64,000 nucleotides of DNA from Patescibacteria group bacterium (GTDB taxonomy: Bacteria > Patescibacteriota > Patescibacteriia > PEXW01), in NCBI GenBank assembly GCA_038063455.1, contig JBBTVB010000005.1, positions 3,482 through 67,481 of the forward strand, in the 5' to 3' direction. Numbering within the stretch: position 1 is the stretch's first letter; each line of letters opens with the position of its first letter. Below the pieces are notes generated by a model that was not told where the DNA came from, ran no database searches, and saw only the letters and a list, made by a program, of their open reading frames with translations. Below, one piece after another: positions 1 through 64,000 of the stretch. Both the position numbers and the translations under genes were made by a program.

Positions 1-1
1 C

Positions 2-574
2 ACCCGCAGTGCTTTGGAACATGCCGACGTGGCCGCTTTGGTGTGGTCTTTCCCCGACGGCATTGGCTTGGTAGAAAAAACCTTGGCTGGCGACATTGGC
101 GACCGGGGCACCGGCATGGTGCTGGTGGCCAACCAGTGGGATCGCATGCCAGACAAAGTGCCCACCTCGCCACTGCGTGCAGAGAAGTACATTCGTCGCT
201 CGCTGCCTTACGTTTCGTGGGCGCCGATGGTCTTTACTTCGGCCACCGAGAAACACAACGTGCGCCGCATCTTGGATATGGCCGTACAGATAGACCAGCA
301 GCGCCGCCGCACCATCCCGCAAGCCGAACTCACGGCCCTACTGCGCAACGCCGCAATTCGGCTGCGACCCGCGGCCGGCAAAAAACAAGTCATTGCCACC
401 GAACTGCGCCAGCTGAAAACCGCACCACCGACGTTTGAACTCGCTACCAGCAAACGTGAAGCGCTACCAAAAGCCTATGGCCTCGCAGTAGCGAAGCTCC
501 TCCGCGCCGCCTATGACTTTGGCGGGACGCCGATTATCGTCCGTGTCTCGCAACCTTTTGCGAAGAGCATATGA
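2..574 (+). CDS. der: GTPase Der/EngA, C-terminal part (5' end lies outside the window)
   Basis: The reading frame is open to the window edge. It carries 'VANQWD' (NKxD-like G4) and 'TSATE' (G5), followed by a KH-like tail. The stop overlaps the pth start (ATGA). Confidence 0.75.
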   Translation, partial: TRSALEHADVAALVWSFPDGIGLVEKTLAGDIGDRGTGMVLVANQWDRMPDKVPTSPLRAEKYIRRSLPYVSWAPMVFTSATEKHNVRRILDMAVQIDQQRRRTIPQAELTALLRNAAIRLRPAAGKKQVIATELRQLKTAPPTFELATSKREALPKAYGLAVAKLLRAAYDFGGTPIIVRVSQPFAKSI

Positions 575-1194
575 CCACGCTCATTGTTGGCCTGGGCAAC
601 CCAGGCGAGAAATATGACCACAGCCGCCATAACCTGGGCTTCCGGGTAGTGGATGCGTTGCAGAACACCTGGCAGCTACCTGCGTGGCAAGAAAATAGTG
701 CACTCAACAGTTTACTGACCGCAAAAATCACCGAACCAAAAGCCTGGGTCCTCAAACCCACCACCTTTATGAACGACTCGGGCCGGGCGGTGGTCAATAC
801 CAGCCGCTTCTACCATGTGGAACCCAGTGGGGTGTGGGTGGTACACGACGACATGGACATTCCCTTTGGCAGCGTCAAAATCCACCGCAACCTTTCGGCG
901 GGTGGGCATAATGGCGTAGATTCGGTTATCGAGCACCTGCACACCAAAGAGTTCTGGCGTTTCCGGGTGGGCATTAGCCGGCCCCGCCCCCTCGATGCCA
1001 ATGCCGACGGGCGCGTGGACCCGCGGGAATGGGCCATAGCTAAGTACGACGTCGCAGATTACGTCTTGGCCGACTGGGACCCGGAACAGCAAGCTGGCCT
1101 TAGCGCGGCTATTGAACGGACTATTGCCGCGCTTACACTTGCACTCCAAAAAGGTCCGGATGCGGCTGCGAACCAGTTTAACGGCACGCAATAA
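571..1194 (+). CDS. pth: Peptidyl-tRNA hydrolase
   Basis: 207 aa with the 'LIVGLGNPGEKY' and 'RHNLGF' Pth signatures. Confidence 0.95.
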   Translation: MTTLIVGLGNPGEKYDHSRHNLGFRVVDALQNTWQLPAWQENSALNSLLTAKITEPKAWVLKPTTFMNDSGRAVVNTSRFYHVEPSGVWVVHDDMDIPFGSVKIHRNLSAGGHNGVDSVIEHLHTKEFWRFRVGISRPRPLDANADGRVDPREWAIAKYDVADYVLADWDPEQQAGLSAAIERTIAALTLALQKGPDAAANQFNGTQ

Positions 1195-1296
1195 AAAACT
1201 ATTCACTCGTACCCCACGTCCACAGCAAGCACTCGCGAGGTAATAGGAGGGGTAACCTCATGAATACTCCGTGGACGTAGGATACCAATGAACAGC
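1193..1296 (-). ncRNA. Orphan short transcription unit: either an sRNA of about 100 nt or a carrier of a 20-aa micro-ORF (1199..1261, MRLPLLLPRECLLWTWGTSE)
   Basis: It lies downstream of a TTGACA-N17-TAGGTT promoter. It has nested stems (CCUACGUCCAC/GUGGACGUGGGG and CUAUU..CUCG/CGAG..AAUAG) and ends in U6. A GGAG sits 5 nt before the internal ATG. Confidence 0.35.
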
Positions 1297-1301
1297 ATCC
1301 A

Positions 1302-1330
1302 AACCTAGCAAATCTCTTTTTTTCTGTCAA
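1302..1330 (-). promoter_or_regulatory. Sigma70-like promoter with no annotated gene downstream
   Basis: On the reverse complement: TTGACA (1325-1330), a 17-nt spacer, then TAGGTT (1302-1307). Confidence 0.45.
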
Positions 1331-1348
1331 CCCAGCACCCTTCATACA

Positions 1349-1384
1349 CCCCAAGCGCAGGTCTCCGTGCCTGCGCGGGCTAGG
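1349..1384. repeat. REP-like GC-rich palindromic element, copy 1
   Basis: ccccAAGCGCAGGtctccgtgCCTGCGCGGG, with a GCGCAGG/CCTGCGC stem. Related copies lie at 6422, 36301, 43076 and 61766. Confidence 0.6.
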
Positions 1385-1410
1385 AATCTGCTTACGCCAA
1401 CCCTCCTGAA

Positions 1411-4400
1411 TTGAAGCTCATGCCTGCTCGACCACCGGCTTCTGAAAACCTACACATCCCACTGCCCGCACCGGCCATTGCGGCGCTTCGGGCTGGTCGC
1501 CGGATTCATACCACCGGCGTGCCCGAAATTTCGGCGCAAGTGGCAATTATTGCCGAGGCGCTGCGACAGCAGCCGCGCACGCACGTGCTGTGGCTGGTGG
1601 ACGATATTGATCACCAGAGCCGAGTGGTCACCGCCCTGTGCGCGCTGCGCCTGAGCGACCAATACCACACCGCCACCGAGATTACCCCGCCGGTGCTGGC
1701 CAACCTGCTGACCAAAACCCCCACCGTGCTGGTGCTCACCCCGCGCCAAGTGCTCACCCCGCTGCCAGAGAAAAAACACTTTGGCGACGGCGTGCTGACC
1801 TTGCGGCCTGGCACGGCGTTCTCCACCACCGACATGTCTCGCCACTTGGTGGAGCACGGCTACATGGCCGAGACCATGGTGTCCGGCCCCGGCGAATTTG
1901 CGCGGCGCGGCGGCTTGCTAGATGTGTTCCCCGTCGGGGCCAACCACCCGGTGCGCGTAGAATTTGATGACCGGACCATTGCAACCTTGCATGCGGTTGA
2001 CCATGCCAATAAAGCCGGGGCCAAGCTGCCGCAGGTTACCGTGCCGCCCGCACGCATGCCCGCCCGCGACAACGACACCGCCCTGGTGCAGTACCTCGAC
2101 CGGCAGCACACCCTTATGGTAGTAACGGATGCCGATGATGTTGGTGATGACGATCGACAAGCTGCCTTAGGTGCAATCCACAACTACCCCACGGTGAGTT
2201 TGCGGACGTTTGGCGGGGGCGAGGCCGACGTAGCCATAGATGCCCGGCCGGCCCCGCTCTACGCTGGCCAGTACGCGCGCTTTGTGGCAGATGCAAAGCA
2301 ATGGAAAAAGACGCGCGTGGTGGTTTTAACGGCCCGCAAAAAACAACTCGAGGCACTATGTAAAGAACACGACATTCCCCTGCCCGAGTGCTGGGAGGTG
2401 CCCTACAATGCCACGCTATCTGGCTTCAAATCTGCGCCGGCAAAACTTTTGGTGCTTACCGACCGAGAAATTTTCCCGCGCGACCAACCCACGGTGCGCA
2501 CGCGCGGACTCGACACCTCGTTCCTGGCTGAACTCAAAACCGGCGACTACGCCGTACACCTGGACCACGGCATTGGCTTGTTTCGGGGCATGCGCACGGA
2601 CGTGGTGAATGGTGTGGCCAAGGAGTATTTCGTGCTGGAGTACGCGGAGAAAGACCGCCTCTCGGTGCCGGTGGAACTGGCGGAAAAACTTTCCAAGTAC
2701 ATTGGCGTCAGCCACCCGCCGCTGCACCGCCTGCACGGCAGCAACTGGTACCAGGTCACGCGCAAAGTACGGGAAGACACTCGCCAGCTGGCCAAAGAAC
2801 TGGTGAAGTTGTACGCCGCCCGCGAGCTCGTGCGCGTGCGCCCCATGCAGCACCGCACGGCCGAAGAACGCGCGCTGGCAGACTCGTTCCCCTATGACGA
2901 GACGCCAGACCAAATGCGCGCTATCGAAGAAGTCTTTGCCGACCTGCAAGGCGAGCGCCCCATGGACCGCCTGGTCTGCGGCGACGTGGGCTTTGGTAAA
3001 ACCGAAGTGGCCATCCGCGCCGCCTACAAAGCCGCAGCCAACGGCTACCAAGTGGCCGTGCTTTCGCCGACGACGATTTTGACGCAGCAACACTACGACA
3101 CCTTCAACAAACGCCTAGCCCACCTTAAGGTCAACATCGGCTTGCTCTCACGTTTCGAAAGCATGGCCGAGCAGGACGAAACCATTGCCGGCATCAACCG
3201 TGGCGACGTGCAAATTGTTATTGGCACGCACCGCCTGCTCTCCAAAGACGTACACTTTAAAAACTTGGGTCTCATTATTATCGACGAAGAGCAGCGGTTT
3301 GGCGTGGGCCAGAAAGAACGACTCAAGCAGTTTCGCTTGCAGGCCCACGTACTCACCATGAGCGCCACCCCTATCCCGCGCACGCTCAATTTCGTGCTCT
3401 CTAACCTGCGGGACGTGAGTATGATCGAAACCCCGCCCGAAGGCCGGCAACCCATTGAAACCACCATCGCGCCGTACTCGGATAATATCGTGCTCGAAGC
3501 CCTCGACCGCGAGTTCAAACGCAACGGCCAGGCCTACTTCTTGTACAACAACGTCGAAACTATTCACGACAAAGCCCGCGAGCTGCAGCAACTCTTCCCG
3601 AAAGCGCGCATTGGCGTGGCCCACGGCCAGCTACCCGAGGATAAACTGGCGGATGTGATGCATAAATTCGATGCCCAAGAGCTCGACCTGCTCGTGTGTT
3701 CCACCATCATCGAAAACGGTTTGGACTTGCCCAACGTCAACACCTTGATTGTGGACCAAGCCCCGAAGTTTGGCTTGTCCCAGCTCTACCAGTTGCGCGG
3801 ACGCATTGGCCGCGGCAACCAGCAAGCCTTTGCGTACTTCCTCTACCATAGCCAGAAACTCACTGGTGATGCGAAGCAACGTTTGGTCGGCCTGGAAGAA
3901 GCCAAGGCGCTGGGTTCGGGCATGCAGGTGGCATTGCGAGATTTGGAAATCCGCGGCACCGGGAACATCCTGGGCAACCAGCAGCACGGCCACGTGGCCG
4001 CCCTGGGCTTGGGTTTGTACACCCGCTTGCTAGCACAGGAAATTGCTGAACTCAAAACCGGTGCAGCTATGCCCAGCTTGCACGACGTCACCATCGATCT
4101 GCCACTCTCGGTCGGCATTCCACAAGACTTCGAGCCAGACGAGCGCAATCGTCTACGCATCTACCAAGATTTAGCTAACATGGTAAGCGTAGGCGAACTC
4201 TGGCATTACCACGACCAGCTGACCAAAGAGCGCGTCGCGCCGCCGAGCTTGGAATCGCTTTTCAAACTTTTAGAGTTGAAATTACTCGCCCAAAAAACCG
4301 ACATTACGAATATCCAGCTCGTGCGCCTGGGGCCCAACGAGCGACTGATCGTGCGTTTCTTGCGGCCCATCGACGTGGCCAAGCTCAAGCCGCTTTTCGA

Positions 4401-4587
4401 GCTGGTCGAAGGTTGGCAGCTGGCGCCAGACCAACTCAAAATCGATAAGTCCGCCCTGGGTAAGGACTGGGTGGCTATGCTCAAAAAAATTATTGGTGTG
4501 TTTGAGAAAGATAGCGGACATCCAGAAAAAAGTACTGAGAAAAAAGCACCGGCTGTCCCAAAGAAAAAAACGACGTCTTCGGAGTGA
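1411..4587 (+). CDS. mfd: Transcription-repair coupling factor
   Basis: 1058 aa with Walker A 'GDVGFGKTEVA', 'IIDEEQRFG' and a TRCF-like C-terminus. The TTG start is at 1411, with an alternative ATG at 1420. Confidence 0.95.
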   Translation: MKLMPARPPASENLHIPLPAPAIAALRAGRRIHTTGVPEISAQVAIIAEALRQQPRTHVLWLVDDIDHQSRVVTALCALRLSDQYHTATEITPPVLANLLTKTPTVLVLTPRQVLTPLPEKKHFGDGVLTLRPGTAFSTTDMSRHLVEHGYMAETMVSGPGEFARRGGLLDVFPVGANHPVRVEFDDRTIATLHAVDHANKAGAKLPQVTVPPARMPARDNDTALVQYLDRQHTLMVVTDADDVGDDDRQAALGAIHNYPTVSLRTFGGGEADVAIDARPAPLYAGQYARFVADAKQWKKTRVVVLTARKKQLEALCKEHDIPLPECWEVPYNATLSGFKSAPAKLLVLTDREIFPRDQPTVRTRGLDTSFLAELKTGDYAVHLDHGIGLFRGMRTDVVNGVAKEYFVLEYAEKDRLSVPVELAEKLSKYIGVSHPPLHRLHGSNWYQVTRKVREDTRQLAKELVKLYAARELVRVRPMQHRTAEERALADSFPYDETPDQMRAIEEVFADLQGERPMDRLVCGDVGFGKTEVAIRAAYKAAANGYQVAVLSPTTILTQQHYDTFNKRLAHLKVNIGLLSRFESMAEQDETIAGINRGDVQIVIGTHRLLSKDVHFKNLGLIIIDEEQRFGVGQKERLKQFRLQAHVLTMSATPIPRTLNFVLSNLRDVSMIETPPEGRQPIETTIAPYSDNIVLEALDREFKRNGQAYFLYNNVETIHDKARELQQLFPKARIGVAHGQLPEDKLADVMHKFDAQELDLLVCSTIIENGLDLPNVNTLIVDQAPKFGLSQLYQLRGRIGRGNQQAFAYFLYHSQKLTGDAKQRLVGLEEAKALGSGMQVALRDLEIRGTGNILGNQQHGHVAALGLGLYTRLLAQEIAELKTGAAMPSLHDVTIDLPLSVGIPQDFEPDERNRLRIYQDLANMVSVGELWHYHDQLTKERVAPPSLESLFKLLELKLLAQKTDITNIQLVRLGPNERLIVRFLRPIDVAKLKPLFELVEGWQLAPDQLKIDKSALGKDWVAMLKKIIGVFEKDSGHPEKSTEKKAPAVPKKKTTSSE

Positions 4588-4596
4588 AGACGTCGT
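4570..4596. terminator. Bidirectional hairpin terminator
   Basis: ACGACGTCTTC-ggagt-GAAGACGTCGT, an 11-bp stem that covers the mfd stop codon. The A-run at 4563-4570 supplies a U-tract for the convergent minus-strand gene. Confidence 0.7.
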
Positions 4597-4614
4597 GAAG
4601 GTTCGACCACGGAA

Positions 4615-4917
4615 CTAGTCGAGGTGCTGCTGCTTGAGCATACGCGCATGTCTGGCCAGCGCATTCGCCCTCGCATCTTGAGAGCCGAATACCCGGTGTT
4701 GTGAAGTTACGGTCTTTCTTGGCGTCTGGCAGTACGGATGCGGATTCGTACATTTTTCTACCGGGCGCGTCCCAATCATTAAATATTCTTCACCGCTGCG
4801 GTATCTTGCCAGCAATGTGTCAGCGGTGGTTTTGCAAGTTGCGTGGATGCACTTCGTCGTTGGTTCGCCACGGAAACCAATGACGTAGCATTGTGTAATC
4901 CCAGGCTTACGTGCCAA
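4615..4917 (-). CDS. Hypothetical small Cys-containing protein (100 aa), paralog of 4985..5329
   Basis: An AAGGAGG SD sits 6 nt before the TTG start. It shares the 'QCYVIG' and 'KCTNPHPYC' knuckle with the upstream gene. Confidence 0.6.
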   Translation of the reverse strand: MARKPGITQCYVIGFRGEPTTKCIHATCKTTADTLLARYRSGEEYLMIGTRPVEKCTNPHPYCQTPRKTVTSQHRVFGSQDARANALARHARMLKQQHLD

Positions 4918-4984
4918 AATGTACCTCCTTGGTGTTTCGTTTCGGTTTTGTTATAGCGCACTTCGTATGCAACCTCAAGTGCAT

Positions 4985-5329
4985 TTACCTGTCGGCTTGC
5001 GATTCGTCCAGTGGCGCATCATTGGTTGCTCGTGAACCTGCAGGTTTTCGACGAGGTCGGGATTCGCATTGGTGTGCGCCTTTGGCTACGCCAATTTTGT
5101 GTGCATCACACCGTTGCTGCGGATTGGCTGGATTACACATCTGCGGGGGCTGCTCATGAGCCTCAAGTCTGCCAGCCTCGTATTCCGCTTCCTTGCCCTG
5201 CTCAATCGCCCACTGCCGTACAAAAACCTGTACCTGCTTACCTGAATATGCGTGTACAACGCCCAATCTTTCCGTGCCATCGCGTAAAATGAGATAGCAC
5301 TTTGCCTGAGCTTTTTGCTTCCTTGTCAA
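4985..5329 (-). CDS. Hypothetical small Cys-containing protein (114 aa)
   Basis: An AGGAG SD sits 6 nt before the TTG at 5329. The longer tracked ORF would run through its own promoter. It carries 'KCYLIL' and 'MCNPANPQQRC'. Confidence 0.55.
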   Translation of the reverse strand: MTRKQKAQAKCYLILRDGTERLGVVHAYSGKQVQVFVRQWAIEQGKEAEYEAGRLEAHEQPPQMCNPANPQQRCDAHKIGVAKGAHQCESRPRRKPAGSRATNDAPLDESQADR

Positions 5330-5363
5330 AGGTATCTCCTTTTTTTGGTATATGTAACTCGGC

Positions 5364-5392
5364 ACTGTAGCAAACTGCCCGGCAAAAGTCAA
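5364..5392 (-). promoter_or_regulatory. Sigma70-like promoter of the two-gene operon 5329..4615
   Basis: On the reverse complement: TTGACT (5387-5392), a 17-nt spacer, then TACAGT (5364-5369). Confidence 0.5.
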
Positions 5393-5496
5393 CCCAGCTC
5401 CACTTGGCAAATATACGTAAGGGCACAAGCCACGAATTTTTCGTAACCTGTTACATTTTCGTATTCCAATGGTTGTGACAAGTCGGGCTGGGTCAA
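5388..5496. repeat. Duplicated intergenic element, copy A (partner at 21351..21454)
   Basis: The first 28 nt (gtcaacccagctccacttggcaaatata) and last 12 nt (gggctgggtcaa) are identical to copy B. The ends form an inverted repeat, ACCCAGC/GCTGGGT. Confidence 0.6.
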
Positions 5497-5518
5497 CCCA
5501 GGCCTAAACAAAAGAAAA

Positions 5519-5539
5519 GCACCGAACTGGGTTCGGTGC
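5519..5539 (-). terminator. Intrinsic terminator
   Basis: GCACCGAAC-cca-GTTCGGTGC followed by TTTTCTTTT on the minus strand. Confidence 0.7.
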
Positions 5540-5566
5540 GTCAAAAGAACATTACCAAGATCTCTG

Positions 5567-5794
5567 CTACTCTGGGGCCTTCTTGGAAGTTCTCATCACG
5601 AAGGCGACCATGAATACGCAAATACCTGCGAGAACAGCACAAATGATAACTGGCACCGCCGGACTGCTATACCATGGCACGGCGATAGATGGCTCTCCGG
5701 CACCTTCATTCATCCATCCAGCTTTTGCCTTCATACCGTGGAGGAGGATGAGGCTGAACAGGAAGACAGACAAAGTTTGTACAAGCTTTTTCAA
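5567..5794 (-). CDS. Small secreted or membrane-anchored protein (75 aa)
   Basis: TTG start after GAGGAA. It has a signal-like N-terminus, a 'VPWYSS' motif and a C-terminal TM segment. It is a paralog of 5920..6324. Confidence 0.55.
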   Translation of the reverse strand: MKKLVQTLSVFLFSLILLHGMKAKAGWMNEGAGEPSIAVPWYSSPAVPVIICAVLAGICVFMVAFVMRTSKKAPE

Positions 5795-5835
5795 GTTTTC
5801 CTCGCTTTCTGTGATTGTAAAGATCCTTTGCCTAA

Positions 5836-5863
5836 AGCCTAGCACTAGGCTGATTCGAGTCAA
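5836..5863 (-). promoter_or_regulatory. Promoter P1 with the conserved TAGGCTTTAGGCAAAG block
   Basis: On the reverse complement: TTGACT, a 16-nt spacer, then TAGGCT followed by ttaggcaaag. Confidence 0.5.
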
Positions 5864-5870
5864 ATAAAAA

Positions 5871-5893
5871 CGCACCGAACTGAGTTCGGTGCG
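5871..5893 (-). terminator. Intrinsic terminator, near-identical to the one at 5519
   Basis: CGCACCGAAC-tca-GTTCGGTGCG followed by TTTTTATTT on the minus strand. Confidence 0.7.
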
Positions 5894-5919
5894 TAAGAAG
5901 AGCATTACCAAGGTGCGTA

Positions 5920-6324
5920 CTACTCAGAAGTCGTTCTGAAAGCTTTGATAATAAGCGGTAAAAGCATGAGTACAGTAAAACAAAAAATGAGCGCGCCAGC
6001 ATAAACAAAGTAATCTGCAATACTCTGCCATTCTGGAGAGCCTTTCCTGTAGAGGAAGTCTGCCACAAGAAATAGCGCAGAACTCATGAGTGCGGTGATA
6101 ACGATTGATGTCTTCAACGGAAAGTCTTGCGTCTTTTTGTGTACCAATACACAAAGGCCTAGGAAAGCAGCATAAGTGATTATTGACCCTGCCAGACCGC
6201 TATACCACGGCGCCACTGTTGACTCTGACATATCATCACCGGTGGCGAGAGCGCCTGCCTCCGTACCAAATAATAGGACGAAAACAAGCATTAGGATCGA
6301 CGAAACCTGCAAAAACTTCTTCAC
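5920..6324 (-). CDS. Multi-TM membrane protein (134 aa), paralog of 5567..5794
   Basis: GTG start after GAGAAAG. It carries 'APWYSG' and several hydrophobic helices. Confidence 0.55.
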   Translation of the reverse strand: MKKFLQVSSILMLVFVLLFGTEAGALATGDDMSESTVAPWYSGLAGSIITYAAFLGLCVLVHKKTQDFPLKTSIVITALMSSALFLVADFLYRKGSPEWQSIADYFVYAGALIFCFTVLMLLPLIIKAFRTTSE

Positions 6325-6365
6325 GTCTTTCTCACTTTCATAGATTGTAAAGGTTCTTTGCCTAC

Positions 6366-6393
6366 AGCCTAGCACTGGCAATCAGCTAGTCAA
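6366..6393 (-). promoter_or_regulatory. Promoter P2 with the conserved TAGGCTGTAGGCAAAG block
   Basis: On the reverse complement: TTGACT, a 16-nt spacer, then TAGGCT followed by gtaggcaaag. Confidence 0.5.
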
Positions 6394-6421
6394 ATATTCT
6401 TTCAAAGCAATTATATTTTAT

Positions 6422-6482
6422 CCGAGCGCACGCGGCCCTGCCCGCGAATATTTTTACCGCAGGCACAGCGGCCTGCGCTGGA
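6422..6482. repeat. REP-like element, copy 2 (inverted orientation, with an AT-rich insert)
   Basis: The reverse complement reads ccAGCGCAGGccgctgtgCCTGCGG-taaaaatattc-GCGGGCAGGGccgcgtgcgctcgg, which parallels the copy at 36301. Confidence 0.5.
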
Positions 6483-6511
6483 TATTTTGATTTTAACTTG
6501 CACAATTCAAA

Positions 6512-7651
6512 TTGAACGTGCTAGCCTTTTGGCCATCTATGCCACAACCACAAGCACTTCCGGAAAACGAACGCATTGCCTGGGCCGCCTGGGCCAGCAT
6601 TGTGCAGATTGGACCGAAGAAAATTGAACTGCTACGCGTCGCTTTCCCAAGCCTGGCTGATGCGTGGAAAGCATCGGATGCTGAACTGCGTAAGGCACTA
6701 CAGCGCGAAGGGAAAGTGACCGAGGCCATTATTGCCGCACATGCCAAACTCGACCCACAAAAAAATTGGCAGGCAATAACTGACGCCAAGGTACAGGTCG
6801 TAACACTGCTTGATGACAACTACCCTGCCTTACTGAAAGAAACGCACGACGCACCAGCCGTGCTCTTTGTCCGCGGTACACTACCGCCAGCGGAGCAGAC
6901 CCTGCTGGCCGTGGTCGGTACGCGCGCTTTTACCGACTACGGCCGCCAGGCAACCGACATGCTGGTACAACCCTTGGTCAAAGCAGGCCTTGGCATTGTC
7001 TCTGGCTTAGCTCTGGGCATAGATGGCCTGGCCCATGAGGCAACCTTGAACGCTGGTGGAAAAACCTGGGCGGTCATGGGCACAGGCGTCAATCTGGTCT
7101 ACCCACCCCAGCACCGCGACCTGGCCCACCGCATAGTAAAGGAAGGCGGCGGCCTCATTTCCGAATTCCCACTGGGCACCACCAGCCTACCCCACCACTT
7201 CCCGCTGCGTAACCGGATTGTGGCCGGGATGTGCACCGGTACCCTGGTAGTAGAGGCGGGCGATAAGTCTGGTGCCCTGCTCACGGCCAAGCTGGCCCTG
7301 GATGAAAACCGGGAAGTTTTTGCCATACCGGGCGACATTTCCCGGTCAGCCTCGGCCGGCACCAACAAGTTCATTCGCCTAGGCGCAACCCTCGTCCGAG
7401 GTGCAGATGACATTCTTGTAGCTCTCAATCTTGCACCAGTAACGGACGATAGAACTGTAGAAAAAACCTCGCCACCCGCGGACAATCCTGAAGAACAGAT
7501 TGTCATCCAGCACCTGGTGTCTGGCGCAAAACATGTTGACGAACTTTCCCGCCTGTGCGATTGTGACCCAAGCGTCATCACCAGCACGTTGGTGATGTTG
7601 GAATTGAAAGGCCGCGTGCACCACCTGGGCGGCCTGACCTACCGTTTGTAA
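6512..7651 (+). CDS. dprA: DNA processing protein DprA/Smf
   Basis: Rossmann core 'LAVVGTRAFTDYG' and 'SGLALGIDGLAHEA'. TTG start at 6512, with an alternative ATG at 6539. Confidence 0.9.
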   Translation: MNVLAFWPSMPQPQALPENERIAWAAWASIVQIGPKKIELLRVAFPSLADAWKASDAELRKALQREGKVTEAIIAAHAKLDPQKNWQAITDAKVQVVTLLDDNYPALLKETHDAPAVLFVRGTLPPAEQTLLAVVGTRAFTDYGRQATDMLVQPLVKAGLGIVSGLALGIDGLAHEATLNAGGKTWAVMGTGVNLVYPPQHRDLAHRIVKEGGGLISEFPLGTTSLPHHFPLRNRIVAGMCTGTLVVEAGDKSGALLTAKLALDENREVFAIPGDISRSASAGTNKFIRLGATLVRGADDILVALNLAPVTDDRTVEKTSPPADNPEEQIVIQHLVSGAKHVDELSRLCDCDPSVITSTLVMLELKGRVHHLGGLTYRL

Positions 7652-7657
7652 CACCCA

Positions 7658-10153
7658 ATGCCCAAAGCGCTCGTCATCGTCGAATCTCCCACCAAAGCCA
7701 AAACCATCGGCCGTTTCCTCGGCAAAGATTTTCAGGTGGAGGCATCTTTCGGGCACGTACGCGATCTGCCAAAAAGTACCATGGGCGTAGATGTGGAGCA
7801 TAACTTCCAGCCCGAATACGTCGTTGGTGATGATGATAAAGAAACGGTAACCAAATTGAAAAAGTTGGCAAAAGCCACGGGCAAAGTGTACTTCGCCACT
7901 GACGAAGATCGTGAAGGTGAAGCAATCTCTTGGCATTTGGCCGAACTTCTAAAAATTAAGGGCGAAGACGTGCAACGCATTGTCTTCCACGAAATTACCA
8001 AAGCAGCTATCGACCATGCCTTGGCCAACCCCCGCCCGCTGGACATTAAACGCGTGGACGCCCAGCAAGCCCGCCGCATTCTGGACCGCCTGGTTGGCTA
8101 CGAACTCTCCCCTTTCCTATGGCGCAAAGTGCGGCGCGGGCTTTCGGCCGGCCGCGTGCAGTCGGTGGCCGTGCGGTTGATCGTGGAACGTGAACGGGAA
8201 ATTCTGGCTTTCAAAAATCAAGAGTACTGGACCATTGAAGGCGTCTTCGACACGGGCAAAGAAACTTTTGAAGCCAAACTCTTAAAACTCGCGGGCGCCA
8301 GCTTGGACAAATTTGCCATTGGCAACCAGCAAGCGGCAGACGAGCTGCTAGCCAAACTCAAGGGCGCGGCCTACCACATTGGCGATGTCCAGCTGAAAAC
8401 CACCAAGCGCTCCCCGGCGCCGCCATTTACCACTGCCACCCTGCAAATGGACGCCAACCGCCGCTTAGGGCTCTCGGCCAACCGCACCATGCGGCTGGCG
8501 CAGCAGCTGTACGAAGGCGTGCACCTGGGTGGCAAAGGCCAGACCGGCTTGATTACCTACATGCGTACGGACTCGCTCAACTTGTCTGACAAATTCATAA
8601 ACGAGACCAAAACGTACCTGGAAAACACTTTTGGCAAAGACTACGTGCTGCCCGCCGGTAGGAAGTTTAAAACGAATAGCAAGGGCGCGCAGGAAGCGCA
8701 CGAAGCCATCCGCCCGACCGAAGTTGTCCACTCCCCCGAAAGCATTCGCGAGCACCTGGACCCCGACCAAGCCAAACTCTACGAGCTCATCTGGAACCGC
8801 GCCGTGGCTTCGCAAATGCCGGACGCCCAAGTGGACCAAACCAGCGTGGACGTGGCGGCGAATGTGGAAGAGGCGATTTTCCGCGCGACCGGCGCCACTA
8901 TTCGCTTCCCTGGCTTTTTAAAGGTGTACCCGGACGGCGCCAAAGAAACTTTCCTGCCGCCGCTCAAGGTCAACGACAAAGTCGAGGCCAAAGACGTGAA
9001 AGGCGTGCAGCACTTTACCGAACCGCCACCTCGCTATTCGGACGCCAGCATTGTGAAAGTGCTGGAAGAGCACGGCATTGGCCGACCTTCCACCTACGCC
9101 CCGACCATTACCACCATTGTGGACCGCGGCTACGTGGAGCGGGATGAGCGCCGCTTGAAACCGACCGAGGTGGCTTTCTTGGTTATTGATTTACTCGTGA
9201 AGCACTTCCCCGAAATTGTCGACTACCAGTTTACGGCCAACATGGAGCAGCAGTTTGACCACATTGCCGAGGGTAAAACCGAATGGCAGCCCGTGCTCAA
9301 AACTTTCTACGACAAATTCCACACCAATTTAGTGGCCAAAGACGCGGAAATTTCGAAAAAGGACCTCACTGAAACCGCGACCGATGAAATCTGCGAGCGT
9401 TGCGGCAAACCCATGATTAAAAAGTTTGGCCGCTTTGGCACCTTCCTGGCCTGCACGGGCTACCCCGAATGCAAGCACACTATAAACCTGGATAAGGCAG
9501 GCAACCATGCGCCAATCCCAGAAGCGAAACCTCTGGGAATTGACCCGATAAGTGGCCTGGGTGTGTTCTTAAAAACTGGTCGCTTTGGTACCTACGTGCA
9601 ACTTGGAGAAAAAAAGAAGGAGGAAGACGGCGCAGTAAAAAAACGCCGAAAAAAAGGCGATCCCAAAGCCGAGAAACTCAAGTCTGCATCGCTGTTGACG
9701 GGCATGACTGCGGAAACGCTTACGCTTGAACAAGCCCTGCAGCTTCTCTCCCTGCCCCGCACCGTGGGCAAGACCGCGGCCGGCGAAGACATTCTGGCCG
9801 CCAATGGCAAGTTCGGCCCGTACATTAAAGCCGGTATTGAAACGCGTAGCATTCCCGACGGCGAATCGCCGTTGACGATTACTGAGGCAAAGGCACTAGA
9901 ACTCTTGGCCCAACCCAAACAAGCTAGCCGGCGCTCGGGTGGCCGCACGCTCAAAGAATTGGGCGCACATCCAAAAACTGGCAAGAACGTGAAGGTACTG
10001 GATGGTAAGTACGGTCCATATGTTTCTGATGGTAAGACACATGCTTCACTGCCCAAAGGCACCGCCCCCGAGTCGGTCACTATGGACCAAGCCGTGGAGC
10101 TCATGGCCGAACGCGAGGGGAAACCGAAGAAAAAACGACGCGGAAAAAAATAA
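7658..10153 (+). CDS. topA: DNA topoisomerase I
   Basis: Toprim motif 'LVIVESPTKAKTI', active-site 'YMRTDS', the zinc ribbon 'CERCGKPM...CTGYPEC' and a Lys-rich tail. Confidence 0.97.
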   Translation: MPKALVIVESPTKAKTIGRFLGKDFQVEASFGHVRDLPKSTMGVDVEHNFQPEYVVGDDDKETVTKLKKLAKATGKVYFATDEDREGEAISWHLAELLKIKGEDVQRIVFHEITKAAIDHALANPRPLDIKRVDAQQARRILDRLVGYELSPFLWRKVRRGLSAGRVQSVAVRLIVEREREILAFKNQEYWTIEGVFDTGKETFEAKLLKLAGASLDKFAIGNQQAADELLAKLKGAAYHIGDVQLKTTKRSPAPPFTTATLQMDANRRLGLSANRTMRLAQQLYEGVHLGGKGQTGLITYMRTDSLNLSDKFINETKTYLENTFGKDYVLPAGRKFKTNSKGAQEAHEAIRPTEVVHSPESIREHLDPDQAKLYELIWNRAVASQMPDAQVDQTSVDVAANVEEAIFRATGATIRFPGFLKVYPDGAKETFLPPLKVNDKVEAKDVKGVQHFTEPPPRYSDASIVKVLEEHGIGRPSTYAPTITTIVDRGYVERDERRLKPTEVAFLVIDLLVKHFPEIVDYQFTANMEQQFDHIAEGKTEWQPVLKTFYDKFHTNLVAKDAEISKKDLTETATDEICERCGKPMIKKFGRFGTFLACTGYPECKHTINLDKAGNHAPIPEAKPLGIDPISGLGVFLKTGRFGTYVQLGEKKKEEDGAVKKRRKKGDPKAEKLKSASLLTGMTAETLTLEQALQLLSLPRTVGKTAAGEDILAANGKFGPYIKAGIETRSIPDGESPLTITEAKALELLAQPKQASRRSGGRTLKELGAHPKTGKNVKVLDGKYGPYVSDGKTHASLPKGTAPESVTMDQAVELMAEREGKPKKKRRGKK

Positions 10154-10180
10154 AACGGATTCTCATATGAGTATCCGTTT
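10153..10180. terminator. Bidirectional terminator hairpin
   Basis: AAACGGAT-N12-ATCCGTTT, flanked by A and T runs on both sides. Confidence 0.7.
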
Positions 10181-10197
10181 TCAAAAAAATTTCAATC

Positions 10198-10626
10198 CTA
10201 ACGTACAGCGGGCACAGGCTCAAGGACGTGCCCAGCAAGACCCATTGCTACTGTAAGAATCTCTAGGGCAATCGCTGCTATACCAGCCTGAAGAATGAGC
10301 CCGTTGGATGGAGTGAAACGTACAAATGTGACCTCTCGTAAGTGCGTCCGCCTTTTATGATCGTACCGACCATATCGACTAGGCATAGTCACAAACACCA
10401 TAACGTCACTGGCCTCACTCTCGAGACTCTCGGCATTAGGACTCCATCGAAAAGTCAATTCTGTACAATTTTCTTCATTGCCAGTAAGAATTATTGCCCC
10501 TAGACCATCCGGCAATAATGCTTTACTGCCATGGTAAAAGCCAGGGGAACCAAAAATTTCCGGCTTTACTTGGTATTTTTTCACTAGGGTATCAAAGAGC
10601 TGTTCAGGTAGCGTTTGGCCAGGCAT
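10198..10626 (-). CDS. Hypothetical protein (142 aa)
   Basis: An AAAGGAGG SD precedes the ATG. I recognise no family motif. The C-terminus is hydrophobic. Confidence 0.6.
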   Translation of the reverse strand: MPGQTLPEQLFDTLVKKYQVKPEIFGSPGFYHGSKALLPDGLGAIILTGNEENCTELTFRWSPNAESLESEASDVMVFVTMPSRYGRYDHKRRTHLREVTFVRFTPSNGLILQAGIAAIALEILTVAMGLAGHVLEPVPAVR

Positions 10627-10760
10627 CGTATTCCTCCTTTAATTTTGTATGCCCACACTATACCTATAATAAAAATTAGGCAAGTATAGAATCTTCCGAC
10701 CTAATCAAAGGTAAACTTCAAACTATAGTGCATATATAATCTTCTAACACTTCAAATAAA

Positions 10761-10788
10761 AATGGATGCTCGTTTTCGAACATCCATT
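10761..10788. terminator. Bidirectional terminator hairpin
   Basis: AATGGATG-N12-CATCCATT with T and A runs on both sides, set in an AT-rich spacer. Confidence 0.7.
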
Positions 10789-10813
10789 ACTTTTTTAGTA
10801 CCAATGAGTCCCC

Positions 10814-11272
10814 TCACCATTGGACGCGCACGAAACCCCGATCAGACCCTGCACGAGCAAAATACCCAAGCTCTACAATTGTTTCGACTTCTCGGTTATT
10901 TTGCCCCATGGCCTCGGTCAAGCTGATAATCGGCAAATTCCCATCGTGACTGGGGAAATGCACGTACAGAGTGCGCTCTTGGCCACTGACCTCAATGACC
11001 GCGCCATGAAAAAACGTTGGGACGTTTTGGTGCGATAGCCGTGTTGCAACATCGGTCGCATTGAGTCTCTGTCGCGGGCGACCGTGTGCAATCGCCTCTT
11101 GAAACAGCGGCAGAAGCACGTTGAAGGCAGAATCAACAACCGCCGAGCTAATGCCGGATGTGTGCTGGAAAAAAGTAGGCACGGTTGTTACCTCAACTGC
11201 TTGCACCGTATCAGCTGGCATGACGTGCGCTTGCCCAGCGAGTGTAAAGAACACAAGCAAACCAGGAAACAT
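10814..11272 (-). CDS. Hypothetical secreted protein (152 aa)
   Basis: The internal ATG at 11272 is preceded by GGAGG. It has the signal-like 'MFPGLLVFFTLAGQAHV'. I recognise no family. Confidence 0.6.
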   Translation of the reverse strand: MFPGLLVFFTLAGQAHVMPADTVQAVEVTTVPTFFQHTSGISSAVVDSAFNVLLPLFQEAIAHGRPRQRLNATDVATRLSHQNVPTFFHGAVIEVSGQERTLYVHFPSHDGNLPIISLTEAMGQNNREVETIVELGYFARAGSDRGFVRVQW

Positions 11273-11315
11273 AAAACCTCCATGTGCAATGTTATGGGTT
11301 GTATTTTTGTCTATT

Positions 11316-12173
11316 CTACCGCGCCTCCACCTGCCGCACAATCCCCTCTAATTCCTCGGCATCGCCATAGTGGATGGTAATGTTGCCGCCTTTGCCCGCC
11401 GGTTTGATAGTCACTTTAGCGCCGAGTGCCGCCCGCAGCCGTGTTTCCCGGGCCTTGGTTTCCACATCCGAACTCTTGCGCGTGTGGCCGCGCACCGTGG
11501 TGTTACGCTGCACTTCCACAGTGCGCACGCTCATGCCTTCGTCCAGGACGCGCTTGAAGAGCTGCTGGCGAGCCTTCGGATCGGAAACACCGAGCAGCAC
11601 TTTGGCATGGCCTTCCGAGATTTTTCCTTCGGCGAGCGCGGCTAGCATTTCGGGGGCCAGCGAAAGAATACGAATCGCGTTCGTCACCACTGGTCGGCTC
11701 TGGCCAACCTTCTTCGCCACTTCGTCTTGGGTCAAGCTAAACTCATCAATTAAGCGTTGGTAGGCTTTGGCCCGTTCCACCGGGTTCAAATCCTGCCGCT
11801 GGACATTCTCGACCAAGGCCAGTTCCAGCTTTTGCTGGTTGGTGACACTGCGCACAATTGCCGGCACGGTGGCCAGGCCAGCCAATTTTGACGCACGCAA
11901 ACGCCGCTCGCCGGCAATGAGCTCGTAGCCGCGGGGTGTCTCGGTTACAACCAAGGGCTGCAAAATGCCGTGCTCTTTTATAGAACTCACCAGGTCTTCC
12001 AAATGTTGCCGCTCGAAGTGCTCTCGCGGCTGGTGCGGGTTGGCGTTAATGCGGTGGATCGAAAGCTGCTCAATGCGCTCGCCAGCTTGCGGCTTCACAT
12101 CGCCCCAGTAGTTGCTGCCCGATGCGCCGGGGATAAGCGAGGAAAGACCGCGGCCAAGTGTGGTTTTTGCCAT
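11316..12173 (-). CDS. parB: Chromosome partitioning protein ParB/Spo0J
   Basis: 'GERRLRASKLAG' ParB box, an HTH and a C-terminal dimerisation region. Confidence 0.93.
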   Translation of the reverse strand: MAKTTLGRGLSSLIPGASGSNYWGDVKPQAGERIEQLSIHRINANPHQPREHFERQHLEDLVSSIKEHGILQPLVVTETPRGYELIAGERRLRASKLAGLATVPAIVRSVTNQQKLELALVENVQRQDLNPVERAKAYQRLIDEFSLTQDEVAKKVGQSRPVVTNAIRILSLAPEMLAALAEGKISEGHAKVLLGVSDPKARQQLFKRVLDEGMSVRTVEVQRNTTVRGHTRKSSDVETKARETRLRAALGAKVTIKPAGKGGNITIHYGDAEELEGIVRQVEAR

Positions 12174-12182
12174 AGAGGTAGT

Positions 12183-12950
12183 TTAGCCTATTTCCCCGTC
12201 CACGACTTCCCGGGCCAGCTTCTCATACGCTTTGGCGCCCTTGCTGCCCGGGTCAAAATGCCGGATGGCTTTGCCGTGGCTCGGTGCTTCGGCCAGCTTT
12301 ACGTTGCGCGGGATAACCGTGCGAAAAATTTTATTCGGGAAGTACTGGTACAACTCTTGGAACACAGCTTGGGAGAGTTTGTTACGCTCATCGTACATTG
12401 TCATCACCGCGCCGAGCACGGTCAGGCCGGGCTGCAGGCTCTGCTTGATGGCCGCAATGGTCTCAACGAGCTGGCCCAGTCCTTCGAGGGCGTAGTACTC
12501 AGTCTGGACGGGAATGAGAATCTCTTCCGCCGCGACCAAACCGTTGAGGGTAAGGATGCCCAAACTTGGCGGGCAGTCGATAATGATGTAGTCGTACTCG
12601 TTGCGGACTTCGGCCAGGCTTTCCCGCAATTTGTGCTCGCGTCGGTCCAGCGGGACGAGCTCAACGTTTGCCCCGGCCAGGTCCAACGTCGCCGGGGCTG
12701 CTCGCAAACCGTCCACGGCGGTGTCCTGCACGATATCGCGGAAAGATTTAAGCCCGATAATCGCATGGTAGACGCCGTGCGGGACTTTTCGATGGTCCAC
12801 ACCAATGCCTGACGATGCATTGCCTTGGGGGTCAATGTCTACCAGCAGCACAAACTTGCCCAAGCTGGCCAATTCGGCAGCAAGATTGATTGCGGTCGTG
12901 GTCTTCCCCACACCGCCTTTTTGATTTACTACTGCAATAACACGCGCCAT
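12183..12950 (-). CDS. parA: Chromosome partitioning ATPase ParA/Soj
   Basis: Deviant Walker A 'NQKGGVGKTTTA'. ATG at 12950; the tracked TTG at 12959 is an alternative. Confidence 0.93.
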   Translation of the reverse strand: MARVIAVVNQKGGVGKTTTAINLAAELASLGKFVLLVDIDPQGNASSGIGVDHRKVPHGVYHAIIGLKSFRDIVQDTAVDGLRAAPATLDLAGANVELVPLDRREHKLRESLAEVRNEYDYIIIDCPPSLGILTLNGLVAAEEILIPVQTEYYALEGLGQLVETIAAIKQSLQPGLTVLGAVMTMYDERNKLSQAVFQELYQYFPNKIFRTVIPRNVKLAEAPSHGKAIRHFDPGSKGAKAYEKLAREVVDGEIG

Positions 12951-12991
12951 AGGTAACAACAGTATAGCAGGAAAAAGCCTCGTGAATTATT

Positions 12992-13270
12992 TCACAAGGC
13001 TTTTACCAAAGAAAATCTTTCCCGAATTACGCGGAGCACATCTTGTGTGCGTTTCAGGTGTTCAGGGCTAACGCCCATGTCCAAGAATACTTCTGGGTGT
13101 TCAAGGGCGAGCACCGAAAGGAGCTCGTCATACCCATCGTCCGAGCCGGGAATGTAGTGCAGGAAAGCCTCCACTACATCTTCGACAGCTCGCTTCGGGT
13201 CGCGTGCCATGGTAATGAGCTCGCTGGTCGTCATTGGGTGCCTATCCTCGTCGACAGTGCGTGGGGACAT
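12992..13270 (-). CDS. Hypothetical acidic protein (92 aa)
   Basis: A GGAGG SD precedes the ATG. I recognise no motif. Confidence 0.6.
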   Translation of the reverse strand: MSPRTVDEDRHPMTTSELITMARDPKRAVEDVVEAFLHYIPGSDDGYDELLSVLALEHPEVFLDMGVSPEHLKRTQDVLRVIRERFSLVKAL

Positions 13271-13421
13271 GTGGCCTCCTAGGTTGGTATTCTGTTACCT
13301 TCGGTGTACGCCTAAAACACGCAGCCGTCAAATGCGTAACCTTGACAATGACACTGTGCATCTTCTATTCTAATGCAGCAACGTAAACGTGACGCGGCAC
13401 TTTGTATTCGACGCCGCACTA

Positions 13422-13496
13422 CGCGGGATGGAGCAGTAGCAGCTCGCCGGGCTCATAATCCGGAGGTCGGGGGTGCAAATCCCCCTCCCGCACCCA
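13422..13496 (+). tRNA. tRNA-fMet (CAT), initiator type
   Basis: Cloverleaf CGCGGGA...CTCATAA...TCCCGCA-C-CCA, with a C1xA72 mismatch and G:C pairs at the base of the anticodon stem. Confidence 0.8.
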
Positions 13497-13640
13497 CGCG
13501 AGGGCACGGCAACACCGTGACCTGACGACACCAAGAGTTGAGAAGCCGCAGCGTTAGCAAACCGAAGCACGGTTTACTGGCTCTGCGGCTTCTGTCATTA
13601 TTGAGCAGCATAGAGCGGGTACTTTTATACTAAGTATTAT

Positions 13641-13717
13641 GCCGGGGTAGCTCAGTTGGTTAGAGCGGAGGACTCATAAGCCTCAGGTCGGCGGTTCAAA
13701 TCCGCCCCCCGGTACCA
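13641..13717 (+). tRNA. tRNA-Met (CAT); either an elongator or tRNA-Ile2 (lysidine), which cannot be told apart by eye
   Basis: GCCGGGGTAGCTCAGTTGGTTAGAGC...CTCATAA...GGTTCAAATCC...CCCCGGTACCA. Confidence 0.88.
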
Positions 13718-13858
13718 GCTCGTTTCGTTCGTCGAGCTTCGCGTGTCGCCGTTCGGCAACCCGCTGCGCCCTCCGAACGAAGCCTCGCTCAACCCCACAG
13801 ATGCGTGCTCGACGCTTCGCGTCTGTGCGCCACATCTGCGGGGGCCCCGGATAGGAAA
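13718..13858. repeat. Structured intergenic repeat, copy C1 (partner at 63581..63716)
   Basis: Shared blocks: agctcgtttcg, cgaagcctcgct, and an 11-bp hairpin at 13793..13853 that covaries with copy C2. Confidence 0.55.
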
Positions 13859-13861
13859 TAC

Positions 13862-13946
13862 GCCGCTGTGGTGGAATTGGTAGACACGCACGACTCAAAA
13901 TCGTGTGGGGCAACCCATGTCGGTTCGACTCCGACCAGCGGTACCA
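13862..13946 (+). tRNA. tRNA-Leu (CAA)
   Basis: Long variable arm, anticodon loop CTCAAAA, T-arm GGTTCGACTCC and an encoded CCA end. Confidence 0.9.
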
Positions 13947-13957
13947 GTCCTTGTAGA

Positions 13958-14593
13958 TTACTGCACCGGCCCCTGCTTGGTGCCGCCGGTCGCCGCTCGC
14001 ACGGCACTTTCGAGCTCGGCATAAGAACTAAACTGCACTTGCGTGCCGTTCAAGAAGAACGTTGGCGTGCCTTGGACATTTTTACTTGTCCCCTCTTTCA
14101 CGTCGGCATCGACTACCGATTTTTCTGCGCGGGTGTCGTAACAGGCATTAAACTTGGTTGTGTCCAAGCCCAAATCTTGCGCGTACTGCTTCAGGTTGCC
14201 GCTGCTAAGTGCCGTTTGGTTGCTGAAAAGTTTGTCGTGCATTTCCCAGAACTTGCCCTGGTCGTTGGCGCACTCGCTGGCCAGCGCGGCATTGTAGGCA
14301 TGCGCGTGAATTTTGGTCAACGGGAAGTGCTTGTACTCAAAACGCAGCTTATCCTTGTAGGTTGTCATAAGCTGCTTCACAAAAGGGAAAGCCGAACCGC
14401 AGGCTGGGCATTGGAAATCCGAAAACTCCTGTAAAACGACTTTGCTGCTGGCATTCCCGTCCACGGGGCGGGGGCTATTCACATTGTCGTAAGTCACTTT
14501 CGGGCCGCGTGTTGCGGCAAACGTTATGCCCGCGCCAACAACAATGATTGCAGCGACGGTGCCCCAGATTCCCCAGCGGAAGCGTTGTGCCAT
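13958..14593 (-). CDS. Membrane-anchored DsbA-like thiol:disulfide oxidoreductase
   Basis: N-terminal TM segment and the thioredoxin-fold motif 'FSDFQCPACG'. Confidence 0.85.
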   Translation of the reverse strand: MAQRFRWGIWGTVAAIIVVGAGITFAATRGPKVTYDNVNSPRPVDGNASSKVVLQEFSDFQCPACGSAFPFVKQLMTTYKDKLRFEYKHFPLTKIHAHAYNAALASECANDQGKFWEMHDKLFSNQTALSSGNLKQYAQDLGLDTTKFNACYDTRAEKSVVDADVKEGTSKNVQGTPTFFLNGTQVQFSSYAELESAVRAATGGTKQGPVQ

Positions 14594-14601
14594 ATGTGCA
14601 G

Positions 14602-15393
14602 TTAGTATAGCGGGCGGCGCTGGCGCGTGAACACCAAGGCGACACCGACGAGAATGAGAATGAAGCTAAAAAGTTGGGCGTTGGTAAATGGTCCAATCAT
14701 CGGTTCGCCTAGCCGCAGGAAGTCCAGACCAAGCCGCACGCCCGGCGACAGGACAAGGTAGGCAGCGGCAACATCGCCAATGTGCAACTTCTTGCGTTTC
14801 CAGAGCAATAGCAGGAACACCAGAATAATAGCATTCCCCAGCATTTCATACAGGAACAACGGATGGAAGCGGGTAAAAGCTTCAAAACCAAGCAGCCGGT
14901 GAGCAGGATCGATGGGAATAGCCCAGGGTAGGCCCGTCGGCCGACCGTACAGCTCCTGGTTAAACCAGTTGCCCCACCGGCCAATAATCTGTCCCAGCGC
15001 GAGGGCGGGCAAGAGCACGTCAGCGAGTTGAAAAATATTCCGCTTATGCTGGCGGCAATAGCCCCACACGGCCAACGCGCCGCCCAGCAATGCACCGTGG
15101 AAGGCAATGCCGCCTTTCCAAATTTGTAAAATTTCGATGAGGTGACCTTGGTAGTAGGTCCATTCGTTCAGCACATGCAGCAGTCGTGCGCCAACCAGCG
15201 CGCTAACCACCATAATCAAGGTCAGGTCCACTACCTGCTCGCGAGTTAGGCCAATACGCTTGCCCACGTGCTGCGCCAAGAACACCCCGGCCAGCAGGCC
15301 CAATGCCAAACTCACCCCGTACCAGTGCAGCTGCACGGCGCCCAGGGTGAGCAGGATCGGATTCGGTGGCGCGTGCGTGAGCCAGCCGAACAT
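14602..15393 (-). CDS. lgt: Prolipoprotein diacylglyceryl transferase
   Basis: 'GGIAFHGALLGG' and 'GRWGNWFNQELYG' Lgt signatures. Confidence 0.93.
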   Translation of the reverse strand: MFGWLTHAPPNPILLTLGAVQLHWYGVSLALGLLAGVFLAQHVGKRIGLTREQVVDLTLIMVVSALVGARLLHVLNEWTYYQGHLIEILQIWKGGIAFHGALLGGALAVWGYCRQHKRNIFQLADVLLPALALGQIIGRWGNWFNQELYGRPTGLPWAIPIDPAHRLLGFEAFTRFHPLFLYEMLGNAIILVFLLLLWKRKKLHIGDVAAAYLVLSPGVRLGLDFLRLGEPMIGPFTNAQLFSFILILVGVALVFTRQRRPLY

Positions 15394-15398
15394 GCCGA

Positions 15399-16178
15399 CT
15401 AGATTTTGGCGAGCTCCTGGTCGATCAGGCTCTTCACGAAGTCATAGGACTGTGCGCCCTGGACAGCGTAGCCATTCACGAAGCTGGTTGGGGTGCCGGT
15501 GACACCCAGCGAGTCGCCGTATTTCTGATCGGCCGCTACCTTACTCGCCTTCTTATTTTCATCCAAACAGCTGTTGAATGTAGATTCTTTCAAGCCCAGA
15601 TCTTTGGCCCAAGTTTTAAAATTGGCAATAGAAAGAGTGGACTGGTTAGCAAAGAGTTTTGCGTGCATTTCCCAGAACTTCTTCTGGTCGCCAGCGCACT
15701 CAGCTGCCTCGGCGGCTTTCTGGGCTTGCGGGTGGATGCTAGATAGTGGATAGTGCTTGTAGACAACGCGGACCTTGTCTTTATAATCGGCGAGCACTTT
15801 GGTTACCGTTGGCTCAAACTGGCTGCAGAATGGGCACTCAAAGTCACTAAATTCCACCAACGTCACCTTGGCGTTTTTGTTGCCGGTAATCCAGTCATTC
15901 TTCTCGTCAACTTTTACGTCAACCGGCGTGGTGGGTGAAGGCGTGGCGCCCGTGGTATCTGCGGTGTTGGTGTTGCTCACGGCTGCGGTTTTGGTGGTGC
16001 CGCCGTCAACCGCATTGCGGTAGGCACTAAAAGAAAGCAAAAAACCCAACAAGCTTACTGCGGCTACCCCGACCATAATCCCTAGGCTAAACAAAAGTTT
16101 TGGCGGGCCGGTAAAAATACTCGCGTTCGGCGAGCTTTGGCTTGGTTGCCAGTTCTGCGGGGGCATGGGTTCGGGCAT
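15399..16178 (-). CDS. Membrane-anchored DsbA-like thiol:disulfide oxidoreductase
   Basis: TM anchor, a Thr-rich linker and 'FSDFECPFCS'. Confidence 0.85.
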   Translation of the reverse strand: MPEPMPPQNWQPSQSSPNASIFTGPPKLLFSLGIMVGVAAVSLLGFLLSFSAYRNAVDGGTTKTAAVSNTNTADTTGATPSPTTPVDVKVDEKNDWITGNKNAKVTLVEFSDFECPFCSQFEPTVTKVLADYKDKVRVVYKHYPLSSIHPQAQKAAEAAECAGDQKKFWEMHAKLFANQSTLSIANFKTWAKDLGLKESTFNSCLDENKKASKVAADQKYGDSLGVTGTPTSFVNGYAVQGAQSYDFVKSLIDQELAKI

Positions 16179-16241
16179 ACGGTCGGTTGGAAAAAGACGA
16201 ATGCCTATATTCTACTACAGGCTGTAGAAGTCTGCAAATCC

Positions 16242-17165
16242 CTATTTTTGTTGGAGCTTATTGATGTACTGACTAGCGAGCATGGCCACTTTGGCACCCT
16301 CCCCTGCTGCGATAATAATTTGCTCACCCCACAGGTCATTCACATCACCGGCCGCGTACAAACCCGGAATGCCGGTTTGCCCATCACGGTCTACCAGCAC
16401 GGCACCTTGCTTGTCGTGGGGCGCGACGTGGTCGAAGTCTGCGGATGGCAGCCAGCCAATTTCCACAAACACCCCTGCCACTGTCAGTACCTGCGCGATG
16501 CCGTCAATCATAACCGATAGTCCTGTAACGCGCTGGTCGCCCTCGACGGCCAGAGTCTTGGCATTGCCGTGCACCACGATGTTCGGGTTGGCGGCAATCT
16601 TGTGCTTGAAAATTTCGTCGCCCTGGAGCGCGGGGTTTGCCACCACTATGTGAACGGTCTTGCAGAACTTGGCCATGGTAATAGCCGCGTCCATGGCGGA
16701 GTTCCCGCCGCCGATAACTGCCACATCCTTCCCTTTGAAAAACGCGCCATCGCACGTGGCACACACGGCCACGCCCCGACCCTTGAATTCTTCCTCGCCG
16801 GGCACACCCAGCCAGCGCGGCTTGCGGCCAGAGGCAATAATGACCACGTGCGAATCGTACGTCGTACCGTTGTCCACCGTGATGCGGAACGTGGTGTCAT
16901 CTGTGCGGTCGAGGCTGGTCACGGCTACGCCTTCCTGGACGGTTACAATATCCTTAAATGCAGCCAAGTGGTCGCGGAAGTGCTGCACTAAATCTTGGCC
17001 GGTAATCATGGTAAAGCCGAGGTAATTTTCAATGTCTTGCGAGAGCACGGCTTGGCCGCCAATATCTTTCGTGAGCAAGAGCGTGCGCAAATTCTTGCGC
17101 GCGCAGTAGATTGCGGCGGTAAGGCCGGCGGGCCCGCCACCAATAATAATAGCTTCGTAGGTCAT
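16242..17165 (-). CDS. trxB: Thioredoxin reductase
   Basis: 'IIGGGPAGL', redox-active 'CATCDG' and 'GGGNSA'. The ATG at 17165 overlaps the upstream stop (ATGA). Confidence 0.93.
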   Translation of the reverse strand: MTYEAIIIGGGPAGLTAAIYCARKNLRTLLLTKDIGGQAVLSQDIENYLGFTMITGQDLVQHFRDHLAAFKDIVTVQEGVAVTSLDRTDDTTFRITVDNGTTYDSHVVIIASGRKPRWLGVPGEEEFKGRGVAVCATCDGAFFKGKDVAVIGGGNSAMDAAITMAKFCKTVHIVVANPALQGDEIFKHKIAANPNIVVHGNAKTLAVEGDQRVTGLSVMIDGIAQVLTVAGVFVEIGWLPSADFDHVAPHDKQGAVLVDRDGQTGIPGLYAAGDVNDLWGEQIIIAAGEGAKVAMLASQYINKLQQK

Positions 17166-18130
17166 AGGTGTAGGGCGGTGAGCTTGAACCACGTGCGGTG
17201 CGGCAGGTGATGGGTGAGTAAACCATTCTTCGCGCCAATAACCTGGACTTCCGAAGCGGCGTTGATGGCAGCAAAGCGCAGAGCGTAGCCAATGTCGCCG
17301 GGTCGTTTTGCGAGCGCGCCCACGAAACCAGAGCCAAAGGCATCACCGGCCCCGGTCGTGTCCATGGCCTTCACCGGCTTGATGTGGAGCTGCCAGGCGC
17401 TGTGTGGTGTCACTGTCCACGCACCGCGTTCGCCATCGGTGACGACGACAATCCCCTTGCGCCAGGCAGACACCTGCTTTTGCAAGGCGCGGCCTTTGGC
17501 GCGGAACAGCAGTTGGGCTTCTTCGGTGTTCAACAGAACAACATCTGCACCACGCAGCACGCGCAAGGCAGTAGGACGTTGCGCCAGCTCGGCCTTCCCC
17601 GGGTTGACGGCAATGCTGGCGTGCGTGCGGCGGGCGTGCGCTAGTGCTCGGCGAAGAAATGGCAGGTTGCCGCCTAGCGAGGTAACGTAGAACCACCGGC
17701 TGCGAAGCTGTGGCCACGGCACCATGCGTTCGGTAAAATCAGCGCTGGCGCCGCGGTACACCAGCACCGTGCGCTCGCCACTGGGGCTTAAAAAAATTGT
17801 GGAAAGGGCGGTGTGGTCGTCTGCATCACGGATGACGAACTTTGCGTCCACCTTGTACCGTCGCAACGCGCGAATCACTTCATCGCCTGCTGCATCCTGC
17901 CCGACCTTGCACACGCAGGCCGTACGCAAACCCAGGTGGGCAAACGTCACTGCGGTGTTGGTTGCGCCCCCACCGACTTCGAGTAGAATGTTTTCCACTT
18001 CCGTTTTGCTGCCAAACGCAAAACTCTCGGCCTTGCCCGTGGGCGAGCGCCGGTCCCGGGTAATGCGGAAAGCTTTACTCAGCAGGTACACATCCTGCGT
18101 GGCGCTGCCAATGGTAATAACGTCGTACAT
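17162..18130 (-). CDS. PfkB-family carbohydrate/ribokinase-like kinase
   Basis: 'GGGATNTA' and 'DTTGAGDAFGSGF' PfkB signatures. Confidence 0.85.
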   Translation of the reverse strand: MYDVITIGSATQDVYLLSKAFRITRDRRSPTGKAESFAFGSKTEVENILLEVGGGATNTAVTFAHLGLRTACVCKVGQDAAGDEVIRALRRYKVDAKFVIRDADDHTALSTIFLSPSGERTVLVYRGASADFTERMVPWPQLRSRWFYVTSLGGNLPFLRRALAHARRTHASIAVNPGKAELAQRPTALRVLRGADVVLLNTEEAQLLFRAKGRALQKQVSAWRKGIVVVTDGERGAWTVTPHSAWQLHIKPVKAMDTTGAGDAFGSGFVGALAKRPGDIGYALRFAAINAASEVQVIGAKNGLLTHHLPHRTWFKLTALHL

Positions 18131-18134
18131 AGGC

Positions 18135-18758
18135 CTAGGCTTTCGATAGCGCTTCGAGTGCGGTCACTGGGTCGTCGCTGGTCCACAGTGCTGCACCCAC
18201 CACCACGCGCTGCACGCCCGCTGCCGCAATGTCAGCAATATTCTTCTGGCTCACGCCGCCATCTAGCGCCAGCGGCACGGCAGGGAAGGCTTTGTGGAAG
18301 GCGCGAACATCCTCGAGTACTTCGGCAACGAATGGGTTGCCTTGCGCGCCCGGCTGCACGCCCAAAAACATGACTTCGTCCACCAGGTCGAGGAAGGATT
18401 CGAGTTTTTCTACCGGCGTGCCCGGGCTGCGAGCAATGGTCACGTCGCAATCTAACTCGCGACACTGCGCCACAAACCGCTCAAGGTCACCTTCAGATTC
18501 CACATGAAAAGTTACGTGCGTGGCCCCCAGGTGGGCCCAGTCCGCCACAAACCGCTCGGGGTGCGCCACCATCAGGTGCACTTCAATGGCAGTAATGGGC
18601 CGGTACTCCCCCAGCGCTCGCGGCAGCACGGTAACTGTTGGAATGAACGTGCCGTCGCCCACGTCAATTTGCAGCAGGTCAACACTATGTTCAACCAGTG
18701 CCACTTTCTGTTTCAAGGCGTTGGCGTCTGTCTCCAAGAGGGCGGGTGTTACTTGCAT
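18135..18758 (-). CDS. rpe: Ribulose-phosphate 3-epimerase
   Basis: TIM-barrel pattern 'LQIDVGDGTFIP' and 'LALDGGV'. It sits next to rpiB. Confidence 0.8.
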   Translation of the reverse strand: MQVTPALLETDANALKQKVALVEHSVDLLQIDVGDGTFIPTVTVLPRALGEYRPITAIEVHLMVAHPERFVADWAHLGATHVTFHVESEGDLERFVAQCRELDCDVTIARSPGTPVEKLESFLDLVDEVMFLGVQPGAQGNPFVAEVLEDVRAFHKAFPAVPLALDGGVSQKNIADIAAAGVQRVVVGAALWTSDDPVTALEALSKA

Positions 18759-18760
18759 AC

Positions 18761-19216
18761 TTATGGAGCGTGATGTTCGATGTGCTGCACTTCACCCAAG
18801 CGGCGGCGGTACCGGGCAATGCGCTTAAACGGAGTTTTGAGCCAGGTCTGCAAGATGAGTTCAGCTTGGCTGCGCGACACAAAGTCTGCCGGCAGCACCA
18901 GCACGTTGGCATCTTCTTCTTGCCGGGCGCGGACGGCGAGCCGCGGGTGCCACACATTTGCTGCTCGAATGCCAGCGACTTTGTTGGCGACCAGGGCCAT
19001 GCCGACGCCGCTGCCACAAATCAAAATGCCGCGGCTGCCGGCGGTGCGGCGCACGCGCTTCGCTAGCTCCAGGGCAAAGACCGGGTAGTCGTCCCCCGGG
19101 TGTTTGGTGCGCGCACCAACGTCCACGATAGTCTCGTAGGCTCGGGCGAGCTTCTTCTTGAGGAACTCCTTAAGCGCGAACCCAGCGTGATCAGCACCAA
19201 TGACGAGCATGGGCAA
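18761..19216 (-). CDS. rpiB: Ribose-5-phosphate isomerase B
   Basis: 'ILICGSGVGMALVANK' LacAB/RpiB signature; 151 aa. Confidence 0.9.
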   Translation of the reverse strand: MPMLVIGADHAGFALKEFLKKKLARAYETIVDVGARTKHPGDDYPVFALELAKRVRRTAGSRGILICGSGVGMALVANKVAGIRAANVWHPRLAVRARQEEDANVLVLPADFVSRSQAELILQTWLKTPFKRIARYRRRLGEVQHIEHHAP

Positions 19217-19229
19217 AGTATACCACAGC

Positions 19230-19982
19230 CTACTTCAACAGCAGGTCAAGCACTTTTGCAAACGATTCCTTGGGAATGACACCTTGCACCATGCGGCCGT
19301 TGATATAGTAGGTTGGCGTGCCGCGCGCCCCCGCTGCAGCCGCGTCGGCATAGTCAGCCGCAATCTCCGGCTTGCGCTCGCCACTGGCCAAGCACGCGGC
19401 AAACTGTGCCCGATCTAACCCCACTTGCGCGGCCAGCGTGGGATACACATTTTCGGTAAGCGCGTCTTGGTTGAGGTAGAGCTTGTCGTGGTATGCCCAA
19501 AATTTTTCCAGCCCTTGCGCCTGCGCGCAGCCGGCCGCTTCGGCCGCGATTTCTGCTTGCGGGTGCAAGTCGGTCAGCGGGAAATCCCGGACAATAAATT
19601 TGACGCGATTGCTATATTCCAACGCCAGCTCGCGCATGGGCGAGAAGGCTTGCTTGCAGAACGGGCACTGGTAGTCGATGAATTCCACCACAATGACATT
19701 GGCTTTTTCCGGTCCTAAATATGGATCGTCTTCGGTTTCGAGCTGCGGGATCGCCGGGCGCACTGACGTGTTGACGTTACCAACGGTTGCCTGGCTACTG
19801 GTGCCGCTGGTCAGGCTGGCAAACGCGTCAGCCACAGGCGGGCCTTGTCGATTTTCGACGACAAATGCAGTAATCAAAAAAGTACACACAAATAGTCCCA
19901 GCAAGAGCATGAGGGGCTTGAACCAGTGCCGCCCTGGGCTTGTATTTTGTGTCTGGCGGGGTGACGTTTGATTATCCTCCAT
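19230..19982 (-). CDS. Membrane-anchored DsbA-like thiol:disulfide oxidoreductase
   Basis: TM anchor and 'FIDYQCPFCK'. Confidence 0.85.
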   Translation of the reverse strand: MEDNQTSPRQTQNTSPGRHWFKPLMLLLGLFVCTFLITAFVVENRQGPPVADAFASLTSGTSSQATVGNVNTSVRPAIPQLETEDDPYLGPEKANVIVVEFIDYQCPFCKQAFSPMRELALEYSNRVKFIVRDFPLTDLHPQAEIAAEAAGCAQAQGLEKFWAYHDKLYLNQDALTENVYPTLAAQVGLDRAQFAACLASGERKPEIAADYADAAAAGARGTPTYYINGRMVQGVIPKESFAKVLDLLLK

Positions 19983-20005
19983 GGTGCAATTCTACCACAA
20001 GAAAA

Positions 20006-20030
20006 ACAGGTCTACCTGGGGCAGACCTGT
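20006..20030 (-). terminator. Intrinsic terminator
   Basis: ACAGGTCT-N9-AGACCTGT followed by TTTTTCTT on the minus strand. Confidence 0.7.
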
Positions 20031-20048
20031 ATGCAAAAGAAAGACATA

Positions 20049-20750
20049 CTAACTTTTTCGGATTGCACGCACCACCGCATCAAGGCCCCAACGGTAATGA
20101 CGACGCACGCTGTTACAATCTGCTGCGTAAAGCAGCATAGTGTGCTCGGCCTCAGTAAGACGAATAGCTTCGTCGTCAAGGTAGTGTTGGGTCCACATTG
20201 ACTGCAGATGAGCAAACTTTGTACCGGCAAATGCTTGAAATCTGTCGATACCTTCTCGCAAATCCTTCCAGTGAAAAAGGATATCATTCTGGGCAATTTT
20301 ATCACCGTTCACGTATACCCCGCCGAGCTTCAGCGCGTGTCGTATGCCTGCAAAGAGGGTAAGGCGTTCTTGCGGCTGCAGATTGTGTATGCAATACGCC
20401 GAGTAAATGGCATCGAGCGACTGCGCTTTCATAGCATGGAGATAGGTGCTTGCATCTTGACACACATAAGTGACATGAGTATCGCACACCCGACGCTTCG
20501 CAATTTTGAGAATTGCTGAATCTTTGTCGACAGCAACTATGCTGGCTCCAGGAACAGCTTCTCGCACCTTCTTTGTGGTTATGCCAGTTCCGCATCCTAT
20601 TTCAAGGATACGTGGCTGACTAACGGCCTCCACTCCGGTACACAACAGACTGGCTATGCATTCTTGGAATACCTCATGATGCGGCGTAACTAATCCAAAT
20701 GCATCATACTCACTCGGATCTGTTCCGTAATAACAACGATCGTTTTTCAT
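20049..20750 (-). CDS. Class I SAM-dependent methyltransferase
   Basis: Motif I 'ILEIGCGTGITT' and a 'DAIYSAYCIHNL'-type post-I region. Confidence 0.8.
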   Translation of the reverse strand: MKNDRCYYGTDPSEYDAFGLVTPHHEVFQECIASLLCTGVEAVSQPRILEIGCGTGITTKKVREAVPGASIVAVDKDSAILKIAKRRVCDTHVTYVCQDASTYLHAMKAQSLDAIYSAYCIHNLQPQERLTLFAGIRHALKLGGVYVNGDKIAQNDILFHWKDLREGIDRFQAFAGTKFAHLQSMWTQHYLDDEAIRLTEAEHTMLLYAADCNSVRRHYRWGLDAVVRAIRKS

Positions 20751-20784
20751 TTCTTCCCTTTCTGTTTTTTACTTTTAATTGTTT

Positions 20785-20813
20785 AATCTACACAATAACC
20801 CATTTTTTGTCAA
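20785..20813 (-). promoter_or_regulatory. Sigma70-like promoter
   Basis: On the reverse complement: TTGACA, a 17-nt spacer, then TAGATT. Confidence 0.5.
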
Positions 20814-20816
20814 TAC

Positions 20817-20848
20817 AAAAAACCGGCCCCCAGGTGGGGACCGGTTTT
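20817..20848 (-). terminator. Intrinsic terminator of the RBP gene
   Basis: AAAACCGGTCCCC-loop-GGGGCCGGTTTTTT on the minus strand. Confidence 0.7.
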
Positions 20849-20870
20849 GAACGTTGAGTGGAAACTGGAA

Positions 20871-21185
20871 TTACCAGTTGCCGCGGCCGCCGCCGAATCC
20901 ACCACCGCCATTGCCACCGGTTCGCGGTGCGCGGGGTTCCATCGGACGGGCTTCGTTGACTGTCAGGTTTCGTCCCTGAAAATCCTTGCCGTTAAACATC
21001 TCAATCGCTTTCATGGCGTCATCGTCGGAAGAAAATTCCACGAATCCAAAACCTTTCGAGCGACCTGACATCTTATCAACGATGACGATTGCTGACGTAA
21101 CAGCACCGGCCTGGGAGAATGCATTCTGCAAATCATCCTGGGTCGTTGCGTACGGCAGCCCGCCAACGTAGAGCTTCTTTGCCAT
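20871..21185 (-). CDS. RRM-type RNA-binding protein with a Gly-rich tail
   Basis: RNP2 'KLYVGGL', RNP1 'KGFGFVEF' and a C-terminal GGNGGGGFGGGRG. Confidence 0.9.
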   Translation of the reverse strand: MAKKLYVGGLPYATTQDDLQNAFSQAGAVTSAIVIVDKMSGRSKGFGFVEFSSDDDAMKAIEMFNGKDFQGRNLTVNEARPMEPRAPRTGGNGGGGFGGGRGNW

Positions 21186-21327
21186 AGGAGAACCAATCTT
21201 CTATAAAAAACGAGAACGTAAGTCGACCCCTTCTCGTCCGGCTGTTCTCCTATAGCACGCGGGTAGCGGCTATACTGCGGTTTTAAGGCGCAGATTTTTG
21301 GAAACGCTGACGAAAACTTACGAAGAG
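21186..21327 (-). promoter_or_regulatory. Structured 5' UTR of about 140 nt with a terminator-like hairpin
   Basis: ACGAGAA-N14-TTCTCGT (21210..21237) plus U6 lies 20-25 nt before the ATG. GGAGAAC pairs with GTTCTCC, which abuts the ATG. Confidence 0.4.
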
Positions 21328-21355
21328 AGTATACACCAAAGCCAAAATTTGTCAA
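21328..21355 (-). promoter_or_regulatory. Sigma70-like promoter of the RBP gene
   Basis: On the reverse complement: TTGACA (21350-21355), a 16-nt spacer, then TATACT (21328-21333). Confidence 0.55.
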
Positions 21356-21454
21356 CCCAGCTCCACTTGGCAAATATAGGCAGGGCAGTACTCAGGAATC
21401 CTTCGTAAACGAACACATTTTAACTCCAACTGCGTGTGCGTGGGGCTGGGTCAA
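21351..21454. repeat. Duplicated intergenic element, copy B (partner at 5388..5496)
   Basis: Its 28-nt start and 12-nt end are identical to copy A. It lies between two divergent promoters. Confidence 0.6.
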
Positions 21455-21457
21455 TGG

Positions 21458-21486
21458 TTGACATCTGGCAACCATGTCCCTAGGGT
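21458..21486 (+). promoter_or_regulatory. Sigma70-like promoter
   Basis: TTGACA, a 17-nt spacer, then TAGGGT. Confidence 0.5.
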
Positions 21487-21520
21487 ACAAAAAAGACATC
21501 AACGCCAGGAAGGATATATT

Positions 21521-21943
21521 GTGTCAAAACTGTTGACAAAACGGGAGCTGACAAGGCAGCGGAAACACCAGCGGCATCTTGTCAGAATGCGTAAAAAAAT
21601 ACACTTGAAGAGACTTCAGGCCGACAACAAGCGTAGACAGGAGATCGCCAGGCTGCGCAAACAAATACGTTTAGAAAAAATTTTGGCCAACAGCAAGCGA
21701 GGGTTCCAACGCTGGACAACGGAAGAAATCGCGCTGCTGTGCAAGTACTATCCCACCATGGGAACGGAATGGTGTGCACGTCGATTGAGTCGCACCATCT
21801 GGGGAATAAGGTGGAAAGTCCATCAGCTACACTTACAAAAACATACAGCGCGGGGTAAGATGGTTGCAGCACGTGGAGCACCTCGCAGGCCACTCGTCCA
21901 CGAAAGGTGGAACGGTCGGGATATGTGGCGATACCTAAAGTAA
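21521..21943 (+). CDS. Highly basic protein with a SANT/Myb-like tryptophan-repeat region (140 aa)
   Basis: GTG start after AGGAAGGA. It has an Arg/Lys-rich helical N-terminus, then 'RWTTEEIALLCKYYPTMGTEWCARRLSRTIWGIRWKV'. Confidence 0.6.
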   Translation: MSKLLTKRELTRQRKHQRHLVRMRKKIHLKRLQADNKRRQEIARLRKQIRLEKILANSKRGFQRWTTEEIALLCKYYPTMGTEWCARRLSRTIWGIRWKVHQLHLQKHTARGKMVAARGAPRRPLVHERWNGRDMWRYLK

Positions 21944-21953
21944 TGCAACACCT

Positions 21954-21978
21954 ACAGGCAACCAATCTGGTTGCCTGT
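21954..21978 (+). terminator. Intrinsic terminator
   Basis: ACAGGCAACC-aatct-GGTTGCCTGT followed by TCTTTT. Confidence 0.7.
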
Positions 21979-22050
21979 TCTTTTAAAAATATTCCTCTAC
22001 AATGATGCTTGCCGCATACCATTGGCATTGGCCGCGTCGCAAGAGGACAT

Positions 22051-22079
22051 TTGACAGCCATTGCAGCAGCCTGTACCTT
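22051..22079 (+). promoter_or_regulatory. Candidate promoter of the AsnRS-like gene
   Basis: TTGACA, a 17-nt spacer, then TACCTT. It predicts a leader of about 140 nt. Confidence 0.45.
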
Positions 22080-22176
22080 TTCTCTCAACATGCACCGACA
22101 GTTTTTCAGTAACTGGCGTTTCACCCCGCCCGTGGCCAACCTGGCCCGGGTCACCACCACTGTCGTTCCGTCACTT

Positions 22177-22199
22177 GCCCCACCCGGGGCTATTTTTTT
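22177..22199 (+). promoter_or_regulatory. Attenuator-like hairpin with a U-run in the leader
   Basis: GCCCC-accc-GGGGC followed by TATTTTTTT. It ends about 27 nt before an ATG that has no SD. Confidence 0.35.
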
Positions 22200-22226
22200 A
22201 TACATTTCGTTCCAACCGTAACCCAT

Positions 22227-23267
22227 ATGGAGTTCTACACTCCCAATGTGAAGACGATTCGTTTCGGCGACCGCGTGGTCCAAGCTGGGGAAGCACACTT
22301 ACGGAACCGAGGCTTTCTACGCGTCACCGTGCCGCGCATCGTGCCGGCCAGCGGCGCGTGCGAGAACGTGGACACGCTGTTCGAAATTTCGGTGGCGGGC
22401 AACCCGCGCTGGTTCCAAGGCGGCCAAAAACAAGCGTACTTCGCCCAGACCGGCCAACTCTATCTGGAATCGCTCTTGGGTGAAGGCGGTTTACCGAAAC
22501 TGTACTGTGTCGGCCCCTCTGCCCGCGCCGAAACCGCCGTGGACACCCGCCACCTGACGGAATTTGAAATGATCGAGATTGAATTCCGCGGCAGTTTTCC
22601 AGAATTGCTGCAGGAAATTGAACTATTCATCGGCAGCCTCGTTCAAGCAGTCCTGACCTTACCGCCTGCGGAGCGGGTCGAGTATAATCTACCCGCCGAC
22701 CTCTCGCATTTGGAAAAGCACCCAAAGGAATTTCCAAAAATCAAATACAAAGATGCGCTCCACGAGCTTGGACTGCCCTGGGGCAGCGATATTTCTTCGA
22801 AGCAGGAAAAATTCTTAATTGCTAACCATGGCGGCGGACCCATCCTGATTACCCACTATCCCAACCCCATGAGCGACCGGATGCAACTGCTCTTTGAACA
22901 CAAAGTGCAGGACCTGGCGATTAAATTCTTCAACATGATCCCCGACCCTGAAGATCCGGACTACGTGCTGAGCTGCGACTGCATTGTGCCCACCGGCGGC
23001 GAGTGCGTCGGCTCTGCCGCCCGCGTGCACACGGCCGAAGAGTTCCGCCAGCGCTTGTTCTCCTCGCCCATGTTCAAACGGCTCAAAGAGAAAGACCCCC
23101 TCGCCGAACAAGGTTTTAGCTGGTATTTAGGCATGCTCGAAAAATTCCCGTCCGTGCCCCACGCGGGCTGCGGCTTTGGGATGTCCCGCATCTTCCAGTA
23201 CCTCCTGGGCGAACCCGACATTACCAAAGTTGTCGTCCTGCCATCAAATAGAGAGCGGCTGTACTAA
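22227..23267 (+). CDS. Class II aaRS catalytic core of Asn/Asp type without an anticodon-binding domain (AsnA-like or AsnRS paralog)
   Basis: Motif 2-like 'VGPSARAE...TRHLTEFEMIEIEF' and motif 3-like 'PHAGCGFGMSRIFQYLLG'. At 346 aa it has no N-terminal OB domain. Confidence 0.8.
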   Translation: MEFYTPNVKTIRFGDRVVQAGEAHLRNRGFLRVTVPRIVPASGACENVDTLFEISVAGNPRWFQGGQKQAYFAQTGQLYLESLLGEGGLPKLYCVGPSARAETAVDTRHLTEFEMIEIEFRGSFPELLQEIELFIGSLVQAVLTLPPAERVEYNLPADLSHLEKHPKEFPKIKYKDALHELGLPWGSDISSKQEKFLIANHGGGPILITHYPNPMSDRMQLLFEHKVQDLAIKFFNMIPDPEDPDYVLSCDCIVPTGGECVGSAARVHTAEEFRQRLFSSPMFKRLKEKDPLAEQGFSWYLGMLEKFPSVPHAGCGFGMSRIFQYLLGEPDITKVVVLPSNRERLY

Positions 23268-23274
23268 AATAGTT

Positions 23275-25494
23275 TTATGAAAGGCGTGTCCGGCGGAGGA
23301 GTAGTGAGTTACCTACCACGGACACGCTCGAAAGAGCCATCGCCAAACCGGCCAACTCTGGCCGCAAGGTAAGACCAATACCGGCAAAGACCCCGGCGGC
23401 AATGGGAATACCCGCGACGTTGTAGAAAAGCGCCCAGAAGAGGTTTTGGACGATCTTCCGGAAGGTGAGCCGGGCCAATTTTATGGACCGCAACACATCC
23501 ATCAAATCATCACGCACCAGGACAATCTGACCAGTTTCCAAGGCAACGTCCGTGCCGCTGCCAATGGCAATGCCAAGCTCAGCTTGGGCTAATGCTGGCG
23601 CGTCATTCACACCATCGCCCACGAACGCGACTCGCTTGCCCTGGGCCTGCAAATCTTTTACCGCCGCAGATTTATCTTTCGGCAAGACTTGGGCACGGAC
23701 TTCTTGAATGCCAACTTGCTCCGCAATAGCTTTGGCCGTGCGTTCGTTATCGCCGGTTATCATCACCGAGTGTATGCCTATCTTCGCCAAGGCTTCCACG
23801 GCTTGCTTGGACGTCTGCTTCAGCGTGTCGGCCACGGCAATGATGCCGGCAAACGCTCCATCAATTGCCACCAGCATGGCGGTTTTGCCTTGGTGCTCGA
23901 GCTGTTCGATTCCTGCACCATGATTGCCAAGGTCAATGTGCATATCCGCCAAAAGGGCGCGATTTCCCAAGAGCAACTTCTTCCCGTCAACTATTGCAGA
24001 CACACCTTTACCGGTAATGCTTTGGAAGTCCTGCGGTTCGGCCATTGCAAGCTTCTTCGCCTTTGCAGCATTCACTATCGCCGCAGCGAGCGGATGCTCG
24101 GACCGCTGCTCAACTGCCGCAGCGAGGCGCAGCAGTTCGTCTGCTCCCACCCCGCCGACTTGCCGACCCGCCGACTTGCCGACACTCACCACATCGGTGA
24201 CAACCGGCTTGCCGTGCGTGAGCGTGCCGGTCTTGTCGAACATCACCAGGTCAATCTTCCGCGCGGCTTCCAGGGCTTCACCGCCTTTTATAAGAATCCC
24301 CTGTTGCGCGCCCAAGCCCGTGCCAGTGATAATTGCCGTGGGCGTAGCTAAGCCCAGTGCGCATGGACAGGCAATAACGAGCACTGCCACGAACTTCAGT
24401 AAACTTTCCACAAACGTTGCGCCGTTCAAGAAGTACCAGGCGATGAAGGTGATGAGCGCAATGGCAATGACCGTCGGCACGAAGTACGCAGAGACGCGGT
24501 CGGCAAAACGCTGGATAGGCGCCTTACTGGCCTGGGCCTGCTCCACGAGTTTGATGATGCCAGCAAGCAGCGTTTCACTCCCGACTTTCGTGGTGGTAAA
24601 GGTAAAACTGCCGCTGCCGTTAATCGTGCTGCCAATGACCATGTCGCCGACTTGTTTCTCCACCGGTAAACTCTCGCCGGTTACCATGCTCTCGTCCACG
24701 CTGCTGTGGCCATCGAGCACCTTGCCATCCACCGGTACTTTCTGGCCGGGTTTTACGCGCACCACGTCGCCAGCCACGACCTGTTCAATCGGCACTTCCA
24801 CATCTTGCCCATTCCGCACGACGATAGCGGTCTTTGCCTGAAGTTGCATGAGGCTGCGAATCGCCTCGCTCGCCTTACCTTTTGCACGCGCTTCTAGCCA
24901 CTTGCCCAGCAGAACGAACATGATGAGGATGGCCGCGATTTCGAAGTACAAATCGCCCGCAACCAGGCCGAACGTTACGAATAGCGAATACAGGTATGCC
25001 GCGCCCGTGCCAATGGCAATGAGCGAATCCATGTTGGCCGTCCGGGCCCGCAAGGCGCCCCAGAAACCGGTAAAAAATTGCCAGCCGCACCAGAACATCA
25101 CCGGCGTGGTCAAAAACAATTGCCACCAGGCCCGGCCGGGAATACTTTCTATTGCCGGTACCAGGTACATGCCCATACTTATCGCGAGCAGCGGCACCGA
25201 CAAGCTAACCGCGACCAATAATTTCCGCGTCAACGCCCGCTGCTCGGCAGCCCGTTCTTGCGCCTCACGGTCAGTCCCCTGCTCCAACTCCCGGGCGCTA
25301 TACCCAATTTTTTTTACCGCCGCAGCAAGTGTGGATACACCAACCATCGACGCATCGTACTCCACATGTGCTCGCTCCGTAGCCACATTCACGCTGGCCG
25401 AGGTGACGCCGGTAGTTTTCCGCAAAGTTAATTCAATGAGCTGGCTGCAGCTCGCACAGTGCATACCTTTAAGCGACAAGGTAGTCGTGGCCAT
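23275..25494 (-). CDS. copA: Copper-translocating P1B-type ATPase
   Basis: HMA 'GMHCASC', 'TGES', 'CPC', 'DKTGTLT' and 'GDGVNDAP'. The ATG at 25494 lies 1 nt after the upstream stop. Confidence 0.95.
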
Positions 25495-25495
25495 G

Positions 25496-25861
25496 CTAGG
25501 TAACAATAATTTTCCCCTGGTACATACCCATATCGCAGGTGAACGAGAGCTCGCCAGCTTTCTCGGGGGTGAAAAGAACCCTCGTCTTCTGGTGGGCAGG
25601 CAAATCTTGACGAATATGCATACCATCAATAATGACAAAACGTGAGCACGCTGCGTTCTCTTGCCGATCAAACGTAAGCGCCACCGGCTTCCCCGCCTGC
25701 ACGGTAATAGCGTTCGGGTTGTATGCACCTTTCACAATGATGGTCGCCTCTTGCACGCCAGACGCACCCACCACCGCTGTCTCTTGCCGACGCTGAAAAC
25801 GCAGCCACAGTAGGTACAAACCAACGACGACGAGAATAAGGATGATCCCGAAAAGTCGCAT
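25496..25861 (-). CDS. TM-anchored cupredoxin-like domain protein
   Basis: N-terminal TM segment and a beta-sandwich region ending '[14 protein letters not shown]'. It parallels the C-terminus of the upstream protein. Confidence 0.7.
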
Positions 25862-25863
25862 AG

Positions 25864-27291
25864 CTATGTGCTCACAACGGTAAAGCTGCCCCGATACATG
25901 CCCATACCGCAGCTAAAAGGCACTGTCCCAGATGCAGTCGGGGTAAACTCAACAATGTTCGTACCGGCGGCAATGAGCGTAGAAACTCGGTACTTCGGCA
26001 CTTGAAAAGTGGATCGGCACCCGCCCGCAAAGCCATTCCCATCAATTTCCCATCGCACAGGCACACCCGCCCGCACCGTAAAGGTAAGTGGACTGTAGCC
26101 GGTATCGGTAAACTTTGTTCGGACGATTTGCCGGGTTCCATCGAACTCGACATTCGCGTCTTCGGAAGCGGTCATGGCAGGCACGCTGTCCCAGGGCCAG
26201 GTAAGCGGATGGCCGGTGATGGCCAGGCCATTATTGAAATTATAGATGCCCATAACAATAACGGCGGCGCCAGCCACACGAAAGAAAAGCTTGCCCCACT
26301 GGCCTTTGAGCGCATTCGAGGCCCAACCAAGTGCAAGTAACGCTGGGGCCGTGCCAATGGCAAAAGCAAGCATAGTGAGTGCGCCTGCAGTTACGTCGCC
26401 GGTAGTTAACACGTAGAGCTGCAAGGCTTGGGTAAAGCCACACGGCAAAAAAAATGTAAGCGCACCCAGAGTGAACGGAGTTGCATAGCTCACCTTTCCG
26501 CCCGCTCCGCTGCTCATGACCTTGCGGCTAATGAACTTGGGCATTCTCGGTAGCAGGCTTTTCAGCCAGTTGGGGGCAATTCGGAGCATGTCCAAACCCA
26601 TGACCAACATAAACAACGCAGCGAAGATAGTGACGAGGCCAATGGCCCAAGGGGGTAAGGCTAGCGCTTTCCCTAAACCAGCAATAAGCGCCCCAAATAC
26701 CGTGTACCCAACAATACGCCCGGCAACAAAAGTGCCGACCGGCAGAAAACGCTGTTTCCCTGGAAGCAAGCCATAGTGGTCGCTTACGCGCTCGACCGAA
26801 GAAAGCATGAGCCCGCCAGCCACGGCAATGCAGGAGCTACTGGCGGCCACGAGGCCAAGAAAGAGCACGCTGAAAAACCCACCCGAACCATCCACAGATT
26901 GGTTGAAATTGAGGAACCCCAGTTTGGACAAGATAAAACCAATAACTAAGACGACCATAAAAGCGCCGGCCATTTGCGCGAGGGTGGGGCGTTGCCGGTG
27001 GTCGGCGGCTTGCACATTCGGTTGTACTTTAAATGTCTGGCCCCCCACTGGTTCGACCATCCCCGCTACCACGCCATACCCGTGCGGCTTGATGGCGTCA
27101 CTAATCTGCTGTGGACTAGGCACCTGCTGTTGATCACAGAGTACCCGCATGCGATTGCGATCCGCATTGGCTTGCACTTTGTGGACGCCGGGGAGCTTCG
27201 TCACCGCCTGTTCGACGAGCAACTCACAGCTCCGACAGTGCATGCCAGTGGTTTGTACATCGAGAAGAATCTGCCCGTCGTGTGCTCGCAT
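25864..27291 (-). CDS. Fusion protein: HMA domain, polytopic DsbD/TauE-like membrane domain and cupredoxin-like domain
   Basis: N-terminal 'GMHCRSCELLVEQ', roughly 8 hydrophobic helices, and a C-terminal 'FSCGMGMYRGSFTVV'. Confidence 0.75.
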   Translation of the reverse strand: MRAHDGQILLDVQTTGMHCRSCELLVEQAVTKLPGVHKVQANADRNRMRVLCDQQQVPSPQQISDAIKPHGYGVVAGMVEPVGGQTFKVQPNVQAADHRQRPTLAQMAGAFMVVLVIGFILSKLGFLNFNQSVDGSGGFFSVLFLGLVAASSSCIAVAGGLMLSSVERVSDHYGLLPGKQRFLPVGTFVAGRIVGYTVFGALIAGLGKALALPPWAIGLVTIFAALFMLVMGLDMLRIAPNWLKSLLPRMPKFISRKVMSSGAGGKVSYATPFTLGALTFFLPCGFTQALQLYVLTTGDVTAGALTMLAFAIGTAPALLALGWASNALKGQWGKLFFRVAGAAVIVMGIYNFNNGLAITGHPLTWPWDSVPAMTASEDANVEFDGTRQIVRTKFTDTGYSPLTFTVRAGVPVRWEIDGNGFAGGCRSTFQVPKYRVSTLIAAGTNIVEFTPTASGTVPFSCGMGMYRGSFTVVST

Positions 27292-27292
27292 A

Positions 27293-28246
27293 TTAGTTAG
27301 CTAGACACGTTTGAGGTGTGGAAAATCTTCCGCAAGTGTTCACCTGCGATTGCAGCATGCGCTCATGTTCCTCGCGACAGATGGTGAGGTGCACTGCAGT
27401 GGATGGCGAAGGGTGCTCACCAAATACAGCGGCGATACTCTTCGGTGCAAAAACAATCGCCCCCGTGGCAATCACTAGAGCAACAAGCGTAAACTGTACC
27501 GCAAAGGCGCCTGACTGCTTGAAATGCGGATTCACTAAGCGTTCCACCCGGGCATCCAAGGGACTAAAACCTGCCGCGGCAACGGGCGGGGTAACAAGTT
27601 GCAGCAAGGCACTCCCGAGAACATTTTGGTCACGCACGTGTTCATCAGCCTCCACCTCGGATGCCGCAATGTAGGCATCGCGCAGCTGTCGACGGAGTTT
27701 TGCAAAGGGTACCCACAGCAATGCCAACGTAAGCCCTAAACGACGCAAAGGCTCGCGCATGCGTACATGGTGTGCTTCGTGCTCCAAGACGGCTTGCAAT
27801 TGCGCTGCGGTTAAGGTGCGAAGTGCTTGAGAAGAGACCACAACTTCGGGCCAGCGTAGACCAATAGTCATGGCGTACGCCCGTTGATCTGCGGCAATGG
27901 TCAAGCGACTACACTCCAGATCTGCATCTGCCGCAATGGAAAACACGCGTACTGGAACCGGCAGCCTTTGTAAACGCACGGTTCGAGCCATTCGCATTGC
28001 CCGGTAAGCATTGTAGCCCAACCAGGTAGTAAAGAGCGCCAGCAATACAATCCCGAGACTGGCGTACACAATTTGATCACGGGTAATGTCTGCCCAGGCC
28101 ACTTGGCAAGCATAACTCACGGCATGAATAGTATTCTGCAGCGTACTGATTGCATGGGGCCACAATCGAATAAAAAACACGATAAGAAAAAAAATACCCG
28201 CCAAGCTCCCAAGACTTAAGAAAGTGAAAACGCGGCTACTCTTCAT
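27293..28246 (-). CDS. BlaR1/MecR1-like M56 membrane metalloprotease (sensor half), lacking a penicillin-binding domain
   Basis: TM helices, the HExxH motif 'LEHEAHHV' and a Cys/His-containing C-terminal tail. It overlaps the blaI-like stop (ATGA). Confidence 0.8.
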   Translation of the reverse strand: MKSSRVFTFLSLGSLAGIFFLIVFFIRLWPHAISTLQNTIHAVSYACQVAWADITRDQIVYASLGIVLLALFTTWLGYNAYRAMRMARTVRLQRLPVPVRVFSIAADADLECSRLTIAADQRAYAMTIGLRWPEVVVSSQALRTLTAAQLQAVLEHEAHHVRMREPLRRLGLTLALLWVPFAKLRRQLRDAYIAASEVEADEHVRDQNVLGSALLQLVTPPVAAAGFSPLDARVERLVNPHFKQSGAFAVQFTLVALVIATGAIVFAPKSIAAVFGEHPSPSTAVHLTICREEHERMLQSQVNTCGRFSTPQTCLAN

Positions 28247-28617
28247 GAACGGTTGAGTTTACGGCGCAGTTTTTCCAGTCGTTTCGGGTCTACAGCATCG
28301 AGGGCGTCAACAAAATGTGCGAGGGCAACATCGCCATAGCCGCCCACAAGCTGGTCAACGCTCTTGCGAACCGCTTGCTGCACAAACTGTGCCTTGGGTA
28401 TGGCTGGGGTGTACTGGTACGCGTTGTCAACTAACTGGCGCTGCAACACGCCTTTATCAAAAAGCCGCTGCATCACGGTCATGACGGTGGTGTAGGCACA
28501 ATCACGTTTTAGGGTCTGCAGAACATCCCGCACCGTCACCGGGCTAGCTGCCCAAATAACCTCCATGATGGCAGTTTCTAAGGCTCCAAAACCAGGAAGG
28601 GTATTTTTGGTGGGCAT
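28243..28617 (-). CDS. BlaI/MecI/CopY-family winged-helix repressor
   Basis: 'LETAIMEVIWA...VTVRDV...YTTVMTVMQRLFDKGVL'. The ATG at 28617 is chosen because the operator-like palindrome lies just upstream. Confidence 0.85.
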   Translation of the reverse strand: MPTKNTLPGFGALETAIMEVIWAASPVTVRDVLQTLKRDCAYTTVMTVMQRLFDKGVLQRQLVDNAYQYTPAIPKAQFVQQAVRKSVDQLVGGYGDVALAHFVDALDAVDPKRLEKLRRKLNRS

Positions 28618-28622
28618 AGCTA

Positions 28623-28635
28623 CTACAAAGTGTAG
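28623..28635. promoter_or_regulatory. Candidate BlaI/CopY-type operator
   Basis: Perfect palindrome C-TACA-AAG-TGTA-G, 6 nt upstream of the repressor ATG. The TACA/TGTA half-sites are typical of this family. Confidence 0.45.
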
Positions 28636-28659
28636 CAGTGCTGCCAAAAGCGTCAAGCG

Positions 28660-30165
28660 CTAGCGGCGCGCAATGGTATACACGTGCAAGTGCTTGAGTG
28701 CACCCTCGGCTAATGTTAAGCGGCTTGTCGTCCGACCGTAACACGTGTACAGAATTTCTCCAGCTATCACTCGGTCGCCAATCCGCTTACGCAAGTGGAT
28801 ACCGCCCAGCTTGTCGTCGGGTGCACCCAAGCTGCGGGCCAATTCGTCCACGGCGCGGTTGTTGACTGCGGTCACGCGCCCGGCATGCCGCGCGATCACG
28901 CGTAAACGCTTGCCCCCAAGCGTGACATCTTCCGAATCGAGGTTGGGCTTGCCACCTTGGCTACGGATAATCCCTTGCATGCGCTGCCAGGCTTTACCCG
29001 AGAGCAGCTGGTCGCGCGCAATACTGGCGCCTATCCCCTTGCCCGCCATGCCAATGAGCTCGATGAGCATGCCGGCAAGCTTGACTGCTTTCTCTTCCAA
29101 ATCGCGCGGACGAAATTCCTTTTGTTGCAAAACACGTAGCACATCTCGCGCTTCCAGGGCGGGGCCAACGCCCTGACCAATTGGCTCGCGGGCCTGAATC
29201 ATGGCCACGCGAACGTTGATTTTGAAGCGTTTGCCAAGGTAGCGGAACTTCGCTGCCAGGCGGGTAGCTGTGGCAAGATCGGGAATTTTCATGTGCGGGC
29301 CATAGGGCATGTCAATAACCAAATGCGTTACGCCCATGGCCACCTTCTTCGCCATAATCGACACAATCATTTTGGAATACGGCTCCAGCGACAAGGGCCG
29401 CGAGACTTTAATAATGCGGTCATCGGCCGGGGCCAGCAGCAAGCCGCCACCCCACACCATGCAGGCGTTATTCTTTTTTACAATCTGCCGAATCTTGACC
29501 ATGGAGAAGGTTACCGGCGCCAGCACTTCCATAGTGTCTGAGGTGCCGGACGGGCTGGTAATAGCGCGCGAGGAAGTTTTAGGAATCGTCACACCCAAGC
29601 TGGCCAGGATGGGGACAACAATCATGGTTGTTCGGTTGCCGGCCACCCCACCCACCGAGTGCTTATCGGCCACCACCTTCTTGCCAAACCGAATCTGCTC
29701 GCCGGTTATAGCAATGGCTTTGGTTAAGTAGTACAGCTCGTCATTACTGTATTCCCGCACAAAACTGGACGCCACAAAATATGTGAGCTCGGTAGTGCCA
29801 AACTTGTTGCTGACAATATCCCGCACAATGGCCAGAATGTCTTTCTCGCCCAGGCGCTGGCCCAGCAGCTTCTTCTTGAGCGCTTCAATAGACTCGGGGC
29901 GGGCCAGGGGCTCCAGCATAATCGGCTCACCGGCGCCGATATGGTTGTCCCGCCAGACCTCGCGAAACAAGCCAATTTCACCCGGCCGCACGCGGCGGTG
30001 GGTGAGGTCGGCTTGGACCACGATTTTCTTCCCGTCACTTTGTAAGAGCAACCGGTCACCGGCGCGGATGCCAAAGTTGGTACCGTCTTCATTACGCAGC
30101 ACCACCACGTAGGGCTGGCCGCCAGTGCTCAAGTCAAATCGTTTTGCCCGCAAGACAAATGCCAT
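28660..30165 (-). CDS. deoA: AMP phosphorylase / thymidine phosphorylase family (archaeal-type, long N-terminus)
   Basis: 501 aa with 'DKHSVGGVAGN' and an N-terminal extension of about 80 aa ('RAKRFDLSTGG...VVLRNED'). Confidence 0.85.
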   Translation of the reverse strand: MAFVLRAKRFDLSTGGQPYVVVLRNEDGTNFGIRAGDRLLLQSDGKKIVVQADLTHRRVRPGEIGLFREVWRDNHIGAGEPIMLEPLARPESIEALKKKLLGQRLGEKDILAIVRDIVSNKFGTTELTYFVASSFVREYSNDELYYLTKAIAITGEQIRFGKKVVADKHSVGGVAGNRTTMIVVPILASLGVTIPKTSSRAITSPSGTSDTMEVLAPVTFSMVKIRQIVKKNNACMVWGGGLLLAPADDRIIKVSRPLSLEPYSKMIVSIMAKKVAMGVTHLVIDMPYGPHMKIPDLATATRLAAKFRYLGKRFKINVRVAMIQAREPIGQGVGPALEARDVLRVLQQKEFRPRDLEEKAVKLAGMLIELIGMAGKGIGASIARDQLLSGKAWQRMQGIIRSQGGKPNLDSEDVTLGGKRLRVIARHAGRVTAVNNRAVDELARSLGAPDDKLGGIHLRKRIGDRVIAGEILYTCYGRTTSRLTLAEGALKHLHVYTIARR

Positions 30166-30188
30166 GTGCCAAGTATAGCAAACGAAAA

Positions 30189-30210
30189 GTACCCCACTGC
30201 GGTGGGGTAC
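30189..30210 (-). terminator. Intrinsic terminator after the micro-ORF
   Basis: GTACCCCAC-cgca-GTGGGGTAC followed by TTTTCGTTT on the minus strand. Confidence 0.65.
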
Positions 30211-30231
30211 TTGAATATGCAGAAAGAAAGA

Positions 30232-30309
30232 CTAGCCTTCACAGGTGCACCCTTCTGCGGTGCAGTGCGTGCCGGCTTCGTGCTCGTGGCCACAGGTTGC
30301 GCATGCCAT
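30232..30309 (-). CDS. Cys/His-rich micro-protein, 25 aa (MACATCGHEHEAGTHCTAEGCTCEG)
   Basis: Absent from the ORF track because it is under 60 aa. It has a strong SD (AAAGGAGGTGGAG, 8 nt before the ATG) and is the last gene of the sod-cupredoxin operon, ahead of its terminator. Confidence 0.5.
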   Translation of the reverse strand: MACATCGHEHEAGTHCTAEGCTCEG

Positions 30310-30341
30310 AGTCTCCACCTCCTTTCAGTCAGTCGCGCTGG

Positions 30342-30839
30342 TTACTGGACAATAACTGTCCCGCGCGTCGTTGGGCTAAAGTGGTTGTGGTAGCCCCAGG
30401 TGCCAACCTGGGTAAAGGTAAAGCTGTAGGTTTCGCCGTTGCTAAGGTTAGAGGATTCCAGGCCCGGCAAGTCTGTATGCGTTGGGTGGGGGTCAGAAGC
30501 GACGCGGACGGTGTCACCAGAGCGGTTGGTCCATATCACGGTGGTTCCGGCCTTGACCGTGATAGTTGCCGGTGAGTACCCAGCCGCGGTGACACTGACT
30601 GCTGTCTCTGTCGGTACCGCTGCGGTATTGGCGTTTGTGGTGTTCGTGCTGGTACTCGCGTTTGCGTTTGTCACGGCATGCACATTTGCATTGGCAACGT
30701 TGGTATTCACAGCGCTGGTGTTGATTGCGGCGGTATTCGTAAGGTTAATGGTTACCGTGTTCGTGTTGGTGGCTTTGGTACAGGCGGCCAGGGTGAACGG
30801 CAGCAGGGCCAGCAACCCGAGTAAAAAGTATTTCTTCAT
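30342..30839 (-). CDS. Cupredoxin-like lipoprotein with an Asn/Thr-rich linker
   Basis: Lipobox 'LPFTLAAC', a linker rich in N-x-T/S, and a C-terminal 'VIWTNRSGDTVRVASDPHPTH...GYHNH'. Confidence 0.75.
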   Translation of the reverse strand: MKKYFLLGLLALLPFTLAACTKATNTNTVTINLTNTAAINTSAVNTNVANANVHAVTNANASTSTNTTNANTAAVPTETAVSVTAAGYSPATITVKAGTTVIWTNRSGDTVRVASDPHPTHTDLPGLESSNLSNGETYSFTFTQVGTWGYHNHFSPTTRGTVIVQ

Positions 30840-30855
30840 ACGGCGGGATGCAAAG

Positions 30856-31449
30856 CTACGAAGCGCTGGCGCGGACGTACCGACTATCAACATCCTGCCA
30901 GTTGATGTTTTGCAAGAAGTTTTTGATGTACGTTGGGCGGTCTGAACCGACGTCGATAAAGTACGCATGCTCGTACACGTCCAAGCAGAGCAACGGGGTG
31001 CAGCCCCACACGCCACCCTGGTTCTGTGCGTCGGCGGCGTAGAGGTGTAGCTTGCTGTCCGAAGGGTCAAAAGCCAAAATCGCCCAACCACGTGCGGCCA
31101 TGGCCGTGGCGGTCAGGGCTGCCACAAAGGCCTCCCAGCTGCCCCAGGTGGCCACAATGGCCTCGTGCACTTTGGTGCCGGCCGGGTCGCCGTTCCCGCC
31201 CAAGTTGCTAAAGTGCACTTGGTGCAAGACCATGCCGTTGGCGGCAAACGTCTCGCCTTCTTTTAGGCCGCGGTAAGCAGAGTAGACCTGGTTTGCCTTG
31301 GTGGCATCGGCCTGGGTAATAGCTTCTTCGACTTCGTTGCGCTTGGCCACGTAGCCAGCGTAGAGCTTGTCGTGGTGGATCTCGACGGTCTTTTTGGAAA
31401 TACCAACGAGCTCTGAGCTAAAGGGCAGAGGTTGAACGACGTGCGGCAT
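30856..31449 (-). CDS. sodA: Fe/Mn superoxide dismutase
   Basis: 'EIHHDKLYAGY' and 'DVYEHAYF' metal-ligand motifs. Confidence 0.95.
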   Translation of the reverse strand: MPHVVQPLPFSSELVGISKKTVEIHHDKLYAGYVAKRNEVEEAITQADATKANQVYSAYRGLKEGETFAANGMVLHQVHFSNLGGNGDPAGTKVHEAIVATWGSWEAFVAALTATAMAARGWAILAFDPSDSKLHLYAADAQNQGGVWGCTPLLCLDVYEHAYFIDVGSDRPTYIKNFLQNINWQDVDSRYVRASAS

Positions 31450-31475
31450 ACAGATGGAAGGTTAGCAGCGAGAAC

Positions 31476-31694
31476 TTAGGGTACCAGTTGCTGGCCAGCC
31501 AGGTCGGTAATGATGATTGCTTGCGTCGGGCAGGCCCGGGCCGCGTCCAGGATGACTTCGTCGGGGTCGCCGGTGGCATTGATGATTATGGCCTTGCCTT
31601 CATCATCCAAGGCAAACACCTCTGGGGCCACCGCTACGCAGCTTCCAGCCGATATACATTTCTCCCGGTCGACTTCGATACTCTTGAACGGCAT
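31476..31694 (-). CDS. Small ferredoxin (single Fe-S cluster type)
   Basis: 'CISAGSCVAVAP' and 'ARACPTQAI'. Starts at ATG 31694. Confidence 0.8.
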   Translation of the reverse strand: MPFKSIEVDREKCISAGSCVAVAPEVFALDDEGKAIIINATGDPDEVILDAARACPTQAIIITDLAGQQLVP

Positions 31695-31719
31695 AGCGTG
31701 TCGGTAGAATACCACCCGC

Positions 31720-32088
31720 CTACACGGTCGGCAACTCCGCAACCGCTTTTTGCGTGGCCACCAGCCCCAGGGTGGCGCATTTCAATCGCGCCGGGTTCAC
31801 CGTGGTTTCCAAATAGCCCTCAATATCACCAACACCCAGTGCAGCAATCTCCGCTTTAGCCTTCCCGACCAGGTGTTCAGAAAGCGCCGACATGCTGGCT
31901 TGGCTTACCGCACAACCTTCGCCTGTCCATTGCACTTCACCGACTTTCCCCGCTGCATCATATTTTAGAAAAACTTCAATAACGTCCCCGCACAGCGGGT
32001 TGGGCTCCCGGTGCGTCGCATCGGCAGGATTAAGTACGCCGACATTACGGGGGTGGTGGTAGTGGTCGAGGAGGGTGGAGTCGTACAT
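31720..32088 (-). CDS. sufU: SufU/IscU-like Fe-S scaffold
   Basis: 'NPLCGD', 'GCAVSQAS' and 'RLKCATL'. Confidence 0.85.
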   Translation of the reverse strand: MYDSTLLDHYHHPRNVGVLNPADATHREPNPLCGDVIEVFLKYDAAGKVGEVQWTGEGCAVSQASMSALSEHLVGKAKAEIAALGVGDIEGYLETTVNPARLKCATLGLVATQKAVAELPTV

Positions 32089-32154
32089 GAAATTTTATAT
32101 ATGGTAGCGGCAGAGCTTGCTCTGCTGGGCTATGCAGGCGAGCAAGCTCGCCCC

Positions 32155-32442
32155 CTACATCTTGTAAATTATCGTAAATCGATTTCTATAGTTCAGACCC
32201 TGAATAGTAATTCCAGTTAGCAATCCATAGACAAAAACATTTTGGAAATGCATGAGTAGGAGTAGGCCGAGAGCGGCGCTTCCCCACATCCAATGATGAA
32301 TGTGAACGTAGTAACCGTGGATACGAAAAATCCAAGATCGCACACGCCCTTCTACCCCAGCTCGAGGGCCAGCAAAAAACTTGGCGGCACCGTAGCCGAC
32401 GATACTGCTCAAAAAGAAAAAAATAACGGTCGTTATGTTCAT
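32155..32442 (-). CDS. Small membrane protein (95 aa), His-rich loop
   Basis: Three hydrophobic helices and 'HGYYVHIHHWMW'. The start overlaps the sufS stop (ATGA). Confidence 0.6.
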   Translation of the reverse strand: MNITTVIFFFLSSIVGYGAAKFFAGPRAGVEGRVRSWIFRIHGYYVHIHHWMWGSAALGLLLLMHFQNVFVYGLLTGITIQGLNYRNRFTIIYKM

Positions 32443-33671
32443 ATTCCAAATACCTTCTTCGCATCTTCAATCGCATTCAGGAAAATATCCGCCTCGGCTT
32501 GGGTGTTATACAGGTAAAACGATGCTCGTGCAGCTGCTGGTTTCCCTAAACACGCCAACATGGGCTGGGCGCACATGTGGCCAGCCCGAATAGCAATCCC
32601 CTGCTCGTCAAAAATACTGGCAATATCATGCGGATGCATACCATCAACCCAGAAAGAGAATATCGCCCCTCGGTTCGGCGAAGGTTGCGGGATGCCAAAC
32701 ATGCGCACACCGGGAATAGCCGTGAGCTTTGGCAGAACGTACGTGGCAATGTCCTGCTCGTGCTGCCGCACATTTTCCATACCGAGCTTGGTCAGATACT
32801 CTACAGCCGCGCCCAGCCCAATAGCACCCACAACATTGGGCGTGCCGGCTTCAAACTTCCACGGCAAATCGTTCCAGGTGGACCGCTCTTTGGTTACTTC
32901 CAAAATCATATCGCCGCCCCCGAGCGCCGGTTCGGTTGCTTTGAGAATGTCTTTCCGCGCCCACAGCACCCCAATGCCGGTTGGCCCGAGCAGCTTGTGG
33001 CCGGAGAACGCATAAAAATCTACACCGAGTGCCTGCACGTCTACTGGCAAATGCGGGGCTGCTTGGCAGCCGTCCACCAAAACTTTTGCGCCAACGGCGT
33101 GGGCTTTTTCTGCAATAGCTTGTACCGGGTTAACTGTGCCGAGCAGATTGGACATGTGGCCCACGCACACCAGCTTCGTTTTTGGGGTGAGAAGCACATC
33201 GAGTTGATCAACATCAAGCATACCTTCGGACGGTTTGGCTGGTAGAAACTTCAGGACAATACCCCGCTCTTTGGCCAACAGCTGCCACGGCACGATGTTG
33301 GAGTGATGCTCCATTTCCGTGGTCAGCACCTCGTCGCCGACTTTAAGATTCTGGCGTGCCCAACTTAGCGCCACCAGGTTGATTGCCTCGGTGGCATTGC
33401 GTGTAAAAATAATTTCCTGCGGGCTGGCCGCGTTAATAAAGGTAGCGACTTTCTGACGCGCACCTTCATACAGTGCCGTGGCTTCTTCACTCAAGGCATA
33501 GATGCCACGGTGCACGTTGGCATTGTGGTTACGCTGGAAGTCGTCCATGGCCCGCAACACTGCTTCCGGTTTCTGGCTGGTAGCGGCGTTGTCCAGGTAC
33601 ACCAACGGCTTGCCGTGTACGTGGCGGCCGAAAATGGGGAAATCTTTACGAATTATGTGGGGGTCGAACAT
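32439..33671 (-). CDS. sufS: Cysteine desulfurase, SufS type
   Basis: PLP lysine 'FSGHKLLGPTG' and catalytic 'RAGHMCAQP'. Starts at ATG 33671. Confidence 0.93.
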   Translation of the reverse strand: MFDPHIIRKDFPIFGRHVHGKPLVYLDNAATSQKPEAVLRAMDDFQRNHNANVHRGIYALSEEATALYEGARQKVATFINAASPQEIIFTRNATEAINLVALSWARQNLKVGDEVLTTEMEHHSNIVPWQLLAKERGIVLKFLPAKPSEGMLDVDQLDVLLTPKTKLVCVGHMSNLLGTVNPVQAIAEKAHAVGAKVLVDGCQAAPHLPVDVQALGVDFYAFSGHKLLGPTGIGVLWARKDILKATEPALGGGDMILEVTKERSTWNDLPWKFEAGTPNVVGAIGLGAAVEYLTKLGMENVRQHEQDIATYVLPKLTAIPGVRMFGIPQPSPNRGAIFSFWVDGMHPHDIASIFDEQGIAIRAGHMCAQPMLACLGKPAAARASFYLYNTQAEADIFLNAIEDAKKVFGI

Positions 33672-33678
33672 TGTGTCC

Positions 33679-33707
33679 AGCCTACAATGCCGGGCGCGGC
33701 AGGGCAA
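33679..33707 (-). promoter_or_regulatory. Promoter giving a probably leaderless sufS mRNA
   Basis: On the reverse complement: TTGCCC, a 17-nt spacer, TAGGCT, then 7 nt to the ATG. Confidence 0.45.
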
Positions 33708-33740
33708 ATAGAAAAGCGGCTGCACTGGGTGCGGCCGCTT
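33705..33740 (-). terminator. Terminator of the inserted cassette
   Basis: AAGCGGC-N13-GCCGCTT followed by TTCTATTTG on the minus strand. Confidence 0.6.
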
Positions 33741-33746
33741 ATACAG

Positions 33747-34430
33747 TTAGCTATCTTTCCAGGGCTCATCTGAGCCATTGCCCGATTGCAGCGTATCTTG
33801 CCAAGTTTCGCCTGCAAACAATCTCGGCGCAGGGAAAAAACTCGAAAAAAGCCGGTGAATGCTCGGGGTGGCAATTGTAGGTGCAAGTTTGGCCACATGC
33901 TGGACAACAACCAACGTCGTTATGCGGAATACTTCGGTTGGGTTCGCGTACAAGTACGTATGCCAGGTAGCCGCATCCCACATGCGGGGGTGCGCTGGCA
34001 GGCCATGGTTTGGCTGCACGAGATTTTCACCGACATTTTGCAAAAATGCACAGCGCAGACTTCGAATGCGTTCCACTTGATAGTGGCGGCTAGGAACGTC
34101 TAAAAATCCTGCGGCGCGCGTCACAATTTCGTCATACGACTGCTTCGTCTCTGCAAACGACGCACGCACACACGCCTTCATTGCAGCTTCGACAATGTTC
34201 ATTTCTGCATGCAGCACGCTCTCACCAATGTCTTCACGTACGCAGGCGTCAATCAATTCTTTGCCAGTAACCACAAGCTCGCTATCAATAAAATTACCAA
34301 AGTTACCGGTGTCATTGCTCAGGCTTCGATACGGCTTGAGTACCGTGCACAGCGTGGCTACGTTCAGCGCTGGTAGTCTGCGCCAAATATTTACTGTGTG
34401 CGGCGATTCTACGCTTTGCTTAGCGCGCAT
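33747..34430 (-). CDS. Hypothetical protein (227 aa), no recognisable family
   Basis: Its start overlaps the upstream stop by 11 nt (ATGCGCGCTAA), which suggests translational coupling. Confidence 0.65.
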   Translation of the reverse strand: MRAKQSVESPHTVNIWRRLPALNVATLCTVLKPYRSLSNDTGNFGNFIDSELVVTGKELIDACVREDIGESVLHAEMNIVEAAMKACVRASFAETKQSYDEIVTRAAGFLDVPSRHYQVERIRSLRCAFLQNVGENLVQPNHGLPAHPRMWDAATWHTYLYANPTEVFRITTLVVVQHVAKLAPTIATPSIHRLFSSFFPAPRLFAGETWQDTLQSGNGSDEPWKDS

Positions 34431-34959
34431 GGCTAACCTCCAAGGGTTGTAGGTTTATACCAACCAGTAGTTCTTTTTCTGTGCCTGGGCCGGCTACATG
34501 GCCCAGCATGTGTACGAGCTGACGGATGATGTAGAATCCCCGCCCATGATTCGCCAGGGCAGCAAGGGCTGCCGGGGTGGTAGGATTTTGCTCGAGCGCT
34601 GTTGTGGGCAAAGCGCCGCAGCTGTCCGTAATGCCCACCATGACGTACAGCGGCGCAACGTACATAAAATGGACGCCGAAGCGCTGATCAGTGAACTTTG
34701 GCGTTTGCTGCGCAATGTTCATGACCAGCTCAGAAACGGCTATAGCCAAATGCACTCTAGCATCAGCGGTCATCGGCAAATCACGAAGAAAACATGTCAG
34801 CCGGTCATCCACAAAGTCGGGCTGTGCAGGATGCACGGGCAAGCTAAAAACTTCTTCTCTACACGCGCCGAGTTCAATGGGAGGGTCATCACGGTCAAAC
34901 CAATCCTCTGGCAAGTACATAACAATGTCTGGCGGAAAAGCAAAATACTTTAGAGGCAT
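34420..34959 (-). CDS. RsbW/SpoIIAB-like HATPase-domain protein (anti-sigma Ser-kinase-like)
   Basis: AGGAGG SD and the ATG at 34959. 'AVSELVMNIAQQ' is N-box-like and 'HGRGFYIIRQLV' is G1-box-like. Confidence 0.7.
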   Translation of the reverse strand: MPLKYFAFPPDIVMYLPEDWFDRDDPPIELGACREEVFSLPVHPAQPDFVDDRLTCFLRDLPMTADARVHLAIAVSELVMNIAQQTPKFTDQRFGVHFMYVAPLYVMVGITDSCGALPTTALEQNPTTPAALAALANHGRGFYIIRQLVHMLGHVAGPGTEKELLVGINLQPLEVSHAR

Positions 34960-35011
34960 GATTTCCTCCTTTCGGTTGTCAATGTTCAATTGTTACTAAC
35001 CCTTTGCCTAA

Positions 35012-35039
35012 AGCCTACTGCTACTAGTAGAGCTGTCAA
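35012..35039 (-). promoter_or_regulatory. Promoter P3 with the conserved TAGGCTTTAGGCAAAG block
   Basis: On the reverse complement: TTGACA, a 16-nt spacer, then TAGGCT followed by ttaggcaaag. This is the same block as P1 and P2. Confidence 0.5.
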
Positions 35040-35080
35040 TCCAGCACCACTTTTAGGTACCATCAAAAGTGGTGCTGGAT
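35039..35080 (-). terminator. Perfect 16-bp hairpin directly after the sufD stop
   Basis: ATCCAGCACCACTTTT-N10-AAAAGTGGTGCTGGAT with no U-tract. The 3' arm runs into the P3 -35 element. Confidence 0.55.
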
Positions 35081-35853
35081 CAATCCGTGGTTAAAAATGG
35101 GGCACACAACGCCTCGGGCAGCCGGGCCAGGGCCGGGGTCAAGAAACCCGCAACAATAAGGCCGCGCGCCTGCTCGGTGGCTATGCCCCGGCTCATCATG
35201 TAGAACAGCTGATCGTCGTTAATGCGGCTGGTGGTGGAGCCGTGCGAGGCTTTCACATCATTAGCTTCAATTTCTAAGGTTGGCAACGATTCCGCCAGCG
35301 CGCCGTCAAGCAAGAGCACGTCATCGCGGTAGTAGCTGCGCGTCTGCTGGGCCTGGGGCGCAATTTTAATGAGCCCGGTAAACACGCTACGCGATTCGTT
35401 TTCATAGACACCCCGTACAAACACGTCGCCGCGGGTATGCGGCACAGTGTGGTCCACAATCACATGGCAGGCGTGGTGCTGCTGGTGGCGGCCGTGGTAC
35501 ATGGCCGTGACTTTGCCCTCGGCGCCACTGCCGGTTAATGCCAGAATGGCTCGTGTTTCTACCCGGCTGCCACCAGATACGCGGTCAATAACGTGCAGGA
35601 TTGCATCCTTTGCCACTGTTGCGTGAATATTCACCAGGCGGAAGACATCAGCTTCATAACTCGCGGCCAGCATCAGCGTGTACGCACCGCCTTCGGCTAC
35701 GGTAATGTTAATATCGGTAACGCCTGGCTTAGGTGCCAGAATCCGCTCCTGCGTAGCACCAGCTTCTACCACAATATGCTCCGCGTGTTTCGGGAGCTCG
35801 GCAGGAAAAGGCCGCAGCGGATCTTTTTTGGGTAGAGGAAATTGATAAGCCAT
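35080..35853 (-). CDS. sufD: Fe-S assembly protein SufD (short form)
   Basis: SufB/D beta-helix and a C-terminal 'QLFYMMSRGI'. Starts at ATG 35853; the longer ORF crosses a divergent promoter. Confidence 0.8.
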   Translation of the reverse strand: MAYQFPLPKKDPLRPFPAELPKHAEHIVVEAGATQERILAPKPGVTDINITVAEGGAYTLMLAASYEADVFRLVNIHATVAKDAILHVIDRVSGGSRVETRAILALTGSGAEGKVTAMYHGRHQQHHACHVIVDHTVPHTRGDVFVRGVYENESRSVFTGLIKIAPQAQQTRSYYRDDVLLLDGALAESLPTLEIEANDVKASHGSTTSRINDDQLFYMMSRGIATEQARGLIVAGFLTPALARLPEALCAPFLTTD

Positions 35854-35877
35854 ATCGAGCACTACAAAGAAGTTACG

Positions 35878-35906
35878 TTGACAGTACAGACGACTAGTCG
35901 TATAGT
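35878..35906 (+). promoter_or_regulatory. Consensus-like sigma70 promoter
   Basis: TTGACA, a 17-nt spacer containing the palindrome CGACTAGTCG, then TATAGT. Confidence 0.6.
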
Positions 35907-35947
35907 TGCATGCTAGCTTGTAAAAAACAAACCTAAGGAGGTGCAGT

Positions 35948-36226
35948 GTGCTATACACACTCATTATCCTCATCCTGTTATACCTGGTTGCCGGCTGGTG
36001 GCTGACGAAAAAACGTCTAGAAGCAATGTCAAAGTTGACGCCGGATCGACCCTTCATTCAACCAAAGGATCCTAAGGAGAGAAGACGGCGGCAACAAAAA
36101 ATAGGCAGAATACTCTTCTGGATAGGGTTCACCATATTCTGGGTGCCCATATATGCTACCCAATGGCTTACAGGTAACAAGGATGAGGAAACATCCATCC
36201 AAAAAAAGACGAACGACTCTGCATAA
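35948..36226 (+). CDS. Small two-TM membrane protein (92 aa)
   Basis: GTG start after AAGGAGG. Two hydrophobic helices are separated by a basic loop (KERRRRQQK). Confidence 0.6.
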   Translation: MLYTLIILILLYLVAGWWLTKKRLEAMSKLTPDRPFIQPKDPKERRRRQQKIGRILFWIGFTIFWVPIYATQWLTGNKDEETSIQKKTNDSA

Positions 36227-36240
36227 CCACAATTGTAACC

Positions 36241-36274
36241 GTACTCCTCATGCTGGCATGAGGAGTACCTTTTT
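36241..36274 (+). terminator. Intrinsic terminator
   Basis: GTACTCCTCAT-gctggc-ATGAGGAGTAC followed by CTTTTT. Confidence 0.75.
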
Positions 36275-36300
36275 ATCCATACGAAAGCAGATTATTAAAT

Positions 36301-36350
36301 CCCCAAGCGCAGGCCTCTGTGCCTGCGCGGGCAGGGACGCCCACGCTCGG
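36301..36350. repeat. REP-like element, copy 3
   Basis: ccccAAGCGCAGGcctctgtgCCTGCGCGGGCAGGGacgcccacgctcgg. Confidence 0.55.
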
Positions 36351-36369
36351 CTATAAAAAATATAAATTA

Positions 36370-37848
36370 TTACCCCACACTGCCTTCCATTTCCATCCGA
36401 ATCAACCGGTTGAGTTCTACGGCATATTCCAGCGGCAACTCTTTGGCAATGGGCTCAATAAACCCTTGCACTACCAAACTGCGCGCTTCGGCTTCTTTCA
36501 AACCGCGGGACATCAAATAGAAAAGTTGCTCCTCGCCAATCTTGCCCACGCTGGCCTCGTGCGCCACGGTCACGTCCGACTCGCGAATGTCCATGGTGGG
36601 GTAGGTGTCTGACCGTGAGGTTTCATCCAGCAGCAGCGCATCGCACACCACGGAGGACTTGCACCCCGTCATGCCTTTCGGCACCTGCACCAGGCCCCGG
36701 TACGACGTGCGACCTTGCTCTTTGCTAATGGACTTCGAAATAATCGTGGATGTGGTATCTGGCGCGCCGTGGATGGCTTTGCCACCCGCATCCTGGTGCT
36801 GGCCATTACCCGCAAACGCAATGGAGAGCACATCGCCTTTGGCCCCACGGCCCAGCAGGTAAATGCTGGGGTACTTCATCGTCAGCTTGCTGCCAAGGTT
36901 GCCATCCACCCATTCCATGGTGGCGTCTTCATAGGCAAAGGCCCGCTTCGTGACCAGGTTGTACACATTCTTGGACCAATTCTGCACCGTGGTGTACCGC
37001 ACGCGCGCCCCCTTTTTGACGATAATTTCCACGACAGCGGAATGCAAACTATCAGCCGTGTAAATAGGCGCCGTACAACCTTCGACGTAGTGCACGTAGC
37101 TGCCCTCTTCGGCGATAATGAGCGTGCGCTCAAACTGGCCGGCGTTGGGCGCGTTGATGCGGAAATACGCTTGCAGCGGAATCTCGACCTTCACCCCTTT
37201 GGGAATGTACACAAAACTCCCGCCGCTCCACACTGCCGTGTTCAGCGCGGAAAATTTATTGTCCCCGGCCGGGATAACCGTACCAAAGTACTGCTTCACG
37301 AGTTCCGGGTGCTGCTTTAGGCCCGTGTCCATGTCCAGGAAAATGACACCTTGCTTTTCCAAATTTTTCTGGAGCGAATGGTACACGGCTTCGGATTCGT
37401 ACTGGGCCATGACGCCACCCAAGTACTTCTGCTCGGCTAGCGGGATGCCAATCTTGTTATAGGTGTTGCGGATATCCGCCGGCACGTCATCCCAGGATTG
37501 CGCCACCTTATCCGTGGGCCGCAAGTAGTAGTGAATTTTGGTAAAGTCGATGTCCGTTAACTTTCCACCCCACATGGGCATAGCCTTACGTTCAAAGGTT
37601 TCCAGCGCGCGCAGTCGGATTGCCCGCATCCAGTCTGGCTCACTTTTAAAATGCGAAATCTGCTCGACTACAGACTTCGATAAACCTGGCGCGGACATGA
37701 ACGAATACGCAATTGGGTCTGCCCCGTCCGCCAACGGCTGAGCCGTACCCGCCCGACGCGCTTCGCTTGTCGAAGCGGGCGGGGGCGATGCCGGGCGGGC
37801 GCCCAGCGCTTCAGTGGTTGCCTGGACCATTGGTGAGGCTGTACTCAT
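36370..37848 (-). CDS. sufB: Fe-S cluster assembly protein SufB
   Basis: 492 aa with typical SufB blocks ('[11 protein letters not shown]', '[10 protein letters not shown]'). Confidence 0.95.
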
Positions 37849-38573
37849 GCCACGACCTTGTAGCCAACCCGTTCAATATCGTAGGCCAAGTCTTTGCCAC
37901 CGCTCTGCGTAATGCGCCCGTCGGTGAGTACGTGCACGTGGTCGGGCACGACGAATTCAAGAATGCGGGAGTAATGGGTAATGAGCAGGACGCCGACGCC
38001 AGCAGTGCGCGCTGCTTGCACGCCGGCAGCAACTATTTTTAATGCGTCCACATCCAGCCCAGAATCGGTTTCGTCAAGAATAGCGTACTTGGGCTGGAGC
38101 ACAGCCAGTTGCAGCATTTCCAAACGCTTCTTCTCCCCGCCCGAAAAACCCTCGTTCACGGCACGCTTCACAAAGCTTGGGTCAACTTGTAAATCCGCGA
38201 TGGCCTGCTGCAGCCGGGCCGAAAACGCTTTGTGGTCCAGCTGCCCGCCATGCAGGCTCCGCCAGGCTGTGCGCAAAAAATTCTGGACGGATACGCCCGG
38301 AATTTCTACTGGATATTGAAAAGATAAAAACAGCCCAGCTTTGGCCCGCTCGTCAGCTGGCAAGCTGGTGGTATCAGTTCCATCCACCTCCACCGTGCCG
38401 CCAGTAATAGTGTACCGTGGGTGACCCATGAGCGCGTTGGCCAGGGTGGATTTGCCGGAACCGTTGGGGCCCATGAGCGCGTGCACTTCGCCGGGTTGGA
38501 TGGATAGCGAAACGCCGCGGAGGATAGCCTTCCCCTCCACGGAAACCTGCACGTCGGTAACAATTAGGGCCAT
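37845..38573 (-). CDS. sufC: Fe-S cluster assembly ATPase SufC
   Basis: Walker A 'GPNGSGKST', 'FSGGEKKR' and '[11 protein letters not shown]'. Confidence 0.95.
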
Positions 38574-38616
38574 AGGTAGACCGAGTGTAACTTAGCCCGC
38601 CTGGCCTGACAACCCG

Positions 38617-39645
38617 CTAGCTCTTCGACACCCGCAATGACCAAGTCACTAAACCATTCGCGGTAATCGTTATCGTATGCACGCCTTCGGCCACGTCGGC
38701 CGTGATCGTTTGGGACTTAATTGACTCAATTTCTTTGTAGACCTTGTCGTTAAGCACCAAGTCCGTATTCTCTACCGCCATTTTCACCTGGCCCTTGGTC
38801 ACGCCCAGCTCAAACTTGTACTGGCCGCTCTTGGGGAAGTCGCCGACAAAGGTATTCGCGTACGGTGCGGTTGCATCGTCCGAGCCGCCGTTCGTGTTGC
38901 CGCTAATGGAGTACGGTGGCGTTGGCGCAGGAAAAACCGTCAGGGTTCCCGTACTGTTGGAGGTCGAGATAAAATGCGCGCCTTTGGTAAAGTTCTTTCC
39001 GGCTTGCCACACACGCCCTTTTTCAAACGTGCCTTTGAGCAACTGATTCTTCGTATCCAACGTAAGTGCGGGTCCTTTATTTTCTGAACCGCCGGCAAAA
39101 TCCAAGGCGTAATTGGCATTGCTATAAGCTACGCGAGACTCTAAGCGAATGGTTACCGCCCCATCTTCTTTCCGCGCGCTATACGGGAAGCTCTGCCCCG
39201 CAACCAAGGGCGTGGAACGCACCACGGGGGGCGGCACGCCAGGGGTGTTTACTGGCTTCAGCTGGCTAATAACTTTTGGGTCTTCGTCCGGGATTTTCGT
39301 CGGGTCGTAGCCGGTTGCCACTTCCAGCCCATCGTTGTAGCCATCGGCGTCGGTGTCGGCGTTCAGCGGGTCAGTTTTATAGACACGCTCTTGGTCGTTG
39401 GTTAGGCCGTCGCTATCCAGGTCTGGGTTCGCATTCACATTTGCATTCTCGTTTACCGCTGCGTTCGTGTTGAGGTTTGCATTCACATCTGGGACCTCCG
39501 CATTCACATTGCCATTCACATTCTGATTCACGTTGGTGTTGGCGTCGGCAACATTCGTATTTGCCGGTTTCTTACCGCACGCGGCCAAGCCCACCAACAG
39601 GAGGGTGGACAATCCAATAATGCTTAGGGTCTTGGTGATGCGCAT
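38617..39645 (-). CDS. Lipoprotein with an Asn-rich linker and thrombospondin type-3-like Ca-binding repeats
   Basis: Lipobox 'LVGLAAC', an N-V/T-N low-complexity region, 'DSDGLTNDQE' and 'DTDADGYNDGLE'. Starts at ATG 39645. Confidence 0.7.
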   Translation of the reverse strand: MRITKTLSIIGLSTLLLVGLAACGKKPANTNVADANTNVNQNVNGNVNAEVPDVNANLNTNAAVNENANVNANPDLDSDGLTNDQERVYKTDPLNADTDADGYNDGLEVATGYDPTKIPDEDPKVISQLKPVNTPGVPPPVVRSTPLVAGQSFPYSARKEDGAVTIRLESRVAYSNANYALDFAGGSENKGPALTLDTKNQLLKGTFEKGRVWQAGKNFTKGAHFISTSNSTGTLTVFPAPTPPYSISGNTNGGSDDATAPYANTFVGDFPKSGQYKFELGVTKGQVKMAVENTDLVLNDKVYKEIESIKSQTITADVAEGVHTITITANGLVTWSLRVSKS

Positions 39646-39695
39646 AGGCATAGCATACCACCCGGTGCTAGGGGCGGACAACGGCATTCGCGAAG

Positions 39696-40124
39696 CTACT
39701 TCCGCTGCAGGTACTGGCCGCGGAAAGTCTTGCTGCTGTAGTACAGAGCCACCAAAAAAAGCAGGGCCAAGGCCTGATTCGCAATAAAAAACAGCAAGTG
39801 CTGACTATCTGCATTTCCTTGGCTGTAGGAACGCACGCCGTAGTACGCAAAGACAATAGCCCCGCCGGCTGCGGCCAGTACATCAAGCGCACTTAGCCAC
39901 CGCTGTCGCGGATTGAGTAACCCGGCCAGCAGTGCCAGCACTAACACTGCAGCAATCGTAAGAAACGGTGGCAAGGTCGGGATGAGTGTATGAACAAATG
40001 GGTACAGGCCGAGCATGGCAATTCCAGCTGCGAAGAAACACCGCCGTACAATATCACCGTAGTAGTGAGGTGGGCGGGAGTTGCTGGAGTTCTGCGGAAG
40101 GGTAACATGATATTCGACTGGCAT
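39696..40124 (-). CDS. Membrane protein (142 aa), four predicted helices
   Basis: Hydrophobic profile only; I recognise no family. Confidence 0.6.
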   Translation of the reverse strand: MPVEYHVTLPQNSSNSRPPHYYGDIVRRCFFAAGIAMLGLYPFVHTLIPTLPPFLTIAAVLVLALLAGLLNPRQRWLSALDVLAAAGGAIVFAYYGVRSYSQGNADSQHLLFFIANQALALLFLVALYYSSKTFRGQYLQRK

Positions 40125-40127
40125 AGG

Positions 40128-40994
40128 TTATTGTACGAGGTTCTCCGAAAAGAGTAGTGCGTTCGGGATGTTGCGGCCGGGACCCACCCGGTACTTGCCA
40201 AGGTAGTAGAGCGCAGAGGAGCCCCCGCCATCCAGGTTAATAGCGTACTCCATTTTGAAGTAATCCATAACCGCAGCCAGGTCCAGCACCGTAGCGTTGC
40301 TGGCAACAATAAGGTAGACGTTCTTCCCTTTAAAACCCAGCCCGCTGCGATTGCCTTTGGCCGTACGTTGCTTGGTGTCGAGTTCGCTAGATTTGACCAC
40401 CACTTGCCGGTTCACAATGAGTGCGGGGCCATTGGAAATTTCCGCCACCAGCTTGGTCTGGTACTGCGCTTCAAAGGCTGCTAGCCCAGGCCAATCTTTG
40501 GCCTCCCGCCAGAAGTGCCAATGGTTATCCGTATCGAATGCCACCAGCGGGCCTTTGTTAAACTTGTTTTGGAAAGCATTCACAAAGGTGTGACGCACCG
40601 AGTTGTACACCATCCAATAGTACGAACCGTACTGGCCGGCACACGCGGCGTAATCGTAGGGGCAGAAGTAGCTACCATTAATGCCGGCAAAACCTTGCAC
40701 GCGCTGGACATACTTGTGCAGCGGCGCCACCGGGCAATTGTTGGTGCAATCGGAGGCCGAACCAGTAAGGGTGTAGATGTGTAACTTAGGATTTTGCAGG
40801 TTGATGGCCACGACGTTGGCCGTAAACTTTCCTCGCGGGGTCTGTACCGTCCACAAACGCCAAGACGAGTTGGGCGTCGTCACGGACGTCGGGGTGACAA
40901 CGGTTGCAGCCGCAGCAGGTGCAGCAGGTGCAGCCCAAACAATACTCGTCCCGAGCACAACCAGGAGCATGAGCGAACGACGGAGCAGTATCAT
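40128..40994 (-). CDS. Phosphodiester glycosidase family (NAGPA/DUF2233-like) secreted protein
   Basis: Signal peptide, 'FAGINGSYF' and 'AINLDGGGSSALY'. Confidence 0.8.
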   Translation of the reverse strand: MILLRRSLMLLVVLGTSIVWAAPAAPAAAATVVTPTSVTTPNSSWRLWTVQTPRGKFTANVVAINLQNPKLHIYTLTGSASDCTNNCPVAPLHKYVQRVQGFAGINGSYFCPYDYAACAGQYGSYYWMVYNSVRHTFVNAFQNKFNKGPLVAFDTDNHWHFWREAKDWPGLAAFEAQYQTKLVAEISNGPALIVNRQVVVKSSELDTKQRTAKGNRSGLGFKGKNVYLIVASNATVLDLAAVMDYFKMEYAINLDGGGSSALYYLGKYRVGPGRNIPNALLFSENLVQ

Positions 40995-41084
40995 AACGCA
41001 AGTATAGCAGAAAAACCAACGAGCCCCACCACACCAAGGGCGTTAACACTTGACATGTTAACTGTTAACACGCACACTGGAGCC

Positions 41085-41534
41085 ATGACCCCCCACCCCA
41101 CCCCGTCGGCCCGGGATATTGGCATCAAGATCCATAAAATTTCCTGCCTCATGGGCCGCACCGCGGAGCACGCGCTGGCCCGCACGGTCCAGTTGTCGTT
41201 CTCGGAATTTCGTATGCTCATGGCCTTGCACCACGGCCGGGACCTGACGCAAAAGCGCGTGGCCGCCTACCACGGCATTACCGAGGCGGCGGTGAGCCGA
41301 CAAATTGAACTGCTGAAAACCCGCAAGCTGATTACGGCCATAGAAAATGTGAAGAACCGGCGGGAACGGAAGCTGGCGCTCACCGCTCGCGGTGCGGCCC
41401 TGCTGCCCAAAGCGCAAAAAGCCCTGGAGCGCGTCTTCCTAAAACCTTTCAATAGCCTGGCCACAGAAAAAAAGACGCAGCTGAATAACCTCTTACAAAC
41501 CTTGGCGGACGCGCTCGAGGCCCACCAACCCTAA
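41085..41534 (+). CDS. MarR-family transcriptional regulator
   Basis: wHTH 'LTQKRVAAYHGITEAAVSRQIELLKTRKLI'. Starts at ATG 41085; the tracked longer ORF overlaps the convergent gene. Confidence 0.85.
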   Translation: MTPHPTPSARDIGIKIHKISCLMGRTAEHALARTVQLSFSEFRMLMALHHGRDLTQKRVAAYHGITEAAVSRQIELLKTRKLITAIENVKNRRERKLALTARGAALLPKAQKALERVFLKPFNSLATEKKTQLNNLLQTLADALEAHQP

Positions 41535-41540
41535 CCGACT

Positions 41541-42119
41541 ATGTCACCAAAAATTCTCACTATCCTCGGCAGTACCCGGCAAGGCCGTATCGGCGATCAA
41601 GTGGCAGCCTGGATAACCAAACTGGCTGAAGCGCGAACCGACCTGTCACACGAGCTGGCCGACCTACGTGCCATAAACCTGCCCATGTTTGACGAAGCGA
41701 CCAACCCGAGCAGCGGTAACTACACCAACCCACAGCAGCAGGCCTGGGCAAAAACCGTAGGCGCGGCCGATGGCTTCATAATCGTTACCCCCGAGTACAA
41801 CCATGGCTACCCCGCGGCCCTAAAGAATGCCTTGGACTTCCTGTATGCCGAGTGGAACACCAAACCCGTGGGGTTTGTTAGCTATGGTGGGCTGTCGGGT
41901 GGCATCCGTGCCGTCGAACAGCTGCGCCAAGTGGCCGTGGAATTGCAGATGGTACCGATTGAAAAAAGCGTGAACCTGCCGTTTATGAAGAAAATTCTTG
42001 ATACGCCCGGCCAACTCGAAGCAACGTACGATGCCCGTCTCACCGGCTTCCTAGACCAGCTGGTCTGGTGGGCCAATGTCTGCCGCGCTGGACAAGCTCA
42101 ATACCCCTTGCCAAAATAA
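41541..42119 (+). CDS. NADPH-dependent FMN reductase
   Basis: 'ILGSTRQGR' and 'IVTPEYNHGYP'. Confidence 0.85.
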   Translation: MSPKILTILGSTRQGRIGDQVAAWITKLAEARTDLSHELADLRAINLPMFDEATNPSSGNYTNPQQQAWAKTVGAADGFIIVTPEYNHGYPAALKNALDFLYAEWNTKPVGFVSYGGLSGGIRAVEQLRQVAVELQMVPIEKSVNLPFMKKILDTPGQLEATYDARLTGFLDQLVWWANVCRAGQAQYPLPK

Positions 42120-42146
42120 CTTTCGAATTATTTTTTTCTTATCTCT

Positions 42147-43064
42147 ATGGCCGATATTATTACGGTAACGAACCTGCAAAAAGTCTACGGCGAGCTTACT
42201 GCCGTCGATAGCATCAACTTCGCCGTCCACCAAGGCGAGACCTTTGGCATCCTCGGCCCGAACGGCGCCGGCAAAACCACCACGTTGGAAATGATGGAAG
42301 GCCTGAAGAGCATTACCAGCGGCACCGTGGTGTTGGACAGCAAGGACGTGACCACGCACGCCCGGGAAGTGAAAGCCGTCATTGGCGTGCAACTGCAGTC
42401 CTCCGCTTTTTTCGACGGACTTAACCTCAAAGAACTCATCGAAACTTTTGGCGCGCTCTACAACACCAATGTGGATGCCATGGAGCTGTTGCGGGAAGTA
42501 CAGCTGGAAGAGAAAGCCAAGAACAACGTAAAAGAACTCTCTGGCGGTCAAAAGCAACGCTTGTCTATTGCCGTCGCACTGATGAACAAACCCAAAGTGC
42601 TGTTCCTGGACGAGCCAACCACCGGCCTAGACCCGCAAGCACGCCGCAACCTGTGGGATCTAATTAACCACATTAAAGGCCGCGGCGTAACCGTTATTTT
42701 AACCACGCACTACATGGAAGAAGCCGAGGTATTGTGCGATCGCATTGCGATTATGGACCACGCCAAAATCATTGCCCTCGACACCCCCACCGGCCTGCTC
42801 AAGTTGGCCGACGTGGGTACCACCATCGAATGCCACGTGGACAAGCGCGTGGAGGCCAGCACGCTGCAGAGCCTACCAAACGCTACCGATATAGAGGTGC
42901 ATGATCAAGTGTTTAGCCTGCGCACGCACACACCCGAGACAACCCTGCCGGCGCTCTTTACCAAAGCCCAAGAGCTTGGTATCCGGTTGCACGACGTCCA
43001 GGTGCACCAGGCTACGCTGGAAGATGTGTTCCTCAAGCTCACCGGCCGTAAATTGCGCGAGTAA
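42147..43064 (+). CDS. ABC transporter ATP-binding protein (DrrA/ABC-2 type)
   Basis: 'GPNGAGKTT', 'LSGGQKQRL' and 'LFLDEPTTGLD'. Confidence 0.9.
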   Translation: MADIITVTNLQKVYGELTAVDSINFAVHQGETFGILGPNGAGKTTTLEMMEGLKSITSGTVVLDSKDVTTHAREVKAVIGVQLQSSAFFDGLNLKELIETFGALYNTNVDAMELLREVQLEEKAKNNVKELSGGQKQRLSIAVALMNKPKVLFLDEPTTGLDPQARRNLWDLINHIKGRGVTVILTTHYMEEAEVLCDRIAIMDHAKIIALDTPTGLLKLADVGTTIECHVDKRVEASTLQSLPNATDIEVHDQVFSLRTHTPETTLPALFTKAQELGIRLHDVQVHQATLEDVFLKLTGRKLRE

Positions 43065-43075
43065 ATCTTTACCTC

Positions 43076-43141
43076 GCGCAGGCACGCCTGCCCGCCAATG
43101 CCGAGCGCTAGGCGAAGGCAGGCGGGGAGACCTGCGCTCGG
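43076..43141. repeat. REP-like element, copy 4 (composite nested palindrome), lying between two operon genes
   Basis: GCGCAGG...CCTGCGC encloses CCGAGCGC...GCGCTCGG. The reverse complement contains AGCGCAGGTCTCC, as in copy 1. Confidence 0.5.
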
Positions 43142-43187
43142 CCTCTTCATTCGTACTTCGTATCCCTTTTCGTAATTCGTAACCCGT

Positions 43188-44288
43188 ATGACTATTCGCA
43201 AACTCACCGCCGCCTCGCTCAAAATGTTCATCCGGAACAAGCAAGCCTTGTTCTTCACCCTGTTCATGCCGTTTATCTTCATCGGCATCTTCGGGCTTAT
43301 TGGTTTTGACAAGCAGCAAACCATTGACCTCGGCATTGTCACCAGCCATCCCTCGCCGACGACGCAAGCCTTCGTGGATGCGCTAGGGAAAGTCTCGATC
43401 TTCGAGCTGCACCCCGGCACCGAAGCCGGTGAGCGTGCGGCCTTACAAAAAGGCGAACGTGCCGTGGTGCTGATGATTCCGGATGACCTCTTCCCCGACC
43501 CGGCCATTAAAACCGCGCCAAAGATTAAAGACGTTACCATTCTGAAAAACGTAGCCTACGAACAGCAAGCGCAAACTGCCATTACTATCCTAAACCGGTT
43601 CTTCGACAAAACCACGCTGGATGCGGCCAAAGCACCGGAACTCTTCAAGCTGGACGTACAGGATATTAACGCCAAAAAAGTGCGGTACATCGACTTCCTG
43701 CTGCCGGGCATTGTGGCCATGTCCATCATGCAGATGGCCGTGTTCTCTGTGGCGTTCGTGTTTACGGATTACAAAGAGAAGGGCATTCTCAAGCGCCTGC
43801 TGGCCACGCCCATGAAACCGCAAGACTTTGTGGCGGCGCAAGTGATAACCCGGCTGATTGTGGCCATGAGCCAATCTGCCATCTTGCTGGCGGTTGGGGC
43901 GCTGGTGTTCAAGTCGCACATCTACGGCAATCCCCTGCTTATTCTGCTCACCGTTATCTTGGGCGGCATCATGTTCTTGGGGCTGGGCTTTACCATTTCC
44001 GGTTTAGCCAAAACGGTGGACGCGGTGCCCGCCATTGCGAACATTATTATTTTCCCCATGCTGTTCTTGTCAGGTATTTTCTTCCCCACCAACGGTATGC
44101 CCCTGTTGTTGCAGCATGTCGTCAAATACTTACCACTGCAACCCTTTGCCCATGCCTTGCGGGAAATTGTTGCCAACGGCGCCCACTTCAGCGAAGTGCG
44201 AACTGACCTCGCCTGGGTGTTTGGCTGGGCTGTAGTACTGGTCTTCTTGGCCGTGTACACCTTTAGGTTTGAGGAAAAAAGGATGTAA
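43188..44288 (+). CDS. ABC-2 family transporter permease
   Basis: N-terminal TM segment, a large extracytoplasmic loop and five C-terminal TM helices. Confidence 0.85.
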   Translation: MTIRKLTAASLKMFIRNKQALFFTLFMPFIFIGIFGLIGFDKQQTIDLGIVTSHPSPTTQAFVDALGKVSIFELHPGTEAGERAALQKGERAVVLMIPDDLFPDPAIKTAPKIKDVTILKNVAYEQQAQTAITILNRFFDKTTLDAAKAPELFKLDVQDINAKKVRYIDFLLPGIVAMSIMQMAVFSVAFVFTDYKEKGILKRLLATPMKPQDFVAAQVITRLIVAMSQSAILLAVGALVFKSHIYGNPLLILLTVILGGIMFLGLGFTISGLAKTVDAVPAIANIIIFPMLFLSGIFFPTNGMPLLLQHVVKYLPLQPFAHALREIVANGAHFSEVRTDLAWVFGWAVVLVFLAVYTFRFEEKRM

Positions 44289-44306
44289 GCGAAATTTTGA
44301 AAGATA

Positions 44307-44337
44307 AAAAACCCGCAGTTATGCAACTGCGGGTTTT
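44307..44337. terminator. Bidirectional intrinsic terminator
   Basis: AAAACCCGCAGTT-atgc-AACTGCGGGTTTT. Confidence 0.75.
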
Positions 44338-44357
44338 GGTTTTGCGCTCTTTACGCA

Positions 44358-44501
44358 CTAAGGAACGAGCCGAACTGAACCGCGCATTATTTGCTCCACA
44401 ACCTTGATGAACTGTTGTTCGGGCAATTGCTGCAAACCGTACTTGGGCCAGGTGTCCTTGGTGATGGGTGTGGGTGGGGCTGGTTCTTTTTTTAAACTCA
44501 T
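44358..44501 (-). CDS. Possible small protein (47 aa)
   Basis: Internal ATG with only a weak SD (GAAAGG). No motif recognised, so coding status is uncertain. Confidence 0.3.
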   Translation of the reverse strand: MSLKKEPAPPTPITKDTWPKYGLQQLPEQQFIKVVEQIMRGSVRLVP

Positions 44502-44576
44502 ATGATGCCTTTCATAGTTTTGGGTTTTTGTTACACGAAAAATAAGCCTACCGCATGGGTGGCAAGGGGTCAAGCC

Positions 44577-44966
44577 CTACTGCAGGAAATCAATATAGAT
44601 ACCAGCAAGGAGCGCAACCGCTGAGCTGGCAAAAATGAAAACGTAGTTCCACTTTTCCCGCGTGGACCGCAGGGTAGAAAAAACGTACATCATGGCTGAC
44701 TTTTCATCTGCCGAGAGTTCGTTGAGCGCGGGTACTCTTTCGGCTAAATGAAATTCCTGGATAGCCTGTGCCCGCCGCTGGGAAATTTGGTAGCGGTGGA
44801 TAAAGTAGATAATGAAGCCGATTGTCCCGACGTACCAGGCAGACTTAAGAAAAGCTGGATTCGCATCACTGAAAAAAATAATGACGCGGTAGGCAAACGT
44901 CGCAATAATTCCTATCCAAAAAAACAAAGTGCGAATGGTTTTGGAGTGCAGGTGTGGAATAGGCAT
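44577..44966 (-). CDS. Membrane protein (129 aa)
   Basis: Three hydrophobic helices; I recognise no family. Confidence 0.6.
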   Translation of the reverse strand: MPIPHLHSKTIRTLFFWIGIIATFAYRVIIFFSDANPAFLKSAWYVGTIGFIIYFIHRYQISQRRAQAIQEFHLAERVPALNELSADEKSAMMYVFSTLRSTREKWNYVFIFASSAVALLAGIYIDFLQ

Positions 44967-45030
44967 GCAGGTATGCTAGCACAAAAAGAAAACCGGACGT
45001 CTGGGACATCCGGTTTCAATGAAGGTGCAA

Positions 45031-47034
45031 TTATACAGTAATCGGAACACGATGAAGTTCATCAAGCCAAGGTTGAACCGAGGCTTCGGGTGGCATGCGC
45101 CAGTCGCCACGAGGTGAAAGGGCGGTAAGGCCAACCTTGGGCCCGTCTGGAACGCAGTTCCGTTTGAACTGGTTACCGAAGAACTTCCGAAGGAACACCT
45201 CGAGCCACTGCTTGATCTCTTCCAGCGTGTACTGCCCATCGAACGCCTGCATCGCCAACCGCGCAATGCTGAATGGTGAGCGGCCGTGCCGGACGAAGTA
45301 GTACAGGAAAAAATCATGGAGTTCGTACGGACCAATAATAGACTCGGTTTTCTGAGCGATTTTTCCATCCGCATCCGCTGGCTGCAACTCCGGCGAAATG
45401 GGGGTATCCAAAATGTCCAAGAGCACCTTGTTGACCTCCGCATCCTGTGCAAAGACATGCTCTGCTGACCAACGAATAAGGTGGCTAATGAGCGTCTTCG
45501 GGACGCCGGCATTGGGGTTGTAGTGTGAGGCGTGATCCCCGAACATCGTCGTCCAGCCCAGGGCCAGCTCCGAAAGGTCGCCGGTGCCCTGGTCAATGGC
45601 ACCAAGTTTGCCGGCCAGGGCAAGCTCAGTCATTTTTCGAGCCCAGGCTTGAGCATTCTCGTAGGTGACGTTGTGGTCAGATAGGTCATGGCCAATGCTC
45701 TCCAAAAGTGCAGTTGCCAACGGAACAATGGAGATATCCTTGAAAGTTACGCCGAGTGCTTTTGCAAGCGCCTCAGCATTCCCTTTGGTCCGCGAGGTGG
45801 TTCCAAACCCAGGCATGGTAACGGCAATGACGTTGGTCCGCGGCAGCTTGAGTAAGTCCATCGTGTACACCGCAACAAGCAATGCGTGCGTGGAATCCTG
45901 CCCGCCCGAAAGCCCGAGAACGAGCTTCCGGTATGCCTCGGGCAGCGACACTATGCGCCGAGCCAAGGCCGACGTCTGAATGTTAAACGTCTCCTGGCAA
46001 CGCTCATTGCGAATCGCCGGATCCGATGGTACGAACGGTTTCGATTCCAGTGGGTACCTAAATTCGCGCAAGGTACCGCTGTTGAGGTCTTGGCCCAAAC
46101 AGTCATCAAAGGTAACTGTCCGGAAGACTTTTGTGGCATCGGATGCGTTCTGACAAAACGAACTTTGCTGCCGGTCATACATGAGGGCGTAGAGGTCCAC
46201 GTCCGTCACCGTACAAGATCCGTGCAAAGCAAAACGCGTATTCGTCGCCAGTAGCTTCCCGCCCTGAGCAATGAGTGCCTCGCCATCCCAAGCCAAATCG
46301 GCTGTACTCTCGCCGAAGCCGGCAGCGCAGTAGATCTGCACGGCCAGATTGCGGCCCGAAGAGCCGAGCACGAGCTGTCGCCGGTACTCGCCTTTGCCAA
46401 TAGTAATATTGGAGGCAGAGAGATTGGCCAGCACGGTTGCTCCGGCCAAGGCGGCGTGGGCACTCGGCGGGATTGGCACCCACAGGTCTTCGCAGATTTC
46501 GGTGAAGACCGAAAAATTTGGATGGGCGCTTGACCGCATGATAATGTCCGTACCAAAAGGCACATGCTGACCAAGCAGCTGGACCACATTCTTGCGAGCA
46601 TTGCTGGCGTGGGCAAAGTACCGCGCTTCATAAAATTCGCGGTACGACGGCAAGTATGATTTCGGCGTCACACCCAGTATCCTGCCATTGCAAAAGGTTA
46701 CGGCACAGTTGTAGAGTTGCGCGTCAACCATCAGGGGCATACCCACAGAAATGAGCATGTTCCAACCATCTGTTTTCTCAACCAGATATTGCAGTGCATC
46801 ACGTGCGCCACTGGCAAGCGTCTCGGAAAAAAACAGGTCGCCACTGGTATAGCCGGTAAGACCCAACTCAGGACACACAGCGTACATGGTGCCTTGGTCA
46901 CGCGCATCCTGCAAGTACTTTAGGTGTTTCTCGGCGTTCTGCATGGGGTGTGCAAGGCTGACCTCGGGAATAACCGCAGCAACCCGGGCAAAACCGTGAT
47001 TTCGGATATCCGGAAACTCTGATGCGAAGCGCAT
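45031..47034 (-). CDS. nadE: Glutamine-dependent NAD+ synthetase (nitrilase domain plus NadE domain)
   Basis: 667 aa with an N-terminal CN-hydrolase fold and the PP-loop 'GLSGGQDST'. Confidence 0.93.
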
Positions 47035-47172
47035 ACTGCGCCTCCTTTCTGTATTGTATGGAATTGTTCATGTGCAAATTTCTTTTCCTTGAATGCCATA
47101 CGCTGGGTAGGGCACTCGAGGGAAAGGGCGAGAAGAGAAAGTCTCCTCCCGCCGTTTTTTACATGCAAGCAC

Positions 47173-48435
47173 TTACACTCGACACGTTTCCTCATGTGTT
47201 TCGGTATACCCGAACACGCCTTTGTAGCGTACGATCTCCTTGGCTGGTCCCATAGCTTTCGCTAGGTTGTCCGAAAGTTTTACCGTCGGTTGACCATTCG
47301 CGGCAATCGCTTTGGCCACGAGTGAAAGGGTTGGTAGACCCAAGTCGTTCGTCAGCGTCGTGCCCCAACCGTATGAGATGTTCATCTGATCGCCGTACCG
47401 ATCGTCAATGTCGAGGATCTTCTGTAGATCTAAGCCATCACTCGGCAGCCACAGCTTGGTTTTGGGGTCAATCCCAAGCTTGCGATAGTACGTAATGCGT
47501 TCAATGCCAGCGAGCAATGGGTCGGCCGAATCCTCGCGCGTCCCTTTCCACTTCCGGGCACGTTCTTCTCCAAAAACCTTGAAGAAAAATTCGGAACCAA
47601 AAGTGTCAGGCAACGCAATGGAGAGACCAACGCCGTACAAATCGAACCACTGATCGAGTACCACTTCGGTTGAAGCGATGAGCTCGGCATCAGATCTGGC
47701 AAGTGCGCCACGAACCATTGGCAATTCATGCGCGCTCGTACCCATGGGGATAATCCCTAGTTCATGTGCGAGTTCCGTATTCGACGTACCGAGTAATTGG
47801 GAGCGTGGCAGCTCCTCGGATAGGGCCCGGGTAATATCCCGTTGCCACACCCTACCAAACCGTCGCCGCGTGCCAAATTCAATAAATTTGATGCGCGGAC
47901 GTTTTTTGAGCACTTCAATTTTATCGTGCAGGCGGCGGATGCCATCGGCATATATCGCCTGTCGCTGGAAGCGGCTCTTGTCGCGCAACAGAGCTCTATA
48001 GTAGAGCTCATTCACGATTCCCAGGGCAATAGTCTCCCAGAGCGAAACCGCAGCCCACGGGCCAGTAAAACGTAAGTCGAACTGTCCGTCGATAACCTGC
48101 AGCTCGTAGGCTGGCAACCCCATATTTTTTAGGAACTCTAGGTACTCCTCCGAGAACATATTTTTCCCATAGACGTCCATCCCACGCAAGTAATAGATTT
48201 CACTCTGCGTGAAGCGCGATGTCATGACATGATCCAGCTCCGCTCGCAGTTCGTGCTCGTCGATGCAATCCGCAAGGCGAACTGTCGACGTGCGGTTCTT
48301 CATCCCGAATGTGACAATCACATCTCGATAGTGTTTGTAAATGAAGTTCCCCATAGTGAACTTGTAGAAGTCCACATCCAGCAACGAAGTAACGATTGGC
48401 TCACTATTGCTTCTGGGTAAGAGTTGGAAGCTCAT
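47173..48435 (-). CDS. pncB: Nicotinate phosphoribosyltransferase
   Basis: 'LDVDFYKFTM' N-terminus and 'IEFGTRRR'. Confidence 0.9.
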   Translation of the reverse strand: MSFQLLPRSNSEPIVTSLLDVDFYKFTMGNFIYKHYRDVIVTFGMKNRTSTVRLADCIDEHELRAELDHVMTSRFTQSEIYYLRGMDVYGKNMFSEEYLEFLKNMGLPAYELQVIDGQFDLRFTGPWAAVSLWETIALGIVNELYYRALLRDKSRFQRQAIYADGIRRLHDKIEVLKKRPRIKFIEFGTRRRFGRVWQRDITRALSEELPRSQLLGTSNTELAHELGIIPMGTSAHELPMVRGALARSDAELIASTEVVLDQWFDLYGVGLSIALPDTFGSEFFFKVFGEERARKWKGTREDSADPLLAGIERITYYRKLGIDPKTKLWLPSDGLDLQKILDIDDRYGDQMNISYGWGTTLTNDLGLPTLSLVAKAIAANGQPTVKLSDNLAKAMGPAKEIVRYKGVFGYTETHEETCRV

Positions 48436-48450
48436 GGCTTCCTCCTTTCT

Positions 48451-49008
48451 CTAGCGTTTATCTACTTTGTTACGGAGGAACCACTGCAAGAGCGCGAAGA
48501 CGCGTACGTCCTCGCACACGTAGTTCTCTAGTTCGCTCACAGGCAGGAAGACGCGCGTAATGCGCTCGCCTTCTTCGGCCAGGCCGAATGCTCGTTCGGC
48601 TTGCTCCAACTGGTCATTGGTAATTTCCACGTAACCCAGCCAGGCACGCTCGGTAAGGCAGCCCGCGGAAAGCGCGAGCGCGGTGCACTGGTTAAGAAGG
48701 GTAATGCTGTTTGGATCAATGGTTACGCCAACTTCTTCACCCGCTTCGTGTGCGAGGAGCTGGCGAACCGATTCGTCGCGGTCAAACCGTCCTGCGGTGC
48801 TTTCTGTAATCCGGCCGTTGGCATTTCCTGGCCGCACCATAGCCTCGCGGCACTGGCTAACCAGAAGAATCTGCTGGCGGTCACGCAAGTAGATAAGCAC
48901 ATTTGCTGAGTCTGATGTCCTCAAGAAGCGACGTTCGTGTCCATCGGTTACGACGATCTCGAGCGTGAAGCTTTGCTGAGCAACCGCTGGGGTGCCTCGC
49001 TGTTCCAT
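48451..49008 (-). CDS. NUDIX hydrolase (ADP-ribose pyrophosphatase-like)
   Basis: Nudix-box-like 'GRFDRDESVRQLLAHEAGEEVGV', with His in place of the usual Arg. Confidence 0.75.
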   Translation of the reverse strand: MEQRGTPAVAQQSFTLEIVVTDGHERRFLRTSDSANVLIYLRDRQQILLVSQCREAMVRPGNANGRITESTAGRFDRDESVRQLLAHEAGEEVGVTIDPNSITLLNQCTALALSAGCLTERAWLGYVEITNDQLEQAERAFGLAEEGERITRVFLPVSELENYVCEDVRVFALLQWFLRNKVDKR

Positions 49009-49186
49009 ACAATACTCCTGTCTATGCTAAAAGTGTAAGTTGCTTGCATGTTGTAAAAGAGCATCACTCGAATTGTTGTATTCGGGTGAGAGCACTGGGC
49101 CGAAAGGTTTCGGCACAAGGCTCTTGGGAAAAAATTGGGGTGGAGCGCAGGTTCAAACCGTACGCTCCACACCTTGGATTGAAGGA

Positions 49187-50569
49187 TCAATGCACGGGAA
49201 ACTGCAGAGCCAGGATCTTCTGCTGGGGGTCGTTGCCTGGGCAGAATGCGAGTTCTGCGGCGGCAATCCGGCTCACCCGAATGTCGAGGGCAGTCACTGG
49301 GCCCAAACTAATCCCGTCAACGAACGCTTCCACCCCACGCTTGGATGTATCCAACACACGAAGCTGAATGCGCTGGCGCAGGCCCAAGTGGACCGGTGCC
49401 CAACCAGAAGGTTCAAAGACGTTCATGCCGGCCAGGATAATGTGTTCCGTACCCACCGGCATGGGTTTTACGCCCAATGTGCGTGCGTAGCCCGTAGAAC
49501 CACCGGCTGTTGCCACAAGTGCGCCATCACTAACCAGTTTGCGCAACCGCGGCACGTCATCAACGATGACTTCCAACCACGTTGCTTGCCCGCCATTGAT
49601 AGAGCGCAGCCAAGCGTCATTGAATGCGAGGTGTGAAGTCGTTGCACCGCTCGGCTGTGTTGCCGTTACGTAGAGCAAAGGAGATTGCAGGATAGTGAGC
49701 TGCCGGAAGAGTTGATGCGGTTCACTGTTCGACGGGACCTCGTTGAGGAGAAAACCGTGATGGCCAACGTTCAAACCTAGAATGGGCAAACGCTGCCGCC
49801 AGTTGCCTCGAATCACATGGAGCATGAAACCATCTCCACCAACTGCAACGATGCAATTCGGGTCACTCTCTACCCGTACAGGTGCAAGCCAATCAACGAT
49901 GCTCGGCACACGCGGATTCGTTGCATCGCCAATGCAAAGTACTCGAGGGTTATTGAGCGAGGTTCCAGGGGTTAGGAAATCTGGCTGCATGCCGCGGTAC
50001 AAGCCGTGGCGTTCGATGTAGCCCGCAACTGCAGGCACAACGAGGTCGGCATATGGCTGGCGCGTGAATACCCGTTCGCGAATCTCCGTGCTTGCACCCG
50101 TGTGGGGGGTGGGCAGGACCTCAGCATGCGGAGGCAGGTCTGCCTGCAGGAGCGGTGCGGTCTGGCGCGGGATGACCACCATGGGTCGTTGCCACACTTC
50201 TGCGCCACGTTCCCACTCCCGCTGAATGATCGACTGGCCGCTTGCGCCATCAGCAATGAGATCGCTACCGACAGCGAGCCAGCACTCGCCCTGATCGGCG
50301 TACCGGTCCAGCAAAGCCGCGGAGCGAGTAAACACATCGTTCTCCAGGTCTTCAAGGTCAACCGTCACTTTGGGCATGTCACCAAAAGTGAGATCCGCAA
50401 TGACGGCACGGTGAATGGGCGCGATGTCGTTTGTGGTGTGCTTGTCTGGACGCGGCCCGCAAGGCACTACAATAACCTGATCAAAACGTGAAGCAAGCGC
50501 TTCCACGATTCGCCGGTGGTGCAGGCCGCTTGGATTTCCACTCAAGCCATACAGGGCAATGCGTGGCAT
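49187..50569 (-). CDS. Fusion protein: NMN/NaMN adenylyltransferase (NadD-like) plus NAD kinase
   Basis: N-terminal 'YGLSGNPSGLHHRRIV' and 'GASTEIRE'. C-terminal 'VAVGGDGFMLH', 'NDAW' and 'ATAGGSTGYARTLG'. The ATG at 50569 follows GAGG. Confidence 0.8.
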   Translation of the reverse strand: MPRIALYGLSGNPSGLHHRRIVEALASRFDQVIVVPCGPRPDKHTTNDIAPIHRAVIADLTFGDMPKVTVDLEDLENDVFTRSAALLDRYADQGECWLAVGSDLIADGASGQSIIQREWERGAEVWQRPMVVIPRQTAPLLQADLPPHAEVLPTPHTGASTEIRERVFTRQPYADLVVPAVAGYIERHGLYRGMQPDFLTPGTSLNNPRVLCIGDATNPRVPSIVDWLAPVRVESDPNCIVAVGGDGFMLHVIRGNWRQRLPILGLNVGHHGFLLNEVPSNSEPHQLFRQLTILQSPLLYVTATQPSGATTSHLAFNDAWLRSINGGQATWLEVIVDDVPRLRKLVSDGALVATAGGSTGYARTLGVKPMPVGTEHIILAGMNVFEPSGWAPVHLGLRQRIQLRVLDTSKRGVEAFVDGISLGPVTALDIRVSRIAAAELAFCPGNDPQQKILALQFPVH

Positions 50570-50692
50570 TGCTACCTCACTTTCTATACATTCAATGTTC
50601 GTTTTTTTACTTTGTCGTGGTCGCAACGTAGGTTGTGACCAGAGAGGTGCTTCGATGCTTCCATCGGTGCGCGTCTCTGCAGAAAAAATGGT

Positions 50693-50730
50693 GAGAGGAA
50701 GTACGACACTAGCATGTCGTGCTTCCTCTC
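50693..50730 (-). terminator. Intrinsic terminator of pncA
   Basis: GAGAGGAAG-c-ACGAC...GTCGT-a-CTTCCTCTC followed by ACCATTTTTTC on the minus strand. Confidence 0.7.
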
Positions 50731-50749
50731 AATGATGGAATGTACTGGC

Positions 50750-51322
50750 TCAGTCGCGAACGATTGTGACGCCCGCAGCTTCCATTGCCCGAATGGCATT
50801 TGTTCCGTCATCAGGCTTGATGTTAGCTGCACGGCAGCTGCTCAGATAGACAGTGACGTTGAACCCACGCTTGGCGCCATCGATGGCTGTAGCCTTGACG
50901 CAATAATCCGTAGCGAGCCCAACAACATCCAGATTGGTGACATTGTTTGCCCGCAAATCCTGTTCGAGTGGCACACCGTCAGTTGTGACCCCTTCAAAGG
51001 CACTATAACCATCGTCAATCTGGCTTTGACCTTTGGTGATGATGGTCGTATCGGTCAAATCCAGCTGCGGATGAAACTGCGCACCCGGCGTATCTTGCAC
51101 GCAGTGGACGGGCCAAATCTTAAAGTGCTCAGTATCTGGCGGGTGGCAATCCCGGGAAGCGTATTTTCTGGCGTAGGCTTCGTCTCCGGACATCATGTTG
51201 ATGTACGGAACGACAGCATCGCCATCAGGCACTTCCAATGCCCCGCGTTTGCAAAAATCTTTTTGGACATCGACGATAATAAGAGCAGTATAACCACTAC
51301 CAACAACGGTTTTCGTTTGCAC
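50750..51322 (-). CDS. pncA: Nicotinamidase/pyrazinamidase
   Basis: Isochorismatase fold with 'ALIIVDVQKDF' and 'VVGLATDYCV'. GTG start after AAGGAGG. Confidence 0.88.
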   Translation of the reverse strand: MQTKTVVGSGYTALIIVDVQKDFCKRGALEVPDGDAVVPYINMMSGDEAYARKYASRDCHPPDTEHFKIWPVHCVQDTPGAQFHPQLDLTDTTIITKGQSQIDDGYSAFEGVTTDGVPLEQDLRANNVTNLDVVGLATDYCVKATAIDGAKRGFNVTVYLSSCRAANIKPDDGTNAIRAMEAAGVTIVRD

Positions 51323-51459
51323 GTTTTCCTCCTTACAGAGTTAAATATTCTTTTGTATTTTCTTGGCCTAAAAATGCTTTTGGACAAGGAGGTGCGAAAG
51401 AAAATATCCTGCGCACTTCCTTATACGCTAAAATTTTTAAAGGCTCAGGATGGCCGCCA

Positions 51460-51488
51460 ACCTTACAAATTTTACTGCACTTTGTCAA
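51460..51488 (-). promoter_or_regulatory. Candidate pncA promoter
   Basis: On the reverse complement: TTGACA, a 17-nt spacer, then TAAGGT. It predicts a 5' UTR of about 130 nt. Confidence 0.5.
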
Positions 51489-51491
51489 GAC

Positions 51492-52475
51492 CTACGGGGA
51501 TAGTGTATTCGGGGCGCGAAGCACTGTGTCGCATACCGCAATAGCCTGGGCCAGGCGCTGCTCATGTGGACCAGACAAAAGGGTGTGGGGCACATTCCGT
51601 TGCTGCAGCACGGTGACGAAACGTTTGTGCATATCGTGGCGGATGTGCTCGCCATCCCGCAGACCATCCTGCACAAACGGAATATCCACATCTGTGAGAA
51701 AGTAGTGGTCGTAACGTCGGCCGGTGGCCAAGGCCGCCACCGCTGCAGAGGTGCTGCCAAGATAGCGCTCCTCCCAGAGTTCAGTTGCGAGAGCGTTGGT
51801 GTCGCACACCAACAATCCGGAGCAACATCGAGCCAACCAATCTTCCAATCGATTCTGTTCTCTGGCAATGAACGCAAACTCGGTCGATACCCATGCTGGC
51901 TGAGGCTGGGTGTGAAACTTTGCTTCCGAATACAAACGACCAAATTCCGGAACCCAGCTGGTTGCGTAATGCACAGCAAGGGCGCGGGCCATAGTGGTGG
52001 TGCCGGTCGACTCGGCACCCAAAATGCAAACCCTTCTGGCAAAGTACGCTTGCACGCACGGGGACAAAAAATTCCAGTGACCAAACGGGTCACGCCGAAT
52101 ATCCGTAGCAGAGATAGGCACCTGCCGGCGCGCAGGATCAACGGCAACATGTCTAGCCCCTAAGAACTGGGCGTATGCATCGCCGTATGCCTCCGAGGTA
52201 AACACCACGTCTGGTCGGTACCCAAGAAACGCTTCGGTATATTTCGCCCAGGCTTTCGAGTCATCCGGCGGTGGTATGTCGGGCACAATGCGTACCTTGA
52301 CCCCCGGAACCATCTCACGCAACCAGACGGCGCGAGTCTCGGCAGGAATCTTCTGGGCTGGATTGTCACAGATAACTACCGTGAGTGTATCCACCTGGGC
52401 CAACGCAGTGGTAATGAGAAACGCGTGCCCCTTATGCGGCGGGTAGAACTTACCAATAACGAGCCCGCGCTTCAT
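51492..52475 (-). CDS. nadR: NadR-type bifunctional NMN adenylyltransferase / ribosylnicotinamide kinase
   Basis: 'GKFYPPHKGH' and Walker A 'GAESTGTTT'. The ATG at 52475 overlaps the pnuC stop (ATGA). Confidence 0.9.
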   Translation of the reverse strand: MKRGLVIGKFYPPHKGHAFLITTALAQVDTLTVVICDNPAQKIPAETRAVWLREMVPGVKVRIVPDIPPPDDSKAWAKYTEAFLGYRPDVVFTSEAYGDAYAQFLGARHVAVDPARRQVPISATDIRRDPFGHWNFLSPCVQAYFARRVCILGAESTGTTTMARALAVHYATSWVPEFGRLYSEAKFHTQPQPAWVSTEFAFIAREQNRLEDWLARCCSGLLVCDTNALATELWEERYLGSTSAAVAALATGRRYDHYFLTDVDIPFVQDGLRDGEHIRHDMHKRFVTVLQQRNVPHTLLSGPHEQRLAQAIAVCDTVLRAPNTLSP

Positions 52476-53140
52476 ACAGATGTTGGTGAGGACTTTGGCA
52501 ACGACCGCTGCCAAACCAGAAGTCCCTTCGTGGCCAAAGCCAAAAAAATGACGTAGAGCAGCGACACAAAGATAACGCCTTTGCTGTAGTACAAACCAAT
52601 ACCTATAACATCAACGGCAATCCACAAGTACCAGGACTCTACTTTTTTATGCGCCATCAAAATCGTCGCGGCAAAACTCATAACCGTGGTTACAGCATCA
52701 AGGTATGGGAATGAAGCGGCCACAGGGAAAAGCGACGGAAAGTAGATATGCAGGTGCCCAACCAGGTAACCCATGCAGATACTCCCCACCACAATAACCA
52801 CGCCGTAGCGCCAGTTGCTTTTTGGAGTATTTCGCGATACCGGCAGTTCCTGCGCACCAGTCTTGCGTCGCCGACCCCACTTGCTCCACGCCCACCAACC
52901 GTAGAAGCCGGTAATGAGAAAGTATATTTGCTCAACAAAATCTGAATACAGTTGAATCTTGTAAAAAAGAATGGCAAAGAGTACAACGCCGATATTGCCA
53001 ATCGGCCAGTTCCAAATGTTCTTACGCACAACCAACCAGACGCACGCGATATTAAAAAGTGTGCCGGCAAACTCTATAAAACTCATGGGATACCCGAGGA
53101 GCGTAAAAAGGGTAAAATCCAGGCTGAAAATATTAGGCAT
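52472..53140 (-). CDS. pnuC: Nicotinamide riboside transporter PnuC
   Basis: 'CVWLVVRKNIWNWPIG' and a 7-TM profile. Confidence 0.9.
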   Translation of the reverse strand: MPNIFSLDFTLFTLLGYPMSFIEFAGTLFNIACVWLVVRKNIWNWPIGNIGVVLFAILFYKIQLYSDFVEQIYFLITGFYGWWAWSKWGRRRKTGAQELPVSRNTPKSNWRYGVVIVVGSICMGYLVGHLHIYFPSLFPVAASFPYLDAVTTVMSFAATILMAHKKVESWYLWIAVDVIGIGLYYSKGVIFVSLLYVIFLALATKGLLVWQRSLPKSSPTSV

Positions 53141-53177
53141 GGGGGTGGGATATGAGTGGAAGAAGAAATATCATATT

Positions 53178-53193
53178 GTTATATTTACACTAA
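53178..53193. promoter_or_regulatory. Candidate NrtR operator, upstream of pnuC
   Basis: The reverse complement reads TTAGTGTAAATATAAC, 38-53 nt before the pnuC ATG. A near-identical box lies at 53892. Confidence 0.35.
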
Positions 53194-53210
53194 CTTAACG
53201 GTAAAAAATT

Positions 53211-53885
53211 TTACAATATATCAGCCCGCGCAATCGAACGATGCGTAAAGGCATACAGCTGTGCCGGCCGGTTTGCCTCCCCTACCCGCTTCTGTCCGGT
53301 CGGCCGTACGAGCTTGAGAGCTAGCACTTTCTTACGGAAATTCCGCTTGTCAAAACCCTTACCAATAATTACTTCGTATACCTGCTGCAGCTCCGACAAG
53401 GTAAATTCCTTCGGCAGTAGATTGAAAGCGATATTCGTGTACGCTAGTTTTGCCTGCAGGCGCTGCACGGCAATTGCTACAACCTCTGCATGGTCATATG
53501 CCATCCCTGGTAGCTTGTGTACCGGGAACCAGCGCACGCCGGCATACTCTTTCGTCGTGCGTAACTGCAGGTGATCGCTCGGTACCAGAGCAAAGTACGC
53601 CACGGATACCACCCGCCCAAAAGGATCGCGTTGCACCTTTCCAAAAGTGTAGAGTTGCTCCAAGTACACGTTACGAATGCCTGCTTTCTCAGCAAGCAAA
53701 CGGTGTGCCGCATGGTCAACAGATTCGGTCGGGAGTACTAACCCACCGGGTACTGCCCATTTGCCGGTAAAAGGTGCTTTTTGCATTTGAATGCACAGCG
53801 CGTGCAATACCCCCTCGCGGATAGTCAGGATGACGACATCCGAGGCAATAACTGCAAAAGTGTACTTCTTCGTGGGTTTTGGCAT
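53211..53885 (-). CDS. nrtR: NrtR-like regulator (Nudix domain plus C-terminal winged helix)
   Basis: Degenerate Nudix box 'PGGLVLPTESVDHAAHRLLAEKAGI' and the C-terminal 'FTLSELQQVYEVIIGKGFDKRNFRKKV'. Confidence 0.8.
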   Translation of the reverse strand: MPKPTKKYTFAVIASDVVILTIREGVLHALCIQMQKAPFTGKWAVPGGLVLPTESVDHAAHRLLAEKAGIRNVYLEQLYTFGKVQRDPFGRVVSVAYFALVPSDHLQLRTTKEYAGVRWFPVHKLPGMAYDHAEVVAIAVQRLQAKLAYTNIAFNLLPKEFTLSELQQVYEVIIGKGFDKRNFRKKVLALKLVRPTGQKRVGEANRPAQLYAFTHRSIARADIL

Positions 53886-53891
53886 AGATAC

Positions 53892-53907
53892 TTAGTGTAA
53901 TATAAAC
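53892..53907. promoter_or_regulatory. Candidate NrtR operator, upstream of nrtR
   Basis: TTAGTGTAATATAAAC, 7-22 nt before the nrtR ATG and overlapping a TTGACG-N17-TACTAT promoter region. Confidence 0.35.
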
Positions 53908-53971
53908 ACATAGTAAACCTTGTGCTTTTCTGCGTCAAGGCCAAGTTATCCACACGTGCGGTCAATAAAAA

Positions 53972-53995
53972 ACCGCCAGACCTTTCGGTCGGACG
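53972..53995 (-). terminator. Intrinsic terminator
   Basis: CCGTCCGACC-gaaa-GGTCTGGCGG followed by TTTTTTATT on the minus strand. Confidence 0.7.
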
Positions 53996-54007
53996 GTTGA
54001 TAAACGT

Positions 54008-55078
54008 TCATGCATGCGGGGAAACCTTTGCGCGCTGTGCAAATACTTCGAAAAGCTGCGTACCGAGGTCAATCGCCTCTTGGAAATCTGGGCGAAAATT
54101 TCGCCACTCTTCCGGGAAACCAGCGAAGCCACAATTCGCACCAATGAGTGACCCGCAGATTGCGGCGGTGGTGTCAGTGTCAATGCCGGAGTTCACGCAA
54201 GTAAGCAGTGCCGTGCGCCCGTCAGTTGGGTAGCTCAGGAAAATACCCAGCGCGTACGGCACGGAGTCAATCGCCAGCCAACCAGGCGCAAGTCCTTCGG
54301 CAAGTTGGTTGGGCTGCCCTAAGCGAGCTTCCACCCAACGTAGGCGCTCAAGGGTTGGCGTGTAGTCTCCCCAGTTCGATGGAGGATGGATACAGCGCCA
54401 ATCTTCTTGAAGCCAATGCAAGAACTCTCGTGCTTCTGCGTGGTTCGTAATGGGGCGCACCTGGCACCACTGCATTGCCATGGCAATTGCGTAGGCGGTG
54501 TGCAATGCATCAACGTGGCTGTGTGTTAGCCGCCAGAGCAGCTCGGTATACTTTGCCGTTGCGAACGCAGTACTCGCATCAAATGATGTGCCGAGCACTT
54601 GCTCCCGCAGGTAAATGGCCAGCGCAAGTGGCGCAACTTTCATGGCCACCCCATTCCCGGCACCCAAACCTGGCTTTGCTTCCGCTACTGTCCAGGGGTT
54701 TCGACCGCCGGGCTGGTTAGCAAAGCACCGCCGAAGTTCCTCGGTGCTCCCTTGGGTGGTTCCACCCCAACCCGCGGTCGTCTCGGCTGCAGCTTGTACA
54801 TGCCGGCGGGCCATATCCTCTTGGTTATAGCCGTCGGAGGCGATGAGTGACTCCGCTACCACCCTTGTTAGCTGCCAATCATCTGTTGACTCACCAGCTT
54901 TGAACTCTGATTGGACTTTCAGTCTTTTCTGGATGGCGTCGACAAATGTGGTAATACCCATGCCATTGGTTGCTAGCTGAATCTCTTCAGGGCTCATGGT
55001 TTCTACGGGCATGCCAAGGGCGTCGCCGATGCGGACTCCGAGCAAACTCGCTTGAACTCGCTCAAGTGAAATGTGCAC
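54008..55078 (-). CDS. ADP-ribosylglycohydrolase family protein
   Basis: 'LLGVRIGDALGMPVE' and 'GIDTDTTAAICGSLIGA'. GTG start at 55078 after GGAG; the tracked ATG at 55135 is an alternative. Confidence 0.85.
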   Translation of the reverse strand: MHISLERVQASLLGVRIGDALGMPVETMSPEEIQLATNGMGITTFVDAIQKRLKVQSEFKAGESTDDWQLTRVVAESLIASDGYNQEDMARRHVQAAAETTAGWGGTTQGSTEELRRCFANQPGGRNPWTVAEAKPGLGAGNGVAMKVAPLALAIYLREQVLGTSFDASTAFATAKYTELLWRLTHSHVDALHTAYAIAMAMQWCQVRPITNHAEAREFLHWLQEDWRCIHPPSNWGDYTPTLERLRWVEARLGQPNQLAEGLAPGWLAIDSVPYALGIFLSYPTDGRTALLTCVNSGIDTDTTAAICGSLIGANCGFAGFPEEWRNFRPDFQEAIDLGTQLFEVFAQRAKVSPHA

Positions 55079-55119
55079 TGTTTGTACTCCTCTCTCTAGT
55101 GTTTGGTATTTGTGCCAGC

Positions 55120-55148
55120 AACCTATCACAGACAATTTTTGAGGTCAA
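55120..55148 (-). promoter_or_regulatory. Candidate promoter
   Basis: On the reverse complement: TTGACC, a 17-nt spacer, then TAGGTT. Confidence 0.45.
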
Positions 55149-55181
55149 CAAAAATAGGGGTGCTGGATTTCTCCAACACCC
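55147..55181 (-). terminator. Intrinsic terminator
   Basis: GGGTGTTGGA-gaaa-TCCAGCACCC followed by CTATTTTTGTT on the minus strand. Confidence 0.65.
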
Positions 55182-55199
55182 TTCTGAAAATGCAATTTT

Positions 55200-55541
55200 C
55201 TATACGCTTTTCTCGGTAGCAGATGCCTCTGCTGCAGGTGCTTCAACAACCTTCTCGATGGTCAGCTTCCAGTCAAAAAAGGTTGCAACCACTGCCCCCG
55301 TAAGGCCGCCAAGAACTACAACGATTGGAGCAAGAACGAGCATGAGCCCAAAACCGATAGTCCCTGCCGTAGCAGTTGTGGTGTGCGTACGACCGCTTGG
55401 CTCGGTGAGGGTAATGCGACAATCATTGCCTTGTTTAACGATTTTTTTGATCTCATTGTAGAGATCATCAAAGCCTTCACGAAAAGCTTTTTTAAGATCC
55501 TCACCGGATATTTCGGTGACTTTTTCAAACTGCTGTTCCAA
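55200..55541 (-). CDS. DUF4342-like small membrane protein
   Basis: 'KKIVKQGNDCRITLTEPSGR' followed by a Gly/Val-rich hydrophobic segment. TTG start after AAGGAGG. Confidence 0.65.
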   Translation of the reverse strand: MEQQFEKVTEISGEDLKKAFREGFDDLYNEIKKIVKQGNDCRITLTEPSGRTHTTTATAGTIGFGLMLVLAPIVVVLGGLTGAVVATFFDWKLTIEKVVEAPAAEASATEKSV

Positions 55542-55614
55542 ATTGTACCTCCTTGATTACAGGTTTTATTATGTTTGTCACCCACACCCTAGCACAAACA
55601 AAACCTATGTCAAG

Positions 55615-57147
55615 CTACTGCAGCCACCACGGAGCCGCATCATTCTCTTGCTGCGTTTGGTCGATTGGCCCATATGCCCACCGCACGGTTGTGCGCCGGC
55701 GCGTGTCGGCAGGCTTGGCCGTTGCAGCGAGAATCCCGCCGGGCATGGCCGCAATGTCATAGCCGCTTTGCCACCAGGGCTCCAAAAATCTATAGGTTTT
55801 TAATTCGCTTCCTGCCAGGTCAAATACCCGAGCCACTGGCACGCCTTTAGATTCTGGGACCACCACAATTTCTGGCTCCGGTGTCGAGGTGTACACATCA
55901 GCCACCGCCACGCGTAAGCCGGCGCGGTTTTCTGGCTCCCGTGCGGAAAAGGAGCCGATTACGCTATGGTCCATACCGTTAAAAATCCTGACGTGTGGCC
56001 CGCCGCCTTGCAGCGCGGTGGTCACAATGAGCGACGGCGTGGTGGCAGTCGCAGCGTGGGCAGCGACGTCAACGCCAGTGCGGAGTGTTGTAGCGTACGC
56101 AGAAAACTGGTGAACTACATGGAAGTCCAGGCCGTCAAAAACCCGAATGTGCGGGCCACCACCCTGCAGCGGACCAGTGATAATCTCGGCTCGGCCGTCG
56201 CCCGTGAGATCTGCCGCGGTTACGTGGAATCCGCCAAGAAACGTTTTTGCATAGGCAAAAAAACGACCACGTTCCACGCCACCTAGACTAAATATCCGAA
56301 CCTCGGGTGCCCGACCCCGGCCAGAACCAACAATAATTTCGTCCGTGCCATCGCCATCCACGTCACCAGCAGTCACGTCCACCCCGCCGCGGAAACTGGT
56401 TTCAAAGGCGGAAAACTGGCCAAGCAAATGGTTGTCTTCACCAAATACCCGCACATGGGGCCCACCGCCGGGGCCTGCACCTGTGACAATTTCCCGACCC
56501 GGCGAATTCAGATCTAGCTCACCTAAAGCAATGGCGGCCCCACCGGTAAACTGTGCGTAGGGTAAGAGTTCATTGTCCAGTGCCGGCGGTGTGACCGGTT
56601 TGGAGATGCGCCGCGCAAAGGTGAGACTGTTAAACGGATTCGTCGGCTGCCGGTCTGGCGTATGCAACTCGAAGTGCAGGTGCGGGCGTGTTGATTCTGC
56701 ATTGCCCGAGTCCCCCATCCAGCCGAGTAACTGACCAGCCACCACCGGGTTACCTGAATACAAATCGGGCGCGTAGGCAAACACCCCGCGGCTGGCGCCG
56801 TCATCCGTGCCGGGTGTGTCGTTGTTCACGTGGAGGTACCAGTAGCTGTAGCCGTCGGCATCACGAATAGAAAAACCCAGGCCATTGCCCCGCTCTGGGG
56901 TTACAACCCACTCCACCACGCCATCCGCAGCGGCGACTAAAGGCAAACCTTTCGTACCCAGGATATCGTTTCCTTCATGGGTATGGCCCGCGCGCGGTGC
57001 ACCCCAATCATTGGAAAAAGATACGGAGCCGATTACCGGAAACGTGATGCGCCGTTGCAACGCCTGGGCGGGCATTGGCTGGAGCATGCTAAAAAACATT
57101 GCCCCAATGGCAATTGAGCTGATAAACGCGCGAGGAATAATTTTCAC
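55615..57147 (-). CDS. Secreted M23 (LytM) peptidase fused to FG-GAP/VCBS repeats
   Basis: 'HTHEGNDI' and 'HLHFELH' zinc ligands, then repeated 'GDVDGDGTDEI' and 'ADLTGDGRAEI' blades. Confidence 0.85.
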   Translation of the reverse strand: MKIIPRAFISSIAIGAMFFSMLQPMPAQALQRRITFPVIGSVSFSNDWGAPRAGHTHEGNDILGTKGLPLVAAADGVVEWVVTPERGNGLGFSIRDADGYSYWYLHVNNDTPGTDDGASRGVFAYAPDLYSGNPVVAGQLLGWMGDSGNAESTRPHLHFELHTPDRQPTNPFNSLTFARRISKPVTPPALDNELLPYAQFTGGAAIALGELDLNSPGREIVTGAGPGGGPHVRVFGEDNHLLGQFSAFETSFRGGVDVTAGDVDGDGTDEIIVGSGRGRAPEVRIFSLGGVERGRFFAYAKTFLGGFHVTAADLTGDGRAEIITGPLQGGGPHIRVFDGLDFHVVHQFSAYATTLRTGVDVAAHAATATTPSLIVTTALQGGGPHVRIFNGMDHSVIGSFSAREPENRAGLRVAVADVYTSTPEPEIVVVPESKGVPVARVFDLAGSELKTYRFLEPWWQSGYDIAAMPGGILAATAKPADTRRRTTVRWAYGPIDQTQQENDAAPWWLQ

Positions 57148-57223
57148 AGTTTTATTTTTACAAATGTATTGTAGCAGAAAAAATACTTTTTGTAAAGGAT
57201 TTTCATATTACCATCTATGTCTG

Positions 57224-57299
57224 CTGGCTCCCCCGGGTGGAGTCGAACCACCAGTTACTGCATTAACAGTGCAGCGTTTTGCCAATTAAACTACAGGGG
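57224..57299 (-). tRNA. tRNA-Asn (GTT), divergent AT-rich D-arm copy
   Basis: The reverse complement reads TCCCCTGTAGTTTAATTGGCAAAACGCTGCACTGTTAATGCAG...GGTTCGACTCCACCCGGGGGAGCCA. Confidence 0.85.
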
Positions 57300-57481
57300 A
57301 ATAAAAAACAACCGCCGATTGGCGTGAGCGACTGCATGCAACACAAACGCGCGCCAATGGCGATTAGGGAGTTTCTTGATTATTATTGGCGAGGCAGTGT
57401 TGCATGGCTTTCATGCTATAGGGAATGGAAAATCCTGTCAAAAAGTTTGTTCGCAAGAACGCGAGAGGTAGGAAATGAGAA

Positions 57482-57940
57482 CTAGTATTCGTCAATCACA
57501 ATCTTCTTTTGTTGCATCAGGGTAGAGAAAGCATTTGGTTTTTGCATAAGTTCTTCCATATTCCTGGGCACTACTTGCCAACTTAAGCCATACGTATCTT
57601 TGCACCAGCCGCATTGTTCGGATGTTGGGACGCTAGAAAGTTTTGACCAAAAATAATCAATTTCTGCTTGGTCTGCACAGGCAATTGCAAAAGAGACCGC
57701 TTCACTGAAACGAAACTCAGGCCCAGCATTGATGGCTATAAAACGAAGACCGTCTAGCTCAAATGCAATAGTCAGCACTTTGCCAGCTAAATCTTTCTGA
57801 AACTCAGCCAGTCCCTCTTCAGTACTTTTAGGATAATATTCTGTAGATAGTATTTTACTGTTTGGAAAAACTGAAACATAAAAGTCAACAGCCTCTTTGG
57901 CGTTCCCATTAAACCACAAATTAGGTGTAATTTTTTGCAT
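57482..57940 (-). CDS. VOC/PhnB-like protein (3-demethylubiquinone-9 3-methyltransferase domain family)
   Basis: 'ITPNLWFNGNAKEAVDFYVSVF'. Composition looks AT-richer than the surroundings. Confidence 0.85.
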   Translation of the reverse strand: MQKITPNLWFNGNAKEAVDFYVSVFPNSKILSTEYYPKSTEEGLAEFQKDLAGKVLTIAFELDGLRFIAINAGPEFRFSEAVSFAIACADQAEIDYFWSKLSSVPTSEQCGWCKDTYGLSWQVVPRNMEELMQKPNAFSTLMQQKKIVIDEY

Positions 57941-57943
57941 GAT

Positions 57944-58168
57944 CTAATTTTTAAAACGAAATATTGTCTTCTTTACTATTGAACCATCTTTCGCATACGT
58001 GACCCACTCCCCCACCTGCTTGCCATCCTTGAACGTACCAGACCGCATTTTTGTACCGTCTTTCCGAAACCACTCCCAGTAACCGTCCGGTTTACCTTTG
58101 ACTAACTTGCCCTTCGCCCACGGCGAACCGTCTTTGTGGTAGACGGTGTGGTTTGTGGATTTTGGCAT
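57944..58168 (-). CDS. MORN-repeat (YwqK-like) small protein
   Basis: Repeats 'KPDGYWEWFRKDGT' and 'KQVGEWVTYAKDGS'. Confidence 0.7.
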   Translation of the reverse strand: MPKSTNHTVYHKDGSPWAKGKLVKGKPDGYWEWFRKDGTKMRSGTFKDGKQVGEWVTYAKDGSIVKKTIFRFKN

Positions 58169-58266
58169 ATATGAATTCCTTTACGTTCAACTGATTCTAT
58201 ATGTATAACAAAACAGAGCAGCCTTCGCTACCCCGAAAGAGGAACAGCCTCGGTTTTGGCTCCGGG

Positions 58267-58389
58267 GACAGGATTCTCTCGCGAAGCGGGATCCCGCCCA
58301 CTTTGCCAAAAGTTAAAGGTGGCGGGAGAACCGTCGTAATCCTTACCGGATTACGACCCAAGTCGGTTAGCAGCCGACCATCACATGAC
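58267..58389 (-). pseudogene. tRNA-Asn-derived fragment with a structured insert of about 80 nt
   Basis: It holds a 20-nt exact copy of the tRNA 3' end (58267-58286 equals 58405-58424) and an anticodon-arm-like segment reading GCT. The T-arm 5' half and the whole 5' third are missing. Two perfect hairpins lie in between. Confidence 0.4.
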
Positions 58390-58404
58390 AATAAGCGCAG
58401 ACGT

Positions 58405-58479
58405 TGGCTCCGGGGACAGGATTCGAACCTGCGACCAATCGGTTAACAGCCGACCGCTCTACCACTGAGCTACCCCGGA
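58405..58479 (-). tRNA. tRNA-Asn (GTT)
   Basis: The reverse complement reads TCCGGGGTAGCTCAGTGGTAGAGCGGTCGGCTGTTAACCGATTGGTCGCAGGTTCGAATCCTGTCCCCGGAGCCA. Confidence 0.9.
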
Positions 58480-58542
58480 ATATTAGGGCAGCCAACGCCT
58501 GCATTTATTAATAGAAGGGACGGTACGGATTCACTAACCCCG

Positions 58543-58566
58543 GAAGAGCCAAAACCGAGGCTCTTC
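58543..58566 (-). terminator. Hairpin downstream of rpoD (no U-tract)
   Basis: GAAGAGCC-N8-GGCTCTTC. It resembles the inverted sequence at 58255-58272. Confidence 0.4.
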
Positions 58567-58605
58567 AGAAACTGCACATTACCCAAAGATGCTCACTTCT
58601 GCAAG

Positions 58606-59808
58606 TTAGTAGTCTTTCAGCTTCTTCATTACCTCATGGTCTTTGATGCGCTCCAGGGCCTTGGCTTCAATCTGCCGGATACGCTCTCGGGTAACGCCGA
58701 ACTCCTGGCCGACTTCTTCCAAAGTGTGCGCCACGCCGTCGTTGAGGCCAAAACGCATTTCCAAAATCTTCTGCTCGCGCGCGCTCAAGGTGTCCAGGAT
58801 ATCCCGCACATGGTCGCGCAGCAGCTGCATGGCCGCTGCCCGGTCTGGGCTAATAGTCTTCTGGTCTTCAATAAAGTCGCCGAGCGTGGAGTCTTCGTCG
58901 TCTTCACCCACCGAGGTTTCGAGTGAAACAGTTTCCTGCGAAATTTTGATAATGTGGTGAATCTTGTCTAAGGGCTCGCCCATTTCCGCAGCAATTTCTT
59001 CCGGCAAAGGCTCGCGACCCAAATCTTGAATCAGCTGGCGTTCAATCTGCTGGAACTTGTTAATGGTTTCTACCATGTGCACCGGGATGCGGATGGTGCG
59101 GGACTGGTCGGCCAGCGCGCGGGTAATGGCCTGGCGGATCCACCAGGTGGCGTAGGTCGAAAATTTATAGCCCTTGCGGTAGTCGAACTTTTCCACGGCG
59201 CGGAACAAGCCGATATTCCCTTCCTGAATTAAATCCAGCAACGACAAACTGCGGCCGGTAAATTTCTTGGCAATGGAAACAACCAGGCGCAGGTTAGCCT
59301 CTACTAACTTCTTTTCGGCCTCTACATCGCCAGCTTCTTTGCGCTTGGCCAGGGTAATTTCCTCGCCCGGGCGCAGCAGCGGTACTTTGCCGATCTCGCG
59401 CAAGTACATCTGGATGGAGTCGCCAGAGATATCAGACAAATCCATGCGGGTGGCATCGGCGGCTTCTTTCTCTTTTTCTTTCTTCTCTTTCTTGGTCAGC
59501 GGTGCGGCCGGTTCCAGCTCGCCCAGGATATTCGTGTTCTCCACCACGCGCAGGCCGAGCAATTCCAGCTTGGCCAAAAAGTCCTCCACTTCCTGCAGGT
59601 AGTCTTCCAGGTCGGGGAACGAATAGAGCAGCTCGCCTTCAGTAATGAAACTGCGCTGTTGGGCCTTTTTCATCATCAAGTCGGCCCCGTGTTCGGGAAA
59701 CAAAATTTTACGCCGGGTAGAGGCGACGCGCGACGCAGCTTTCTTGGTCGGCTTGGCCTTGGGCCGCTTGGTTTTGAACACTTTCTTCTTCTTTCCTGCC
59801 TTGGGCAT
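58606..59808 (-). CDS. rpoD: Primary RNA polymerase sigma factor
   Basis: Region 2 '[13 protein letters not shown]', region 4.2 '[20 protein letters not shown]' and a Lys-rich N-terminus. Starts at ATG 59808. Confidence 0.95.
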
Positions 59809-59874
59809 GGGGGTGGGGTTAAAAGACAACCGAAAGACCGGGACCACGGCCGGAAAGCAGTGGGCGGGTATGGT

Positions 59875-61647
59875 TCAAATTTTCCGGAGCCGCTCGGTAA
59901 GCTCCGTGAAACGCGTCGTCAGCGGCGTGAGTGCCGCAGGATCTTTCTGCGTTTCAGATTGGCGGATGGCTTGGGTAACCTGGGTGAGCTCACGGGTGAG
60001 CCAGAGGCGCGCAATTTCGCGCACCACGGCGTCCAGTTCCCGGTGGCGTTCCACCGATGTAGCGGTTGCAAGGTCCGATACCGCGAGCGCGGCAACGGCG
60101 AGAGCGTCGGCGATGGTTGGATCGCTCTGGCTGGCAGCTGTGCGCCAAGCCTCGACGCTTTGGGTGTGACCCTCACTATACTGAAGCAGGACGAATTTGT
60201 AAAGGTTCTGCCAAACCCCCGGCAGGGCATCCCCCGGCAGGTGGCCAGACACCGTGGGCATGGCGGTGGGTTCCAGCTGGAGTAGGCCGAGCAAGCGCTG
60301 GGCCAGCAGGGTGTGCCGGTCCTGCCGTGGTTCGGATGTTTCCGGGGCACTCGTGCCGACTTTTGCGGGCTCGAGTTTGCGCCGCAAGATGTGTTCATCC
60401 ACTTGCAGCCATTGCGCGAGCTTCTGCAGGTAGTGCGTCTGCTCAATGCTGTCGGCGACGGTACCCAAAATTGGCAGTAAAATTTTTGCCGCTTCTTTTT
60501 TGTGCTGCACGTTATTTTGGTCTCGCCCGTCCAAGGTGCGGCTGAAGTAGAATTCCAAAATGGGCTGCGCCTTGCCAATAGCGACGGCCCACGCGCCAGG
60601 GTCTTGTTTGATGCACTCGTCCGGATCTTTCCCAAACGGCAAGCTAATGACTTTTACATCCAAACCTTCCCGCCAGGCCACGGCAATCCCCCGCTTAGCC
60701 GCCGTCTCCCCGGCCGGGTCCATATCAAAGGCCAGCGCAATTGTCGGTGCGTAACGCTTGATGAGCAGCACCTGACCGTCGGTGAGTGCGGTTCCCGAAG
60801 ACGCGACGACATTCGTAATGCCGGCCTGGTGGCTGGCGACGCAATCCATGTAGCCTTCCACCACCACGGCAACTTTTTGCTTGCGAATCTCCGGCTTGGC
60901 CATATCGAGCCCGTAGAGCACGGCACTCTTGTTGTACACCAATGTCTGCGGGGTGTTGATGTACTTGGCCGGCTCGTTGGGATCCATGGCCCGGCCGCCG
61001 AAACCCACGACGGCGCCGTGTGCGTCACGGATGGGGAACATGATGCGGTTGCGGAAGCGGTCATAGGTGCCCTGGCCTTTGTCGCGGCGGATAGCCAAAC
61101 CGGATTCAACCAACCGTGCTTCGGTAATGCCGCGTTTGGTGAGTGCCTGAATACAGGCATCCCAAGAATCGGGTGCGTAGCCAATGGCAAACTGGTCAAT
61201 GGTCTGGTCGGTGAACTTGCGCTGCAGCGTCAGGTAGTCCCGCGCGCCACCGGCAAACTTGGATTTGCGAAAGTACTCATGGTAGTACGACGCGGCGAGC
61301 GCGAGTGCTTCCAAAATTACCGTGCGCTCGGTGGTGAGTTTCGGGTCGTACGTCGGCAGCTGGACGTTCGCCTTTTTGGCCAGCAAGCGCAAGGCTTCGG
61401 GGAATTCCAGGCCTTCCATTTTTTGCACGAAGGTAAAAATGTCGCCGCCTTCGCCGCAGCCAAAACAGTGGAAAATTTGCCGGTCGCGCGAGACCATGAA
61501 GCTCGGCGTCTTCTCGTTATGGAACGGGCAGCGCGCGCGCAGGCGTTCGGGACCGCTGGGTTTCAGCGGCACGTACTCCCCCACTACCTCGGCAATATCC
61601 AGGCGGGATTTTATCTCTTCGATTGGCGCGGGGCTAAAACTTGGCAT
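59875..61647 (-). CDS. dnaG: DNA primase
   Basis: Zinc ribbon 'CPFHNEKTPSFMV...HCFGCGEGGD' and Toprim 'VVVEGYMD'. Confidence 0.95.
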   Translation of the reverse strand: MPSFSPAPIEEIKSRLDIAEVVGEYVPLKPSGPERLRARCPFHNEKTPSFMVSRDRQIFHCFGCGEGGDIFTFVQKMEGLEFPEALRLLAKKANVQLPTYDPKLTTERTVILEALALAASYYHEYFRKSKFAGGARDYLTLQRKFTDQTIDQFAIGYAPDSWDACIQALTKRGITEARLVESGLAIRRDKGQGTYDRFRNRIMFPIRDAHGAVVGFGGRAMDPNEPAKYINTPQTLVYNKSAVLYGLDMAKPEIRKQKVAVVVEGYMDCVASHQAGITNVVASSGTALTDGQVLLIKRYAPTIALAFDMDPAGETAAKRGIAVAWREGLDVKVISLPFGKDPDECIKQDPGAWAVAIGKAQPILEFYFSRTLDGRDQNNVQHKKEAAKILLPILGTVADSIEQTHYLQKLAQWLQVDEHILRRKLEPAKVGTSAPETSEPRQDRHTLLAQRLLGLLQLEPTAMPTVSGHLPGDALPGVWQNLYKFVLLQYSEGHTQSVEAWRTAASQSDPTIADALAVAALAVSDLATATSVERHRELDAVVREIARLWLTRELTQVTQAIRQSETQKDPAALTPLTTRFTELTERLRKI

Positions 61648-61765
61648 AGGGAAAGCCGCCCACAGAAAACGGGCGGTTGGTTAGGTTGGAACTCTGGCTC
61701 ATGGGTGGGACGGTTATTTGCGGAGGGCTCGTTGCCCCTAGAGTGCCGGAAACGAGATGAAAGGT

Positions 61766-61793
61766 CAAGCACAGGTCTCTGTGCCTGCGCTGG
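61766..61793. repeat. REP-like element, copy 5
   Basis: tcAAGCACAGGtctctgtgCCTGCGCTGG, adjacent to a terminator. Confidence 0.5.
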
Positions 61794-61801
61794 GAAAAAA
61801 T

Positions 61802-61833
61802 ATCGAGCGCACCCACGGAGAGGTGCGCTCGAT
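61802..61833 (-). terminator. Intrinsic terminator
   Basis: ATCGAGCGCACC-N8-GGTGCGCTCGAT followed by ATTTTTT on the minus strand. Confidence 0.7.
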
Positions 61834-61861
61834 TCTTAAACTTTATAGTCTAGGACTTCCC

Positions 61862-62269
61862 CTACTTCCAGGCTGCTAGCAAGCCGCCCGAGATAAGCAT
61901 GAGCACCAGTTGGTAGCCGTTGTTAATCAACCACAGCTTCCACGAGCGCTTTTCGAAAATCACGCTGCTCATGGTGACGGTAAAGATGAAACCGAGCCAC
62001 AGCCAGAGACCAATCATTGCGCCTTCACCAAAGGTGGCTGCCCCGGCAAAGCCGACAAACACTGCTAGCACGTACGCGGAAATCAGCGCGGTCACGAACA
62101 TCTTCAGGTAGGCCATAGGCGCCTCTTTCTTAGCCGCCTCTTCGTTAATATTGGCCAGCTTGGCCCAGGTCTTTGCAAACAGCACTGGCGAGTACCACAA
62201 ACCGCCAAGCACCATGGCCACGACCCCAGCCACGAGCACGTGGAGCAGATTCACATCAGGCATTGTCAT
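61862..62269 (-). CDS. DUF1761-like membrane protein
   Basis: 'GGLWYSPVLFAKTWAKL' and four TM helices. Start at 62269 or 62263. Confidence 0.75.
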   Translation of the reverse strand: MTMPDVNLLHVLVAGVVAMVLGGLWYSPVLFAKTWAKLANINEEAAKKEAPMAYLKMFVTALISAYVLAVFVGFAGAATFGEGAMIGLWLWLGFIFTVTMSSVIFEKRSWKLWLINNGYQLVLMLISGGLLAAWK

Positions 62270-62361
62270 ACGCGCGTACATAAATGCGAAATATTTTACC
62301 CCTTTAGGATAGCACCACACGAAATATAGTACGAGAAACTACTACTTGCTATAGTATCGGT

Positions 62362-63558
62362 ATGGCAAGTACCATCCCACCCCTGCCGGCGACTGTTCCA
62401 ACAACCGGCCACTTCCCACGTCTTACCCACTGGCGCCGGATGTTTGTCTTCGCTGGGCTCGCCACGGCTTTCTGGCTGCTGCAGCTGGGCGTGCAGTACT
62501 ACTGGCTCACTACAGGTGATGCCGAGGCGGCTCTGCTCCGGAGTTTTGCACTGACAGGCGCAACCCTCATTGGCCTGGCACTTTTCTCCAGCGCGCTCTT
62601 CAAATGGGTGCCGCGGCTGGCCAAGCACTGGCGCACTCGCCGTCACCTGGGTGTGTCCGGAGCCGTTTTCATCACGTTCCACGTCTTGTGGGCGTACGGG
62701 GTGTACTACGACTTCAGCCTCCGCAGCATCTACTACTCATTCAATCCACTAGAAAATCCAATTATCTTTGGGAGTATCGCCTACCCCATCTTGTTGGTCA
62801 TGGCGCTCATCTCGTCAGACTGGGCCATGCAAAAAGTCACGCCCAAACGCTGGAAGTTTATTCATAGATTTGTGTACCTGGCATATTGGGGTGCCATTTT
62901 CCACTTTATAACCATCAACCCAGCAATTCTCCTAAACCCACCAGGAATACTGCTCTTGCTCATCACCTGCGCGGCCGTGTTTGGACAAATCTTTTGGTAC
63001 GTCCGTACCGTGCGACAGCGAGGTTGGAAAAAACTCGGCAGCTGGGTGGGCCTCGGGTTTACCCTGCTCTTTACTGTTACTGCCTACATGGTGTTTCGCC
63101 CACAAACTGCACCTACGCCAACACTCGAAGAATCAATTGAAGAGCTCGGCGCTTTTATGGGTGCACAGCCAACCGATCCAAATTTGCAAACCACACCAGT
63201 TATCGGTGACCAAGCATTTACCGCATCGATGCTGCGGAAAGGAACGTTCCAAAAACTGCATTACACCACGGTTGGCACGGCTAGCTTAGAAAAAAATGCA
63301 GATGGTTTGTACTTCGTGATTTTCGCCAACGACTTTAGCACTCCCAACGGCCCGGACTTGCGCGTGTACGTAACCAAAAATAGTGGTCCAACCCAACGCG
63401 AAGATGTACCGGCAGGCATCAACTTGGGCAAACTCAAAAGCACCACCGGCAAGCAAGTGTACGCGCTACCGCCCGGGACCGACGTGCAAAGTTACCTCTC
63501 GATTACCATCCACTGCGAGGCGTTTAACGTGCCCTGGAGCTACGCGCCGTTTGAGTGA
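62362..63558 (+). CDS. Ferric-reductase-like (YedZ/MsrQ-type) membrane domain fused to a DM13 domain
   Basis: Six TM helices with conserved His residues. The C-terminus carries 'HYTTVGTASLEKNADGLYFVIFANDFSTPNGPDLRVYV'. Confidence 0.75.
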   Translation: MASTIPPLPATVPTTGHFPRLTHWRRMFVFAGLATAFWLLQLGVQYYWLTTGDAEAALLRSFALTGATLIGLALFSSALFKWVPRLAKHWRTRRHLGVSGAVFITFHVLWAYGVYYDFSLRSIYYSFNPLENPIIFGSIAYPILLVMALISSDWAMQKVTPKRWKFIHRFVYLAYWGAIFHFITINPAILLNPPGILLLLITCAAVFGQIFWYVRTVRQRGWKKLGSWVGLGFTLLFTVTAYMVFRPQTAPTPTLEESIEELGAFMGAQPTDPNLQTTPVIGDQAFTASMLRKGTFQKLHYTTVGTASLEKNADGLYFVIFANDFSTPNGPDLRVYVTKNSGPTQREDVPAGINLGKLKSTTGKQVYALPPGTDVQSYLSITIHCEAFNVPWSYAPFE

Positions 63559-63580
63559 TCTTTGGGTTTACCCCATCTCC

Positions 63581-63716
63581 AGCTCGTTTCGCGCTCACAG
63601 TTCCGCCCGACTCGCTAACGCGAATCGGGTCTTCACCGTTCCCGCGAAGCCTCGCTTTGCCCCACGGACGCGTGCTCACTACATTGCGCGCCACGTCCGC
63701 GGGGACCCCAGGAATC
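63581..63716. repeat. Structured intergenic repeat, copy C2 (partner at 13718..13858)
   Basis: It shares the same blocks and an 11-bp hairpin (63660..63704) with two compensatory pair changes relative to C1. Confidence 0.55.
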
Positions 63717-63718
63717 TA

Positions 63719-63970
63719 TTATTTTTTACCCCAACGCCACTTTGCAGGCTCGCCGGTTTTCCAGGCAATCACAATTAGCAGGATAGTCGCCACGCCATCA
63801 ATAGCTATAAAGCGCCAGACTTGAGCTGGCGTCACCTCTTTGGTATTGGTATCAAACGAGGTAAACGCGCTCCACAGGATAATCCCTAGGTAAATAACCA
63901 AGACTAACCAACCCTGCCAGGTCGCCGGGTACCAGCCGTAGCCGTACTGTTTTGCTTTGAACCACAACAT
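63719..63970 (-). CDS. Small two-TM membrane protein (83 aa)
   Basis: 'YGYGWYPATWQGWLVLVIYLGIIL'. Hydrophobic profile only. Confidence 0.55.
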   Translation of the reverse strand: MLWFKAKQYGYGWYPATWQGWLVLVIYLGIILWSAFTSFDTNTKEVTPAQVWRFIAIDGVATILLIVIAWKTGEPAKWRWGKK

Positions 63971-64000
63971 ATATTACATTTCTAGTTCTGTACTATTTTG

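Follow-up and report, generated by a model that had tools for sequence, protein, structure and literature searches.

A conserved 25-codon Cys/His-rich micro-gene in groundwater Patescibacteria and its candidate metallothionein-like product

Small metal-binding proteins rich in Cys and His are already known as a kind, and the family described here is new in its sequence, its length and its escape from annotation. The copper metallothionein (Cu-MT) of Neurospora crassa is a copper thionein of 25 aa, comparable in size to the peptide discussed below. Mycobacterial MymT (about 50 aa) combines Cys and His, contains a C-x-x-E-G-C-x-C-like stretch and belongs to a copper-stress context. Haloarchaeal CPxCG proteins carry paired CPxCG motifs and are typically longer. 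Bacterial metallothioneins of the BmtA/SmtA type are small cytosolic Cys and His metal binders; BmtA is defined by an N-terminal zinc-finger fold, a fully conserved site A and a Tyr31/Ala37 pair, and genes of this type are easily overlooked by annotation (PMC3323870). Small CPxCG zinc-finger proteins with regulator roles are known in haloarchaea (PMC2253796, PMC10117724).

The window analyzed here is a 64,000-nt stretch of one contig from a Patescibacteria group bacterium. A first-pass annotation of its sequence had pointed to a 25-aa micro-ORF 32 nt past the stop codon of a cupredoxin lipoprotein gene, with a strong Shine-Dalgarno sequence (SD) and a hairpin with a U-run; coordinates, scan and folding confirm all of this. 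The micro-gene (25 codons, ATG to TAG) occupies 30232..30309, with its start codon at 30309-30307 and its stop codon at 30234-30232, and translates as MACATCGHEHEAGTHCTAEGCTCEG, which has 5 Cys and 3 His among its 25 residues. It lies on the minus strand, which the annotation had left unstated. The gap between the lipoprotein stop (TAA, 30344-30342) and the micro-ORF ATG is 32 nt and contains the SD AAAGGAGGTG (30316..30325, minus strand), separated from the ATG by an 8-nt spacer. It matches the anti-SD over 9 nt, farther than at any other of the roughly 57 genes crudely called in the window; 42 of these lack an SD altogether. Either AAAGGAGGTG or AAGGAGGTG is kept in nine of the ten orthologous genome loci described below, where the remaining intergenic DNA has diverged; two loci (L009 and L096) keep the peptide and have no SD.

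Downstream, an intrinsic terminator was predicted by terminator scan and folding at 30177..30212 on the minus strand, with an 11-bp stem (AAGTACCCCAC/GTGGGGTACTT), a 4-nt loop and then TTTTCGTTT. The G+C-rich hairpin (30212-30187) begins 19 nt past the micro-ORF stop and has a folding z of -4.0 against shuffles. Judged by eye, most orthologous loci have a hairpin of differing sequence, with T residues, in the same place, so the structure of the terminator appears to be conserved and its sequence not. The check that had been proposed, on whether relatives conserve the ORF or the hairpin, thus came out in favor of the ORF, which is conserved in sequence, as opposed to the hairpin sequence. An Rfam search of the micro-ORF region found no family, its two matches being noise.

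A co-directional string, which reads sufD..sufS-mem95-sufU-fdx-sod-cupredoxin-microORF, ends with the micro-ORF as its last cistron. Directly upstream of it is the gene for the lipoprotein (30342..30839, minus strand), a 165-aa protein with a cupredoxin fold (Pfam Cupredoxin_1, E = 2e-9) and an Asn/Thr-rich linker, which is 100% identical to a Patescibacteria MAG protein at NCBI. An Fe/Mn superoxide dismutase gene (30856..31449, minus strand; Pfam Sod_Fe_N and Sod_Fe_C) lies 16 nt upstream of the lipoprotein gene. Between sod and a sufU/iscU-like scaffold gene (31720..32088, minus strand; Pfam NifU_N) is a gene for a 72-aa single-cluster ferredoxin (31476..31694, minus strand; Pfam Fer4_13, E = 4e-14). 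The gaps from sufU through ferredoxin, sod and lipoprotein to the micro-ORF are 25, 26, 16, and 32 nt, and no minus-strand terminator comparable to that of the micro-ORF was predicted between 30342 and about 35900. Farther upstream and co-directional are mem95, sufS, two ORFs that are unknown or HATPase-like, and sufD. The string is parted from sufCB by a small gene on the plus strand and a palindromic hairpin, at about 36.2 kb. The micro-ORF had originally been described as closing a sod-cupredoxin operon. Its last position holds, whereas the extent given for the operon does not, as the string reaches the suf genes and sod is missing from some relatives.

To follow the micro-ORF across genomes we aligned lipoprotein homologues and fetched 80 loci, all from genomes that represent species. 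In each of the ten closest loci (L001-L010), which come from syntenic species-level genomes, an ORF that starts with ATG and runs for exactly 25 codons stands shortly 3′ of the lipoprotein gene. Beside the more distant lipoprotein homologues (L011-L080) no comparable micro-ORF turned up, either in a six-frame motif scan covering the 80 loci or in a listing of downstream ORFs in L011-L040. A degenerate DNA pattern of the Cys/His skeleton, run on public metagenomes, gave 16 matches, of which 10 are further copies of the micro-ORF on contigs, all syntenic. One metagenome, Ga0172379, contains at least five of the variants, and the names of contigs suggest the Hainich H51 well as a groundwater site rich in these bacteria. 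The other six were rejected as chance: four identical contigs in which the motif is antisense to an epimerase-like gene, a match out of context (L093), and the zinc finger of an IS91 transposase (L095).

Synteny holds across the clade, in the order sufS-sufU-...-lipoprotein-microORF, followed by an AMP-phosphorylase-like gene, BlaI, M48/M56, HMA/DsbD/cupredoxin, cupredoxin, and CopA. Every locus that includes this flank has the lipoprotein gene immediately 5′ of the micro-ORF; the sequence of L086 stops short of it. The sod gene is present in 6 of the 10 orthologous genome loci and missing in the other four (L007-L010), which nonetheless keep both lipoprotein and micro-ORF; it is thus the lipoprotein, and not sod, with which the micro-ORF is stably paired.

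Including that of the window, the peptide is found in 15 distinct versions (14 further ones), each of 25 codons and in the same position, with the consensus M-x-C-x2-C-G-H-E-H-[ED]-x-G-x2-C-x2-E-G-C-x-C-x2. The invariant residues are M1, C3, C6, G7, H8, E9, H10, G13, C16, E19, G20, C21, and C23. The first-pass count of five Cys and three His is correct, but only H8 and H10 are conserved as possible ligands, as position 15 is variable (H/K/P/Q in relatives). The N-terminal motif takes the form C-P-x-C-G in 7 of the 15 variants, and the second residue is Ala, Ser or Gly throughout, so that removal of the initiator Met is probable and would leave 24 residues. Among 11 orthologues, all 12 invariant residues other than Met show synonymous codon changes and no replacements, and pairwise differences by codon position amount to 252/250/666. 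Across 15 orthologues the mean pN is 0.18 vs. a pS of 0.74 that is near saturation (pN/pS = 0.24). The flanking DNA cannot be aligned between loci apart from the SD. This substitution pattern indicates purifying selection at the protein level, and the micro-ORF is a real protein-coding gene.

The micro-gene is unannotated and strongly conserved in groundwater Patescibacteria. Ten variants of the peptide were looked up among some 15 billion predicted proteins and all were absent, in line with the initial expectation that the gene would have been missed. Sequence searches of Pfam, NCBIfam and PDB with the peptide gave no significant match, tblastn against plasmids gave only a chance match (E = 3), and a literature search for metallothioneins in Patescibacteria/CPR returned nothing relevant. 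By sequence, the peptide belongs to no described family.

When 1.84 billion representatives were scanned exhaustively with phmmer, the query being a 30-codon in-frame stretch of the window, one called relative was found. The sole match, P0121 (59 aa, E = 1.5e-4), has the sequence MDQATEEKK-MCAMCHHEHSAGEMCTAEGCMCDG-KTCPACHHEHKEGKVCGADGCNCGKE, in which the module occurs twice in tandem, with His replacing Gly7. It is encoded on an AT-rich contig of 512 nt, with an apparent -10 box and terminator of its own; no cupredoxin or suf gene is visible on this short contig. Two tandem modules on this contig indicate that the module occurs outside the lineage of the window and can be duplicated. Word-indexed searches with P0121 and with a profile of the doubled peptide retrieved nothing beyond P0121 itself. 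An AF2 model of P0121 made without an alignment is of low confidence (pLDDT 61), below what a search by fold would require. Within the available scans the family appears narrow, with one lineage and one outlier, and gives thin ground for inferring function by comparison.

All 15 versions of the peptide are small (about 2.5 kDa) and acidic (pI 4.2-4.8), with 5 Cys and 2-3 His. Neither they nor P0121 contain a single Phe, Trp or Tyr, and each variant has 0-2 aliphatic residues. Lacking a hydrophobic core, the peptide should fold only around metal. With one CxxC, one CxC and Cys at 20% of its residues, it has the sequence traits by which metallothioneins are operationally recognized, namely a low mass, a Cys content of about 15-20% or more, both of these motifs and the absence of aromatic residues; metal-thiolate clusters complete that definition. 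To our knowledge, it is half the length of the shortest well-characterized bacterial metallothioneins.

The Pfam profile Metallothio_Pro (PF02069) gave sub-threshold matches in 9 of the 15 members, all on profile positions 31-51 of 51. The peptide of the window scored 9.4 bits, below the cut-off of 33, and the best E was 0.23. For the C-terminal ligand pattern C..H......C....C.C, an hhalign comparison with SmtA (sequence confirmed as that of PDB 1jjd) placed C6, H10, G13, C16, G20, C21, C23, and G25 on C36, H40, G43, C47, G51, C52, C54, and G56, with a probability of only 18.7% (P = 0.0013). We take the aligned SmtA residues C36, H40, C47, C52, and C54 to be metal ligands in the published structure. 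The two proteins resemble each other in a C-terminal tail of the form C-x3-G-C-x-C-x-G-COOH, and by our own count SmtA residues 32-56 contain as many Cys and His as the peptide, with its 5 Cys and 2 His. However, the peptide, half as large as SmtA, has no counterpart of SmtA residues 1-31, and lacks both the N-terminal zinc-finger fold (residues 7-38, site A) and the Tyr31/Ala37 contact that defines BmtA. Being below the PF02069 cut-off and without the zinc-finger half, it is not a member of BmtA/SmtA. A PDB search with the peptide profile did not retrieve 1jjd at E <= 10.

The best PDB matches, none of them significant, were instead rubredoxin knuckles and MasE, a small zinc/iron-binding subunit whose N-terminus reads MKCTECGHE (E = 0.5-2; rubredoxin per-domain scores of 5-7 bits). 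Other sub-threshold Pfam matches were to zinc ribbons, e.g., UPF0547 and Zn_ribbon_RRN7. The first rubredoxin knuckle, C-x-x-C-G-Y-x-Y-D-P, is mirrored by the N-terminal C-[P]-x-C-G-H-E-H-E-P-G of the peptide. Rubredoxin, however, has two CxxCG knuckles and an aromatic core, whereas the peptide has one knuckle, no aromatic residues and a second half that reads C-x4-C-x-C; with one knuckle and no significant sequence similarity, it is not a rubredoxin. The haloarchaeal CPxCG zinc-finger micro-proteins (e.g., Brz) are likewise very small, built on C(P)xCG and missed by gene callers. Compared to them, the peptide is acidic and patescibacterial, and has a single CxxCG with a CxC tail in place of the paired motif. 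Its ligand count and spacing differ from those of the N. crassa thionein and MymT. MymT is under the control of a copper sensor, whereas no metal-responsive operator was found at the micro-ORF locus. CopZ/Atx1 HMA proteins, Cu(I) chaperones, may be functional analogues, as small cytosolic thiol carriers beside a CopA-type pump; the peptide differs from them in having neither the ferredoxin-like fold nor MxCxxC, and it has no match to Pfam HMA.

The presence of genes for a superoxide dismutase, a cupredoxin lipoprotein and copper efflux near the micro-ORF had been reported before and is borne out by Pfam matches. Among the products of the neighboring cluster are a Cu(I) ATPase of the P1B-1 type and HMA domains. 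In the translation of its CopA-type ATPase gene (23275-25728; Pfam) we read the motifs CPC, Nx6YNx4P, and Mx2SSx5N, which are the P1B-1 Cu(I) signatures established for P1B-ATPases. The only MxCxxC motifs in the window are in two fused HMA domains, and no free-standing CopZ was found within the window, which is part of the genome. The unit that follows the micro-ORF begins with a -10 box, TATACT (30177-30172), 6 nt after which comes the ATG of the AMP-phosphorylase-like gene (30163..30177 in all, minus strand), predicted to be leaderless. Since the arrangement TGCTATACT-N6/7-ATGGCATT after the terminator is conserved in most orthologous loci, the copper cluster is probably a separate, leaderless unit. 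The CopY/BlaI-type operator TACAnnTGTA does not occur near the locus; its one match in the window, at 57159, compares with a chance expectation of 0.4.

In an alignment of the lipoprotein with amicyanin, Cys92, His95, and Met98 are replaced by Asn, Ser, and Thr, so that all three C-terminal type-1 Cu ligands are absent. Its conserved His motifs (DPHPTH and YH[ND]H) suggest some other site. With the type-1 ligands gone from this partner, a copper specificity of the micro-ORF peptide is at most conjectural. The link to copper drawn in the first-pass annotation therefore stands for the neighborhood but not, as yet, for the string to which the micro-ORF itself belongs, as the efflux cluster is apparently a separate unit with its own predicted promoter behind the terminator. 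Likewise, the earlier description of the peptide as metallothionein-like is consistent with its composition and its sub-threshold resemblance to SmtA/BmtA, while the suggestion of copper buffering is weakened by a lipoprotein without Cu ligands and a string made up of suf, ferredoxin and sod genes.

We lean, with a modest degree of confidence, toward the interpretation that the peptide is a cytosolic, abundant metallothionein-like micro-protein, which would bind Zn(II) and/or Cu(I) via five thiolates and two imidazoles. Metal binding, the identity of the metal and the buffering role are what we infer here from sequence and setting. The five Cys (C3, C6, C16, C21, and C23) and two His (H8 and H10) would wrap around the metal ions, assisted by the invariant Gly residues at turns (C-G, G-C) and by the two invariant Glu. 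A thiolate/imidazole cluster holding at least two Zn(II) or Cu(I) ions would be the likely load. Fe-S biogenesis is sensitive to Cu(I), which is the basis for proposing that a stoichiometric buffer or chaperone of this kind could keep free thiophilic metal off nascent Fe-S clusters; alternatively, the peptide might pass metal to the neighboring Cu(I) efflux system. The strongest SD of the region fits a stoichiometric buffer or chaperone, and the position of the gene, last after suf, ferredoxin and sod and next to Cu(I) efflux genes, suggests that its role is protective.

Other explanations of the same features have to be weighed against this one. It is unlikely, though well worth considering, that the peptide is a structural zinc-knuckle or zinc-ribbon micro-protein, in which a single Zn(II) held by four Cys/His would serve an adaptor, regulator or subunit and not a buffer, with the Suf machinery, lipoprotein biogenesis or the adjacent BlaI/M56 sensor pair as possible partners. 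The N-terminal half, C-P-x-C-G-H-E-H-E-P-G, is as knuckle-like as it is metallothionein-like, which makes a single structural metal site possible. CxxCG is invariant, C-P-x-C-G occurs in the 7 variants noted above, the non-significant PDB matches to rubredoxin knuckles and MasE and the sub-threshold zinc-ribbon matches in Pfam point the same way, and the haloarchaeal CPxCG regulators provide a precedent (PMC2253796, PMC10117724). On the other hand, seven invariant ligand residues exceed the need of one tetrahedral site, the second half (C-x4-C-x-C) contains no second CxxC, and so strongly acidic a peptide is unlikely to bind nucleic acid. The very strong SD suggests high abundance, and the only co-varying candidate partner is an exported lipoprotein, out of reach of a cytoplasmic peptide once that lipoprotein has folded. 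A miniature rubredoxin-like iron or Fe-S peptide, carrying electrons, iron or clusters for the Suf, ferredoxin and oxidative-stress genes, is more doubtful still. Such a role would suit the last gene of a sufD...sufS-sufU-ferredoxin-sod string whose first knuckle resembles C-x2-C-G-[YH]-x-[YH]-[DE]-P. Yet the second knuckle and aromatic core are absent, the E-values are 0.5-2, by inspection no known Fe-S motif fits (CxxCxxC, Rieske or CDGSH spacing), a superoxide dismutase needs no rubredoxin, and the short contig on which P0121 stands alone (512 nt) shows no suf gene.

Two further readings deny the peptide a role as a metal-binding protein in its encoded form, and we consider both very improbable. 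A stop codon 19 nt ahead of a strong terminator, upstream of another gene cluster, could mark a leader or attenuator ORF, in which translation of Cys and His codons governs read-through into the AMP-phosphorylase/cop cluster and the peptide itself is functionless. The substitution pattern has largely refuted this: amino-acid conservation spans the whole peptide, Gly and Glu included, and its length is fixed. Moreover, hairpin sequences vary between loci with no conserved antiterminator pairing noticed by inspection, and a leader role would leave a tandem-module protein such as P0121 unexplained. Past the terminator, the downstream gene carries a conserved -10 box of its own and looks leaderless, so a leader peptide of the copper cluster is unlikely. 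Hardly any credence attaches to a RiPP precursor either, whose Cys residues would be turned into a chalkophore-, methanobactin- or bufferin-like copper-binding product, as a short Cys-rich peptide near copper genes and a very weak match of P0121 to a Cys-rich RiPP family of NCBIfam (E = 7.9) might suggest. The first-pass annotation had already called this reading less likely for want of an adjacent maturase gene, and the Pfam search of 17 neighboring proteins agrees, having found no RiPP maturase family. The cluster has no radical-SAM, YcaO, MNIO/DUF692, lanthipeptide or protease/exporter gene; the neighbors are Suf proteins, ferredoxin, SOD, the lipoprotein, AMP phosphorylase, and BlaI/M56. 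The peptide has no signal peptide and no division into leader and core, all 25 residues being constrained.

Returning to the metallothionein-like interpretation, a wider proposal is possible, which we put forward tentatively and consider rather less probable than that interpretation. The module C-x2-C-[GH]-H-E-H-x2-G-x2-C-x2-[ED]-G-C-x-C may represent an unrecognized family hidden by gene callers and the shortest bacterial metallothionein-type protein (24-25 residues), one that can be duplicated in tandem. In genome-reduced Patescibacteria it might do the work of CopZ/BmtA-type proteins by buffering Cu(I)/Zn(II) in the cytosol, with co-transcription with Suf shielding Fe-S assembly from thiophilic metals.

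The micro-ORF is a functional gene invisible to standard annotation, yet with a clear coding signature across species, and it illustrates that pattern-based six-frame searches find micro-protein families missed by protein databases. The peptide is accessible by chemical synthesis (ACATCGHEHEAGTHCTAEGCTCEG). Confirmation of metal binding would place it among the smallest metal-thiolate proteins found in nature and make it a minimal model for the formation of Cys/His clusters. Patescibacteria are thought to be without many canonical chaperones. If the peptide does bind metal, a single locus would tie Fe-S assembly by suf to oxidative stress, through sod, and to copper defense, and the peptide would be a missing piece of metal homeostasis in these ultra-small, host-dependent bacteria.

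The "cupredoxin" lipoprotein gene (30342-30839, minus strand), which has homologues at 80 loci from species-representative genomes (L001-L080), departs from amicyanin at the metal site. In the alignment of the two proteins, the type-1 copper ligands Cys, His and Met of amicyanin are replaced by Asn, Ser and Thr, and conserved His-rich motifs, DPHPTH and YH[ND]H, are found in place of these ligands. The family is common across Patescibacteria and DPANN archaea.

The minus-strand suf cluster is split between sufB and sufD (region 35878-36268) by a plus-strand ORF for a 92-aa membrane protein (35948-36226), with an 11/12 sigma-70-like promoter, and by the 12-bp palindromic hairpin beside it (36241-36268). 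Two further minus-strand genes within the suf string, encoding a 227-aa protein without a match in Pfam (33747-34430) and a 95-aa membrane protein (32155-32442), are both kept in several orthologous loci. Between sufU and sod lies a gene for a 72-aa single-cluster ferredoxin (Fer4_13; 31476-31694, minus strand), a short ORF that is easily overlooked.

Leaderless genes appear to be numerous in the window. Only about 8 of the 57 crude gene calls have a Shine-Dalgarno sequence of at least 5 nt, and at putatively leaderless genes a -10 box of the TGnTATACT/TACACT type ends 6-7 nt upstream of the ATG. Such boxes precede the minus-strand genes starting at 12950, 14593, 19210, 28617 and 40994, the plus-strand gene starting at 62362, and the AMP-phosphorylase-like gene (box and start at 30163-30177, minus strand), where the box is kept in most orthologous loci. 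The gene for P0121, a two-module relative of the micro-ORF peptide, seems to have a -10 box and a terminator of its own; on its AT-rich, 512-nt contig (L097, 1-512) it is preceded by a 64-aa gene fragment and followed by a TATAAT-N9-ATG start.

The copper cluster opens with the AMP-phosphorylase-like gene, from whose end a gap of 3 nt leads to the gene for a repressor of the BlaI/CopY family (28243-30165, minus strand). CopY carries a C-terminal CxCx4CxC metal motif, whereas this repressor does not; it is paired with an M48/M56 BlaR1-like protease, which together suggests that the system senses via the protease rather than by direct metal sensing. Farther along the cluster, a 475-aa protein (25864-27291, minus strand) fuses an HMA domain to a DsbD-like transmembrane domain and ends in a cupredoxin domain. 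After it come another cupredoxin, of 121 aa, and then CopA, an unusual copper-handling architecture that is kept throughout the clade.

What the first reader, a model, noticed from the sequence alone, without database searches (positions are those of the whole stretch)
49187..50569. Single polypeptide fusing NadD-like adenylyltransferase to NAD kinase
The first 190 aa or so carry nucleotidyltransferase signatures (G-x-x-G-N-P-x-x-x-H-H, and GASTEIRE matching the ISSTxIR motif). The remaining 270 aa or so carry NAD kinase signatures (GGDGFML, NDA, ATAGGSTGY). There is no stop codon or frameshift between the two parts. A fusion would channel NaMN or NMN through NAD(H) to NADP in one enzyme. I am not aware of this architecture as a described standard, and the window also encodes a second NMNAT in NadR, so the two may have divided roles.
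Basis: partly seen in the sequence, partly recalled or inferred. Interest (0 to 1): 0.55.

Follow-up and report, generated by a model that had tools for sequence, protein, structure and literature searches.

The report
NadD-type adenylyltransferase fused to NAD kinase
This gene really does encode one protein joining an NAD-building enzyme (NadD type) to the enzyme that turns NAD into NADP; the same fusion occurs in hundreds of uncultured bacteria, is labelled only "NAD kinase" in databases, and I found no paper describing it.

Summary
Observation confirmed. Window 49187-50569 (-) is one uninterrupted 460-aa ORF. It has an ATG start preceded by GAGG, and terminator-like hairpins lie upstream and downstream of the gene. 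Residues 1-194 are a NadD-type nucleotidyltransferase domain. Residues 210-460 are a complete short NAD kinase.

It is not an assembly chimera. More than 500 protein clusters and at least 312 species-level genomes carry the same full-length architecture. The 80 listed are mostly labelled Verrucomicrobiota, Acidobacteriota, Planctomycetota and Patescibacteria.

The NadD half belongs to a distinct subfamily in which the canonical HxGH signature reads GxHH. The final His is invariant, and the ISSTxxR Ser and Arg and the ring-stacking Trp are kept. The same subfamily also occurs alone and fused to NadE or to a Nudix hydrolase. In many genomes it sits in the order PncA-[NadD]-(Nudix)-PncB-NadE, as it does here.

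Best reading: a bifunctional NaMN adenylyltransferase / NAD kinase inside an NrtR-associated NAD salvage island.

Databases already hold the architecture, but seven literature searches found no description of it. Novelty: a new variant of a known kind. Interest is moderate.

The parts
49187..50569 (-). Complete fusion ORF: 460 aa plus TGA stop at 49187-49189. Identical to NCBI MEK7570380.1, annotated 'NAD(+)/NADH kinase'.
49988..50569 (-). NadD-type nucleotidyltransferase domain (aa 1-194). It has the GxHH variant of the HxGH signature (G15-L-H17-H18), the ISSTxxR-type motif GASTEIR (S160, R164) and the ring-stacking Trp W119. An 8-residue insertion relative to B. subtilis NadD precedes that Trp.
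   Evidence: TIGR00482 end-to-end match. The family N-domain profile against PDB gives B. subtilis NadD 1kam, E 6e-17, positions 3-194 vs 7-193. AF2 N-domain model pLDDT 93.5. The Foldseek top 50 are all NadD/NMNAT, TM 0.7-0.8. Conservation.
49943..49987 (-). Short conserved linker (aa 195-209) between the NadD C-terminal helix (YIERHGLYRG) and the first NAD-kinase strand.
   Evidence: Secondary structure and pLDDT of the full-length AF2 model; alignment A1.
49190..49942 (-). Complete short NAD kinase domain (aa 210-460) with GGDG (244-247), the N317-D318 motif and TAGGSTGY (354-361).
   Evidence: NF003406, E 4e-37; PF01513 33.4 bits vs cut-off 25.5. Foldseek: LmNADK1 2i2a, E 6e-19, TM(target) 0.78 over 269 columns. 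Invariant residues.
50575..50578 (-). Shine-Dalgarno-like GAGG, 5 nt upstream of the ATG.
   Evidence: Sequence read.
49129..49173 (-). Terminator-like hairpin plus U-run just downstream of the fusion gene.
   Evidence: strand folding: -24 kcal/mol, z -5.8, followed by UUUUUU. The simple terminator scan missed it.
50682..50731 (-). Terminator-like hairpin plus U-run downstream of pncA, that is upstream of the fusion gene. It implies the fusion gene is its own transcription unit.
   Evidence: strand folding: -26.8 kcal/mol, z -6.7.
50750..51322 (-). PncA nicotinamidase, upstream neighbour.
   Evidence: PF00857, E 6e-23; NF008623, E 1.5e-41.
48451..49008 (-). Nudix hydrolase of the YffH/AdpP (ADP-ribose pyrophosphatase-like) type, downstream neighbour. 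Elsewhere this Nudix is fused to the same NadD subfamily.
   Evidence: It is 51% identical (E 8e-60) to the C-terminal half of the NadD'-Nudix protein P0213.
47173..48435 (-). PncB nicotinate phosphoribosyltransferase.
   Evidence: NF003704 401.7 bits, above cut-off 379.
45031..47034 (-). Glutamine-dependent NAD synthetase NadE (CN_hydrolase + NAD_synthase).
   Evidence: NF002730 809.7 bits, above cut-off 473.
51492..52475 (-). NadR-like NMN adenylyltransferase / ribosylnicotinamide kinase without the HTH domain. The probable ATG at 52475 overlaps the pnuC stop codon as ATGA.
52472..53140 (-). PnuC nicotinamide riboside transporter.
   Evidence: PF04973, E 2e-52.
53211..53885 (-). NrtR-type regulator (Nudix + NrtR winged-helix domain).
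   Evidence: PF21906, E 5e-26.

Best explanation
The ORF encodes a bifunctional NAD(P)-biosynthesis enzyme.

- N-terminal domain: a divergent but probably active NadD-type nicotinate-mononucleotide adenylyltransferase (NaMN + ATP -> NaAD + PPi). I call this subfamily NadD'.
- C-terminal domain: a short-type NAD kinase (NAD + ATP -> NADP).

The gene sits in a roughly 10-kb NAD salvage island, all on the minus strand. In order of transcription it reads: ADP-ribosylglycohydrolase, NrtR, PnuC, NadR-like, PncA, the fusion, Nudix, PncB, NadE. In this island the NadD' domain supplies the one Preiss-Handler step that no other gene in the island provides: PncA, then PncB, then NadD', then NadE.

The kinase half then converts part of the NAD made to NADP. 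Because NadE must act between the two fused reactions, the fusion most likely gives co-expression, fixed stoichiometry and perhaps cross-regulation, rather than substrate channelling.

Shown: the two domains, their conserved catalytic-type residues, the recurrence of the architecture, and the gene context. Inferred: both activities, NaMN as the substrate, and the purpose of the fusion.
For: 1. Domains.
- NadD profile matches end to end.
- AF2 models: pLDDT 90.9 and pTM 0.90 for the full length, 93.5 for the N-domain.
- Foldseek: N-domain top 50 are all NadD/NMNAT; the C-terminal half matches NAD kinases with TM(target) up to 0.78.

2. Residues under selection.
- NadD' half: H18 invariant in 130 of 130 members, S160 and R164 of the ISSTxxR motif invariant, W119 invariant.
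- Kinase half: GGDG, N276, D318 and T354/G357/S358/T359/Y361 invariant.

3. The fusion is real and old.
- More than 500 clusters of 455-480 aa at 44-74% identity.
- 312 species genomes; the 80 listed carry labels from several phyla.

4. Context.
- In 18 of 80 related loci the fusion lies on the same strand next to PncA, PncB and/or NadE, usually in the order PncA-fusion-(Nudix)-PncB-NadE.
- A standalone 201-aa NadD' (P0174) occupies the same slot: PncA-NadD'-Nudix-PncB-rSAM-NadE.

5. Rosetta-stone links.
- NadE-NadD' fusions (P0233, P0269, P0270) join it to the enzyme that consumes NaAD.
- NadD'-Nudix fusions (P0204, P0213) carry a Nudix domain; P0213's is 51% identical to the window's neighbouring Nudix.

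6. No other NadD- or NADK-like ORF is detectable in the 64-kb window with the family profiles.
Against: - The canonical first His of HxGH is Gly in 116 of 130 members.
- The NadD equivalog scores are far below the curated cut-offs: TIGR00482 39.7 vs 112.45. The best NADK equivalog is also below its cut-off: 127.7 vs 211.
- No biochemical data exist for any member.
- Substrate preference (NaMN versus NMN) cannot be read from the sequence. The residue after the stacking Trp is Glu here and varies across the family.
- Most related loci (62 of 80) have no NAD genes nearby.
- In triple fusions that also carry a canonical NadD domain (P0195, P0272), the NadD' signature decays (SKYH, SLSD). This shows the domain can persist without catalysis.
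- I could not check whether the rest of this genome encodes another nadD or nadK.
Confidence: 0.7

Rival explanations
1. The N-domain adenylylates NMN, or both NMN and NaMN. The two fused activities are then consecutive (NMN -> NAD -> NADP) and the product is handed directly to the kinase.
For: - Full-length AF2 pTM of 0.90 and a short conserved linker suggest a fixed domain arrangement.
- The residue after the stacking Trp is acidic (E120) in this protein. From my own recollection, not tested here, an acidic residue at this position in engineered E. coli NadD (PDB 6kh2, listed) goes with a shift towards NMN.
- Some NadD enzymes accept NMN.
Against: - The NadR-like NMNAT in the same island already covers NMN, and it is coupled to PnuC.
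- The conserved PncA-fusion-PncB-NadE order and the NadE-NadD' fusions point to NaMN/NaAD.
- Position 120 is not conserved in the family.
Confidence: 0.12
2. The NadD-like domain is a non-catalytic ligand sensor or scaffold that regulates or stabilises the kinase. A canonical NadD elsewhere in the genome does the chemistry.
For: - The HxGH first His is lost.
- Scores are below threshold on the NadD equivalog models.
- In the canonical-NadD + NadD' + NADK triple fusions the NadD' signature degenerates yet the domain is retained next to the kinase.
- The confident inter-domain packing is inferred from pTM.
Against: - The terminal His, the ISSTxxR Ser and Arg, and the stacking Trp are invariant in the two-domain family.
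- Standalone NadD' proteins exist, so the domain has a function without a kinase. They sit in the NadD slot of Preiss-Handler clusters.
- NadE-NadD' fusions exist.
Confidence: 0.12
3. The kinase domain acts on the N-domain's own product. It phosphorylates NaAD to deamido-NADP (NAADP), which NadE then amidates. This would make the fused steps consecutive through an undescribed route.
For: Only the logic that fusions often join consecutive steps. The fixed domain arrangement is compatible with it.
Against: - The kinase motifs are those of ordinary NAD kinases.
- From my own knowledge, characterised NAD kinases do not use NaAD well, and no NAADP amidation by NadE is known.
- NadD' also occurs alone or fused to NadE without any kinase.
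Confidence: 0.03
4. The fusion is an assembly or gene-calling artefact that joins two separate genes.
For: None found. The source is a metagenome-assembled genome, so the question was worth asking.
Against: - Identical-length homologues at 72-74% identity come from independent assemblies (P0002-P0004; L001-L003).
- Hundreds more occur across phyla, including on contigs of several megabases, all as single ORFs.
- The junction region is conserved in sequence.
Confidence: 0.01

Closest known systems
Bacterial NadD (nicotinate-nucleotide adenylyltransferase, EC 2.7.7.18; e.g. B. subtilis 1kam/1kaq, B. anthracis 3e27, E. coli 1k4k)
   Same: - Same fold and length, with an end-to-end profile alignment.
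- GGSFNP start of the signature, PxxxPxK segment, G-x-D strand, ring-stacking Trp, ISSTxxR-type motif and C-terminal YIxxxxLY helix are all present.
- Same association with pncB and nadE.

   Different: - HxGH is replaced by GxHH.
- An 8-residue insertion (GGxxGxSxIQ, with S113 invariant) precedes the Trp.
- Scores fall well below the curated equivalog cut-offs.
- Here the domain is covalently joined to a NAD kinase.
Short bacterial NAD kinases (NCBIfam NF003406/PRK04761 type; structural match Listeria LmNADK1 2i2a)
   Same: - GGDG, N-D and GSTxY motifs.
- Two-subdomain fold, about 250 aa.

   Different: - Only 18-20% identical to solved NAD kinases.
- Below the equivalog cut-off.
- The N-terminus is not free: a 15-residue conserved linker joins it to NadD'.
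Other bifunctional NAD enzymes: NadR (NMNAT + ribosylnicotinamide kinase), NadM-Nudix (NMNAT + ADP-ribose pyrophosphatase), and the archaeal NAD kinase/NADP phosphatase cited in PMC4518329
   Same: - An adenylyltransferase or NAD kinase fused to a second enzyme of NAD(P) metabolism.
- A NadR-like protein and a Nudix hydrolase are neighbours in this island.
- The NadD' subfamily itself also occurs as a NadD'-Nudix fusion.

   Different: - Different partner pair.
- The adenylyltransferase is of NadD type, not NadM or NadR type.
- The two fused steps are separated by the NadE reaction.

Membership tests
NadD / NaMN adenylyltransferase (TIGR00482, PF01467 superfamily) | Rossmann-like nucleotidyltransferase fold, superimposable on NadD over its full length | tested here: met
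   Family N-domain profile against PDB: 1kam E 6e-17, positions 3-194 vs 7-193. AF2 model of this protein's N-domain, pLDDT 93.5; Foldseek top 50 all NadD/NMNAT, TM 0.7-0.8.
NadD / NaMN adenylyltransferase (TIGR00482, PF01467 superfamily) | N-terminal signature GxFxPx(H/T)xGH (the HxGH motif) | tested here: not met
   This protein has GNPSGLHH and the family consensus is GGSFNPPGxHH. Aligned to B. subtilis GGTFDPPHNGH, the first His becomes Gly (116 of 130 members), the Gly becomes His (124 of 130) and the last His is kept (130 of 130).
NadD / NaMN adenylyltransferase (TIGR00482, PF01467 superfamily) | C-terminal ISSTxxR motif | tested here: met
   GASTEIR at aa 158-164; S160 and R164 are invariant in the family.
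NadD / NaMN adenylyltransferase (TIGR00482, PF01467 superfamily) | Score above the curated equivalog or gathering cut-off | tested here: not met
   TIGR00482 39.7 bits vs 112.45. PF01467 is not reported for this protein at E <= 0.01, although it is precomputed for many homologues.
NadD / NaMN adenylyltransferase (TIGR00482, PF01467 superfamily) | Genomic association with the other Preiss-Handler genes (pncA, pncB, nadE) | tested here: met
   Found in the window itself, in 18 of 80 related loci, and for the standalone NadD' P0174. NadE-NadD' fusions also exist.
NadD / NaMN adenylyltransferase (TIGR00482, PF01467 superfamily) | NaMN (rather than NMN) adenylyltransferase activity | not testable with these tools
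   Needs an enzyme assay or complementation.
NAD kinase (PF01513/PF20143, EC 2.7.1.23) | GGDG motif plus the conserved N-(E/D) and (T/S)xxGSTxY motifs | tested here: met
   GGDG 244-247, N317-D318, T354...G357-S358-T359-x-Y361. These are invariant or nearly so in the family.
NAD kinase (PF01513/PF20143, EC 2.7.1.23) | Two-subdomain NAD kinase fold | tested here: met
   Foldseek: 2i2a E 5.6e-19, TM(target) 0.78, 269 columns. P. aeruginosa, M. tuberculosis, yeast and human NADKs also match.
NAD kinase (PF01513/PF20143, EC 2.7.1.23) | Score above the curated cut-off | tested here: inconclusive
   PF01513 33.4 bits vs gathering 25.5 (met). The best NCBIfam equivalog, NF003406, scores 127.7 vs 211 (not met).
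NAD kinase (PF01513/PF20143, EC 2.7.1.23) | ATP- or polyphosphate-dependent phosphorylation of NAD(H) | not testable with these tools
   Needs an enzyme assay.
NadD'-NADK fusion family (uncharacterised; named 'NAD(+)/NADH kinase' by NCBI and 'NAD kinase/nicotinic acid mononucleotide adenylyltransferase' by JGI) | Full-length collinear alignment (about 455-480 aa) with the GxHH NadD' domain, the conserved linker and the NADK domain | tested here: met
   100% identical to P0001. 44-74% identity over 99-100% of the length to more than 100 listed members.

The most novel reading that the evidence does not exclude
The two domains form one rigid catalytic unit in which the fused steps are consecutive. 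That could be NMN -> NAD -> NADP, or NaMN -> NaAD -> deamido-NADP followed by amidation. Alternatively, the NadD' domain could allosterically gate NADP synthesis according to precursor supply. Any of these would be an undescribed way of setting the NAD/NADP ratio in Verrucomicrobiota, Planctomycetota, Acidobacteriota and Patescibacteria. It would rest on a previously unrecognised GxHH class of NadD enzymes.
Probability: 0.12. Interest if true: 0.7.

Novelty: new variant of a known kind. Interest (0 to 1): 0.35.

Why it matters
NadD and NAD kinase are both essential, well-studied enzymes and antibacterial drug targets.

- A widespread subfamily in which NadD carries a rearranged catalytic signature (GxHH) and is welded to NAD kinase shows that current annotation misses half of the protein's function. 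Metabolic reconstructions of these uncultured lineages may therefore wrongly report NadD as absent.
- The other NadD' architectures (NadE-NadD', NadD'-Nudix, CobT-NadD'-NADK) give a natural set of Rosetta-stone links for NAD metabolism.
- The practical value is better annotation, plus a testable question: how are NAD and NADP synthesis coupled? It does not reveal a new kind of biology.

Tried and rejected
- **Assembly chimera.** Rejected, because independent assemblies across phyla give the same ORF.
- **Literature.** Seven full-text searches and two paper look-ups found no description of a NadD-NADK fusion. The search covers open-access papers only. The id I tried for a review of microbial NAD metabolism is not held.
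- **AlphaFold DB fold search (afdb50)**, intended to see UniProt names: the library was not available.
- **Shared NrtR operator upstream of the fusion gene.** Not found. GT-N7(AT-rich)-AC boxes with extended similarity occur only upstream of nrtR and pnuC.
- **Sigma-70 promoter and terminator consensus scan of the island.** No enrichment over shuffles, and it missed the two strong hairpins. These were confirmed by folding instead.
- **Conserved neighbours in Verrucomicrobiota, Acidobacteriota and Planctomycetota loci without NAD genes.** Nothing recurrent: ApbE, ArgG, a PHP-domain protein, a glycosyltransferase and others.
- **A second nadD or nadK in the same genome.** This could be checked only within the 64-kb window, where none was found.
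Full report
**1. Observation**

The region 49187-50569 lies on the minus strand inside a single ORF. Translated from the ATG at 50569, it gives 460 residues and only the terminal stop.

A GAGG Shine-Dalgarno-like sequence sits 5 nt upstream of that ATG. Homologues begin at the equivalent position.

**2.

- *NCBIfam.* Residues 6-191 align end to end with the NadD model TIGR00482 (model positions 1-194, E 5e-10). Residues 237-457 align with the short NAD kinase model NF003406 (E 4e-37).
- *Pfam.* PF01513 is above its gathering score.
- *Profile against PDB.* A profile of the N-terminal domains of 19 family members finds bacterial NadD structures first. B. subtilis 1kam scores E 6e-17 over positions 3-194 vs 7-193.
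- *AlphaFold2.* The models are confident: full length pLDDT 90.9 and pTM 0.90; N-domain alone pLDDT 93.5.
- *Foldseek, N-domain.* The top 50 matches are only NadD/NMNAT structures, with TM about 0.7-0.8.
- *Foldseek, full model.* It matches NAD kinases over about 269 columns (LmNADK1 2i2a, E 6e-19, TM to target 0.78).
- No listed PDB match covers both halves, since TM normalised to the query never exceeds 0.49.

From the model, the layout is NadD domain aa 1-194, a short conserved linker aa 195-209, and NAD kinase aa 210-460.

**3. Not an artefact and not rare**

- The exact protein is in NCBI as MEK7570380.1, 'MAG: NAD(+)/NADH kinase [Patescibacteria group bacterium]', on a 277-kb contig.
- More than 500 protein clusters match at E <= 0.001, and the listed best 120 are almost all 450-497 aa at 99-100% coverage. 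Many have precomputed PF01513 + PF01467 hits. JGI already names some 'NAD kinase/nicotinic acid mononucleotide adenylyltransferase'.
- A scan of one genome per species found 312 genomes encoding a relative.
- By my count of the labels on the 80 listed genomes: 33 Verrucomicrobiota, 17 Acidobacteriota, 8 Planctomycetota, 6 Patescibacteria and 2 Myxococcota. The rest have other or doubtful labels.
- All 80 loci encode the fusion as a single uninterrupted tblastn alignment covering almost the whole query, and the three nearest relatives are 72% identical over aa 1-460.

**4. The NadD half is a distinct subfamily (NadD')**

Aligned to B. subtilis NadD (GGTFDPPHNGH), the family reads GGSFNPPGxHH. 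Among 130 full-length members:
- the first His of HxGH is Gly in 116, a small residue in most others, and His in one;
- the Gly is His in 124;
- the last His is invariant.

The Ser and Arg of the ISSTxxR motif (S160, R164) and the Trp that aligns with the conserved Trp of B. subtilis NadD (W119) are also invariant. I take this Trp to be the nicotinate-ring-stacking residue from my own knowledge of NadD structures. An 8-residue insertion with an invariant Ser precedes it.

So a defining NadD feature is not met in its canonical form. The pattern of conservation is nevertheless that of an active site under selection, not of a decayed one.

**5. Family size and other architectures**

A profile search of 1.84 billion representative proteins with the N-domain gives 282 clusters at E <= 1e-30. 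Among the best 149:
- 79 are of fusion length;
- 53 are 240 aa or shorter, and the eight full-length ones I read end just after the YIxxxxLY helix;
- the short group also mostly carries GxHH.

Other architectures:
- NAD synthetase-NadD' (P0233, P0269, P0270);
- NadD'-Nudix (P0204, P0213);
- CobT-like phosphoribosyltransferase-NadD'-NADK (P0286);
- canonical NadD-NadD'-NADK (P0195, P0272). In these, the NadD' signature has degenerated to SKYH and SLSD.

**6. Context**

The window gene lies in a co-oriented NAD island, listed here in order of transcription on the minus strand:

| Gene product | Coordinates |
|---|---|
| ADP-ribosylglycohydrolase | 54008-55135 |
| NrtR | 53211-53885 |
| PnuC | 52472-53140 |
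| NadR-like NMNAT/RNK, no HTH | 51492-52475 |
| PncA | 50750-51322 |
| Fusion | 49187-50569 |
| Nudix | 48451-49008 |
| PncB | 47173-48435 |
| NadE | 45031-47034 |

- The start of the NadR-like gene overlaps the pnuC stop codon as ATGA.
- Strong hairpins followed by U-runs lie after pncA and after the fusion gene, so the fusion is probably transcribed on its own.
- The island's G+C (53.6%) matches the window's (54.6%).
- In 18 of 80 related loci from several phyla, the fusion is flanked on the same strand by PncA, PncB and/or NadE, typically as PncA-fusion-(Nudix)-PncB-NadE.
- A standalone NadD' (P0174, 201 aa) occupies the same slot: PncA-NadD'-Nudix-PncB-radical SAM-NadE. Another (P0162) is followed by NadE.
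- The window's Nudix is 51% identical to the Nudix half of the NadD'-Nudix protein P0213.

**7. Mechanism**

The Preiss-Handler route needs four enzymes: PncA, PncB, NadD and NadE. The island encodes three of them as separate genes, and the only candidate for the fourth is the N-terminal half of this protein. Together with the NadE-NadD' fusions, this makes NaMN -> NaAD the most likely reaction of the N-domain.

The NadR-like protein, coupled to PnuC, covers the nicotinamide riboside -> NMN -> NAD branch.

The C-domain has every hallmark of a NAD kinase. On this reading the two fused reactions are separated by the NadE step. The fusion therefore gives co-expression and perhaps mutual regulation, not direct channelling. 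The high pTM and the short conserved linker hint at a fixed inter-domain arrangement, but that is inference only.

I put 0.7 on this explanation. The rivals are:
- NMN use with true channelling (0.12);
- a non-catalytic sensor or scaffold domain (0.12). This is kept alive by the altered signature and by the triple fusions in which NadD' decays but is retained;
- a deamido-NADP route (0.03);
- an artefact (0.01).

**8. Comparison with known systems, and novelty**

Each half resembles a well-known enzyme family. Other bifunctional NAD enzymes are known: NadR, NadM-Nudix, and the archaeal NAD kinase/NADP phosphatase mentioned in PMC4518329.

Seven full-text searches and two targeted paper look-ups found no description of a NadD-NAD kinase fusion or of a GxHH NadD class. 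No listed PDB match spans both domains.

The architecture is nevertheless plainly present, and partly recognised, in automated annotations. I therefore rate it a new variant of a known kind. It is real, widespread, under-annotated and biochemically untested, but it is built from ordinary parts.

**9. Limits**

- No enzymology was possible.
- Substrate specificity was not determined.
- The rest of the genome could not be searched for a second nadD or nadK. Only the 64-kb window was checked, and it has none.
- Model coordinates and PAE were not available.
- The AlphaFold DB library was unavailable.
- The literature search covers open-access text only.

Noticed in passing
window 53211-53885 (-), with sites at 53173-53198 and 53892-53917: An NrtR-type regulator (Nudix + NrtR winged helix) heads the NAD island. 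Two similar AT-rich GT-N7-AC boxes (TTAGTGTAAATATAACA and TTAGTGTAATATAAACA) lie upstream of pnuC and of nrtR. They are the only fully AT-spaced GT-N7-AC sites in the island. I recalled the GT-N7-AC core for NrtR operators from memory and did not check it. No such box lies upstream of the fusion gene.
   Followed up: partly
window 54008-55135 (-): An ADP-ribosylglycohydrolase gene sits directly upstream of nrtR, at the head of the NAD salvage island. This suggests ADP-ribose recycling is linked to NAD salvage here.
   Followed up: no
window 52472-52475: The pnuC stop codon and the probable ATG of the NadR-like gene overlap as ATGA, which indicates translational coupling. The NadR-like protein lacks the N-terminal HTH domain of enterobacterial NadR: its NF005988 alignment starts at model position 65.
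   Followed up: partly
window 48451-49008 (-); proteins P0204 and P0213: The Nudix hydrolase next to the fusion is 51% identical to the C-terminal half of P0213. In P0213 and P0204 a Nudix domain is fused to the same GxHH NadD subfamily. This NadD'-Nudix architecture is analogous to NadM-Nudix.
   Followed up: partly
proteins P0233, P0269, P0270, P0286, P0195, P0272, P0275: The GxHH NadD subfamily also occurs as NadE-NadD', as CobT-like-NadD'-NADK and as canonical NadD-NadD'-NADK. In the last type (P0195, P0272) the NadD' signature has degenerated (SKYH, SLSD) but the domain is kept next to the kinase. P0195, P0272 and P0275 share an extra N-terminal segment of about 90 aa that I did not identify.
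   Followed up: partly
L081 8944-9885: In the cluster with the standalone NadD', a radical SAM gene is inserted between pncB and nadE. Its role in an NAD cluster is unexplained.
   Followed up: no
window 57225-57300 and 58405-58479 (-); 13422-13946 (+): Two tRNA-Asn(GTT) genes lie about 1.1 kb apart and flank a 152-aa ORF (57482-57940). Separately, there is a tight cluster of two tRNA-Met(CAT) genes and one tRNA-Leu(CAA).
   Followed up: no
window 49129-49173 and 50682-50731 (-): Very stable hairpins followed by U-runs (-24 and -26.8 kcal/mol, z -5.8 and -6.7) separate pncA, the fusion gene and the Nudix gene. The co-oriented island is therefore probably several transcription units rather than one operon. 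The consensus terminator scan missed both.
   Followed up: yes
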